From Auanema rhodensis (lineage: Eukaryota > Animalia > Nematoda), in contig OZ059898.1 of NCBI GenBank assembly GCA_964057225.1, forward strand, positions 11,966,001-12,030,000: a DNA stretch of 64,000 bases. Direction: 5' to 3'. Positions 1-64,000 of the stretch are shown piece after piece. The notes beneath the pieces were generated by a model, which saw only the letters and a list, made by a program, of their open reading frames with translations, did no database searches and had not been told where the DNA came from. A program made the translations under genes and the position numbers. Numbering within the stretch: the stretch's first letter is position 1; each line of letters begins with the position of its first letter.

Positions 1-2481
1 GTCAAGACAGACAAATGAAGTTAGAACAGGAGAGCTATGTCTGAGTAATTCTGAAGTCAGGCGTCCAACTTGAATATATCGCTATCGTCAACAACCACAA
101 AATAATAATATCTTCTTCTGATCCCGATATAGAAATTGTTTCAAGTTATTACTTTGTTTTCTCATTATTTAGGATCCAAAGTTCAGCTTAATCATTACAG
201 AAATGGATTCGAATTTTGCGGCAAAAAAAACAGAAAAGGAAACATAAAAACATTTTATTCATTATAACTTATGAAGTTCTTTTATTTTTTTATTTAAACT
301 ATTATTTTTTATATTTCATCTTAGTTTTCTTTATTTCAAACAAAAAGTTTTTTTTGTGGAGGGGAGGGTGGTTATGACATGAACCCATAAATCTGATCTG
401 TTTCCTCCCTCTGCCCCCTCTCTCTCTCTCTCCCTCTCCCTCTCTCTTTCTATTTTTCTTGAAGTATTACTTCTTATTACTATTCTTGAGTTATTACTTT
501 TAATAGTACAAGGACAAGTGTCACCCTAACAGCAAATGATCTTCCTGAAATCTTATAATCTATCTCTACATTGAAACACAAGTTTATTATAAACAATAGT
601 TTGTTTCTTTTATAAAGTATAAAGATAGTTTATTCTATATTTGCATGTTAGAAGGAATATTATCTTTTGATTCGTTTTCTATTGCCCTATTCCTCCCTCC
701 TCCTCCTCCTCTCTCTCTTTCCCTCCTTTCTCTCCATTTTCTCTCTTTCAATTCGAACTATATGTATTTTCAATTATTTTCATTTCCTTCTATTTTTTTT
801 TGTCAAATCTTAAGTAACCTACTTTAAGCTGGACACTAAAGAATAATCTTTGATTCAATTTTTAAATTTTTAAAATTTTCCACTAGGTATTTGGTAGTTT
901 TCTCTTCCGCTATAGAACGTTTTCAACATCTTAATCCAGATAAGAGATGATTATAGTTTTTCTCAGCAATTGCAGAACCAGCATTATGCTGAGCATTGTT
1001 AATGAAAGTATAAAAAATCTTAATATTAATAATCATTATTATTATTATATAATTGTATTTTTTTAGTTTATCACAAGAACGTTATTCTTTAAAATCTGCA
1101 GTATATCTATTTGACTGTACTGCTTGACACCATCAGTTTTAGGAGAAATTTTGGAAGTTTAAAAATAAAATAAAAGTTTTTAAAATGAATTGAAAATAAG
1201 CTTTTTATGCTTTAAAATTAAATTAAGTTGTTTAAAATGATTTTGAAATACGCAAAAGCTTTGAATTATTTATTTTGTTTCTTAAATCACCTTTTACCTT
1301 CAAGACGCTACAGAAGTAGTTCACTCTTTCCTGCATTCATGATCTCAATCATTTCTTTTTAGTTCAAATTTATTCTTATTTAGAGAAATAAGAATAAATT
1401 TCCTTCCTTTTCATCATTTTCTCAAGTACTTTGAAATCAAAATGATACTAATATTGTTGGAGTTATACTAATACTTCAATGACCTGTCTCTATACAGGCT
1501 TTAGGTTTGTTTCTAGCTGCAAATCCTTCCTTAAGTTTGTCTCTCGTTGACGTCAAACTTCTTTCTACTCTTAGATAATAGTAAAATTGACTATTCAGTT
1601 TGTTTATTCTGTTCGTTTCCGCTTCAGAAGTTTAAGATTCTCGTTTTTACTTCCAAATTATCTTTTGTATAGATTTTGTTCATGAGATAGAGAAGAAGAT
1701 GTAACTTCAAAACTCGAGTCAATATGATAGAATTCTAAAGACCCTCCACTGGCAAACGCCAAGAACCATCATGATCACATCTATCTTTCATATATTTTAT
1801 AAGTAAATAGCTTAACTATTTAAATATTTTATTTTTTTTTCATTTTTAGTTTTCAATATATGTAGATTAGTGGAACATTCATCAATTCTTTTGTTTGCTT
1901 CAAGTTTAGAATGATGTAACATAAGTTGCTCAATATGCTGGAAAATCGGAATCAGCTTATATGTATAAGTTCATTTTCAATTAAGCGTATCAACATATCC
2001 AAAAAGAAAATTTCGTCTTCAATAGCTTGAAAAAGGTCAGATTATGAACATTATTTGATGACTAGCTCATAGAGCATTTCATTCACTCTTTTCTTTACCT
2101 TGTTTTCAGAATAAAAGAGTTAGAGAGTCAAAAAGGGGTGGAACTGAGCAAAGGTACTAAAAAAAAATTTTAATTTTAAGATGATTACGAAGGACAGTTT
2201 TTTGGAAAAGCTTACTTAGAATTGAGTGGGGGGGGCCTGAGAAGGGATATAGGAGTGACAGAAGATCATGAATAGTTTACAGGTTTGACATTCATGAATA
2301 TTGGATACTGATGCGATAATCTTTTATGTTATAATCCAATAATTAGTTATAGTTTGGAATTTGTTTTATAATCTTTTTGTGCCGTTCGAAAATCATCCGA
2401 TTCCAAAAAATAAATTCAAAACAAAGTTCTGACTAGCTTATTTGAGTTAAGCAGAAGTACTGGAATACAAGAGAAGAGAAG

Positions 2482-2513
<32 letters not shown>

Positions 2514-3824
2514 GGAGAGAGAGAGAGAGAAAGAAAAGGGAGAAAAGAGTCATCTTGAAGATGACAGGGGAGAGAGAGAGTAGCCACTATGAAGATCACT
2601 AAACGAACCAACTAATTATACTCAAGCTTAATTCAATAAAAACTTGACTACAATCCAAATACAAAATAGTTAACTTCACTATTACTATTCGACAATTTCA
2701 ATCGTCTTCTGCTCATAGCATGAGCCTATATATAGTTCGAGCTTAATCTATTTCTTATCCTATCTGTTGGGCTATCTACTAGCCGATGCTGACGCTCTGA
2801 CTGGCTAGTAAGCTGGGTAAGCTCGTCTAGACAGCTTGATATGCATCACCTGAAAGCATTTACGTTGTAAATAAATGGTAGTTATGACCAAAAAAATGTG
2901 AGTCTCATGAGAAAAAAAGCTTTATCTTCAAGCTTTCCCTCTTAAAATACTTATATTAATATCGAAAGCAATATGTATAATCTAAATCATTTAACTTCAT
3001 CTGTTATATTATACTTTTAACTTAATTTTTAATATTATTAATGTTTTAGTTTATTGCATTTATTGCCTATAAACAAAGTAAAGAGATTGTAAAAAATTCT
3101 AAAGCTCTCTTATGTTTCTTAGAAAATAATTTTCTGATGAATAGTTTGTCTGACGTAGTTGTAGTAAAGTGGGGTGGCAAACTGCTTTGAGTTATGCTCA
3201 TTGAAAAAAATGTACGTGTTTGCTTGAACATGCCTGAACGTGAATCAAATGCATTTTTCTTCAATTATAAGCAATCAGATGTTTGAGCTGAACTGTTCAA
3301 TCTGTTCTCATATTCTTACTTACATCTCTACCTTCGCTTTGAAGCCTCTGAACTTTGATTCGGACCGCCTAATCTTCTCGGCTGGATGCCCCATTCAGAC
3401 GAGTTTTTTACCAACTACGGCAGACACGCCCCAACAAGTACACGCTACAAATATTTCATGCTTTTCGTGGTTCTTGAAGTTACCTCCCCCCCCCCACTCT
3501 TCTCATCACACACCATCTCTCTTCCATATCTGTTTATGCGCATTTCTCCTCTTGCTAACAAATCTGTGCTCTTCGTATACGTTTATAAGCATTATTTGAT
3601 TATTTTGTCTTCGTCTTAAAACTTGAACCAAATTAAATCAAAAAAAATTTTTTTTTAATTTGTAAGATTTGTTTATTTCTCCAATTTTCTCTATGAAATC
3701 ATGAGCTTTCTGACAATAATCTATTCAATTTCGCTTCATTCTTCTCATTTGTCGTTTCTGTCTACCGTATTGTTAATTATCTCATCAAAAATATCCGTCG
3801 TTTCATCAATACTTCCAGGTAGAA

Positions 3825-4516
3825 ATGTCTTCCCGACCCTTGGCCCTTTGCCTCTGCCTAGCTGCATTGGTTCTAATTGTTTCCGCACAGTTCCACGAAG
3901 ATCAAAGGGTAACATTTGCTTGTTTTCCTATAATTTCATATAATTTAGTCATAATTGACGAAGAAAAAAAAATAAAATAAAGAAGAAAAATCAATAGTAT
4001 ATATATAGTATAGTAGATATTATTTTATATAATTTATAATGTCAAACTGATTAGTTTTCGATATGAGATGTGATAGATGAGAATAGAGAATAGAATAAAC
4101 ATTCTCACATAAGAGACAACAAAAATAAATTTAAAAGGGATTAAAGAATGAAATCATTCATCTATCTTATTGAGATATTTCAGCAACAAGCTCTTTATGA
4201 TGAACCATATTTGGAAGATGAACTTATGGCTTACAAGAGAGCCTATGCTTTCCATCCATCACGTGGGAAACGAATGTTAATGAAGACAGAACAGGATAAA
4301 CGGTATGAAATCATTTGTATCTGAACGAATCGAAAACACAAAACATCGTTCACATCTCAATCTGCTCAATCGTCTTGCTTTTTGATTTTGAAATTTCATC
4401 AGAATGTTTCGGTGAACAGACAACTTGATGAAACAAGATTCTTTGTGGATTAACATTTATGATCTATCTATTACAGATATGGATATTTCCCATCTCGTGG
4501 TCGACGTTCAGCTTAG
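3825..4516 (+). CDS. Neuropeptide precursor (~80 aa) yielding AYAFHPSR-amide and YGYFPSR-amide
   Basis: Exons 3825-3908, 4184-4302, 4477-4516 joined by GT-AG introns give MSSRPLALCLCLAALVLIVSA|QFHEDQRQQALYDEPYLEDELMAY-KR-AYAFHPSRG-KR-MLMKTEQD-KR-YGYFPSRG-RR-SA*. It has a signal peptide, dibasic cleavage sites and C-terminal Gly amidation donors. A ttccag acceptor lies 6 nt before the ATG. Confidence 0.9.
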
Positions 4517-5324
4517 AATCAGCGGATATACTACTACTAACTACTATATACTACTATTCTACTTTACACTACTGCAATCATGGATGATGTTATCTTTCTC
4601 TTTGAATAAATTAAGAAGATCAGATTTGAAATTCCACCCCAAAATAAGACATCAATCCTGACCAAGTTTGGATTCGTATTAAGCTCGCCAGTCGCATACC
4701 TGTCTTCCATTATTATAATTTTTTTTATTTAAACATCAAAAACATGTACTATTTGCATAAATTGTTAACAGAATGTTGTGATATATATTCTTTATTTGAA
4801 CAAATTGTTTCAACAATCATTATCAGGCTTAAATCTAATGAATATAATATTATAAATGAAAAACTATACAAATTTTGGGGAGAACAAAGAATAAACAAGT
4901 TAAGAATAACAAATATCTGACCGGAAGAACAGCAATTCAAAGCATTTAACAGCTTTTTTTGTCACTTCTCGATCATCATTATTGTCTTCGTCACCACCCT
5001 CAACTCGTCTCTTCTCTCTCTCTCTCTCATTCTGGCTATCTCTCTCTCTCATTCTATTAAAGCTTGATGAGCATATTTTAGTAAGCTCTGTTTGTATATA
5101 TAGAAGGTATAAAAAGATTCTGAATGCTCATGACGTGAAATATTGACAGCCAGCTTAGCTTGTAGCTGTTGTATAATCATCTTCATCACACGCAGCACTT
5201 TATTGTTATTATCAATAGCAAACTAATGCTGCAACAGATTTCTATGATGATGAGAAGAAAAGAAAAAAACTTCTTACATGAACATGATTTTGAGAGATTT
5301 TGGCATAGCATATGCAAATGATTA

Positions 5325-5359
5325 TACGTGAACTACGTGTAGCTATCTCGTAATACGTG
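5325..5359 (+). promoter_or_regulatory. Cluster of three TACGTG motifs (HIF-1/HRE-like) upstream of the carbonic anhydrase
   Basis: TACGTG occurs at 5325-5330, 5334-5339 and 5354-5359, about 570-600 bp upstream of the ATG at 5930. Confidence 0.45.
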
Positions 5360-5929
5360 GACAGCTTCAATTTCATTTATGGTGCTATATATTTTGATAA
5401 GCGGTTGCATTTGATATAATAAAAAATATTATAAATTATAAAAATATAAAATAATTCTTCTTCTTCTTCTTTTCTCCGAAAAAATCTATTTTTTATTCCG
5501 GTACAGAAAAGAAAAAAAAATGAAGTATAAGTATTAAACGAAAGGTGAGATCTTGGGACCACCCAAAATGTACGAAATGTATTCCCACGCTTAGTGGAGA
5601 TTTCTAGATTATTCTTAAGATGAATACAATTTTCTTAAATACCCCCTCTCTCTCTCTTTCTTACTTTTTCTCTCTATCTCTCTTTATCTCTCTCTCTCTT
5701 TCTCTTTTTCTTTCTTTATCTTTTCAAACAATTCATGAACATGTTCTCTACTGTTACCTGTCTTTCCGTTTTTTTTTTCATTTTTATTTGATTTTTCGAC
5801 ATTCATTGGAATTTTCTTCTTATGTTCTTATCACACAACTTCTAGGATACTACTGACGAATACTGATTTTGAAGTGCAATTTGGAGCTTTCTTATCAGCA
5901 TATTTCATACAGACGTATCATAACCAACA

Positions 5930-7608
5930 ATGACAGGTACGTAGCTCAACTATTTTTTGAGATTTTCTTTTGATCGTCATAATAAGAAACGACAAATACT
6001 CGTGTTTTTACCATCAAAGAATAATTATTTTGAAGATCTTTTTTGATGATTTTTTGCTATGTAGGCGTAGAAAGTAGATATCCCCCCCCCCCACACACAC
6101 ACACACATACATACATACACAGAATACTATAGTATACTATACGAGATGCTGCAAAAATCAAATGAACAACAGTATTTCTTTTTACTCATTGATTTCGTTT
6201 TCATATAAATTCAATCATTTCAGCTCATTGGAGTTATTGTAATGAGGATGGATGTGGTAAGATTTTGATGATGTTTCTTCTTTCCTTATCTAAACATGCC
6301 AATCTCATGCTACAGGTCCAGCATTCTGGCCATCCGGAGATTGTCAGTCGCCAGTTGACATCAATGCATCGCATATTCAACGATTTGAAACTCTAAATGC
6401 AATCAAATTCATCAACTATGATCGCCCAATTCATGGTGATATTATCAATAATGGACATTCTGGTATGATAATTGAAAATATTATTAATAATACATTATTA
6501 TTATTATGAATTTAATTAATTTATATCAACAACATTTCCAAATAAAATGCTGATTTGTGCCTTTCATTGCTGTATATTAGAACCCCATCCCTCTATAATA
6601 GTCGGACTAGTTTATCAGCTCTCGTGATAAGATAATAGTATTGGTACCATATAATATTTTAAAATATTTAATATTAATTGCCAAATATTCATTATATGCT
6701 CTATATTCTTCTGAATATATACATATAGAGAGAAAGAGAGATGAGAAAAATACAGAAAAGGCTACTTTCAATATGCAAAAATGTTTTTTTTCAGTCCAAG
6801 TTGTTCCGGATCAACGAACTGAAGTACCGCAAATCTATGGCGGTGATTTGGATCAGATTTATCGTCTTATTCAATACCACTTCCATTGGGGATCTAATGC
6901 TTCTGAAGGTAATCAGGCTTCTTTCTTCCTTACGTATAACACTAATCAATCTTTACTTGTTGTCGCAATAAACAATTTTGTGAATGTGCATGTACTTTGG
7001 CAACAATAGTGAATTCACGCTTTGCAGGATCTGAGCATACTATTGGAGGGCATTCTTATCCAGCTGAGCTTCATCTTGTTCATCAAGGAACTGAAGATCC
7101 AAGCAAATTAGCTGTCATTGGAGTATTTCTAAACATCGGAAAAGATGGATGTGCTCTATCACAAGAGCAACATGTCTTAGAAAACCTGACAAAACCAAGT
7201 ATATCAATAACATTGATATCAAAGAGTAGAATTTCCATTTGCAGAATCCGTCAAGAAGATTGAGAATATTATTTTGAGTGACAAGCTTCCAGAAAATAGA
7301 CTATCTTTCTTCCGTTATGAAGGCTCACTTACAACTCCTCCATGCTCCGAATGTGTTACCTGGACCATCTTTGCAGAGCCCGTGAGCATCACTGAAGAAC
7401 AGGTTGGTATCATTTGGGCAGCTTTGCAACACAGTTGCAAACTGATTTGTTTTCCCATTCACCTTACTTCTCTAATCTAATATTCATTTTGTTTCAGCTG
7501 CAACTGCTTCGTCAAGTTCATGATTTAAAGCACAAGCCAATCGTTCGCAACTTCCGTCCAGTCCAAAATATTAACAACAGAACTATCTATCACATCATTG
7601 CCAAGTAA
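5930..7608 (+). CDS. cah-3: Alpha-carbonic anhydrase, cytosolic, CAH-3 orthologue
   Basis: The spliced product begins [15 protein letters not shown]. It contains QSPVDI, NNGHSVQ, the zinc-ligand motif [30 protein letters not shown] and NFRPVQ, and ends HIIAK* at 7608. It is very similar throughout to C. elegans CAH-3 as recalled. Confidence 0.9.
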
Positions 7609-8006
7609 ATGGTTGTTAGAGTTGCGGTTTAAGTCCAATTCTTCACCAAAAAAAATTCGAAAATCCCTTGTGCTCTTCAACAATTTCTTAGTCAAAAATG
7701 TTTTGAAATCAGTAAAAATGTTAGGATTAATAGTTAAAAATAATACATTATAGTATATCTGTGTATATAAATTAATAAAATTTTCTTTTTTTCTTCAATA
7801 ATCTGTCTTCAAAAATGAATAATGAACATGATTTATGTATGAAACAGTTTGAATAATCCCATTATATATTTATACATACATACAAGTGAAATGAGAAAAA
7901 TAGGTTAAATTAAGAAAAAAAAATCAAAAATTAAAGAAATTTGGAGTAAAATATCAATATTTATAGAAGTTTTCCAGAAGAAAAATTGGTATGACTCATC
8001 ATTGCC

Positions 8007-8076
8007 TTATTGTTCGATGACTGAAATAAAAATTTTTTTAAAAATACTTCTTGTAATCTTCTTATAAATCTTTGTA

Positions 8077-8138
<62 letters not shown>

Positions 8139-9213
8139 TACTAATCTATATTCTCTATACTAGTAAGAAGAACAAGGATAAATAAAAGAATCTGAAAAAA
8201 ATAGAAAAATCGGTTGAATGAATGGTATTGGTTACACGTGAAAAAATATGTGAAAACAAGTTCAGTCAATTCTGAGGACTTCATTTTTAACTAAACAGAC
8301 TTAAGAACTGGTTGTTTCTCAGATGTTCGCACTAAACAAAGTCATAATTCTTCTAATATTGAAAGAACTCATTCACAGTTTCGTTTGCGATTAAAAATAA
8401 TTTTTTATGGCTTAGGAACACTGGTTTTTGTAACAAATTCTTTTCGATTGTATGGTGATGAAGCAACGCAAAGACAAATTAAAATAGATGTTTCACAGTA
8501 CCTTCAATGGTTGTCTTGATGGTTGGCTCAACATGTCGAAGCTTGTTGTGATCAAATTGAGCAGCCAAGTCCATAGACTTCTCACGAGCCAAATCTGTAA
8601 GCATACAGTTCTTATTAAGCTAATCCAACAGATTGTTCGTTTTCGGAAGAGATTAGTATGTGATTAGTTCTCAAACTAACAAACAGAACCGTTAAATCGA
8701 AGAAAAACAAATAAACAAATACAAACCTTCCTTAGACGGCAAGACGACTTTTTCCGATGTTTCCGTATGCTTCAGTTTTTCGGGCGAGAACGTCTCAATT
8801 CCCTGGGTCAATTCTTGATGGGTTTTTTCAGCCTTAATATCTAAACGAAAAGGTTTATTTAAACAACTTTAATATAAAACCTTACCATCAGAGGAAGGTA
8901 AGACAACTTTTTCTTGTGTTTGAGTCTTATTCAATTGATCAGATGGGAAATTCTCAATGCCGCTCATCATCTGAACATGGTTACGTTCTTGAACAACATC
9001 TGGAAGAAATATAATCTATATAATACTATATGTATATAAAGAAAACAAAATGTGAACATTTGGCTTTGTTAAATCAAATCGTCAATAGTACAAACCTTCT
9101 TTGGTTGGTAAAACATTTTTTTCATGAGTTTCAACCTTACGAAGCTCTACTTTTCCAGTAACTTTTTCAGCAATATCGACAGGAATCTTAGGGAGATCAG
9201 CAAGAGTAGACAT
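8007..9213 (-). CDS. tth-1: Tetra-thymosin beta (multi-repeat WH2/beta-thymosin actin-binding protein)
   Basis: Five exons give four repeats: LRKVETHEKNVLPTKE, LNKTQTQEKVVLPSSD, LKHTETSEKVVLPSKE and LRHVEPTIKTTIE. The protein ends VIEQ* (TAA at 8009-8007). The ATG at 9213 follows a tttcag acceptor. Confidence 0.92.
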
Positions 9214-9529
9214 TTTTAAATTGAACTGAAAGTATAAAAAGCTTAATAGTGGAATAATAGGACAAAAAATAACTGAAAAACACAACGAGATATAAACATA
9301 TATAGAAAGAGCGGAAATCGTACAACATCTGGAAATTGAAAATAGCTAGAACTGACATACGTGAACAAGAATGGACAGGAGAAACAAATGAATTTTGTGC
9401 TAAATGACGCTTTAGACGAAAGGGAAAAAAGATGACAACATTTATATAAAACAATAATATTAATAATCGCCACAAGTCACAAGAGCGAACGCCTAACATA
9501 TTGTTCATCATCAACCCCCCCCCCACCAC

Positions 9530-9561
<32 letters not shown>

Positions 9562-11239
9562 TTTTCTCATTTTACCTTATCATTTTTTTCTTTTTCTAAA
9601 CAGCGCTATTGATAGAGAAATCAAACGAGAAAAATTAAAAACATTCTCTTTTTCAGTAAAAAAAATACGAAGAAGAACAATGTAAAAAGTAATTCATATT
9701 GTTCTATGAATCATTAATAGATAACACATCAATTGCATAGAAAATCTGATATTAAAACTGAAAAAAAAGGATAAAAAGACAAAAATATACTCAACGACTA
9801 ACTTTGTCACCTACACCCACACATACAGTTATAATGATAATGAGCAAACTGGGGGAGTGAGGAGAAGATGAAAAATCAGCACAAAAAGATGAATGAAAAT
9901 AGAAAAAAAACGGCGGGAGAGAGAAAGAGAGAGAGAGAGGAAGAGAGAGAGAGAGGGGGGAGAGAAAATAGGAAAGAGATAAGTTCAATATGTTCATGCT
10001 TGATTACAAAAATGATTCAATAACTTGTGTACAAATAGGTAATGTACGCTTAGACAGGGTTTATATACATGTAGTTTCTCATGTTGTATTTGAAACTGGT
10101 GAGAAATGATGCAACCCAATTTCTTGTTGAGTATGACGATAAAATTGTGTGACAAAAGTCAAAAAGAAAAAGAAAAACATGGAGATTCATGAAAACAGGC
10201 CATCATGTTGAATTATATAGTCTGAGGGCATGTCGTTACGACCACACTTATCGTCGTGCATATTTAGCTCAGTGCCTCCTCACCAGCCATGATCACATAA
10301 ATATACTCTCCATCTTCTCCGCCTCCTTTTCTGTACAATCATCATGCGAACCTTTATAGTGCTCCTTGTTTACAGACAATTGCTTCATCAGAAACGACGA
10401 AGAGAATTTCACACTCTTTCTCTCTTTGTCCTTCTCTCTCTCTACCCCCCCCTCTCTCTCTATCTCTCTTTACCTTTCTGTTTTCATTTGATAGAAGGAA
10501 AAGCAATCTAAAGCAACGATGGAAAAGCATCAAAAATGACGGTGAAGCAACAATTAGGAAATTTGTTTGTGAAATGTGGATGATTGTCATTATAAATCAT
10601 GTAACGCATACTTAGTTCATGAAAACATTGACTGAACTGAGGAAGATAGCATTAGAAGAGTGAAAAGCATTCTGAAGAACAGACAGAAAGAGGGGCGAGA
10701 GAGATTTGTAAAGAAACGCAGATGACATTTCATCAAACTGGACGGATAGTAAAAGCAAAAAAGCAAAACCATGCGGCAGCAAAAACGAAAAAAAGGAGAG
10801 TTAAATCACGATGACTAAGCGGCAATCGTTTAACTGTGAATAAACTCGTCGTTGAGACGGGAGAACAGTCATCGAGTCAGCACAGCTGTCTCGCTACTGT
10901 ATCATCCTCATTGCGGGCTTTTCATCGGGTACAGCTTCAACATCGAAGTTGACCAGTTACTTAAACAAGCTCACACAAGCTTGTTTATCATCATCACATC
11001 ACTACCTATCTGTATAATGAAGAATTGAGCAAAAAACAGGCTAGACATATGAGCAGAGTGTAATAGAGGTAATAGAGATGATGAATCAGAAGTATAATCA
11101 TCTAGTAATATGACTAAGAATACAATCTTTCTAGACTATTTATAGATTGGAAATACCAATGAACGATTAACGAAGACATTTCGTATGAATGTTGAATCGT
11201 GCCTGTAGTTGAAAGACGATATTATGAAAGAAGAAGACT

Positions 11240-11285
11240 ATGATGACGATGATGACGATGATGATGATGGTGATGATGATGATGA
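11240..11285. repeat. (GAT/GAC)n trinucleotide microsatellite
   Basis: atgatgacgatgatgacgatgatgatgatggtgatgatgatgatga, with no convincing flanking exon structure. Confidence 0.8.
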
Positions 11286-14200
11286 AAAAGAAGTTTAGCG
11301 ACGTTGTTGTACAGAAAATTTGGTATATTTGAATGAGTACGTATGAATAGGTGCGAGGACAAAATGCGGGATATAAGAGTGAGTGAACACAGATGAACAG
11401 ACTAAAAGGAAATGGATCATGTGGTAGAATAGAGAGAGAACCACGAAATAATAAAGAGGAACGGATGAAATAGAGAAAGAAGTTTATAGAAACCGAAAAC
11501 GAGGACTAAGAGTGGAGGAGGGTTGGAACGCAAGAGATTGAAGAAGTGAGAAAGGTAGAAAGAGACTGAGAGATAATCGAACAGTAAGGCAAGGCAAAAG
11601 AAGACATTATGTAAGGTCGATATATTAATAGATTCATATATCCATGTATAGTAGGATGAAGAGGGAAAAACCCCGAAAAGAGTTGATCAGAATGGCGATT
11701 GAGGCAAAAAATGACCTCAACCTGTGGGGTAACTGAGCTGGAGGACGATCAGCTGGTAGCCGCCAGTAGCCGTCAAGGTGAACATTGATGGGAATCAACA
11801 ACAAACAACATAACAAAACTATTTTTTGGTTTCAAGTTGTGCTTACAACAGAGTTGACGAGACAGTTTGTAACCAAATTAATGAGAGAATAAAGAGAAAA
11901 TGCTCAATGTCTGACAGCGGGGGGAAATTAATAGCCATCTGTAGATAATAGAAGGCAGGGAAACACCAATCGACAAGACGGAAATAGACAGCTATGGGTT
12001 GAGTGTAAGAGGTACAGAGAGTTAAGAGAGTAAGAGAGAATGAGAGGGAGAATGTGAGGGAAAAGATTGAAATCGAGTGTGCGTCGGTGGATGGGTCAAG
12101 GCAGATGGTCGACAGCTCAACCGTAAGTAGACGAAATGAGGATGCAAGAGCTAGAAAAATGAGAGCTGGCTCATAGATGAAAAGCTGGGAATGGTCCAGC
12201 TGTCATCAATAAATATACAATAGGTCACCTGATAGACTGCCAACCAATATGAGAGCATTCACCATAAGATGAGAAAATAAGCTTGCGAGAATGAAAAATG
12301 AAGAGGAACTAGCAGCAGAGCTACAGCAGAAAGCACAAATGACTGTGCAAGCTGGTCGTGAACTGAAGACCAAAGGCGGGACTTATTCAGTCTGTTGTTT
12401 CGCATCTTTCCCTATTTGGAAACCCTGGGGGTGAAACATAACAATGAAAAATAGAACGAATACAGAAGAACAAAGTGAATGAAGAGACATAGAGAGATGA
12501 GAGAGATAAAATAAGTAAGAAACAGTGAGAAACAGGGATGTAATTGAAATTGACAAAGATAGAGAGAGAGAGGGTGTAAGAGCTGTAGTAAGAGGTAATG
12601 AGAGAAGAAGAATAAACAATTATAGTTTAGGAATTAAAACAGATTGAGACTTTTCATACTTCGACAACATACTTATTTCCAACTTTTTTGGTCAAAAATA
12701 TCTATCATGTATCTATTTATTTTTAAAAAAAATTCGATGAAAACCAGAAGAATAGTGATGCAGTGACTGATTGAGAAAAATATTTTTACCAATGGCAGTG
12801 AGGGATTACACTAAAATTACATGTAAAATTCCAAAAATGCCTTGGAATGATTGTTATTTTCAATTAAAGAAACTTGTGGAACATAAACCAGCAAGAGAGC
12901 TGACAAAGTGCTTTTAGTCGAGAAGGATATACAAGTTGTAGAGAATGACAAACAATCGAGAAGAACTATGAAGAGCAGAAACCAAAAATGGAAGAGGCTT
13001 TAACACAGCTAACAACAAACTTCAAATAGCTATATCTTTGCAATCTGGCTTGCTGTGTTCTTCTCAGTCAGTACTATTTCGTCCAAGACATGCATAGTGT
13101 TATCAAATAAAAACATATGATGTTTTGAATGAAGAGCAGGAAAAAAAAAGTTTAAGAGCAGCACATATATAGAGAGGAAACACTTGTAAAGACGAGTGGG
13201 GTGAAGCCGTAAAAAAAAAACATGAATGTAATTGAATAAGGCGAAAACTAAATAAATACAGCCAAATTCCGTTTCTTCTTCTTTGTTATATACTATATGT
13301 CTTAGATATATAAATGATATATAAGAGCTGTAAATACTTATTATTCCCTTAAGCATTCGAAATTGCAACATATGCTCAAACTATTCAAGTCTCCAGTCAA
13401 AACGTGACGTTAAGTACAAACGGGATGGAAGCAAGGAAGGCAGGGCGATAAACTCGATGAATCAAATACAAAGCATAAGCTTTAACTAACAATTGACCTT
13501 AGCAACTTAGATACAGCACAATATGCAAGAACAAGCGGTAAATAAACTAAAAAATGATGAAATACTATAAAAATTCTGAGAATATGCATATTTCTCGCAT
13601 AATATAGTAGATATAGTAAGAACAAACAATGTATATATATATATATATAAAACAATCTCTTAAAGGTAATAATCATGAACATCATCGTCATCATCATTGT
13701 CAAAATGTTAAAATAATATTATAATAATAGCATAAATAGAGGATCTGAAGGACAATTCAATAGCCAACAATGGTTGCGATCCTCACAGTTCTAAGAGCGC
13801 CAGGTTTGTCCTCCAGGATCAATCGATCAAATAGGAGGGGGGGGGCAGTCTAGGTCAAGGGACTCAAAATGAAAATTATGCAAGTAATTATTTTACAATT
13901 TTATTATAAAATTGAAAGCTATTTAAGATAATTTATAATTATTCAAAGTTAATTATTACAATGAATATGTAGAACGGCTTTCTCACATCTCACATTTTAT
14001 AAAGAAAAACATAAATAAGCATAAAGTAACATAATATTATATAGTTTCATATAATATTTTCTAGTATTATATGTACTTTGTACAATTATTATTTTAAAAA
14101 ATCAATAAAATTATATTAAAATATAATAAAATTATAAATAATAATATTAATAATATTGTCAATAGAATGCAACCGCACTTCAGCTTATAGTTCAATCTTA

Positions 14201-15220
14201 ATAACAGATAATCACGTGAACGGTTCACGCTAAACTATTTGAACATGAGTCAGAATATGCTAATTTATATGATAAACAACATTATTATGATGATTGTTGG
14301 TATGTAATAGTAAAATTTGATATGATTGATGAAGAATATTAAATATTATATTCTAATGTATTGTATACTACAAAATAATTATGATTAATGATTATAAATT
14401 ATAAATTATAATTATTATTTATGTTTATTCATTTAATATTTAATTTATTTCATGTATCTATATTCAAATCAAATATATTGAATTCGTATCGAAGAAACGT
14501 CTTTTCAACTAATACAAGTTGAAGAAAGTTTATATGGAGCTCTTAAGCATGTGTAATACAATGGATGACCAAATATTGACTATAAGACTAAAATAAATCG
14601 ATGAAGAAGCTTATAGTCAATGAATAAAAATATATGAATTGTATATATTAATAGATATTATACTATATGAAATATATATATAGATATAGTTATAAATTAA
14701 AAATATTATATATAGTTATGAATATTGATGACATAGATTAAGATTTGAGAAAGTTTTATAAGATTGATGAATATCGATAGTTAGATTACGGTCTAAGATA
14801 GATGTAAGCTTTCTCCTTCTCTCTCTCTCTCTCTTTTTCTCTTTCCCTCTCTCTCTCTCTCTATATATATATTTTTTTCTCACTTTTCTCCATTACTGGT
14901 ATAGAGAGACGAGAATGACAGAATAAGGTTTGAAAGAGATGAAAGAAGAATTTCATTAGTTTGTTTAGAAAGTATGCTCATATGAAACATAAAAGGAAAT
15001 TTGAATATATATATATATATATATATCTATGATACAATTAAATCTTTTAGATTACAATGTATACATATATTATATATGATATAATAGTATAAACATATAG
15101 TATATAGGCATAAAACTATCCTATTGTCATTACGTTGTTAATTCATTTACAATTCTGGAATGTTTATAAGAAAATTATCAACAAATACCAAAACAATCAT
15201 TTCAACTAAAAAAAAAAGAT

Positions 15221-15264
<44 letters not shown>

Positions 15265-15814
15265 ATAACTCTTTGAATCTCTCTCTTCAAATGTTTCACT
15301 ATCTTTCTCTCTGTCTAAATTTTGTCTTTGCATGAAATTCATACATGTTTTTCAATTGTTTCATTGCCATCCTCTTGTAATCTTACAGTAATATTGTCTC
15401 AAATAATCTGATTTTTAATAAATTATACGATAATATTATATTAAATATATATATATATATATATTATATTTAATATATATTCTCAATTAGTAGAAATACA
15501 ACTGGTATTATCTTACTGTAACTTTTTTTTTCTTTCTTCTTCGTAGAAAGCCTAAGGAAAACCGAAAATTTCTACTTATCTGCGTGTAGCTTACATGATT
15601 ATTGGTTTCTTCTTACGTATGATTTTTCAAAGCAATGAATCTATTGGAAAGACCATAAAGACAGTTTTGCGATACGGGTTCTAAATCCAATGACATAGTC
15701 CTTCATTGAATTGAAGCAAAGTGAAATTGCATGGTTGAAATCTCAGATACCTCTCTTTTTCTTTGAATGATTCGAAAAAAATTCTCTTTTTCTCCAAATA
15801 TAAATAAAATATTT

Positions 15815-15854
<40 letters not shown>

Positions 15855-17031
15855 TTACTTGTTTCATAAAAAAATAAAAAAAAAGTAATTTTTTTTTAAA
15901 TTCTCGAGTATATTTGAATTCATGTATTATAATCTGAATACAGATCAAAACCTGTTTCAACTTTTTTGATCTCAATCGATTTTCTGATGATTCATCAAGT
16001 AGCAAATACAGCTTATGATAAGCTGCAATATGCCCGGAAATTCTGATTTTTCAACCTTAAACTTTATATTTTTTTTGTTGAAAGCTACCTAACTATATGT
16101 ATATATTATTATTTTAAAATCAATATATTTCTTATAATTCATATAGTATCTTCGTTCCATTTTCATTTTGAAATCGTTGATCATTGAGACAAATCATCTT
16201 TAGTCTGTATTATGCTTGACTTTTGATTTTAGATAAAGTAACTCAATCAAATAAGTTTGTTTTACTATAAAACTTTTTTTTTCTTTTCATTTAACTTTTC
16301 GCGAGGTCGACAATTTTCAAACAAAAAAACATTTTAGAAATCCGTTGACGTCACGTTATGTGATCGTTTAGTAGCAAAACAAAGACAAATAGTGTTCTAG
16401 TTTGACTGACAGATATAAGCCACTACTAACTAGAACGCTTATTGATTTTTTAAGAATTATATTCATATATATATATTATAATTTATTAACTAAATAATAA
16501 TAAATATATTAAAGTTAATACTAAACTATTATTGATTTTTGATTGTATCTTCTTTCATATATTCTCTTGTCCATATTCATATTCATATTCATGGGAATAT
16601 ACTGAGTAGGCGGCAAAAATCATTCCATTTTGATTTGCCAATTTATTATCGAAAAATCCATAAAACATAGAATTTTTAACTTTTTTTTCTCTCCATTTAC
16701 CTCTAAGATAAGATAATGAAATTGAACAGCAATTTATGACTTTTTAATTATTTAATGATTATTAAAGCAATTTATAATTTGACATTTTTTTTCTTTATTC
16801 TTCTCTTCTTTGTTTATCATATATCTTTATTCTTTGTTTATTAATTGATATATTTTAGATTATTTTTTCTATATGAATCATCAACTTACATATTCCTCTT
16901 ATTCGTCATATTCTTATCTTTAAGCTATTTGAAGTTTTTGAAATCATATCTTTCTTCTTTTTTTTTCTTTTCAATTTTCTAATTTATAGATTTTGTGAAT
17001 GAATCAGAATATTTTTAATGTTTTTTTTCAG

Positions 17032-17321
17032 ATGTTAGGAGATCCGCTGGATGTTAAACCGATTATGAACAATCAGCCAACAGTTCGTCTTGGCAAAACA
17101 TCTGTTCAGATAATATGCCCCTGTTGTCGAGTATGTACTATCCAATTATTATTATTATATATTATCTTTTTAATATATTTTACTAATCTAATAATTAATT
17201 ACAGATGAGAATAATGACAATTGTTGTACCTCGAATGTGTCATCTGATGTCTCCAAGTCATCAATGTCCCCAATGTGCAATAGTTATCACCAAAGATTTA
17301 ATCATATCAACTGCACAATAA
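17032..17321 (+). CDS. Small LITAF/SIMPLE-like zinc-ribbon protein (71 aa; upstream exons not excluded)
   Basis: Exons 17032-17130 and 17205-17321 give MLGDPLDVKPIMNNQPTVRLGKTSVQIICPCCR|MRIMTIVVPRMCHLMSPSHQCPQCAIVITKDLIISTAQ*. The CPxC ... HxCPxC knuckles are typical of LITAF domains. Confidence 0.65.
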
Positions 17322-18352
17322 GATATTCGAACGAAACAAAATTTAAATAGCTTAAAAAATATTTTATTTTACTTCCTAGAACGCTATCGAAACTCACAAA
17401 TGTTTGAACAATTGTGTATAAGCTATGTTGTCATATTAACGGGTTTTTCTTCATCAATCTAAACCATTAATTGTCAAAAAATTTTTCAAAACATTCGCAT
17501 ATTTTTAAAAAATTAAAATATTTATTAAATTGTAAAACAAATAAAAATACATTCTTGTTTTCTCTATTTTCTTTACATGTATTTACAGATGTGTGCGGTG
17601 AAATTTCACAAAACTAAACTCAAGTTTTTAAGGCTTATTCTCAAGATAAGACAATTGAAAATAGAGATTTGGAAATAAAAACAAATCTTGCAGCCGCATT
17701 CGACTTTTATGGGAGACTGTAGATTTAGATATAGTTTTGAATATTTTACAACGTGAAATGTAAAGCATATTAACGCTTTAGCGATGAAATATCAAGTGTT
17801 GAATCAGGAACTAACATATTTTATGTTGAAAACTTGAAGTTGAAGCAGAAAAAATTAAGAATATAGAAATATTGATGATATCAGTTATCGAATAGATAAG
17901 AAGAACTCTTGATAATTTAAATGATTTGAATGAGGTAAACTAGAAAAGATGGTGAGAGTTCTCTTGGACGAAATGTTGATTAAGTTAAAAAGAATAGATT
18001 TGAGCTGTTTTATCAAACAAATACTTTGATTTGCAGATCCTGTTTGACATATACCTGATCAACTTCTTTAATCCTCAACCGATAAGAAATACTTTGATGA
18101 TAATGTCAAGACGAATTCATTTCTGAGAGTCTTGGACTCAACTTGTCTTCGTCAAATGCATCTCTAGAAGCTCTTTATAAGCCATATATATGTGAATGTA
18201 GTTGATGTTTTTCATCACTATTTATATTTTATTCGTAAAAAAGATGAATGTACGAGAAGAATCTGATCTGAATCATAATCCTTACTTCCTATCAAGATAT
18301 TACTTTGTGAAATGTTTTATTTTCAAATTTTTTTTTTCAGATTCAATCAAAA

Positions 18353-19221
18353 ATGTTTACATTTTGTTTGGCAGCCCTTATTATACCAGGTAGGCTAGAT
18401 CGCCCAGAATTATTTTTATCGAACGTTTCAAAAGTTCTTCTCACACGGCTGATCTGATAGGTAGGACAACCAAAATTGAAAAATAAAATAAAAAAAGAAT
18501 TCAATGAAGCAGAATTATCAGAATGCTTTTAGTTGTTACATCCAAATGCTTTTACACCAATCAGACATATAACGAGCATACATGGCCAACAATCTATATA
18601 CTTAATCCATTTGATGATGAAGGCAATCCAATAGCAGGTAATTGCACAATTCATGCAGATTCTGGATCAGATTTCCGAAAGCTATGGGTATGTTGTTGAA
18701 ATACAGTTATTTAACTCAAATATACTTTCAGCACTTTCAACTTCAGCAATTCATTAAAACTGATGATTCAGAAGATGCTTATATCGATATTCTAAATGGT
18801 GATGGCTCTCCCCTCTTTACGCAGTAAACCACAGATGATTAGTAAAGATTTACTTATATATTTAATAATTTAAGTATTAATTCTGTGACAAGTACATCAT
18901 CAAGTATATTTACCGTATCAAGTAGTACAAGAAATGTTATTATCAACGTTTATGTACCATCCACAAAAGGTAAAACCTATTAGAAAGAGCTTAACACATA
19001 TTTCTCACATTAATTTTTAAGTTTATTGATAAGATTATCACAGCTCTTGCTTTTAATTTCAATTTTTCATCACTATCCTTATTTTAGTCAGCATTGTGGG
19101 ACAGATGGAAGGAACTCCAATGCATATGTCAAAACTAGATGAAGATATAGTATATGGGGCATTACCAAATAATGATAAAGTGCTTGCACGACGAGGAGGA
19201 GTAAATCCAAAATTTCGTTAA
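18353..19221 (+). CDS. Secreted CUB-like domain protein (~170 aa), paralogue of the N-terminus of the next gene
   Basis: Five exons join in frame: signal peptide MFTFCLAALIIPVVTS, then KCFYTNQTYNEHTWPTIYILNPFDDEGNPIAGNCTIHAD...DAYIDILNGDGSPLFT...GGVNPKFR*. A tttcag acceptor ends at 18340. Confidence 0.75.
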
Positions 19222-19720
19222 GATAATCATATAATTACTTTTATAATATTTACTTTGCATATATATGTAAGTATAAAGACATTTAATTAAATTTGAAATT
19301 GTATTTCATTTTGATATCAAGAAGTTGAAAATGATAATCAGTAATGTATAAGTGAATCAAGAAATACAAATTTTGAAAATATATTTCAAATCCTACTGTC
19401 GATTCTATTTAGCAGTAATCGTTCGCAAATAATTATTAGAAAACTATGAAACATAATTGAAGAACAAAATTTATGCAATATGAACGGAAAGGAAAATTTA
19501 TTGTTTAATAGTGGAAATTAATGATAAGAATTATAAAATGATAAGAAATTTGAAAGTATTTGACTACGCCCTCTGAATAACTTCATATGCTACATGAGCT
19601 CAAGTCGTTGTCGTTCGATCATTATTCTTGAAGTATAGCAATTTCCGGCTTCTTTTTTGTTTTTTTTTTTTAGTTTAATTTCTGTTTATTAGATATCTGA
19701 CGACGTTTTCGTTTTCAGTG

Positions 19721-22316
19721 ATGCTACCACTTTTAGCAGCACTTCTGCTTATATCAGGTAAGTTATCATTATCCTATAGCTAAAACATGTAATATTTTAG
19801 GGGTCAATTCTAACTGTTATCAAGCAAATCAAACATATGATGTCAATACTTGGCCTGTAATTTATATTATAAGTTCTTTCGATGAGACCCACAATCCAAT
19901 ACCTGGACAATGTACCTATACAGCTAACACAAACGACCCATCTCTTGGATTTGGAGTAAAACACTCTATTAAGATTCATTTATATAATATTCTTAGAAAC
20001 TGGATGTTTCCTCATGTTCGGAAGATGGTTGGCAAATTACAATTAGCGACACTTCTGGATCTCACAAGTAATATTTTCAACATTTTCTATTAATTACTCA
20101 ATCTATATTATATATTTATTTGTTTATATATACATATATATATATATATATTTGGTGTGCGCAAAAGTTTCTGGCCATCCGCATTAAAATTTGAATAAAA
20201 ATTTTAAAATTAAAAATAGCCAGAAACAAAATTTATAATTATATTTGTTAAAGTATTTTTAATTGAAATTATTAAAAAAAATTCCATTTTCCATCTTTTA
20301 ATTTTGCTTTTTCTCGCGTTTTCCGAAATGGCTTTCTACTATGCTCACATACGTTTTTGTTTTGAGCTATATTTGAAGCAAGGTTTGAATGTTTCAAAAA
20401 CTAATAATCTTCTTCAAACCACTTATATTAAAGATATTACTTTTTATAGTACCTGTATATGAAATGTTTTATCACTCCTGGTAAAGTAGTACCTCTAAGT
20501 TCTAAAACCAAAAAACTGACCCCCGTATTATTTCCAGAAACTTTTGCGCACACCTAATATATTATATATATACATATATATCGAAATATATTACAGGTGT
20601 ACTCCACAAAACTGCGATTTGGTGAAATATGCCACAACTTCTTCTAATATCTCTGTATCTATTGTAACTAATAGTATATTTCTTTAAAATATTCATATTT
20701 TATAAAATACTAATTTATTAGATAAGAATACCTGTATGGCAACTTTAGTTCCTGTTCCAATAGGAACAATTAAGCCTACACCTCCTCCAACGTGAGATTT
20801 TAAATGTTTTAGACGCTGTTTTTGAAACTGACAACAATCATCTTTAGCACTCCTTATACTCCAGACGTAGATAGTCCTCCAAACAATCCTGCTGAGATAT
20901 CCGTTGATATTGCTTTTCTACTTGATTTCGCTGCAGGACCAAGCAATAAATACGATATTGTAGGTCTTACATAATCTTTTTTTTGAAAAGAAAAATTTTT
21001 CTAGAGAAAAGAATTGCTTGTAAATATCGGAAAACAACTTACATTTACAAGTGATTACAAAAACAAGGATAAATCTAGATATATGTTGGCTGGATTAAAC
21101 AACATTGTTGGAAGTTTTGGTCCATATGGACCGGTAAATAAAAAATATGATTAAAATTTGCAAGTATAAATGTATATATTTTAGATATGGGGTAATGATT
21201 CAAATAATTTTACAAATATGTTTTTGTCCGGCCCCATGCCTGGTAAATCATCTTGGCAAATGCAAGTTTTAAAAAATAATTATAAACCTAATTATATATT
21301 TCAAGGTCCATAGAGAAAATTCTCGACCATGCTTTTACAATCAATGGCAGTGACGTTGTAACTCCAACTAGAGAACATAGTCAAAGAGTAATGATGATCA
21401 TCTACTCTGATACGTAATATTCTTTTCTACATGTAAATTGAATTAAAAATCCGTTCATTATAGCCCAAAAGACGATATTAATGATATCATTGGCTTGAAA
21501 GAAAAGTTCCAGGCTAAAGACGTTGTTCCTGTCTTCGTTTATGTTAATGTGAGATCAAGCTTGAAATATTTCAAATATAAAATATTTTTAAGGATGGCAA
21601 TCCTGATAAAAATTTTGATTTTAATGGAACGTTTACCGTTATAAATGTTAGCAACTCATCTGATGCATCTGCTAGCCAAGTTCTTACCAATTCTATTGAT
21701 GTTGGAAATAATTGTAAAATTCAAATATGATCATGCTTAACTTCTTTCAATTTTCAGTATGTGGTGTTAAACTAGATGGTCAAGATTATAAGGGTGTTCC
21801 TATTGATCTTGACAATCTGAAGGATTCTAAAGCAGTTCAAAATATTAAAGTTCCATCAGATGATAACAATCAAATTCAAACGAACGGGACCTGGAACGTT
21901 TCTAATCAGAAAGCCAGATACTGTAACTTCTATACAGCTACTTATAATTTACAAACAAATGTAAGTTTTATCTTATCTTATTTATGTAATTTATATTATT
22001 TATAATTCAGAAAAAATATATCTGTTTCCAAATTTATTATGAAATAGAAGTTGAAAAGGATATGCTCAGAATCTACAGTAATGATATTGAATACGTCAGG
22101 CAAGACTATATGATTCAAATAAAAATTTCATTTAATTCCTAACTATTTAGCTTGAGTGGAATAGATGTCAGTGGCTCTCTCTTACACATTGAAGGCACAC
22201 CCAACAGCAACTGGGCTGCCCAGGTTGTTTTCTCTACTGATTCCCATGAAGTTTATGGAGGATTTAATTTGAATACTTGGAGCACTGATGAAGTTTTATG
22301 TAAAATGCCATCATAA
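19721..22316 (+). CDS. Secreted CUB-like / Pro-Thr linker / vWA / CUB-like multidomain protein
   Basis: Signal peptide MLPLLAALLLISGVNS. N-domain NCYQANQTYDVNTWPVIYIISSFDETHNPIPGQCTYTAN. Linker KPTPPPTTPYTP. vWA-like VDIAFLLDFAAG ... REHSQRVMMIIYSD ... VVPVFVYVN. C-terminal CUB-like YCNF...YEIEVEKDMLRIY...VVFSTDSHEVYGGF. TAA at 22314-22316. Confidence 0.8.
20151..20557. mobile_element. Non-autonomous mariner/Tc1-type MITE (407 bp) in an intron
   Basis: 24-bp terminal inverted repeats TTTGGTGTGCGCAAAAGTTTCTGG (20151-20174) and CCAGAAACTTTTGCGCACACCTAA (20534-20557) match at 23/24 positions. TA flanks both ends and there is no internal ORF. The TIR resembles mariner TTAGGT..GCAAAAGT ends. Confidence 0.88.
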
Positions 22317-23301
22317 AAATAGATAAAATCAATAAATAATATGATCTGGATATAAGAATGCTTCTAAATAATCGCAAAAATTTGATAAATAATTAGATTT
22401 TTGCTGATTATTTTCATATAAATAAGATTTTTTTTATTTTTTGTTGAATAAGTTAATATTTTTAGTTATTATAAATACTATTCATTCAGAAAAAAGTGAT
22501 AACATAAGCTGACTTCAAATGACTATTTTAGAAACAAACAAAGAAAAAATATTCATAAACTACCTAATGTGCTTTCCTAAACAATGAAGCTTAAATGCAT
22601 GATTTTTTGTGGAAAAAAGAAAACGTGAAATGTTTGTTTGTGTTGCTTAAAAAAGGAAAAAAAATGTTGAAGGGCCAACTTCCAACTGATCCCTTTGCTT
22701 CTCGTTTCCATACTTGGTATGTCATCTGATGGCATTCGTTTGTCTCTGTGTCACCACACATAAACAGGACATATAAGCCAGCTGGTTCATAAACTACTCG
22801 ATGCTCAGCTTTCTTCTTATTATTTAAACATTTTTAAAAGAGAAATACGAAAATTGCCTAACTAATGTATCCATGAAAGCATCCGATATACACACATATA
22901 CAGCTTATATTTACATAATATACTAAAACACTTTAATAGGTTCAATAACAAAATGCTGTAGAAAATGCTGCTTGATTGAATACTTCTATTCTGGATTCAT
23001 TGATTTTCAGATTGACTGTGATATCTGTACATACGTATTTTGGAACAGTTTCAAAACTATCAAAAGAACTATAACAGACATTTTAAACTTTTCGAGTTGA
23101 ATTGTCATTCTCTTTCCTTTTTCCTATTTTTTTTTTCAAATAAAAACAACTGAAAACTGTTCAAAACAAGAGTCATGTCATTGTTATCTGAACTGTTTTT
23201 GTAGGTAATTTTGTGAAAAAAAATTTTGATTTAAACAAAATCCAATATTTCTAGAAATCTTTGTAGAGATATTTTTATTTTTTATACTTTTCAATTTCTT
23301 G

Positions 23302-23440
<139 letters not shown>

Positions 23441-24945
23441 TTGTACACATATATACATATACACACCTACACTTACCTTTGAACCTCCTTCCTCTCGCTC
23501 GTTTAGTTTAGCTATCTGTTTTCTATTCACCTCTCATACTCATACACCTCTTTGTAAAAAATTGTAACAGTAGGAAAGAAACAGGGAAACACTTTTTTTT
23601 CATAAAATTCAAAACCAGATCATCAAAACAACTGGAACTGATATGTCAAGTCAACGTTTCAAATAGTTCCGGAATATGATATTCACTTTTGCCCTCAACC
23701 CCCCTTTTCAAACAGAATACGGTGATTTGACGACCTTTTGCCGCATATAGCTGAGTTTGTTCTTCATAGGAAGCCAACAGAAAAAGGCAGTTGTCTTGGT
23801 TACTATTATGTATTACTTTGAGACCAGAAACATGTCTTGATGATGACGATGATGCTTAAACTGGTAACCCGCCTTATATTGTCCGCGTCAACAGTCTCAA
23901 AATTGTTTCTTCTCTCGCCATTAATGTCTAAAAAACTCTCTGTTTTTATAATTATTTCTCTTTCAAATTAACGTCTCTGTCCTGATTTTTTTTGCCGCTG
24001 TGCCCTTAACTCCTCTACCACTGCCCACCCCTTCCACACTGCTGTTCGAACGCCCCCCATCTCTCACAGTCTCATTACTTCACCCCCACCTCTAGCCCCT
24101 CCTCAATTTTTCATAGTTTTTCTTCTTTTTCTCCTTCTTCAAGTCTTGTAGCTCTACTGTCGTCAGTTCTTCAGGGAGGAGTTCCTCGCGCAGTCTGCGC
24201 TCGACCGGTGGAGGCGTGGCCAGTCTCGAACCCTTGGCGCGCCTGACTCCGCCTTCTCCTGTGCCGAACCCATCTCTCGGTGGGCAGGAAAGGCCTGGAG
24301 GGGGGGGAGTTGACGAAAAAGATAGAAAGACACTAGCTTTCGCCTCTTTTCTTCTCTTTTTTATGTATTCAATAGCAGTTATGTCTGTCTTTGATTTTCT
24401 ATCATAAGTCTACTTCGCAATATTTTTTCCTTGTGACTTCAGTATATACATGTTCACATCAGATTGTCTTTCGTTCCCTTTTTTTGTTCTCGAACCCCTT
24501 TAGTCCATATTTCGTGTTTTAAGAGATGAACTGTACGTCTATGATTTGACCTTCTAAGACTAGTATGGGCTAGCTAATATACTATTGATAAAGATTTTCT
24601 ATTTCATTTTTAACTTCAATTTACCTATGAACTCTCCAAGTATTCATAACCAATATTTTTTTCCGTCAGATTTTCATTTTCTTAGCCATTTTCTCTAAAA
24701 CACCATGTTGTCGTGCTTAATTTTTTCGTTTGAAAAAGTGGCCTTTACTTTATATTTTTTACTTTTTTTGTCTTTATTAAACTAAAATTTGTTATTTTGC
24801 TGTTGTTTTACAGCCTGATTATCCATACTGTGCCAACAAGCTGATTCAACAACTACAAAGTTCAGCAGTTCTCATCTGTTTTCTTTGAATTGTTGCCATA
24901 TTTGGTACTTTATAAACCGTCAAACTGGATTCGTTACTAGCCACC

Positions 24946-25726
24946 ATGGCTCAATTGCCACAATTGCAAGGTCTATCATTTCTTGATCCCGACTCTAAAG
25001 CTGCTCTAAATAATCTTAATCTACGTTTAAACGATATCGATCTAAAACTTAGTGTTGTGCTTGAACTTCTAGCTACTCGTCTACCAGATCAAAGGTAAGT
25101 TCTTCGTGCTGCATTAAGAAATGTATACAACTTGATGTTTTGTTTATTTCAGAATACCATCATCTATTTTCTCTTCGCCACCTCAGACCATCATATCTGA
25201 TGCTGCAGCCCAAAGCCCTGTAGCTGGTCAGTCAGTATCGGACAAAACAGCATCACCAAAGGTATTTTAAAATCAATTTACAAGCTATTTCATTTAATAT
25301 ATCTCGATGCCATATCTATTCTATGCCCATTTTTCCGTATTATCTCTCTCTCTCTCTCTCTCTCTCTACTTCTTAAGCTGTTATATTGTTTTATTTTTTT
25401 TGAAAATGAAACCCTGAATTCCTTTCATTAATTTTTTTATTTTATGCTGACCTGCTGCCCTAAAAGATTATGCGGTATGGTCATCTCATTCGTGTTTCCT
25501 TTTTTTGTGCCTCTGGTTGAAACTTTATAAAGTCAACACTAGCTAAATGAATTAGCCTAACATTTTTTCAGCACAACTGCATCATCTTCTATTTTTTTGA
25601 GAAAAATATTCCTCTTCTAACAGTGCATGAGATATCTATTCGAACCACATTCTCTTAGATGTGCGATTTACTAATGATTCACAAATCATTTTTTATTTCT
25701 CTCTCTCTCTCTCCCTCTCTCTCTCC

Positions 25727-25775
<49 letters not shown>

Positions 25776-26445
25776 ATTTAGTCTCGTTTTCTCTCTTCTT
25801 TATTGGAGATCGATCAATAATCAAACTTATTCATCAGTCACTTAACAATCTCTTGACTTTCTATATTTGGAAAATGTGAGAACGAAACCTGCGACAAGAA
25901 CAGAAAGTACATGTTTACTTGGGTCAGTCAATGCTAGTTTCAAACAACCAATTTGGATTTGGATTTCAAATTATGTGAGCTACTAGTGAAATTGCATTAA
26001 TCCAACATATGAATATATATAATTTTTTATATTCCACATGATATTTATCTGCTTTTCTGTCTATTTTTTTCATGTTTGAACCCATATGATTGATAAAAAT
26101 GTGCACCTCTATCATCCTGTCCCTAACTAACAACGTTGTTAGTTTTATTAACAATGAACTTTTTCGTTCTCGTTATGACTATAACAGGTTCACATACGTT
26201 TGTAATCATCTGATGATGACTTGTGGAAGAACTTTGTCACATTTAACCTGTTTGAAATGAAAAAAAATGCAAATATCGGATGTATGTGGGGTGTGGGACT
26301 CAGTTTTGAATTTTTCATCCAGCTTTCTGAATTCTGTTGGTCTTCTGTTGACAAGTGCCAGTCCATTCGTTCAGTTCGTTTATCTGTTTTGTCATATCGT
26401 CGTTCAACAGACAAGAAGAAAAGCGAAAGATATGCAATGGGAGAG

Positions 26446-26506
<61 letters not shown>

Positions 26507-26966
26507 GAGTATTTGTGTGAGTGAGAGAGAGAAGTGCTTTTAGCTTCTTGGCACAAGAGTTGTCTAATGTTGAAAGTCTCTCTCTCACTCATACAGTTCA
26601 TTTTTCTCTCTATTTCTCTCTCCTTTGTGCTAGTGCTCTCAGGTGTCTCCGTTTCTTATTATCTTTCGCCGACTGTGTTCAGGTCTTCCTCTGAATCAAC
26701 TTCATAACCGCAGATCTGGTGTCCTTTCTACTTTCAGTTCTTTTGCTTACCACTGCTCACGCGGCTTGGCAATCATCCAAACACATTTCTCAAGCAACTA
26801 TTGTGAGCTCTTGAAACGAAAAGATCATTTAAAAGCAAATAGACGATCAGAAGAGGCGATAATCAAGTAGTACGAGTACTAGTAATAGTTCGAATTTTCG
26901 ACTCACAGGCAAAAGCAAGAAAAAACCGGGAAAGCCTGCTTTTCATCCACATGTTTTCCCTCTATT

Positions 26967-27006
<40 letters not shown>

Positions 27007-30000
27007 CCGCTTCTTCTCATTCTATTTCCCTTTTCTTCCACCTTGTACCTCTTTATCTTTCTCGATCGGTCCATCAGTCTACCTTCTATTATAAAGGGGG
27101 TTTGTAAGGGAGGTGGAAAATAATATTTTTGACAACCAAAATACAGACCGGACTTATGACTTCCATATTTGGCCATTATGTAGTTGTAATCATTTTGTTT
27201 GTTGCATATAGTAGCAGCATCACCAGGTTGGCTGGTCTGCAACAAGCCTGATGCCCCATATTGAAAATGGAACAACAACTTATGCTGTTAGCAGACACTA
27301 AAGTTGCAGTTGCAATCAAGTAAAGCAAAACAGGTTTCTGTACTAGCAGTTTCCCTCCTTTCTTTCTCTCTCTATCTCTATATCTCTCTTCCCTCTCTCT
27401 TCTGTAAAGCGTACTGATAATCCTGTTGAACTTGTTAGCTAATCTGATAAACAAAAACCATTTTCCAATTGTGGTGACTAAAAATTCTTTTTTCTTTCAG
27501 ACAGAACTCAAAGAAGAATCTGATGAAGGCGATTTGGATATGGAAGGAGAGAACGAGAACGAAACCGAGGAAATGTACGAAACAGATACGAATATCTCAT
27601 CGACACAAGCTAAAGATACAAGCACGGTCTCTACTTTTTCCTCGCTTTTTCAAGTTTATAGCCATATGATATCTCGCTTCATCTCAACGTCATCTCTATT
27701 TCAGACTTCGTCATGTCAAAGTGATAAAGATGCTTTAACCGAAAGCCCTTTTCCGGAAGGAGCTGTGAAGAGGGCTGCCGAGAAAGCAGCTCGTAGTTTC
27801 CAAAGTACACAACCCAAGGTTCGTTCATAATTACACTTCTATCTTATTTTGACTTGTTTTATCGCATGAACTTATTGATCTCATACACACTATATATAGT
27901 TTTTTCATCTACTTTACTATATTTCCACTATATATTCCATTTCTCAGTCTTTTTGACTACTGTACTTCGGAATATGAACACAAAACCATAAAAAATGGAA
28001 TTTCCATTAGACCAGACAATGGAATGTTGTATTCATAACAAGTCAAGTACCAAAATCTTCTTCAATCGGAACATCAATTTGGGATGAACGCATGGAGAGT
28101 TTTAAGGCTTCTCCTATCTCAAGGAACATCTTCTCGCTACTTTGCCATTTTTTTGTGCTCATTGGAAACTTCATGTCTTTTAGATCTTTATCGCTGTCTT
28201 ATTGCTATTGCCGCTTTTTTTGGATGTTCGTTAGAAACAACAGTCTGTGGTTGTTCTGGTTAAAAAGTTCACCTGACAACAAATCGGGCGCTTATTTTTA
28301 TGGACCATTGTTAACCTACCGGACCTTCATAGCTTGAGGCCTTCATTACCTTATGTTCTTAATTTATCTTTCAAATTGGTCTCTCGTACTCTCTGACTAT
28401 CTTTCTTCTCTCTAATCGATGACCTCAAAAAAAATTTTTTTTATGAAAAAAACGGCAGGTAAACCGTTTCTAGTCTGTTGACTTGTTGATGGGTGTGATA
28501 GATTCACAAAGAACAACGACGGTAATGAAGGAGGGGAGAGGGAGATGAGGCTGTTGAGGGGTAGTGTTGTAGCCTTTTACGAACCAGTAGCTATAATACG
28601 TTTACATGAGCTTGTCGTTCCGAATTGTGGCCCATAACCGTTCACTAGTCTCTCAATCGTTTCGCTTGTCAGAATTTCCAAAATCTCATGATGCAGACAC
28701 ACCGCACCAGGTAAAATGATGTGAAAACTTATGCGCATGCGATATAGACTTCCTGATCTCTCATGAAATCATTGAACGTTTTCGAGAGTTCGCATGATTT
28801 TTTTTGGTAACAACATGCCTAAACGTCTATCGTGGTCCTAATCAGATCAGCTTACCTTTATACCTATCATGTCTATTCTTGATAATGAAAACCTTGGATG
28901 ATCGTTTATAGTTTTCGTGATCGTTTCGAAACATACGAGGGATAAAAAAACCTTTGAATATAGATAAAGAAATTGATGAAACATACAAAATAAATGCTGA
29001 CATGCGAACACATCATCACTTGTTTCACCCATTTTAATGGTTTCTAATCAACGATTTTTTGTTCTTTAGAAGAGATGTGGAGCAAACTGTTAAGCTGATC
29101 AACTTCAGCAATAATCACTGTTATTAGTTTTTCAGCTGCTCTTGCTCAAATCAGAAAAAAACAAATCATAGATTGTAGCTTCATGATTCTGCTTCTCTGC
29201 TGCCCCTCGTTCATTCTCTCTGTCTCGTTCATTCTCTCTGTATACATTGGGTTAGCAATGAGGAAATTACAAACCGGAAGATTTGCTCTCAGTATCTTCA
29301 GGTATACAATTTCCTGAATACCGTTCAGTTTTTCATGAATTTTGAAAAAAAGGGAGAAAGAATCAGGAAAAAAAAAGATAAAAAAACTAGTATTATGCCC
29401 TGTGTTTTCCTCTCCTCTTGGTACATGTCGACTTCTGCTTTCTACCTCCGGTCTGATTGGCGAATGTCAGATGGTTAAATGGATGCTCATCTAGTCTGTG
29501 TCGTCTATATCGTCTGCTTTGAGTACTTGACAAAGTTTCTTGCTTGTTGTCTGCTAATTTGAAAGCAGCACTGTAAGGTAATCCGGACAGCGAACCACAA
29601 AGTATTAAGAAGAAGAAAGAAAGGAATATATTTTTTGAGGCAAAAGAAGAGTGACTAATAACATGAAATTGACTATATTCTTCATTCAAATGTTTTTCAT
29701 TTTCTTTTCTTCACTTCTAAACCGTTTAAAATAGGCAAGAACATTCACCTCTCTGCACTTTTCGCATAAATGAAAAAGGGCGAGTTGAGAGATAAACTCG
29801 TATCAAATAGAAAAAAAAGAGAAAAGACAAGACTTTCAGTTTGACATTCCTCTCTCTCGAAAATCCATGATAGAAGACAGACTTTCGCTTAAATTCGATT
29901 TGAACCATTATCTTCTACTTCTTGTGATTCATTGTCACCTCTTCGTTCATCCTTCTGCCCCCAACCTCTTGATACATATTGAAAAACTGTATCTTCACAG

Positions 30001-33000
30001 TCTTGTGAAATACGAAAACCGGAGCTCCAGCCTTATTCGGTATCGAACGTTTTAGAGAGAATCGGCATACGGTATGTACTTGCACTTCTGAAACAAACGG
30101 GACATAAGCGAGAGATGGTATGGAATTAAATAAAATGAGAGATGCAATTGAATATGAAAAGGAAACTAAATCAAGAGATCTGTACTTTCATTTCTGTATC
30201 CCCACCCTCTCTCTCTATCTTTCTCTCTTATTCTCTATGCAATTCTAAGTTTTTTCATTTTTCTTTTTATCATCTTCCTTGTATAAATCGTCTGGGCCTT
30301 CATGATAGCTATACCACTACACGTTGTCAATGTCCTATGGACATCACCTTTGTAGAGTCTATCGTCAACTTTCTGTCATCGTCGTCGACAGGGGCCGTTC
30401 ATGAACTGGAAGATCAGACGTCAACTTCTCGGCCAAAACAAAAGTGCAAAACGGCCGAACTAGGTGGAAAACCTGTATCATATCGGCTGGACAAATGGAA
30501 ATTTCTTCACAAACTGAGATGAATCAGGAAACTGAGTGTAAACTGAGTTTGTAAGAGAACTCATCTGCTTTTCTTGTTTAAAGAGTAATAGTGAATCATG
30601 TATGTAACAATTCATAACATTATGCTCATCAGTTTTCTCAAAATGCTGAGAGAAGAAAGCTTCAGCAGCTTTTGAATGACAGGGGTTGTTAAACCCCTAG
30701 GCTGTACTGTTTGTTCTCACGCATCTTCGATGATCAAACTTCCTTGACCAGGTTCGAGCATCTTATGAAAAGCAAACATGCCTTACGACTGACCAGCTGA
30801 TGAGGAACATAACGAAGCCGACTCGAGAGAGATAGTACGAGAAAATATGAGAGAAAACTAGAGAAAATATATGGGAGATGAACCGTTGAAAACTTAATGA
30901 AAACGGGAGCTTTGATCGCGTGTCCGAACCGGTATTGTTGTGAAGAAGTTGAAGCAAATTGCCTGCTCTTGCTCTCAGGCTTATAATCAAGCTTAATCAT
31001 CATCTTCATCTTCTTCAGATCAGATATCAAATTTCGAGATCTACACTTGAATACTTCAAAACGGTTAAAGCGTTCCGATATACATTGCGATCTGGCATCT
31101 GTATCAATCTTCGGTTTTTGAGGGAAAAGTATTAATATACTCCCATGGAAGCAAATTGTTTTACTTCATCTTATGCAAGGAAATACAATCCACTTAATAA
31201 CAGGTCTAATAAGCTTGCAACATATTTGTTTACAACCTTCTCTTAACTTCTTGCTAATATAACATTTTCTTTTTGAAATATTTTGGCCTTTTGCTGCCAT
31301 TTGTTTGTTATTGGAGCCAATGCTATGGCTCGGAATTCAGAAGTCATGTCTCTATTGACTACAGTAACAAGTCTATATGCATGAACTTGAAACTCTTTTT
31401 ATTATTTTTGATGTGACTTGTTCACTTCAGTGTTTGTTTTTTTCTTTTCCACAGAAAAAAAACGCTATTGGAATTTGGAAAAAACGAACGTCTCGGGATA
31501 ACAACTGTTTTGGGTCTAATAACAAGCTAATATTTGTTTAAGAACTACCGTATTTTGGATAGATGAGTTAATTTCTGCTATTTTTTTGGCACTTCTCCAG
31601 TAGTGTCATCCGACTTTCTTTCTTCTTTTCGTACAAACTCTTACTCTTCTTGGGAAGATTTCGCGAGAAGAGAAGGCAAGACTCAGAGACGGAAAAGCAA
31701 GAGAAGGCCGATATACAGGAGGTGCTGGATACCTGTTTTCCTGTCCCGGCATATATATAGAGAGAGAATGAGAAAATGAGAGACTGAAGATGATGGAACA
31801 GCTCCTATCCAAATATTTTGGCAAACGGCAACAGAGCATCCTGCGAAAACGTACGGTGCGAGAGAAGGGGCCAGTAGCCATGACACAACTTTAGTCATCT
31901 CCAAGTCAAAGCATCTTTTTGACATATTTTTCATCAATAATAATCATTTTTTTGCAAATTGAGCACAGGGTAACCAATTATATATATACGAAACAAAAGT
32001 TAGTAGGCAATAGTCTCGAATGCAATTCAACTACTATTCAAGATTTGTTGGTATTTTTGCTAAAAATGTGCTATGTTGATTGGGATGAACAAGCGTGAGA
32101 ATGGGCATATTAGGCGAAGCGCGAGAAAATTGACACGTTGTTTAACAAACGAAGTCGGAATTTCACAACAATTATTACCGATTCAACATCTTCTTTTTCT
32201 GGCAATATTTACAAATGAAATATCTCATAGTTTAAGAGGGGGGGGGAGAGATGTCTTATGCTAATGGTCTTTATTTTATCGTCTTTTTCCTCATAGTAGT
32301 AGCTTAAATTTAGGTATTTCCGGTTTTAATTTCCATGTAAATTTATGAAGAGATTGTAATGTGCCTGAGTAAAGATTGAAAACCGTACGAAAACCATATG
32401 ACTTCAATCCGACAGCCGGTCCGTTGAAAGCCTAGGCCGGTTCCCGTATTTCCTGTTGTGTTCTCGTGGATTGTATTGGCTCCCATATTATGTTATCTCT
32501 CTCTCTTTCTCTCTTTCTCTCCATTTCTCTCATTATCTCTCTTTGTTCAGTTTATTTTCATGTTCCTCCTAGTTCATTCAAAACTGTATAGATTTTTTTC
32601 CTGAGTAACATGAAATTTGACTGAAAAATTGGCAAATACCAGTAGTGATCTAAGTATTGTGTATGACATTAACCAGTTTTGGTCTGACTGTTTGTGCCGT
32701 TTTGTCGAGTGTGGTCGAGAATTGTAGCTCTACTCCCCTACCAGCTCTCTCTCTCTCCTTCCCCCCTCTCTCTCTCTCTCCATCTCTTTATGACTTCATT
32801 TCTCTGTGTTGATGTGCATGTTTCAAAACCAGGTCCTAGAGACCTAGCATAGAAGAGCGTACAAACGAATGAATACACTCACGATCAAGAAGAGATAGTT
32901 AAATGTCAGTTAGTCAGATAAACAACTGAACTAACTATAACAGTGAAAATTAAAATATAACTGTTTAGTTTGGCAGCACTTCCTCTGTGAATGATTTTGA

Positions 33001-34635
33001 CAGTTGATTGCGATGGGGGGTGGGTGCAAAAATAAAATGTAACATACTATAATTCGAATTTTGATGTCAGAAAGAAAAAATAGAAAAACACCGTGAGAGA
33101 GAAAGGAAGAGAGGAAATAAACGATTGCTATACATAGTAATGGTTAGAGTAAAATCGTTCTCTATTATCTTGTTTTGTAAAATCAACTTATTGGCGGTTA
33201 GGTGAACTGTTAAAATATATTGGCAAAGGGACTATTAAACGATGTGATTGAGATCGAAAATTATTTTTAGGCTCATGTTCATGCTATTCTATGATTTCAT
33301 ATTTGCTATTTCAGGTTTTCGCTTGGCAGATGCTTCGTGAATCTGTAACTGATGATGAACTTAGGAATGTCCAAATAAGCTTAAGAACATTTCACGGTGA
33401 AACCGCATCTCATTTGCTTTCTAGACAACTACCAAAGGTAAGAATTGGAATGGAAAATCTGAAAATCATCTAATCTCAATTTCTAACGGGTCACTGTATG
33501 TGCATACTGTATGACTGATTAGAGAAGCAAATGCATATTTTCGTTCGGGTTTTGTCTTTCAATCTTTTCATCTGACGAATAGCCTGAACGTGAACCTTCA
33601 AAAGTACAAACATGAGAGAGCTTGAACAGGAGAAACTAATCGAAACAGGAGAAAAGATGAATGATCTAAATTCGGGAAAAAATTGATCAATGGTCCATCA
33701 TCATCTGAAACCTCTACATAGTTCTTGCCATCTAGCTCACATCTTGTCTCTCGTTCTCTTTCTCTCTTTCAATACTCAATACTCGAACTAACGATTGTGT
33801 CTCTGCACTTAATTTGGAAAGTACCCTGAGACCTGAATTTCGAACGCATCTTCTACTTGGCTACCATTTGAACAAGCGGTTCTCTTACTACTAGCCACTG
33901 TACTCTTGCTTATCTAAATTCAAACTGCCATCAAAAGAGCCTATTGTCCAAGGTCAAACGAAATTTGCGGTAAAAGATATGAATTAGACTGTATGTGAGG
34001 GGTTCTAAGGGAACAACACAATATGGTTTTTTTTCTGAATAGGGGGAAGTTTGAAGAACCACAATATGAGTTTGAAAAAAAAGCGAAAGTCCGTAACGTA
34101 CAATACATGCACTACAACAACAAGAATCCGGAAACTTTGAGCATGAGCGCCTGAACTGAACATAAGATGATACAGATGCCATTCTTTAACTAATTTCATC
34201 AATTGAAAAGATTATCAATATTTGTTTTCAGATACGTCTAGTGGTTGAGGCTACGATGAGATATTTCAAATGGGATCAGCTGGCTGAGGAAAGTCAGTTA
34301 GCTAAAGCTAAGCTCTTATTAAGTCATTTGAAAAATAATGCTAAAGTTCGAAACTGGACTCTGAGAGAAGGACGACCTCAAAGGTATGTGATTGTTTTTT
34401 TCTAAATTTTTTAATCAAAATTTTGATCATAACTGCCGAAAGAAACTAGTCTTGTAGTTCTTTTTAATTTTCTTTCTCTTATCATCATACTAGTATCTGT
34501 TTATAACTCAAAAAATTAAATATTTTTGCGTATTCTTTCCTGAATCATAATAGACTTCACAATCCGGTTCATTACTCTTTTGCTAAGCAAAACTTGAAAT
34601 CTTTTTAGCCTTCCTCTTCAATTGTCTCACTCTCT

Positions 34636-34675
<40 letters not shown>

Positions 34676-35747
34676 AAATAAAAAGCATTTTTTACGATTA
34701 ATTGAGAAAAAAAATGATTGAAAAGAACGTTCAAAAAAAGATTTCACGAAGCGTTTTCCTCAATTCTTATGTATAGATGTTCTATTTGGGATCTGAAGCG
34801 AAATTCAACCACGTTTCGCTTCAAACAACAAGGAGGTCGAATCCAGCCCAGTCGCCACGTATATATACATTAATGGTTATCTTCATTAATGGAAAACAAT
34901 TTTGTATAAAAAATCTGTAATATTTACTTCAATCTCTTTCTCCCTTACACATAGACACACTTACTCTCGTTTTCACGCTTATGCTTCAATCCTCAAATCT
35001 TTAAAAATTATTTTCTTGGGGGAATTACATAACCTCATCAATTGTTGAAAGAATACCAAAAGAAAATACTAGCCATTTCTTAGAAAACAAACAAAAATAG
35101 AATTTTTCTTCAGCTTAACTGTTCTTTTCTCACTTATTCTTATCTTATTTTTAGAAATCTTATGATTTCTCTACTTATCTATCTATCTGCTCAGCATCTC
35201 CTTCTGAAAGTTAGATGATGCTGACTAGTTCTTCTATACAAATGGTCCAAATGTAAATGCACTTTGATAACTCGTTTCTTGTCTTCTGAAGTTAGACAAA
35301 GTCCGAGTGCAAATTGGCGTCATCTACCTAGACATCTATCTACTTACTCATGTTAGAACTGTCGAACCGTATTAAGAAAGAAAAAAATATTCGTCTAAAA
35401 TAAAAGAAGAAGGGGCGAAGATGGTTCGAAAACAGAAAAACTTGACTTTCGAAATATTTTTTAACATTCAAGAGTTCAGAAAACAAAAAAAACGAGATAC
35501 TTTGAATACTACATTCGGTATCTATTTCTTTATATATATCCTTTCCTTTGTCTGTATTCATTGATTTTTTGAGTTCATTCTTCGATTTGTTTCAACATTT
35601 AAACCAATTTTTTTCAGAGCTCCTTCAAGTACAACAACTAATACTCCAAGTATTGATTTAATGTGGAAGCGATATGCTGCTTTGTTGGGACCAGGAGGAA
35701 TGGCAGCTATTGGAATGATGCCATCAATTAATCAGCAATCAATGTAG
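24946..35747 (+). CDS. sel-7: SEL-7-like nematode nuclear protein (coiled-coil N-terminus, acidic/PEST region, probable BEN domain)
   Basis: Exons at ~24946-25094, 25153-25261, 27501-27625, 27705-27818, 33316-33436, 34231-34383 and 35618-35747 join in frame. The product includes ...[30 protein letters not shown]...[56 protein letters not shown]...[20 protein letters not shown]...NQQSM*. The gene model is solid; the symbol rests on recalled similarity to C. elegans SEL-7. Confidence 0.7.
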
Positions 35748-36520
35748 ACTTTCTGAAATGTTCACCAGAAGCCATTCTGTTCGAGTCTTTCGTCTTATCT
35801 CTTTGACAATTCGGCAATAGATTCGACTTTCTTTCACAACAAATGCACATTATATCCATAGAGTATTGCCTAATCGTCAAAGATTATTTACTTCAAATTC
35901 TGCTGAACTGACTTCCATGAAGTCATGTATGCCATCAATTCTCCATCTTTTGATTGTCTTCTCGGTTCGTGAAGTATCGCTATTGTATACAAGTATATCT
36001 AACTGTAAAATATTTCTAATTGAAAATAGCCGTTGACAATGACCGACGATCTTTCTCCTGCCCATCATCATCCCGTAGATTTTTTCCTTCAAATTAATAT
36101 ATATCCATATGCACATTTTTGCGATTAAGAAGAGTATCATCATCATTTTGCCCTTATTACATTTCAAATTGTCTGGTTTTTTTAGGCTTTTCACTGATAT
36201 ATGTATATTCATTCTTTCCACTTATTTGTGTAAATGTAACGTCATCTTGTCCAATCTCAAGCGGCTTCTCAAAGTCTGTAATAGATCATCAGGAGCTCAT
36301 GCTTCACTTATCCATATTCTTATTCTTAGTACATATATTCCACATTTTTCATATCTTAATATGTTATTAGCCTTTCATCACACAATCTTATATTCTACTG
36401 AATGTTAAAGCCGCGTCTCGCTGAGTCTCCGTTTCAAGCCATGTTCCATGTACTGACTTTCCGTCCATGTGTTTCCGAACTTCGCATAATCAGGGTATAC
36501 ATGAGAAGTTGAACAAGAAA

Positions 36521-36584
<64 letters not shown>

Positions 36585-38042
36585 TCCATCCTCTAACTAC
36601 TTTCTTACACCCTCATCACTTAATATTATATTAATAAAATAGCCAAAAAACTCGCAATCCATTCATAATAGTAATATTCGTTTGTTCCATCCACTAACTA
36701 CCTCAACAGATCTGACATTCGGTTCCAATTCGGTTCATTTTTCCATTCAAATTTCAGTCATGTCTTTGTAACGCTTATTATCTTTGTTTTACTCTAGAAA
36801 GTGTTTTTTCGTATGTAAATACTATATATATATATATATATAGTATTTATATATAAATATATATATAAATCTATAAGTCTACTTCATTTTGATATATTTG
36901 ATAACACACAAGCACAGTATAAACTATATAAACAAACATATACAGGTTATAATTAATTTCCGTTTGAAATTACACTTAAGGTGTCCTTTCTATTAATCTT
37001 CTTATTCATCAACTTCTACATATTCTTCCTTTTCATGTTTCGGAAAATAGTTCATTTGGAACTACTAGTTGAGAGTCTGAATATTTGAAATACAAATGCG
37101 TAATGACTACGATGTACTTTCTCAATCAAAAGTTTTTTCGGTTTACTCCTAGAAGTCCATTAAATATCAAAATTATCCTCAAATTATTTATTAACTTTAG
37201 CAACTGGTCATGATGGACATGGCCAAGCTTGTCAGGCTGGTTTTAGCCGTCTTTTCCGAGGACAGTAAACTTTATTTGAAATTCACAACCGAGACCTGCC
37301 TATAGTCATGAACAACAGACTAGGTATTTGAACAAGACATGATGGTTTGGTATAACAGATCAGTCAATGTCGTTATACCCAAACAGACGTTGCACTGTTT
37401 TACTGAAACTTGAGGTGGAAATTGTGGGAATGGATGATGTTTACAACCATCACAGCATCACATAATAAAGATTTTCCATGATGATTCTCGACAGTGATTC
37501 CGGTAAAACAACAATTTACAGCAAACTGAGATTATTTGAAGAAATAATTTCATGACAGGCGTGAACGATAAATGATTTCCATGATGTTTTCCAGAAACCT
37601 GATATTAAAAGAGAAAAATAATAGAAATATAACAAGTGTGTGAGAATATAAAAAGAAAGAGAGAGAGAGAGAGAGGAAGAGATATGGCTATGATTTTTAC
37701 TTGAATACCTGCGTAAACAGCATGATCAGCTATACAAAACTTCTCAATTGCTGATACCCACAAATCCAATTACTACATCAACGTTCAGAGAATTTCAAAT
37801 AAAACCAGTTTTATCCGAGACAATTGCATAAACTGTTCATATAATTTCTCTCTTTCGATACATTATGAATAATCAAGTTGTAAGCTTGAACGTAAAGGTG
37901 TGCGGAGAGCATTTCGTGACATGCTAAATCGCCGGCGATGTAGTCACAATACACACATTGTGGTCAATCTTATGAATTACACAAGAAAATCAGGAGAGGA
38001 AACAACATAACACAAGACCGATTTCATTTATTCTCTTCACTT

Positions 38043-38076
<34 letters not shown>

Positions 38077-39927
38077 CGATTTTTCATTCATCTTTAGTTC
38101 TCCCATCACATCTTTTCTTTCCGATTTTCTTATAAGCTTACAAGCAGTGTCTGTATTGCTTAACATATTTAACCGTTATATTTCTCTATCTCTCATTGCA
38201 TCTGATCTTGCACTCTTTTCTTTACTTATTCTGTCTTTGGCTCAAACGTTCATATGCAGCATCATTCTGATAAGTTGATGAATTTCCTATAGATTCTATG
38301 TTTACACTCTCCAAGCAGCTTTGAGCTGTCTAACGCATGAGTCTCGTCGCTCAGATGATTCTCGAACGAGTCATACCTGATCGTTCAAACAGTCTCACCG
38401 ATTAGCCAACTGACCACGAGTAGCTCTGGCAAAAGCAAAAAAGAAATCTAAGTAAATGCGAGGGAATGAAGCATTATCTGAAGCAATTGAAAACTTTTCA
38501 TCCGATCTACTATTTCTCTACGAAGAAAAGCTTATTATACAGCAATCAACACGATACACGTGCTTGAACACAAATACTCCATATAATCTTGAACCACTAC
38601 TAATTAGCATGCGCTGACGTCAAAGAAGGTCCGTGTCACGTCGTTTGACATAGACAACAATTTCATTTTTATTGTAGACATCAAGTACAGACAGTTGCTT
38701 TCCCATTTACTCAACACATCAGTCTTTAAATTTGTTATAAAATTGTTTTCGAATAATAAACTGTTCAACCAGTCTTCAAGTTCTACCAGTTACAAAAAAA
38801 AATTTTTTTTCGTCAATTGCTCGGGCCCAAATGCAACAAACACTTTTATTGTCAATAATAAGACAAACAACTCAAAAATTGTAATACGGTACATTCGTTT
38901 TGATTAGAAATGAGGGGACTGGTTTCACAATCATCTATCGCCAAAGTGCCATCTAAGGAATTGAATTTCGTTATTATGTTATTGCAACTGATGTTAGATT
39001 GACTGGTAGGGTACCGTGAGCGTTTGAAAATTGAAAACAACACGGGGAACAGGTTCATAACCTAAATGCAACAACATCATAAGCACAGTAGTACCATTCT
39101 CACAACTGCCTTTACCATGATACATTAGATTAAAACTTTGACAAACTAAGGGTTTGGAATTTTTTGAGTTTCTTTAATCTTCATTAGTAGCCATTTTTCA
39201 TGAGTTCAAAGTCAACCATGTTCTTTTTCACGTTTTAAAAGTCTTTTCATTGTAATCAGCTCAACAGGAAAGATCAGTACAGTCACAGTGCGCCTGAAGC
39301 TGAAAAATACAAGAATCGCTAACAGACTGAACAGATTGGTTCTCGGAATATGTACTTACATGAAAAATACTTTTCCTTGAGCTAAGCCTGTTTTAGGTTT
39401 ATTCACTACTCTGACACAACACGGCAAAACAGCTAGCTCTGAATTCACAAATAAATACTAGACAGCCGGTTTCATTGTGAAAGAGCTGCTTTGGCATGAG
39501 ATCAGTACCTACATAAACATTGAAATATCTATATCAGTAATTTTAAAATCCAGAAAGAAAGGAATTTTCCAAACTTCTAAATATTTGGAGTTCAATCAGA
39601 ATGTTATACAAACAATCAAATTTGAAATTAAATTTTATGAGGGAAAACAGTTCGTATATCACAACTACAGTTCGGAATTCATCTTCAGCGTTGGTTCTGA
39701 TGAGGATAATGATAAACATGAGGTATCAGCTTTACGTTGGAGGAGGAAACGTTGTCGACAGAGATAATCCTGAAAAAGCCGAAATTAGAGGTTTGTAACT
39801 CGTTGGACTTCTAGAAGAGTATGACAGCAAATTTGCCACCAATGTTTATCTAAAACCACTCGTGATTCTGCATTGAACTTAATACAATCACGAGCTATTC
39901 TTATCAATCAATTTGAACAAAAATTAT

Positions 39928-41804
39928 TTAAAACAAGGGACTACATACATCTAATTTCTGGCGATTATCTGACATGAACCAGTCGATCACTTCATCTTCA
40001 TATTCTGATAAAATCAATTCACATTGTTGTTTCAGATGTTGAACCTCAGCACCAACGGAATCCCACATTTCATCTGGTAAACCCAAATCTACCTGAAAAC
40101 TCCAGTTTATTTGATAATTTCCAAAACCTTCAATTGTGGTCCAAACAACAAGTTGATAAGGAGATATAAAGTTAACTATTTGAATTACGATTTCTTCGTT
40201 TAGTTATGCAATAAATTACTCAAATATCATGGAACTCAGTAAAAACTCCCAGATTGAGGCCATATCTTCCTTCTATACCGTACCACAAATGTGTACATGT
40301 ATGTGTGGACAATGAACAAGTAAATTGCACAATACCATAATTGACAGTCCAAAAAACAACATTTGCGATAGATGAAGCGGAAAGCCGCAAGTAAAATAAG
40401 CTTTGCGGAAAGGAGACGCAGATGAATCGCCTAGTGAAACTGGTTCAGCAATAGCCACAGGCGCGAGAAGTCCATTATAACATCATAATAATACCAGACA
40501 GGACTTCAACAATCAAACCACTTTGAATCTCATTCCAAACATCAAGATGAGGGACTTAATTCCCAATTTTGGTCTGGCTGATAACCTGATGTTAGTAGTA
40601 TCATTTTAGATGCTTGTCCAGTTGTTTTTTTATATGATACGCATACGGATAACAGACCGCGTTATCATAAAATCTGTTTGGCTGCTCCGGTACACAATAC
40701 GAAGAACACAGTGCTTATGTCACTGTTTTGAGACCAACAGGATTCTTTTAGAGGCTCAACATAGAGCCAAAACTAGTTAAAAGGTAAACTTCAAAATACC
40801 GGATTCAAAAAAATCTGTTGTTCTAGACAATCTAATGTCTACATAACAGTTTTGCCATTTGGCAAGGATGTCAATTCATACAAACAATTTATGATAATTT
40901 ATGAAAATTTTCAATTGGTTTTGCAATTGCATTTCCATGATCCAAATTTCAAAATGATGATGTTGGACTTGGAAATTAGAAGAGAGGACTTTGCGATTGG
41001 TCAGACCGGTCTAAACCAGAAGGTAAGAGATGCGTAATTGAGGTGCGGATGACATCGCCAAACGCGCCACTGGACACGCATATGCGGCATGAACCTGGTT
41101 TTGCGTTATTGGACATGACTAGTATGCGAAAAAGGGCACGATGAGCCAATTAACTTGTCAAACTGTTTCCTGAATGGTTCGTTACAGTTCAGAAGTTCTC
41201 TAACTTTACTAGAATTTTTCACCGAGGGAACATCAATTCTATCCAACAGAGCTTTGAGTATAATTAATCGAACTTGATCAAACATCCAACCTTTACACCT
41301 TGTGCCCGCAGTTTTTTCAATGTCTTCATAGTTTCACTTTCTTCTTTAGCAAACCGCTGAAGACCAATTTTCTCTTTATGAACCTGTAAGCAAGGTTTTC
41401 AACTTGGTCCAAAATAATGTTGATGATACCTTATATACCAACATAACATTACAAAAATCTTGAATAGCATCTAGAATTTCAGATTCAGATTTCTGAAGGT
41501 AGTTTTTCTTTTGTTGATATCTTTATAATTTTACATACCGTATACAAACGAGAAGCTTTATTCTCTATTTCTCGAGCAAAAACTGCACAAGATTCACAAG
41601 GTGTAGGAGGCTCTACATCGCTATAGTCATTAGATAAACCACAAGATATAAAAGAAAAGAGCAATCTATGAAATTATGCTTAGGTTAATGAGATAATTTT
41701 TGAGTTTGAACATACAAACATTGAACAAATTTGGAAAAGTTATTCAGACTTGGGAGAGTCTTGCTCCATCGGCTCATCTCCATCATCTGTGGCGAATGGA
41801 ACAT
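39928..41804 (-). CDS. Canopy (CNPY3/4-like) saposin-B ER chaperone protein; 3' end uncertain
   Basis: Contains PTPCESCAVFAREIE, KSESEILDAIQDFC, VHKEKIGLQRFAKEESETMKTLKKLRAQGVK and VDLGLPDEMWDSVGAEVQHLKQQCELILSEYEDEVIDWF, matching the CNPY3/4 pattern (RYAKG.SETF.TL..L..KGVKV...IP.ELW). Exon 1 (41804-41716) lies in the +1 frame of the mdt-31 last exon, followed by a 50-nt intron (41715-41666). Confidence 0.85.
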
Positions 41805-42476
41805 CGCAGTCTACAACTTCAGCTTGCTCCTAGAAATATGTTTTCAATATCTGAAACACTAAAAGGTGAACTAACGTATAATCTCTGTCTCTTTCTCAAG
41901 TAGTACTGCCACTGCAAGACTTGTTGATCCTCAATAAACTTAGCTGTGGCTCCTTAAAAATAAATTGAAGTAACGCTGGACACTTTACGAAATTACCTGC
42001 TTCTATAGCTTCACGGAACTCAGGTTCTTGAATGGCTTCGAGAAAATGAAGACACTGTGGATATTTGAGAGTTCTGAAATATGATGAATAATAATAAAAC
42101 TATTATGACTTTAAAAGGTAATTACAAACCTTGCGTATTCAGGTCTTTTCCAATATAATAAATATTTCAAATAATTAATGAAATATTCTTCTTTGAAATG
42201 TCCTCTTTGAGCCAAGTCTGTAAAAAAATTATTTTGAGCGTATTGTAATGAAACCTACAATTCAGGTAGTGGGGATTAGCTAAAGCTTGTACAAACTCGC
42301 ACTCAATTTCAAACCGTCTTCTTTGTTCCTCAGGAGGCTCTAGCTGAGCAGTAGAAACAGCTAAAACAATCAAATAATGATAATTTAAAATAAAACTTAC
42401 TCTGCCTGTAATCCAGTTTGAAAATGAGTAGAAGCTTACCAGCTCAACTGAATGAATCAGGAAATTAATATCACAT
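41740..42476 (-). CDS. mdt-31: Mediator subunit 31 (SOH1/MED31); start codon uncertain
   Basis: Contains RRRFEIECEFVQALANPHYLN-YLAQRGHFKEEYFINYLKYLLYWKRPEYAR-TLKYPQCLHFLEAIQ...KFIEDQQVLQWQYYLRKRQRLY. The last exon (41829-41740) ends EQDSPKSE*. Confidence 0.93.
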
Positions 42477-42645
42477 GATATAGGGAAATTAAAATATTAT
42501 TGGATATAATAGTAACCATTTGCTTTTAAATAAATATAATAATAAAAAGGATTTATTTGCATTCACAGGAAAATGAGATTCATTATGAGCAATAATAAAG
42601 TAGTGCATAGTCGTAATGTATGAAGACATCAAAAAAAAAGTGAGA

Positions 42646-45600
42646 TCAATATTCGACATCATCATCATCTTCCAAATTGTCGGAAGCTTGTTGATTTTTA
42701 ATTTGGTCTTGATTATTGTACATTGTGGCAACTTGATCAGCAGTAGTAGCATCTTCTCCTTTTTTATCATCTCTGAAAAATAAATAGAGATATCTCAAAA
42801 TTTTAGGCAAAATTTTACCTTATATGTAAAAAGCGAGGGAATCGAAGAGAGATACCTTTCTCCTTATCTACGAGACCTCTAGCAGCCAAATGTCTTGGAG
42901 AGATTGAAAGATCAGCACATTTGACCTAAAAAAAAATGTTTTGTTGATGAAAACCCACGCAGTTTGGCTATATTCCAAACTCCAAGACGAGCTCATTTTC
43001 AAATGCATTGTACCACATAACGGTTGTGCTAAGAAAAAAACCAAAACTGACCTCGAATACAACCTCTGGATCAAACCATACATCAGGTTTCAAAGTCTCG
43101 TCGTAAGCAAAATACGAACGGGGCTAAAAAATAATACTTACTTGAGCCATGAAACAAAACTAACTTTTTCTATAATATGTTTTGATAATATTTCATGTTG
43201 AACTTTCAAATCAGCATCAGAGAATCCTGTTCCTATCTTACAAATAGTTTGGTATTCTTCATTAGTTTGGTCATAACAAGCTAGGAGATAACCACCATAC
43301 ACTCCGGTACGTTTTCCTAAAACTAGACTGAAAAGAAGAAAAGCATATAAGGTCTACCTGTTCCAAAAAATGCACCGATAACTACCAAGTCAAGAGTATC
43401 GCCAACGCCATCAAGATAATCTTTCTTTAATTTCAACCAATTATGAGATCTCTTGGCTATTTCATATGAAGCATTTTCGTCTAAGGTTTTGACCATAAGA
43501 CCTTCACAGTTGCCCTGAAGTTAGTATATGAATGAAGAGGCATACATATATAATCAAGCCTTGATAGCTTCTTCTAAGAAAACATTAATTTCATCAGTAT
43601 CTGTTGAATCTAAATTAGTTGCAAAATGGAAAAGACCTTCAATCATCTGAAAAAAAAATTCAGTTACTTTTCATTTTGAAAAAAAACTCGCCTTGAAGTT
43701 ATCACGAAGGGTAGTTCTTCGTTGGCGGAATGATTTGGTTACCAAAGGTTCTCCATTGAAATACAGGAGATCGAAGAGAAAAACACATACTTTTACTTTA
43801 ATTTCAGATTCACCAGCATTCTGAACTTGGATTTTATTTAAAACTAGATACTTCCGAGTTTTCCGACCTTTCTTTTTCTTGTGGTTAAAACTTGGAAAGG
43901 AAGAATAGATTTTTTTTCTACATCCCAAGCAACAATTTCAGCATCAGCAATAAAGCTTTCAACCTGCTCAGACATGCATTGCCGAATCTAAACAATTTCT
44001 ATATCGCGATTCTCCCATAGAATAACTCACATTTTCGATTATATCTGGATACTTAGAAGTATTGTTTTCCTGGTTTCTACTGTAAATAAACACATCTCCA
44101 TTAGGACTCATGTGAATCTAGAAAATATATAATTATATGGAGCTACAGATGGTCTATTAATACCTGTCCTCTTTCGCCATCGTATTTCCACTCACATGCA
44201 AACTCAGCTTCTCCAAACCGTTTAGTAATTTCGGAAATTCCTTTTGTAGGATGGGCTAACATAGGCTTGAGTGGAACGCCTGAAACAACGATAAAAGATT
44301 TAATTTCAATATGTGAATATACCAGGAGTAAGTTTGCATTTTTCTGATATGTGATCAAGTCCCTCTTCAAGAGCAACTTTAAGAATCTTATCATAATTCG
44401 GACATTGGCTATACAAACAGACTAATTACGACATCAATAGTTGATTGAACATACCAATATGTTGTCTTCAATGTGAGCACATCCGAAGCTTTCATATCGT
44501 CAAGCTTAGCAGATGCAAGTTTCAAGCCTATTGAATAATTATACTAAAGAAAAATAATATATATGAATATACCTTCTTTACGTATCCTATGATTTGTGAA
44601 AGCATTACCCAACGCAACAAGTACACTTTGCTCAGCCAAACCAATTCTAAGTTTACCTTGAACAAAGAAATCTGATAACTTTTCAAATATATAAGGAATA
44701 CCTCCAAGCGAACGTACCAAGAAACGAGCTTCAGAATCACGGCATGCAACAATTAGTCCTTGAATCATTTGCACTTTTTTGTTCATAGCCTTAAGTTCAC
44801 AAAATATTTAAAATTAGTTTTAGCCTTACATTTGCTCCCGAAAGTTTTGCTATTTGAGTAAGCTTCGAGAAAACTGCTTGCACAGTTAAAGGTGCAGGTT
44901 TAAAAAGAGTTTTTTGGTTTGTTCGAGACTGCTGTGCAACAATACCCAAATCTCCTTTTATGTTCAGATCTTCTTTAATTTTATCCATGTTTCTTCCAGT
45001 TGCTAATCCTACTGCCTGGAATGAACTATCTCCTATCCAAAATTTGAAAACTGTTACTTTGATTAAAGAATTTTCGGCGATTCCCAACTCCAATCCTTCG
45101 TATGCAGGACCCAATTGATTCACACAAAGATACACACAAGCTGCCAAATCTTGCGGTGATAAAGTCATAACTTTACCAAAAAACTTAGCGAGAATTTCAA
45201 TAATTTTGAGCCTAAAATTTCATAAAACAAAGAACGACTAATACTTAAATACCTTGAGCTTTCATCTTCAATTTTTTCAAGAGTTTTGGAAAATGCCAGA
45301 TATGGAACTCTACAATGAACAATTTCGTCAACATTTAGAAAAAATAACCAACTTGTCTCCCTCATTCCATTCTAGTTCTTTGTCAACATTTGTTTTTGAA
45401 GCAAACATAACTTTAACTTTTTTAGGTTTAGCAAGTTTAGTTGTTGTTAACTGAAATAAAGCTTAACAGAATTTAATGAATGCACACACTGCACTTGAGA
45501 ATCTGCTGTGATTTTTTTCTTAGCAGAAGGAAAATGAGAAATATGTAGTTCTTGCAGGCAAAAAAAAGAACCAAGGTGATATCTTGGCCTTATATAAGGC

Positions 45601-45795
45601 AACAATCTTTGAAATATGATCTGTAATAATTAACATAACATTTATAATAAAGAATTGCGAATATAGGACAACAGAAATTTTATGAAACCAGTGTTCCGTG
45701 GTCGAATAATGAATCAAATATCTTTTAGTATTTTAAACTATCTAATTAGCATACATATACTTAAATAATGCATTTAAAAATGTCATTTGAACCAT
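42646..45795 (-). CDS. lig-1: DNA ligase I (ATP-dependent); 5' exons uncertain
   Basis: Contains [37 protein letters not shown], active-site motif [44 protein letters not shown] and SLRFPRF. It ends DDDDVEY* (TGA at 42648-42646). A certain in-frame ATG (MFASKT) is at ~45408; a further upstream in-frame extension is inferred. Confidence 0.95.
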
Positions 45796-46201
45796 GTAAA
45801 AGATATTTGAAGAACGCGGGGAAATATCCCCTTTTACGTATTTTTCGATACCGTATAATGTAAATGTAGAAGCATAAATTCTTTTAGAATACTGATAGAA
45901 TTAATCAAAATATCAAAAACAAATAGTGATTCGGATATTATACAAATTGAATTGTGAAAGTTTATGAAAGGTTATATTGAAGCAGAATACATAATAATAT
46001 TTATTTAATTTTACAGTGCTTAGTGTTCTATTTCCGAATCCGGAATTATTTATTCCCGTTCTTGGTATTACAACCATGAAAATACGGATTTCTTAATCTT
46101 ATTGCACTTTTTTTTTAGAAAACAGAATAATTTTTTATTCATTAAAACAATTTAAAAGTTTCATTCAATACCAGTATTGGAAACAAATACTATATGTTAT
46201 A

Positions 46202-47913
46202 CTATAATAGCAAGCTTATAAAGCATATATACATAAACTGAAAACAATATCTTGATGAGTTATCTATGATTTTCGACATTGGGGACATTTGACGATGAAT
46301 AATAACTTCTTGTGATGTACTAGAAACAGTTGAAGCCGTTGATGGTATGTCACCCAACCATCTTGGACGTGGTGATGGCCTAACAGAAGTTAACTCAATT
46401 ACAATGTCTTCACCCTCTTCGCTTTCTTCATCTTCTTCTCTATCATCTTTCAATTCTTCAAAATAAGGATCTTCAATGTACGCTGAGCCCAGTTCGTTCG
46501 AGATTGTTGCGACAGCGTCATGTTCGGTCAGAAGAGGAACAGAAGTAGTTCCCGAACTAGTTAAAGTCGTTGTTGCCGTGGTAAGCTGTTCGAGTTCACT
46601 ATTGCGTGTTTCAACCGCTTTAGGATTCTTTATGTACAACGAATCGTAAGTGCTTTCTCCATCATTCTGAAATGAAAATTTGAAGTTACTTTGTCTTTAA
46701 ACAACAAAGATTCAAACTTTTTGGTCGCTTTCGCTGTCCTCGTCGTCATATTCAAAATGGCGAAGACGATGCCTTCTAAAACCAATAGAGCACTTTGATG
46801 GAATTTTAAAATGATTAGCATTCATTTTCAATAACGTTTCGAACGTTTTCATCAGAGATTCATCCATTCTTTCTTTAATCTGAAGAGAAAAACAAATTAC
46901 TAAGTGGATCATTCCAAAGTTCTAACCTCTAGAGCGTCCGATGTACAGTTATGTGGCTGACTAGTATAGCATTTTCGATAATTCTCCAAAAGCCTTAAGA
47001 ACAAACGTAAAAAATTACAGTTCTGTGTTATATACCTGCAGATTTCATTAAAATTTGATGCATAGGAAACTGTAACTTCTTCACAATTTTCTTGAACTTT
47101 TCGTAAATGATCACGCTCGCAGCTAAAATAATTCACGACGGCTGAAAAAGATGTTAAAGCTTTTTTTGGATGAAAATATAGAATCTACCATACCTTTGCT
47201 TGGTTTTCTTAAAAGCGCACAATAATCGCTGAAGTGATATAATGAAGATAAAATAGCAGACTTTTGGAAGGATGACGGACATTTCTTTAGACAGGAATCC
47301 AATCCTGTTACACTACTGCAATTCATATACCTCAGTTTATTATTGAAAAACACGTTAGGCTTACAAGCAAGTCCATTTAGCTTTACGATATAAGATTTGA
47401 GCATCTTCTTCCGTTCTCATAATTTCATGAAACGGAGCCCTGAGTGCATTAACTTGACGAGTTCCTAATATTGAATACAGAGAATGATAAAATGCCGTTG
47501 TACAAGATGATGGACATGATCGGAAAGCCCCCGTAAGAGATATAACTGAAATTTCTTAAGAATATTGTTAAAAAACAAGCATCGCTGTTGAATTCTTTCT
47601 ATTCGTATTGAAGGTAATATTGATTTTGTAGCTTTAAAAAACTTATTTAGGCATAAGTCAATGTTTTTAGGTTCTTATAAGTAGAAGCAACTTAACAGTT
47701 TACGCTCTAGTGCCTCTTTTGACCAATAAATTTCTTTTTTTTTCTCAAATTTGAAATATAAATGTCATATGGATTATGTTTTCAAAACATATGAATTCAG
47801 TTGGAGATTTCCGTTACAAAATAAAAAATTAAATTAGTATAAAATTAATTTTTAAAAAGAACACTTGGACATAATGTACCTGAAAATATCCAAAAGGATG
47901 CTAAATGTTTCAT
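46202..47913 (-). CDS. Secreted Cys-rich (CPG4-domain-like) protein with acidic/Thr-rich stalk and probable GPI signal
   Basis: Signal peptide MKHLASFWIFSVISLTGA is followed by Cys-rich helical segments (CPSSC, CLKKCPSS, FSCERDHLRKVQENC, YRKCYTSQPHNC) and an acidic Thr/Ser-rich region. The C-terminus is DNSS plus hydrophobic YCFQFMYICFISLLL*. Confidence 0.7.
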
Positions 47914-50900
47914 CTTCGTATTTCTGAATGCTTCGTTAACATTCGTAAGCCATTGAACATTTATCTAAAAAAATATAAAAAATAAGTTTTACTATGCATA
48001 ATGCTCTCTCCTATATCGAATCCAAAGAAACGATGAAACATGACTGGTAATGAAAAAAGTACAAAAATCAGAAGAAAAACTGAAGATAGAAAAACAAAAA
48101 AGACTTTGCAGACAATCAAATTTTATTTCCAGCATTATTGAGCCTTTTTAGAGATATCGAGAAATCCTTTTTCGGCTAACGAATCGGAATAAATGGTGTG
48201 AAAGAGAAAACGAAAGAGCACATGCAATAAGCGCAATATTTATGAAGTGTTGGGAGTAAAAAATTGAAAATGATCATGCTTCTTTATGATTTTTAACCAT
48301 TTTAAGCCTTTATTGGCATAAAGTGTGAATTTAAAATGAATATGCTCAAAGAAACATGCTTCATTAGTTGATTTTAATGAAGAAGCTTCGAACTCAGAGA
48401 TGGGCCAAATTTGGAATAGACTTAGAGAAAGAAAGAAAAGAAAAGGATAAGAAGGCACAAGATGTTTTTTGTCTTGCATGAATATAACTGCTACTCAAAT
48501 TCAAAGTTAACAAGTACATTTTAACTGCTCATCGATGAGAAATATTGAATAGACCGGCTGGGAGATCTTAGAACTTTTTCGCATAAAAAAAAATATTTCA
48601 GTTAAGTTTGAAGAGCACAAACATGAAGGAATAGCTAGTAACCGACCACGTGCATAGATGAAGTTATTGTTTTCTTTTAAGCCGACAAACGAGGAAATAG
48701 TATGAAAACAGGTGGAACTGCATAATTATGCTTTTCAAAAGTTTTTTTTCTTCTTTTTTTTTCATGTTATTTCTGAAAAAACGTAAATCTAAAATCTTTA
48801 GCTGGACAAAATTGCCTTGAAAGTAAGTTTATTTAGGATAAACCAAAATAAAGGACCATATAAGGATTAGAATGTGAAAGGGATGTGAGCTTGTGAGCAT
48901 GATATAGGTGGGCTATAGATTTATAAATATATTAGTTTCATATTCTTTTCATGGATGATTTTTGCGGTTTTATAATAGTATAAATCATAAACTTAGCTGG
49001 ATGCAATAGAAAATAGCTAATTTTATTTGTATATCAACGACAAAGTAGAAATGCCTCCTGTTGATGAACAAAAACAATGTACCAGCACATTGAATAGCAG
49101 AATAATTATTTTTTCGTTTTCACTCGACAAATTTTTTTGGATCCGAGACAGACTACGTTGATTTCATTTCTCTACGTGAACATGACGTAGCAGAATTTCA
49201 CGTGAGCAGAAACCAAAAGTTTTTTTTTTCAAAATGTGATGGTTGGCAACCGGCTGTGCTTTTAGGTAAATCAAATATTTTATAAGTTATATGTTTGTTG
49301 CTAGAAAGAGATGATTAAAGCAATGATGCGAATAATGTGAAGAGAATCTGTGGTTTTTGTAAAAAAAATCGTGGATGAAGTGAGCAGAAATATAAAGTTT
49401 TTACATAATGTTGACACAGAATATACGAAAACCATGCAAATATTTCAAAAAAACAGTAAAAAATGAAAAGTTTGTTGCTAAGTTTAGGATATTATATATG
49501 TGCAAAACTTGAAAAAACATATAAGCTGTAGATAGATGAAATTCAAATATATGTATAATACATATAGTTTATAATATCTGTAGACATAAAGTTCGAAATC
49601 GATGAAAAGAGTTATAAAAAATGAAAGAAAACTAATGATATTAGACTAATTCTCGTTAGTAAGATAATGGAGTAAGATCTTTTGTTGAAAAATTTATTTG
49701 CGGAAGTTGAAGTTTTTGCTTCTTAACATTGAATCAAAACGCATTTCTACAGCAGCTTGATGCTGGGTCCTCATTTCGTTAACTTGCAAACCAAAACAGT
49801 TGCTGGTCATGAATTATAAATTAGCTAAAGATGATCAAAAATGGAGCGTAGTCAGAGATAAAACAGACATGAGTGCCAAAAAAAAGAAAATGAAAAGAAT
49901 GTGTCAGTTTGAATTTTCTCATAATTCAACTTGATTTGCTCTCAAATTATTTTATATTCCAACGACTATAGATCTATTGAAAAATGCTCTAACGTAGAGA
50001 ATCTGCATACCTATGCGGGCTTATTGCGAGCTTAGCTTATTGCTACGCCTCCACCTACACCTACATGAACGAAAGCGATTTTCAATAGAATAATATTTCA
50101 AATTGTTGAAACCAGGTTTGCCAACTTCAAAGGTTTATTATTAGTAAAAGAAGTCAAACTGAGTGAAGTATTTGTTGCGAAAAGGGATGATTTAGCTAAA
50201 TTCATGAACAAATAAGGAAATTGCCAAGCTGAAAGTACAGCTAGTATGAACAAGTAAAACTGGCAAACGACTAATGAGCAAGTAACTTGAACATATAGTC
50301 ACATTCACAGTGAAAACTAAGCAGACGAAGTAGATATCTTCCAATTACGTACATCTGTTAAATATAAAAATCTATTAAAATCGTGAACATTGAAAGAACA
50401 AAAAGAAATATTGTAAAGTTCACGTTGCTGTCAACGCTGGCTTCGTAAAACATAACAACATTTTGGAATATTTGATAGATGGCATTCGAAGTTGTCACGA
50501 AAGCAGAAATAAACTATTGAAATTCGGAAAAAAATAATCAAAACCCAAAATGATGATGGCAAAACAACTATGTACATGCATATATATGCTGCCTGTCTAT
50601 CTGTCTATTCAATGGACATATGAAAGATAGAAATTCAGACAAAGCTTTGATTAGGCGAAGCAGATACTTGGAAAAATGAAAGTTATTCCCATCACATGCT
50701 ATAAGAGTTATCGCGAACTTGCTGAAGCTATCGGTTTTCTTTGGGAAACTTTTGCTGTACTGACTATAAGGCAACTAAAACTTCAGTATAACTTAGATTT
50801 TCTTTCCACCTCCATTTTCTTTCTTTTCTTACACTCATACTTAGTGATACTATTTCCATCACTACTTCCCTCCATTTCTCTCTCTCTCTTGAGATATGGA

Positions 50901-53318
50901 GAGAAGGGGTGTGAGGGAGACTCTCCCGGAAGCACATTTCTGCTTTCTGTGGATAGCTAGCATCAACTCTCCCACATAAGAGCATTTCCTCTCACATGGC
51001 GGATAGTTTAATGAATCTTGAAAGAGAAGAGAAATAGGCATACCATAAGTGGCGAGAACGAGGTCGAGAAAATGGAAGATGCAATACGAGCATGTTAGAG
51101 AGACAGAAAGTTAAGAAGGAAAAGGAACGACACGGATGGAAAGGAATATATTACTCATGTACAATGAGTGTCTAGAAGACATATAGCGGCTTAGAAGTAG
51201 CGGAAAATAGTTATTTTACTTGACTTTAGTGTTATTACATAGATTGCTCGAGGAGACTGGTGAACTTAAACGGCTGTCCTCATGTGGTGTGCATTAAATT
51301 CATTTTTCCGCAGATTTCAACAAAGGAGGAAAGGAAAACAAATCTGAAAGTTCTTCATTGAATTATAGAAGTGGGTACAATACATGAGAAAAATCATAGT
51401 TGTTGTATGATAATTGCAAGAGTTTTGAGGCCAGAAATGCTACTGTTCTTTAATTTGAAAGCTCACAGGATAAAAGTTTTTCATTCAAAACATCAGCATA
51501 TTTTTCAAAAGAAATTTTCTCTTCTCTATTCTGATTCCGTTTTAGTGATGAAATTAACTAAGAATTTACAACTATAACATGAACAAAGTAACAGAGTTAG
51601 ATGGCAAAATTGGAGTCTAACTTTGTCCGAAGTGGTATAAGCAATATTTTTTTTGTTTTTAATAGTTTCTTTGACTCATTAAGATAATGTGAAAACAGCA
51701 AAAGCATAGATATAAGCAAAAGTTGAATTGTTTAATTTAATAATTTAATATTACTAAAGTATAAATTTGGTTGTTATATTATATGTTTTATATATACATA
51801 TATGATGAATTTTGAAATATAACACCTTCTTTCGTCGTCGTTTCCTCCATGATCATCATCTCCAATATCGAGATTCATGTCCCCTTACCCCTCCTTATCT
51901 GGTTATTTGTAAATTATCATTTACAACATCTGATTTGATGTTTTAAACTCAAAACGTTTTTTTTTGAAACAGAGAAAGTAAGTGAAAAGAGAAAAATTGT
52001 TGTTTTTCGCACCTTTCGACTAAAAATTTTCCTATATTATAAATATTATTTCTGATTTCGAAATGCTTTTTCACAGGAAGTTAGTTTTTTCTTAATTTTT
52101 TGATTCGTTGAACTCTATTGATTGAAAAGAAACATTTATATATACATAAATAGATGATATTGTTTTCATAACGCTTACATCAATAGTACATTAAGTATAT
52201 TCTTGGAAAAAAATTTAGATATTGTTTATACTAATGCTGAATCTCTGAATGCTTTATACAAATAATTTCTTTTTCCGGGCACTATTTTCAATTTCATGCG
52301 TTAAAGCTCGCCAACCGGTTGAACCACATCTCATTGTAAAATAAATGTTTTAGACGAAAAAGCATATTTTTTATTAAAAAAAATATGATCTTTTTAAAGT
52401 TTGTTTTATTTGTATAATAGTCATTTGAAATGCATTTGTAACTACTTATTCATTCAATTATCCTGCCTCACCAATTTATATTTGTAAGCTTCTTCTATAT
52501 TACTTACTTAACAGTTCATGAAAGTATGTTTTTTCTTTCTCAACAAATACTTAGTTTAATTTATTTTTATGTTTACGTATAAATGTTTATTCCATACAAT
52601 AATTGTTGATGTTCCCTATACTTCTTATTAAAAAATACTTTTGTTTGAAAAGTAGCACAAAAACGTTTTGTTCGATTCACGAGAAATTCGGTCCGAAACT
52701 ACGTCATCTGTACCTGCTCACCCACTCGAAAAATTCTCTGGTTGTGGTTCTTAGAAGAAACTCTTGTTCTCCCACTTTTCTGGATTATCAATTAAGCCTA
52801 CATTTTAGCAGCATACAATTAGCAATGCTGCATCATTTTTGCAATTTTTTTTTTTTGAAAAAAAAAGATCTCAATGACGCTTAATTGTTTTCAAGTTTAG
52901 GAAGATACTTTTCTTTTATTTATCTTTTCCCCTATGATGTTGTTGCCAAAGTAAATGTTGCTTGAGGGTCTTCTGCTTAAAATACGAAATTCTTAATTGC
53001 CCTCAGCTATTAGTCGAGTACTTCGACGACCCTATTATCTTTAGAAGAGAATTTGTTTCCTTTCAAGATTTCTACTAATCTTGTGATTCATGTCCATTCT
53101 GACGTGTAGACATTTGAACTTCTTCTCTTCATTTCAATATAAAATCATTTTTCTTCGTGATGAGCTGAGTTGATTTTAGCACGTATACTGGATGCTTTCT
53201 GTTTCCGTTGGGCCGTGCTTCTTGGTTTAATTCATTTTCGTCTCAACTTAAGTTACAAACACAGGCCATTATTCGCTGACCAGCTTCTTCTGTACATACA
53301 ATATTATAATTATTCTTT

Positions 53319-54326
53319 ATGTCATCATCACGACGTCGATCTGAAACATTAATAAAGCCTGGATCTGAGAGCTCGTTCGATGCTGACGAAATAACTCCCA
53401 AGTACAATGAGGCAGAAGTTAAATATGTCTTTAGTTTTAAACTCATTGTAAGTTTTTTTTCCAATATATCTCAATTAATATTTTTTTTGTTATTTCAGAA
53501 TGCTATCCGAGTTGCCATCTCATTGACTATATTAATAAACATTGTATACTTTACTTACATACTGAAGGGTATCACCACTGAAATATGAACAGAATATTCA
53601 TGTATTTCAGGATGTGGGCTAAGACTTCTAGATTTTCTAATTACCTTTCTAGTGTTTACTTCTGGAGTTCTTGCTGCCTTCTTCATGGTTATAACTACCC
53701 AACTCCGATCACCATTATCAATTAGACCGTTTATGCTGTATCATGTATGTTAATTATAAGCTGCCTTCATGAAACTTTAAAAGTTGATCTAAATGAATAT
53801 CTTTCAGGCTTCTTCGCTGCTAATAGTATTAATTATTGCTGTTGTCTATATCTTATACGTGCTCAATACGGAATATGTGATTCGTATTCTATCTAAAATA
53901 CAACACATCTCTTCTCTTATTTCAAATATCCTAACATACGGCAAGGCTTTTTATTCGTTCCTCCACACATTTTTATATTTTCAGATTTCACAGGCCGCTT
54001 TCTTCTCGGGTTTCTTCTTTTTGCTTCAATTGCAGCACATTCTTTGTGCCTTCATGTATCCTTTACTTATTATGCTTCTCTTAATTGCTTCCTCAAATTA
54101 CATACTAGTAATGTAACTTTTGTCTAATTAAGAAGAAATCCTTCCTTGTTCCAATATCACAAACCAAACATATCATGAAGATAATAGACTATGCATATAT
54201 TAGATATTTGAAAAATGAAGTTAAAATTATGCTATTTGTGAATGTGTTTCAGTCCCTATAATCATTCAGCGAACATACAAAACAGATTTTATGCCATCAG
54301 AAGTTAAGGAACTTGGATTTAACTAG
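53319..54326 (+). CDS. Uncharacterised multi-pass (about 4 TM) membrane protein
   Basis: The spliced ORF runs MSSSRRRSETL...NAIRVAISLTILINIVYFTYILK|GCGLRLLDFLITFLVFTSGVLAAFFMV...ASSLLIVLIIAVVYILYVL...FLLGFLLFASIAAHSLCL...MPSEVKELGFN*. One junction needs a GC donor at 53941, and the 3' structure is less certain. Confidence 0.65.
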
Positions 54327-55259
54327 TAGAATAAAACGTGTTTAAGCTTCATCATGTATGGTGATTCCACACTTCACCATAAAAACCTGTTTCTTCTCCT
54401 AAAGTTAAGAAGTGGCAAATACTTCTCAAAGTGATTTTACTCGTTTAAGTTGTTAAGCATCGTTTAAACACTACCAGTTGAACTTCAAAACATATTTGAT
54501 GATGCTTCATTAAAAATTTAGATAAAGTTCTGAATTTTCAAAACTGTAAACTAATAACACCAGAGTTCTATTTCTGTTATGGGTTCAACAATTTTTTAAA
54601 TGTTTTTTTGAGATATCATGAGAATTAGAAACAAAGCGAGTAACCGGTCTATCGCGCTGCAGAATTAAAATGAAAAATGGCACAAAGTTATTAATAGAAA
54701 TTGTCTTTCGGTTGTTGCGATTTTATAATAGAAATTAAGCATATTCGTTTATTACTTAGTTTTGTGTTTTATTATTTATCATACTGATTATGATTTATAG
54801 TATTAAACAATGCTAAACTCGAGGAGTAAATTAATGATTTTTTGACAAAATTTAAAGAAGCTCACGGTGAATTAAATAAAGATTCAATTAACTTTCTTTG
54901 AACAGTTTTATTTTTATTGATAGTAGGTGAGCTACCAGAAAAAGCTGAAAAAATTATCAAACATGTTTGTTAAATTTCGAAGTTTTCTTCGAAAAACACA
55001 ACTAATTCCTTGAAAAATTCTATAATCTATTAGTTGAAAACTAGTCAAGCCTTATTATTCGTCAATTCGAATATATAGTATAAAACTTGTCAGCAGCAGT
55101 TGCAGATTAGCTAACGAAATATAACTATGATAAGGTGTCTTCTTCGTATGATTTAGAGGAGTACGCAATATACGCACATATATTTTCTTTCAAACGTAGT
55201 CTATATAAAAGCTTCATCAAAGCTTCATCAAGCCTAATTACTCCAATTGCAGACTGTTA

Positions 55260-57210
<1,951 letters not shown>

Positions 57211-57728
57211 GAATAGATCTTATGTATTGCTAGAATTTTCAGATATTCGAGTTTATAGGAAGCCTAATTTAAATTTCGTTGAATAATTTAACTATTGTTT
57301 GTTATTTGTTTTACTTATGAATATTTATCTACATAAGCTCAGAACTCGTATAAAATTATGTGACGGTTTTGCTAAACCGGAATACTTTGATCCACTTTTT
57401 TATTTTAAATTATTTTCTAATACAACAGAATATTTTGTCTCTGTGTTTGCCCTTTTGATAATTCCACCACTACGAACCAACGCGTCGCGTTCCTTCGCTG
57501 TGCGCGTGCCTCCTATGATCTTTTTAATCGACGCAGACCTTCCTTAAAAGGAGCTCTCCTGAACTATTTTTATTTTTTAATTAACTTTAAATAATATGTA
57601 TATTTCTTTAAATTTATTGTTACATATATTTCAATTTTCAGTTAATTTAAAGAAATGGCAATCTTTTAAAAAATTGCTAGTCACATTTTAACGAGAGCTG
57701 CTTAATTCTCTTTACACCCAATATCTTC

Positions 57729-60700
57729 ATGGACCTTCGGTTATTTTTAACTTTATTCATCTCATTAGTGGGACTATGTGAGCAAACTGTGATTAACAAA
57801 GCTTTACTTAAGTAAGTTCATGCTTTTGTCATTATATTTTAACAATTTTTTTTCAGAAAGCAAGCTTATGATTTATTTATGCATGGTTATCGGTCCTACA
57901 TGGATCATGCTTTTCCAGCAGATGAGCTGATGCCTTTATCTTGTAGAGGAAGGATTCGTGGTGTAACTCCCAGCAGAGGAGATGTGGATGATAGTTTAGG
58001 AAAGTAAGTATTTTTTTAACGTTCTTTTTAAATAACTGCTAATTTAGTTTTTCTTTAACACTTATTGATACACTTGATACCTTAGTAGTTATGGGAGCTT
58101 ATGACGAATTTGAGAATGCAGTTCGTCTTGTTGTTGATCAAGTAAGTTTTTTCCGAAGTACTAATTTTACTGTTTTTTAAGGTACAATTCAATTCTGATA
58201 TTGTTGTTTCTGTATTTGAAACCAATATACGAGTCTTAGGTGGTCTGCTCTCAGGTATATATTTATTTTGATTATTATGTTAGTAATTTTTATTTATTAT
58301 AGGTCATATAATGGCAGATCTGGTGAAAACTCAGTACCCTCCACGTTTAGGATGGTATAGTGATCAACTTCTAAAAATGGCTGTTGACATAGCGAATAGA
58401 CTTTTACCTGCTTTCAATACTACCTCTGGTCTCCCTTATAGTAGGGTAAGTATGAATACCTTTCTGTTTTTTTATAATTAATCTTCAGATTAATTTACGT
58501 TATGGAATGTTGGAATATCTTAAACGGCAAAAAGACACTTGCACTGCCTGTGGGGGAACTATGCTTCTCGAAATGGCCGCTCTTTCTCGTTTAACAGGCA
58601 ATCCTATTTATGAACAGAAGGTTTGTCTATCGATTTGTAAGGTAAATCAATAATAATTGTTTTACAGGCACATAAAGCAATGGATTTTCTATGGGCACAA
58701 CGTCATAGAGGATCAGATTTGATGGGGACTGTTCTGAATGTTCATTCCGGTGACTGGGTTCGCCGAGGTAAATTTATTTTTGTAAAGCTAATAATTTGAA
58801 CCACTGTTTGGAATTTATAATTTAACCAATTTCAGAGAGTGGTATTGGCGCTGGAATCGATTCATATTACGAATATTGCTTGAAAGCATACATATTTTTG
58901 GGTGACAAGGGATACCTTGATCGTTTTAATAAGGTATGATATTTACAAACTGCGAATTCAACTTTGTTTACTTCCAGCATTATGATGCAATTATGCGTTA
59001 TGTTCATAAAGGACCTCTTTTTGTTGATGTGCACATGCACCGTCCAACCGTGGCTACGAGATCTTTTATGGATGCTCTGTTAGCCTTCTGGCCTGGCTTA
59101 CAGGTTTGGATAAAAAGGGGATTTCGCGTTATATTTGGATTTTAAGGTTTTGAAAGGGGACGTGAAAAAAGCGATCGAAACGCATGAAATGCTTTATCAA
59201 GTAGTGAAAAAACACAAATTCTTGCCAGAAGCATTCACACATGATTTTCAAGTACACTGGGGAGAGCATCCTTTACGACCTGAATTCATAGAGAGTACTT
59301 ACTTTTTGTACCGTGCCACTAGAGATCCACATTATCTTGAAGTAGCCAAATTGGTAATTTACTGTTTTAAAATTTTGCTGATTTTTGACTTTTAAGGTTA
59401 TGGAGAGTATAGAGAGCTATGTTAAAGTTCCATGTGGGTTTGCTGGTGTCAAAGATGTACGAACTATGCTTCATGAAGACAGGTATAACATAATATTTAA
59501 CTGGAATTAATTTTAATATTGTTCTAGAATGGATTCCTTTGTCTTATCAGAAACGTTCAAATACCTGTACATGATTTTCGCTGAGTCTGAAGATTTAGCG
59601 TTCAATCCCGATGATTATGTACTCACAACTGAGGCTCACTTCCTCCCGCTTAACATGGGTATTAGTGAAAATGTAAGCGTTTGTTGTTCAAAAACTGTCG
59701 AACATTATTTCCTTCAGGATGCTCAACGCCGTATTTTTGTGAGACCTGAAGATGTTATTGATTCTATGTATGTCTCTGCCAATCCGGTTGTAGTGGATAC
59801 TCAACAGTTTGAACCTGAAGAAGCGTATAAGATCCGTGAAAAAACCAAGAGTGTTTTAGAAGAATATTTCGTTTTACATCAGCAATCTAGTCAGCCTCAG
59901 TGTGCTAAACCGTAAGCTCAGTATTTGTTCAACCTGTTCTATTTCCGATATTTTAAGTTCGGAAAGGTTACGCGCCTGGGCATTCTCAGCTACAAATTCT
60001 GAGCATATCAAAACATTACGCGATATGGGTATAGAAATCGGTGTATTAAGTGATGGCCGAATGCAGATAACTCACAACGCAGCCAACGTAAGCTTTAATG
60101 TTTTTAAAAAAGTTCATATTTTATGGGGTGTTACTAACATCACAATGGTAATAACTAAAGTGGTACCCTCCTTAATATGCATCGTTCGTTTTAACGGTTG
60201 TTCGTTTTCCGAGCACTTCTAAAATACAATCATCAGAGCTTCCTTAGATTCTCGAGGGTGTCACATATAGTCCGCTCACCAACCATACAACACCGACTAT
60301 GTCTGACTCCTGAGGTTCTTTCAGGGTGAGGTTGTCATTTGTGTTGTGGATGACTCTGGTGTTTCTTCGTCAATCAGCAGTAGGGCGTTCTCTATATCTT
60401 CGGGACCAGCTCAAATTGGTCATATGATGCACCTTCTGATGCTTGTTCTAGTAGTTTGGGCTGCTTTAGTAGCTACTGCTGCTGCTTTAATTTGTTTTAG
60501 CGCGCTTTTATCTAGATTATTTATTAATAGACAAAAATGTGATTGAGATTTCTCTACATATCAAAATTATTTTATGTACATAGTTGACTAATTATTCCAA
60601 CGAATGCCTTGAAAATAGTGTTTTAAGTTATAGCCTGGAGCGTAATATGAAACTCACCAGTTTAAAGTTTGAAATATATCCATAATAGTTGATTATGTCT

Positions 60701-62515
60701 ATCTTACATCTTTTGTGATCACTTAGTGAAGTAATCTATTTTGCATGGTCTCTTTGTGAATTTTTTGTGTTGTTACTTTCAAAGTTCAAGGTCGTAGGGT
60801 CAACAAAGGGTAAATAGCTTGTGATAAGACGTTAAATGTTTATATCGATATTTTTTTTAACAGGTTAGAAAATATATTGCCGAGTATGTAATTATACACG
60901 ATGTTGTCTTTCTAGGTGATTAAGCTGGTGAATTTATTGATGTTGTGACTACATGAATAAATTTTTATATCAAAAAAACCAAATTTTTTTTCTCGAGATT
61001 CTAAATATATTCTTTTTTATGTTCAGGCTGTTAATACCGAGTATTCAAAATGGGGAATGGAATTTGTGCAAGAAATGATTCAATATCATAATTATTTGGA
61101 GAAGGAAGGTACTTTCCATACGTTCAATTGTGGAAGCATGAGTAATGTTTTCAGCATCGAATGAGTCAAAAAGTGAACGATATGTTCAAATACTGTCGGT
61201 TCCTTTTTACGGACAACCTCACTTACTTGCCTCTCCTGCCCAATTCGGTTATGATTTGAAGCTGGGATCGGTAAATAATCCTAATTGAATTGCTGACACT
61301 GTTGCAATGTTTCAGGTGGAAGGTTTGGTGGGAATCGCAGAACCTTACAGAGCATGCAAACCTATGATTAATCCTGATAAGGTACAGTCGATGAACAAAG
61401 TTCAAAGCTCATAAGGAGTTTTTTCAGTTGCGCGGTCGCATTGTCCTGGTTGAGAGATCGGAATGTATGTTCCAAGAAAAAGCTCGTCATGCACAGCGAG
61501 CTGGAGCTATTGGAGTAATCGTTATTGGTAGGAACGTGACGTATATTCCAAATGTGAAAGTTAATATTCAGATCATAATGCTCACACAACAGCAGACAGT
61601 TTTCAACATTTTGCCATGGCTGGAGACCAAAACTCACCAGATGATATAGCTATTCCTGTTGTTTTCTTGCACGGTGTTGAAGGAAATTTAATAAAAAACT
61701 CACTGAAGTCTGATCCTAATCTTCATATTCGTATATCATTGGATCTTCTTTCTTCAGGTTTTATTTTTCTGAAAAAAATAGGGCAATTTGATATTTATTT
61801 AGATTCTATAGTTGAAGATGTTTTCAAATTTGGTAGTTATCCGTCTCCTGTTTCCCATGAAGTAAGTTTCTTTTATCGCTTTCCTGTTAGTTCATTGAAA
61901 AAAGTACTGTTGTCGATTCATTTATGGTCTTATCATGTGTAGTACTTTTTTCCTTTCTGATTGGCATCACCTGATGATTTGCAGATCTGTGATATTACGG
62001 ATGGCGATTTTGTTATTATCAATCAACAGATTCCTAGCGTTGTTTTCAATTTCCGGTTTGGCGGGGTTAATCAGCAAAGTGAACCCATTGAGCATCAAGC
62101 GGTATGATAGTGATTCGTTGTCTTCTGCAATCCAATAAGAAAATTACAGATTGTGGAAAGACATGTGGTTCAACTACAGGATGCTGTTGACTTTGATCTT
62201 CCAACTCAAAGATCAGCCTTTTTTTCATTGTTGAGATTCGCAGCATATGAGGCATTGGAATTAAATGTTCAGGTTTTTTTGTAACAAATTGAGTTGTAAT
62301 TATGTTTTTGTCAAAACAGCCAGAAGAATTGAAAACTGTAGAAGGGGCTCTGAGATCCGCTCGTACTCTTCGTCTACCACCTTATGTAAATAAAGTTCTT
62401 CCTGGAGAAATAACAAAAGTAAAATATCTTTATGTGTTTTTAATTTGGTTTGCAACTTCAGGTCCGCTGTTTGCCCAAAGGAACTAAGATACAATGTGTT
62501 AAAATGGCGTTCTAG
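57729..62515 (+). CDS. edem-3: ER degradation-enhancing alpha-mannosidase-like 3 (GH47 + PA domain)
   Basis: Signal peptide, then [79 protein letters not shown] and TTEAH. PA domain [31 protein letters not shown]...IPVVFL. It ends CVKMAF* at 62515. Confidence 0.93.
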
Positions 62516-63202
62516 ATAATTGAAGATGGTACGAGCTGCGTGTTGTGGCCTGAGAATCTTATTTTGGCTTCTACACTTCAGTGCAATGCCACATGTGTCC
62601 TTATCGTTTTAGCCCCAGGGAAAGAAAATTGTGGTTATTTCTTTCACTTACCCGCTCTTCTTCTCTCTTTTTCAATTGTTATCATGATGTCTGTTGTAAT
62701 TCTATTTCTGGGTTTTTGGCCTGCCCGATGTGGTCCGATTCTCAGAAACACTAAACACGCATTTCGAAGTCACCTCAACATGGATTTGTCAAATCACGAG
62801 TATTTTTTAATATTTCTAATCATAGTGCCTTTTCTTTCTTCTTTACAACACCTCGTATGTATTTTGCCTTAGAAATGTGTTACTCACTTCCCGGGTTTCT
62901 TTAATCGGTTATTTAGTTAGCTATAATCGGAAAAGTTTATATGCTGCACGGCTTTCACTGTTGCAATAACACGTCTCAATTGCTCACTGATGTTAAGAGA
63001 TTTAATGATTCGTATACGTTTTATTTATCTTGAAAATCTATTGGAATAATAAATTAATAAGATCATGGTTTATGTTTTTCTTTAATGTAACCGATGCGCT
63101 TCACCTCCGCCATCATGTTGTTCTTATCATTTTCCCTATTTGTTTGTTTCACTGCTCATAAAAATCTGGAAACTAATGTTGCATTCCGCATTTTCAGTAA
63201 AA

Positions 63203-64000
63203 ATGGGGGATCCTCCAATTAGACGTCGTACAAAAGTTAGAGGTATCGCAGAAGAAACAGAAGATGACTTACGTGAGCAGCCTGGCGATAGAATTGGTGA
63301 TGCAAATACCACAGATGGGGAAGATTCTGTGGATAACTCGTGAGACTTTGCACGAAATTCAAAATCTGATTTTGCTACCTTCAGATTCTCAAGAAAGACT
63401 TCTCGTATTCGTAAACATCTAGAACGTGTTCACTTCCAAATGGTCAATGAGCGTGTTGTAGAAGATATTACCCTTGACGTATTATATAAACCTCATACCC
63501 TTACCATCTTAGGATTACTTTGTGCATTTTTAGTATACAAAGCTTTTACTGGGTATTTTTTAACGTGCATCCAATATGATTCAGTTTTGTTTTAGGCACA
63601 CTCGGAGTACTCCTGAAAATGTTTGTGATGGAGCTATGGGAACGCTTACCTTGTTTTTAGTTGTCAGTGCTTTAGCTTTTCCAAATGGGCCTTTCATTCG
63701 ACCTCATCCTTTACTTTGGAGAATTATCTTTGGTCTTTCTGTTGTTTATATGATGATCCTTCAATTTTCTCTTTTCCAAACCTATGATGATATCAAGAAA
63801 GTATTGTCCTGGCTTGATCCTGAAGGTTTGAGTCAAGTACATCTCGAAGAAAAGGTAATTATTTTTGTTGGAAAAGAAGAATTATATGTTTCAATCTAGC
63901 AATATGCTATCAATTGTTCTGAATTAACTGCTGAACGTATTTGGAGTCACATGGATATATTTGCTGTCGGACACTTCTTAGGTTGGGCAATGAAGGCTCT
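63203..64000 (+). CDS. pssy-1: Phosphatidylserine synthase (PTDSS1-like), 5' part, runs off the window end
   Basis: The ATG follows a ttttcag acceptor. The product includes [48 protein letters not shown] and [32 protein letters not shown]. Confidence 0.92.

What the first reader, a model, noticed from the sequence alone, without database searches (positions are those of the whole stretch)
41666..41829. Dual-coding shared exon: the mdt-31 last exon also encodes the start of the Canopy-like gene in the +1 frame
Seen: the Canopy-like exon starting at 41665 has no in-frame ATG (TAA lies just upstream). A strong GTATGT donor at 41715, 24 nt after the mdt-31 stop, and a 50-nt intron join it in frame to the +1 frame of the mdt-31 terminal exon. 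That frame has four ATGs (41804, 41786, 41783, 41777), each formed by an Asp codon GAT plus G in MED31, and 41804 is the first AUG after the exon acceptor at 41829. The product MFHSPQMMEMSRWSKTLPSLNNFSKFVQCL|LLFSFISCGLS-NDYSDVEPPTPCESC has the signal peptide an ER-lumen saposin protein needs. The two CDSs overlap by up to 65 nt, with no spacer or poly(A) signal between them. Inference: either one 3' splice site is used for cis-splicing (MED31 mRNA) or SL trans-splicing (CNPY mRNA) in a mutually exclusive way, or a single bicistronic mRNA is translated by re-initiation. In the bicistronic case the MED31 stop would sit upstream of several introns and could be NMD-sensitive. This differs from the usual ~100-bp-spaced SL2 operon.
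Basis: partly seen in the sequence, partly recalled or inferred. Interest (0 to 1): 0.85.

Follow-up and report, generated by a model that had tools for sequence, protein, structure and literature searches.

The report
MED31 and Canopy share one mRNA
In this nematode the Mediator subunit MED31 and an ER Canopy-like protein lie on one spliced RNA with overlapping reading frames, and because MED31 has no AUG while the first AUG of the RNA opens the Canopy frame, both are probably translated from one messenger by leaky scanning, which is unusual for an animal that normally cuts multi-gene transcripts apart.

Summary
All coordinates hold. Spliced RNA contigs from four runs of one study remove the 50-nt intron 41715-41666. 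They join the MED31 terminal exon (41829-41716) to the Canopy/DUF3456 exon at 41665.

New evidence changes the reading:
- MED31 has no AUG. An in-frame TGA lies 1 nt after the 5' acceptor at 42447. The only good start is CUG 42416 (aaaCUGg), which aligns with the AUG start of a strongylid MED31.
- The spliced RNA has no AUG in any frame for 418 nt. Its first AUG is 41804, the Canopy start. The genomic ATG-free gap of 672 nt is the longest in the window.
- The ligase-MED31-Canopy arrangement occurs in Auanema, Pristionchus, Diploscapter, Toxocara and Ascaris. MED31 and Canopy also share RNA contigs in a filarial and another nematode. In all six species with a reconstructed or assembled RNA, the first productive AUG is in the Canopy frame.
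- Nematodes in which MED31 was found without the ligase or Canopy next to it have a normal AUG start; in the two counted, AUG density is ordinary.

Best explanation (about 0.6): one bicistronic, dual-coding mRNA. MED31 starts at CUG and Canopy at the first AUG by leaky scanning.

SL trans-splicing at 41829 is not excluded. Re-initiation is unlikely. No single-molecule or translation data were available. I found no paper describing this locus.

The parts
42552..42648 (-). End of the upstream DNA ligase I-like gene: stop codon 42648-42646 and AATAAA at 42557-42552. The gene body runs up to about 47555.
   Evidence: ORF list. Collinear tblastn matches to the Auanema JU1783 ligase gene. AATAAA position. 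RNA contigs of this gene end at 42561-42610.
42401..42449 (-). MED31 exon 1. The acceptor is ttcattcag|TTGAGC, so the exon starts at 42447. The RNA contigs begin at 42449. It holds no ATG and has an in-frame TGA at 42446-42444.
   Evidence: Three runs' contigs all start at 42449 and splice 42401 to 42360. Sequence and frame table. That 42447 is an SL trans-splice site is an inference from the acceptor, from the shared AG, and from the ~90-nt distance to the ligase poly(A) signal.
42414..42416 (-). CUG in the context ttcaaaCUGg: the proposed MED31 initiation codon.
   Evidence: It is the only near-cognate codon with A at -3 and G at +4 between the in-frame TGA and the Med31 domain. The same AAA CTG GAY is present in Auanema JU1783 and Pristionchus. 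CTG GAT is also found in Toxocara and in a filarial contig. It aligns with ATG ATG GAT TAC of Parelaphostrongylus.
41876..42360 (-). MED31 exons 2-5: 42360-42259, 42217-42130, 42073-41997 and 41952-41876. They encode the Med31 domain.
   Evidence: All introns are removed in the RNA contigs. Pfam PF05669 hits. No ATG in any frame.
41805..42473 (-). ATG-free stretch. Genomic ATG-to-ATG distance from 42476 to 41804 is 672 nt. The spliced leader is 418 nt.
   Evidence: Longest ATG-free gap on either strand of the 64-kb window. Only 5 of 5000 dinucleotide shuffles of the spliced leader reach zero ATG.
41716..41829 (-). Shared dual-coding exon. Frame 0 is the MED31 acidic tail, ending in TAA at 41742-41740. 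Frame +1 is the Canopy N-terminus, with AUGs at 41804, 41786, 41783 and 41777.
   Evidence: Joints on both sides lie in the same RNA contig. The frame-0 tail is conserved with Auanema JU1783: it begins EQAEVV and ends PK-S/T-E-stop.
41666..41715 (-). 50-nt intron (GTATGT...CATAG) downstream of the MED31 stop. It links the shared exon to the Canopy signal-peptide exon.
   Evidence: Joint 41665/41716, skipping 50 nt with CT..AC ends, in all four runs. The equivalent intron is present in Auanema JU1783 and Pristionchus fissidentatus and absent in Toxocara canis.
39665..41665 (-). Remaining Canopy/DUF3456 exons: 41665-41539, 41492-41430, 41383-41291, 40092-39949 and 39769-39665. The stop codon is 39667-39665.
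   Evidence: Spliced translation is open for 206 codons and ends in NSEL. All joints are in the RNA contigs. PF11938 hit.
39398..39403 (-). AATAAA: the only canonical poly(A) signal found downstream of MED31 for the joint RNA.
   Evidence: The longest contig (X4, 1282 nt) runs about 178 nt past 39600.

Best explanation
MED31 and the Canopy-like ER protein are made from one mature, bicistronic, dual-coding mRNA.

How the RNA is made:
- It is the second unit of a ligase-MED31-Canopy cluster.
- Its 5' end is formed at the acceptor at 42447, probably by SL trans-splicing (inferred).
- It is cis-spliced through all MED31 and Canopy introns, including the 50-nt intron after the MED31 stop (shown by contigs).
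- It is polyadenylated only after Canopy (inferred).

How it is translated:
- Scanning ribosomes first meet CUG 42416 in an optimal context. A minority start there and make MED31.
- The rest scan on through about 385 nt that evolution has kept free of AUG.
- They start at the first AUG, 41804, or at the in-frame AUGs just after it. These lie in the +1 frame of the MED31 tail and open the Canopy pre-protein with its signal peptide.

The ratio of the two proteins would be set by the strength of the CUG. Translation itself, and the presence of both ORFs on single molecules, are inferred and not shown.
For: 1. RNA structure. In each of four runs, one spliced contig runs from 42449 through every MED31 intron, the shared exon, the 41716/41665 joint and all Canopy exons. 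No poly(A) hexamer follows the MED31 stop.

2. MED31 cannot start at AUG. An in-frame TGA lies at 42446-42444, right after the acceptor. No ATG occurs in any frame until 41804. Yet MED31 is under strong purifying selection: pN is 0.028 with saturated pS against Auanema JU1783, and Pfam hits are clear.

3. The CUG aligns with a real AUG. Window AAA CTG GAT TAC matches Parelaphostrongylus ATG ATG GAT TAC. AAA CTG GAY is conserved in Auanema and Pristionchus. Several independent annotations start MED31 at CTG or TTG or flag it as partial.

4. AUG desert.
- The 672-nt genomic gap is the longest in the window.
- Only 5 of 5000 shuffles of the spliced leader reach zero ATG.
- After 41804 there is one ATG about every 33 nt.
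- ATG counts in the MED31 core are 0 in the window, Auanema, Pristionchus and Diploscapter.
- The counts are 5 and 5 in Parelaphostrongylus and Mesorhabditis, where Canopy is not adjacent.

5. First AUG in the Canopy frame. This holds in all six species with a reconstructed or assembled RNA: the window, Auanema JU1783, Pristionchus, Toxocara, and the RNA contigs L002 and L010. Apart from an ATG-TGA start-stop, the first AUG is always in the Canopy frame and open into Canopy. In Auanema that AUG is created by the MED31 exon 5/6 junction. It therefore exists only on the cis-spliced bicistronic RNA, and it precedes two strong MED31-frame AUGs that would otherwise block Canopy.

6. Conservation. 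The order ligase-MED31-Canopy is found in clades III and V. RNA contigs of two other nematodes also carry both ORFs.
Against: - De Bruijn contigs cannot prove that both ORFs sit on the same molecule. A short SL branch at 41829 or a poly(A) branch after 41740 would be clipped during assembly.
- No raw reads, SL evidence, ribosome profiling or peptide data could be obtained.
- With the protein fixed, synonymous-site depletion of ATG is only marginal per species (P 0.06-0.18). Only 5 residue pairs could encode an off-frame ATG.
- Toxocara and the filarial contig each have one long out-of-frame AUG ORF before the Canopy signal-peptide AUG.
- L002 has TTG, not CTG, at the aligned position.
- No stabilising hairpin follows the CUG.
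- Diploscapter has a poly(A) signal and an acceptor between the two genes. That looks like ordinary operon processing.
Confidence: 0.6

Rival explanations
1. Alternative use of one 3' splice site. The acceptor at 41829 is either cis-spliced to MED31 exon 5, giving MED31 mRNA, or SL trans-spliced, giving a monocistronic Canopy mRNA that starts with the shared exon. Canopy would then come mainly from the trans-spliced form. This could coexist with leaky scanning.
For: - Nematodes resolve polycistronic precursors by SL trans-splicing (established knowledge).
- The cluster already looks like an operon at the ligase-MED31 junction.
- 41829 is the only acceptor upstream of the Canopy AUGs, and 41804 would be the first AUG of such an mRNA too.
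- Assembly would hide a 22-nt SL branch (notes).
- Diploscapter has an acceptor just upstream of Canopy.
Against: - It does not explain why MED31 lost its AUG, or why about 400 nt of MED31 coding sequence are AUG-free in four clade V species while separated MED31 genes are not.
- Trans-splicing at 41829 would leave MED31 without its last exon and without any poly(A) signal.
- In Auanema JU1783 an SL-exon 6 mRNA would present two strong MED31-frame AUGs before a weak Canopy AUG. The junction AUG that bypasses them exists only after cis-splicing.
Confidence: 0.25
2. Termination-reinitiation. Ribosomes translate MED31, terminate at 41740, and the 40S subunit moves back or onward to a Canopy AUG.
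For: - Both ORFs are on one contig.
- In Pristionchus the Canopy AUG lies only 8 nt after the MED31 stop on the spliced RNA.
- The overlap is 26 nt in three species.
Against: - Re-initiation after a ~150-codon ORF is inefficient in eukaryotes (established knowledge).
- Here the AUGs lie 38-65 nt upstream of the stop.
- It does not explain the missing MED31 AUG or the AUG desert.
- Canopy output would be capped by weak CUG initiation.
Confidence: 0.04
3. There is no true sharing. MED31 has an unseen AUG-containing first exon or a second normal gene copy. Or Canopy starts elsewhere, and the joined contig is a minor read-through product.
For: - The RNA evidence is contigs from a single study.
- Contig 5' ends may be incomplete.
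- I could not search the rest of this genome for a second MED31.
Against: - Three runs end at the same base, next to a good acceptor about 90 nt after the ligase poly(A) signal.
- Any upstream exon joined at 42447 meets TGA in the MED31 frame.
- The Canopy exon at 41665 has TAA just upstream and no in-frame ATG.
- The same lack of ATG and the same linkage recur in Auanema, Pristionchus, Toxocara and in two independent RNA assemblies.
Confidence: 0.08

Closest known systems
Rice tungro bacilliform virus pregenomic RNA (ORF I-II-III leaky scanning)
   Same: The first ORF starts at a non-AUG codon (AUU). A long stretch, about 895 nt, is kept free of other AUGs, so ribosomes scan on to a downstream ORF (PMC3542737).
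   Different: It is a plant pararetrovirus. Its ORFs are consecutive, and ribosome shunting is involved. Here two conserved cellular genes of an animal are involved, the message is spliced, and the ORFs overlap by 65 nt.
Human POLG/POLGARF dual-coding mRNA
   Same: A CUG in a strong context starts the upstream frame, and the AUG-initiated ORF is reached by ribosomes that leak past it. The paper calls it a rare genuine bicistronic animal mRNA (PMC10742948).
   Different: - POLGARF is a young overlapping ORF inside POLG, 53 nt before its AUG.
- It has a uORF and a stem-loop. No hairpin is found here.
- Here the CUG-initiated ORF is the ancient, universally conserved gene.
- The scan distance here is about 385 nt, and the overlap is only at the ORF ends.
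Nematode operons: SL2-type, and SL1-type without an intercistronic region (Williams, Xu and Blumenthal 1999, cited from memory)
   Same: The genes form a co-oriented cluster transcribed together. The ligase-MED31 junction has the classical spacing of about 90-100 nt.
   Different: - In operons each gene ends with its own 3' end, and the ORFs do not overlap.
- Here MED31 has no poly(A) signal.
- The Canopy AUG lies inside the MED31 CDS.
- An intron lies downstream of the MED31 stop.
Polycistronic mRNAs of green algae
   Same: Two full-size proteins are made from one capped mRNA. The ratio is tunable by the upstream start context, which is consistent with leaky scanning (PMC7896298).
   Different: The algal upstream ORFs use AUG, and the ORFs are mostly separated. 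The lineage also has no trans-splicing alternative.

Membership tests
Med31 / SOH1 (PF05669) | Match to the Med31 domain profile above the gathering score | tested here: met
   Three exons score 29.6, 34.7 and 25.3 bits against a cut-off of 25. Together they cover profile positions 2-75 of 95. The protein is 82% identical to Auanema JU1783 MED31.
Canopy / DUF3456 (PF11938), saposin-like ER protein | DUF3456 profile match, paired CxxC cysteines, an N-terminal signal peptide and a C-terminal ER-retrieval-like tail | tested here: met
   - Exon 40092-39949 scores 31.9 bits against a cut-off of 21.1.
- A CESC motif and a C-terminal NSEL are present in the spliced product.
- The hydrophobic core was judged by eye only, after the +1-frame AUGs. 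No signal-peptide predictor was available.
Classical SL2-type operon junction (for MED31-Canopy) | The upstream gene has its own poly(A) signal and 3' end, followed by an intercistronic region of about 100 nt before the trans-splice site | tested here: not met
   There is no canonical hexamer after the MED31 stop. The ORFs overlap by 65 nt. The RNA contigs run through.
Classical SL2-type operon junction (for MED31-Canopy) | SL2-family leader on the downstream mRNA | not testable with these tools
SL1-type operon (no intercistronic region) | The cleavage site of the upstream gene directly abuts the trans-splice site of the downstream gene, and the ORFs are separate | tested here: not met
   The Canopy AUGs lie upstream of the MED31 stop. 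The only acceptor before them is the cis acceptor of MED31's last intron.
Leaky-scanning bicistronic / dual-coding mRNA | Both ORFs on one mature mRNA | tested here: inconclusive
   Single spliced contigs span both ORFs in four runs and in two other nematodes. Contigs cannot prove single molecules.
Leaky-scanning bicistronic / dual-coding mRNA | The upstream ORF has a weak or non-AUG start | tested here: met
   There is no AUG between the in-frame TGA at 42446 and the Med31 domain. The CUG at 42416 is conserved and aligns with an AUG start in a strongylid.
Leaky-scanning bicistronic / dual-coding mRNA | No AUG between the 5' end and the downstream start | tested here: met
   The spliced RNA has 418 nt without ATG, and 41804 is the first AUG. 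The same rule holds in five other species, allowing for an ATG-TGA start-stop.
Leaky-scanning bicistronic / dual-coding mRNA | Both proteins shown to be translated from that mRNA | not testable with these tools
   This needs ribosome profiling, N-terminal proteomics or reporters.

The most novel reading that the evidence does not exclude
Nematodes of clades III and V have kept an unresolved bicistronic mRNA since their common ancestor. On it, an essential Mediator subunit is made only from a CUG codon, and an ER Canopy chaperone is made from the first AUG by leaky scanning, with the two reading frames overlapping in a shared exon. This would be a cellular animal counterpart of the RTBV strategy, in a phylum thought to handle polycistrons solely by trans-splicing. 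When the genes separate, MED31 regains an AUG.
Probability: 0.5. Interest if true: 0.85.

Novelty: new variant of a known kind. Interest (0 to 1): 0.78.

Why it matters
If confirmed, it would matter in four ways.
- It would show that nematode gene clusters are not always resolved into monocistronic mRNAs. Two conserved, unrelated housekeeping proteins could be translationally coupled on one message.
- It would add a second well-defined animal case of obligatory CUG initiation of a full-size conserved protein, after POLGARF.
- It offers a natural evolutionary experiment: an AUG desert and a CUG start when the genes are linked, and an AUG start with ordinary AUG density when they are apart.
- In practice it explains a recurrent annotation error. 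MED31-DUF3456 proteins are fused in Toxocara and Ascaris. A Heterorhabditis model reads MED31 exons out of frame. MED31 is flagged partial, or starts at CTG/TTG, in Pristionchus, Wuchereria, Haemonchus, Angiostrongylus and Auanema.

Tried and rejected
Alternative starts for MED31, rejected:
- An SL-donated start. With the canonical nematode SL1 (sequence from memory), the MED31 frame meets TGA at 42446-42444. In Auanema it meets a TAA inside the SL.
- An upstream micro-exon ending in ATG at 42519. Spliced to 42447 it gives ATG TTG AGC TGG TAA, which is out of frame and stops.
- Retention of the last MED31 intron. This ends MED31 at TGA about 41821 (…LGAS*). The contigs show the intron removed.

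Tests that added little:
- A hairpin after the CUG, as in POLGARF. Folding the 60 nt after the CUG in three species gave z-scores from -0.2 to +0.6.
- ATG-free MED31 introns as a signal. The window has none, but Auanema introns do contain ATG (GTATGT donors), so this part of the 672-nt gap may be chance.
- In-frame Met loss (CLHMLE to CLHFLE) as a marker. It is also absent in Steinernema and the strongylids, which lack the linkage, so it is not diagnostic.
- Synonymous-codon resampling. It is only marginal per species.

Searches that gave little:
- The search for homologous proteins with the Auanema Canopy protein found only itself.
- The Toxocara (UniRef form) and Heterorhabditis proteins are not on record as genes, so no DNA was available.
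- Papers: no hit for Med31+DUF3456 or mdt-31+operon, and no nematode leaky-scanning bicistron was found.
- The search of earlier findings gave nothing relevant.

Steps left out: spliced full-length proteins of the window have no reference, so they were not typed into the database tools.
Full report
**Observation.**
All features below are on the minus strand.
- The window carries a DNA ligase I-like gene (about 47555-42646), then MED31, then a Canopy/DUF3456 gene.
- The MED31 exons are 42447-42401, 42360-42259, 42217-42130, 42073-41997, 41952-41876 and 41829-41740. The stop is TAA at 41742-41740.
- The Canopy exons are 41804-41716, 41665-41539, 41492-41430, 41383-41291, 40092-39949 and 39769-39665.
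The GTATGT donor is at 41715, 24 nt after the stop. The intron is 50 nt. The four +1-frame ATGs are each GAT+G. The overlap is 65 nt. A TAA precedes the ATG-less exon at 41665.
- Pfam confirms Med31 on three exons and DUF3456 on exon 40092-39949.

**RNA evidence.**
- Four runs from one study hold this stretch as Logan contigs. The contigs lack all ten to eleven GT-AG introns, so they derive from spliced RNA.
- In each run, one contig joins MED31 exon 5 to 41828, joins 41716 to 41665, and continues through all Canopy exons.
- In three runs the contig begins at exactly 42449. That is 2 nt into the acceptor ttcattcag|TTGAGC.
- There are no differences from the window, so an indel artefact is excluded.
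- The ligase contigs end at 42561-42610, and AATAAA lies at 42557. This gives a classical operon spacing of about 90 nt to 42447.
- No poly(A) hexamer follows the MED31 stop. The next AATAAA is at 39403, after Canopy.
- Limits: contigs cannot prove single molecules, and a short SL or poly(A) branch could have been clipped.

- In the MED31 frame, a TGA lies at 42446-42444, immediately after the acceptor.
- The spliced RNA then has no ATG in any frame for 418 nt. The first is 41804, the Canopy start. After it, ATG recurs about every 33 nt.
- On the genome, the ATG-free gap from 42476 to 41804 is 672 nt. It is the longest on either strand of the window; the next is 468 nt.
- Only 5 of 5000 dinucleotide-preserving shuffles of the spliced leader have zero ATG.
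- MED31 is nevertheless under strong purifying selection: pN is 0.028 with saturated pS against Auanema sp. JU1783. So it must be translated, and from a non-AUG codon.
- The only near-cognate codon in a strong context is CUG 42416 (ttcaaaCUGg).

**Comparative evidence.** A profile-free search with one Canopy exon, followed by look-ups, gave orthologous loci.
- The order ligase-MED31-Canopy is present in Auanema sp. JU1783 (L001), Diploscapter pachys (L006) and Pristionchus fissidentatus (L008). In Pristionchus the two annotated genes overlap.
- Toxocara canis (L005) and Ascaris lumbricoides are annotated as fused Med31+DUF3456 proteins.
- A Heterorhabditis model reads the MED31 exons out of frame in order to reach Canopy.
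- RNA contigs of an unidentified nematode (L002, L003) and of a filarial worm (L010) carry both ORFs.
- Canopy in Caenorhabditis sp. 36 (L004) lies after an AAA-ATPase gene, with no MED31 nearby.
- MED31 in Mesorhabditis belari (L009, intronless) and in Steinernema hermaphroditum (L011) lies beside other genes.
- In Parelaphostrongylus tenuis (L007), Canopy is not found within 6 kb downstream of MED31.

**MED31 start codon across species.**
- The Auanema annotation starts MED31 at CTG, the Toxocara model at CTG, and the Pristionchus model at TTG (partial). MED31 entries from Wuchereria, Haemonchus and Angiostrongylus are flagged partial.
- AAA CTG GAY is conserved in the window, Auanema and Pristionchus. 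CTG GAT is present in Toxocara (L005:5666) and in the filarial contig. L002 has TTG GAT at this place.
- In Parelaphostrongylus the aligned codons are ATG ATG GAT TAC.

**ATG counts in the MED31 core.**

| Species | Canopy linkage | ATG in core |
|---|---|---|
| Window | overlapping | 0 |
| Auanema JU1783 | overlapping | 0 |
| Pristionchus | shared exon | 0 |
| Diploscapter | adjacent, spaced | 0 |
| L002 contig | overlapping | 2 |
| Toxocara | overlapping | 3 |
| Parelaphostrongylus | not adjacent | 5 |
| Mesorhabditis | not adjacent | 5 |

**First productive AUG.**
- In every linked species with a reconstructed or assembled RNA, the first AUG other than an ATG-TGA start-stop is in the Canopy frame and open into Canopy. 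The start-stop lies in the Glu-Cys-Glu codons.
- In Auanema this AUG is formed by the exon 5/6 junction. It therefore exists only after cis-splicing, and it precedes two strong MED31-frame AUGs.
- In Pristionchus the shared exon has no ATG at all. The Canopy AUG lies 8 nt after the MED31 stop on the spliced RNA.

**Interpretation.**
- The simplest model that explains all of this is a bicistronic, dual-coding mRNA: MED31 from CUG, and Canopy from the first AUG by leaky scanning.
- Re-initiation is unlikely, because the Canopy AUGs lie upstream of the MED31 stop and the ORF is long.
- SL trans-splicing at 41829 could still supply part or most of the Canopy mRNA. But it explains neither the lost AUG, nor the AUG desert, nor the Auanema junction AUG. 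It would also leave MED31 without a 3' end.

**Weak points.**
- Synonymous-site depletion alone is marginal (P 0.06-0.18 per species). Only 5 residue pairs could encode an off-frame ATG.
- The clade III species keep one long out-of-frame AUG ORF.
- Diploscapter looks like a conventional operon junction.
- No hairpin follows the CUG.

**Known parallels.**
- RTBV has an AUU start and about 895 nt without AUG (PMC3542737).
- POLG/POLGARF has a CUG start followed by a leaky AUG (PMC10742948).
- Green-algal polycistrons are a further parallel (PMC7896298).
- No paper on MED31 with DUF3456/Canopy, or on a leaky-scanning bicistron in nematodes, was found.

**Taxon.** The nearest available relative is Auanema sp. 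JU1783. MED31 is 82% and Canopy 59.5% identical at the protein level. The window is therefore a rhabditid nematode, but it is not that species.

Noticed in passing
window 40170-40640 and 40879-41167 (inside the 1198-nt Canopy intron 41290-40093): Low-depth RNA contigs lie inside the big intron. One has its own 43-nt minus-strand GT-AG intron (41053-41011). The region is richer in G+C than its surroundings and has no second copy in the window. It may be a nested small transcript or an old insertion.
   Followed up: partly
window 42447-42648: The ligase-MED31 junction looks like a classical operon junction: stop at 42648-42646, AATAAA at 42557, and an acceptor at 42447, about 90 nt after the expected cleavage site. 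The cluster would then be an ordinary operon junction followed by an unresolved bicistron.
   Followed up: partly
L005 (Toxocara canis UYWY01000035), P0081 (Ascaris lumbricoides), P0005 (Heterorhabditis bacteriophora): Public gene models at this locus are wrong in a consistent way. Toxocara and Ascaris have fused Med31+DUF3456 proteins. The Heterorhabditis model translates the MED31 exons in the +1 frame to find an ATG for Canopy.
   Followed up: yes
L001:5886-5911, L005:7756-7781, L002:441-466: The overlap between the Canopy signal-peptide AUG and the MED31 stop is exactly 26 nt in Auanema JU1783, Toxocara canis and the L002 species. It is 65 nt in the window, about 68 nt in the filarial contig and -8 nt in Pristionchus. 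The repeated 26 is unexplained.
   Followed up: no
L005:6060-6065, L002:127-132, L010:190-195: In the clade III species the Glu-Cys-Glu codons of MED31 read GAATGTGAA. This creates an out-of-frame ATG-TGA start-stop. The clade V species use GAG TGY and avoid it.
   Followed up: partly
L009:6001-6384 (Mesorhabditis belari): MED31 here is intronless. It has an ATG start and lies next to a thioredoxin-domain gene instead of the ligase and Canopy. It looks like a retrogene-style relocation.
   Followed up: no
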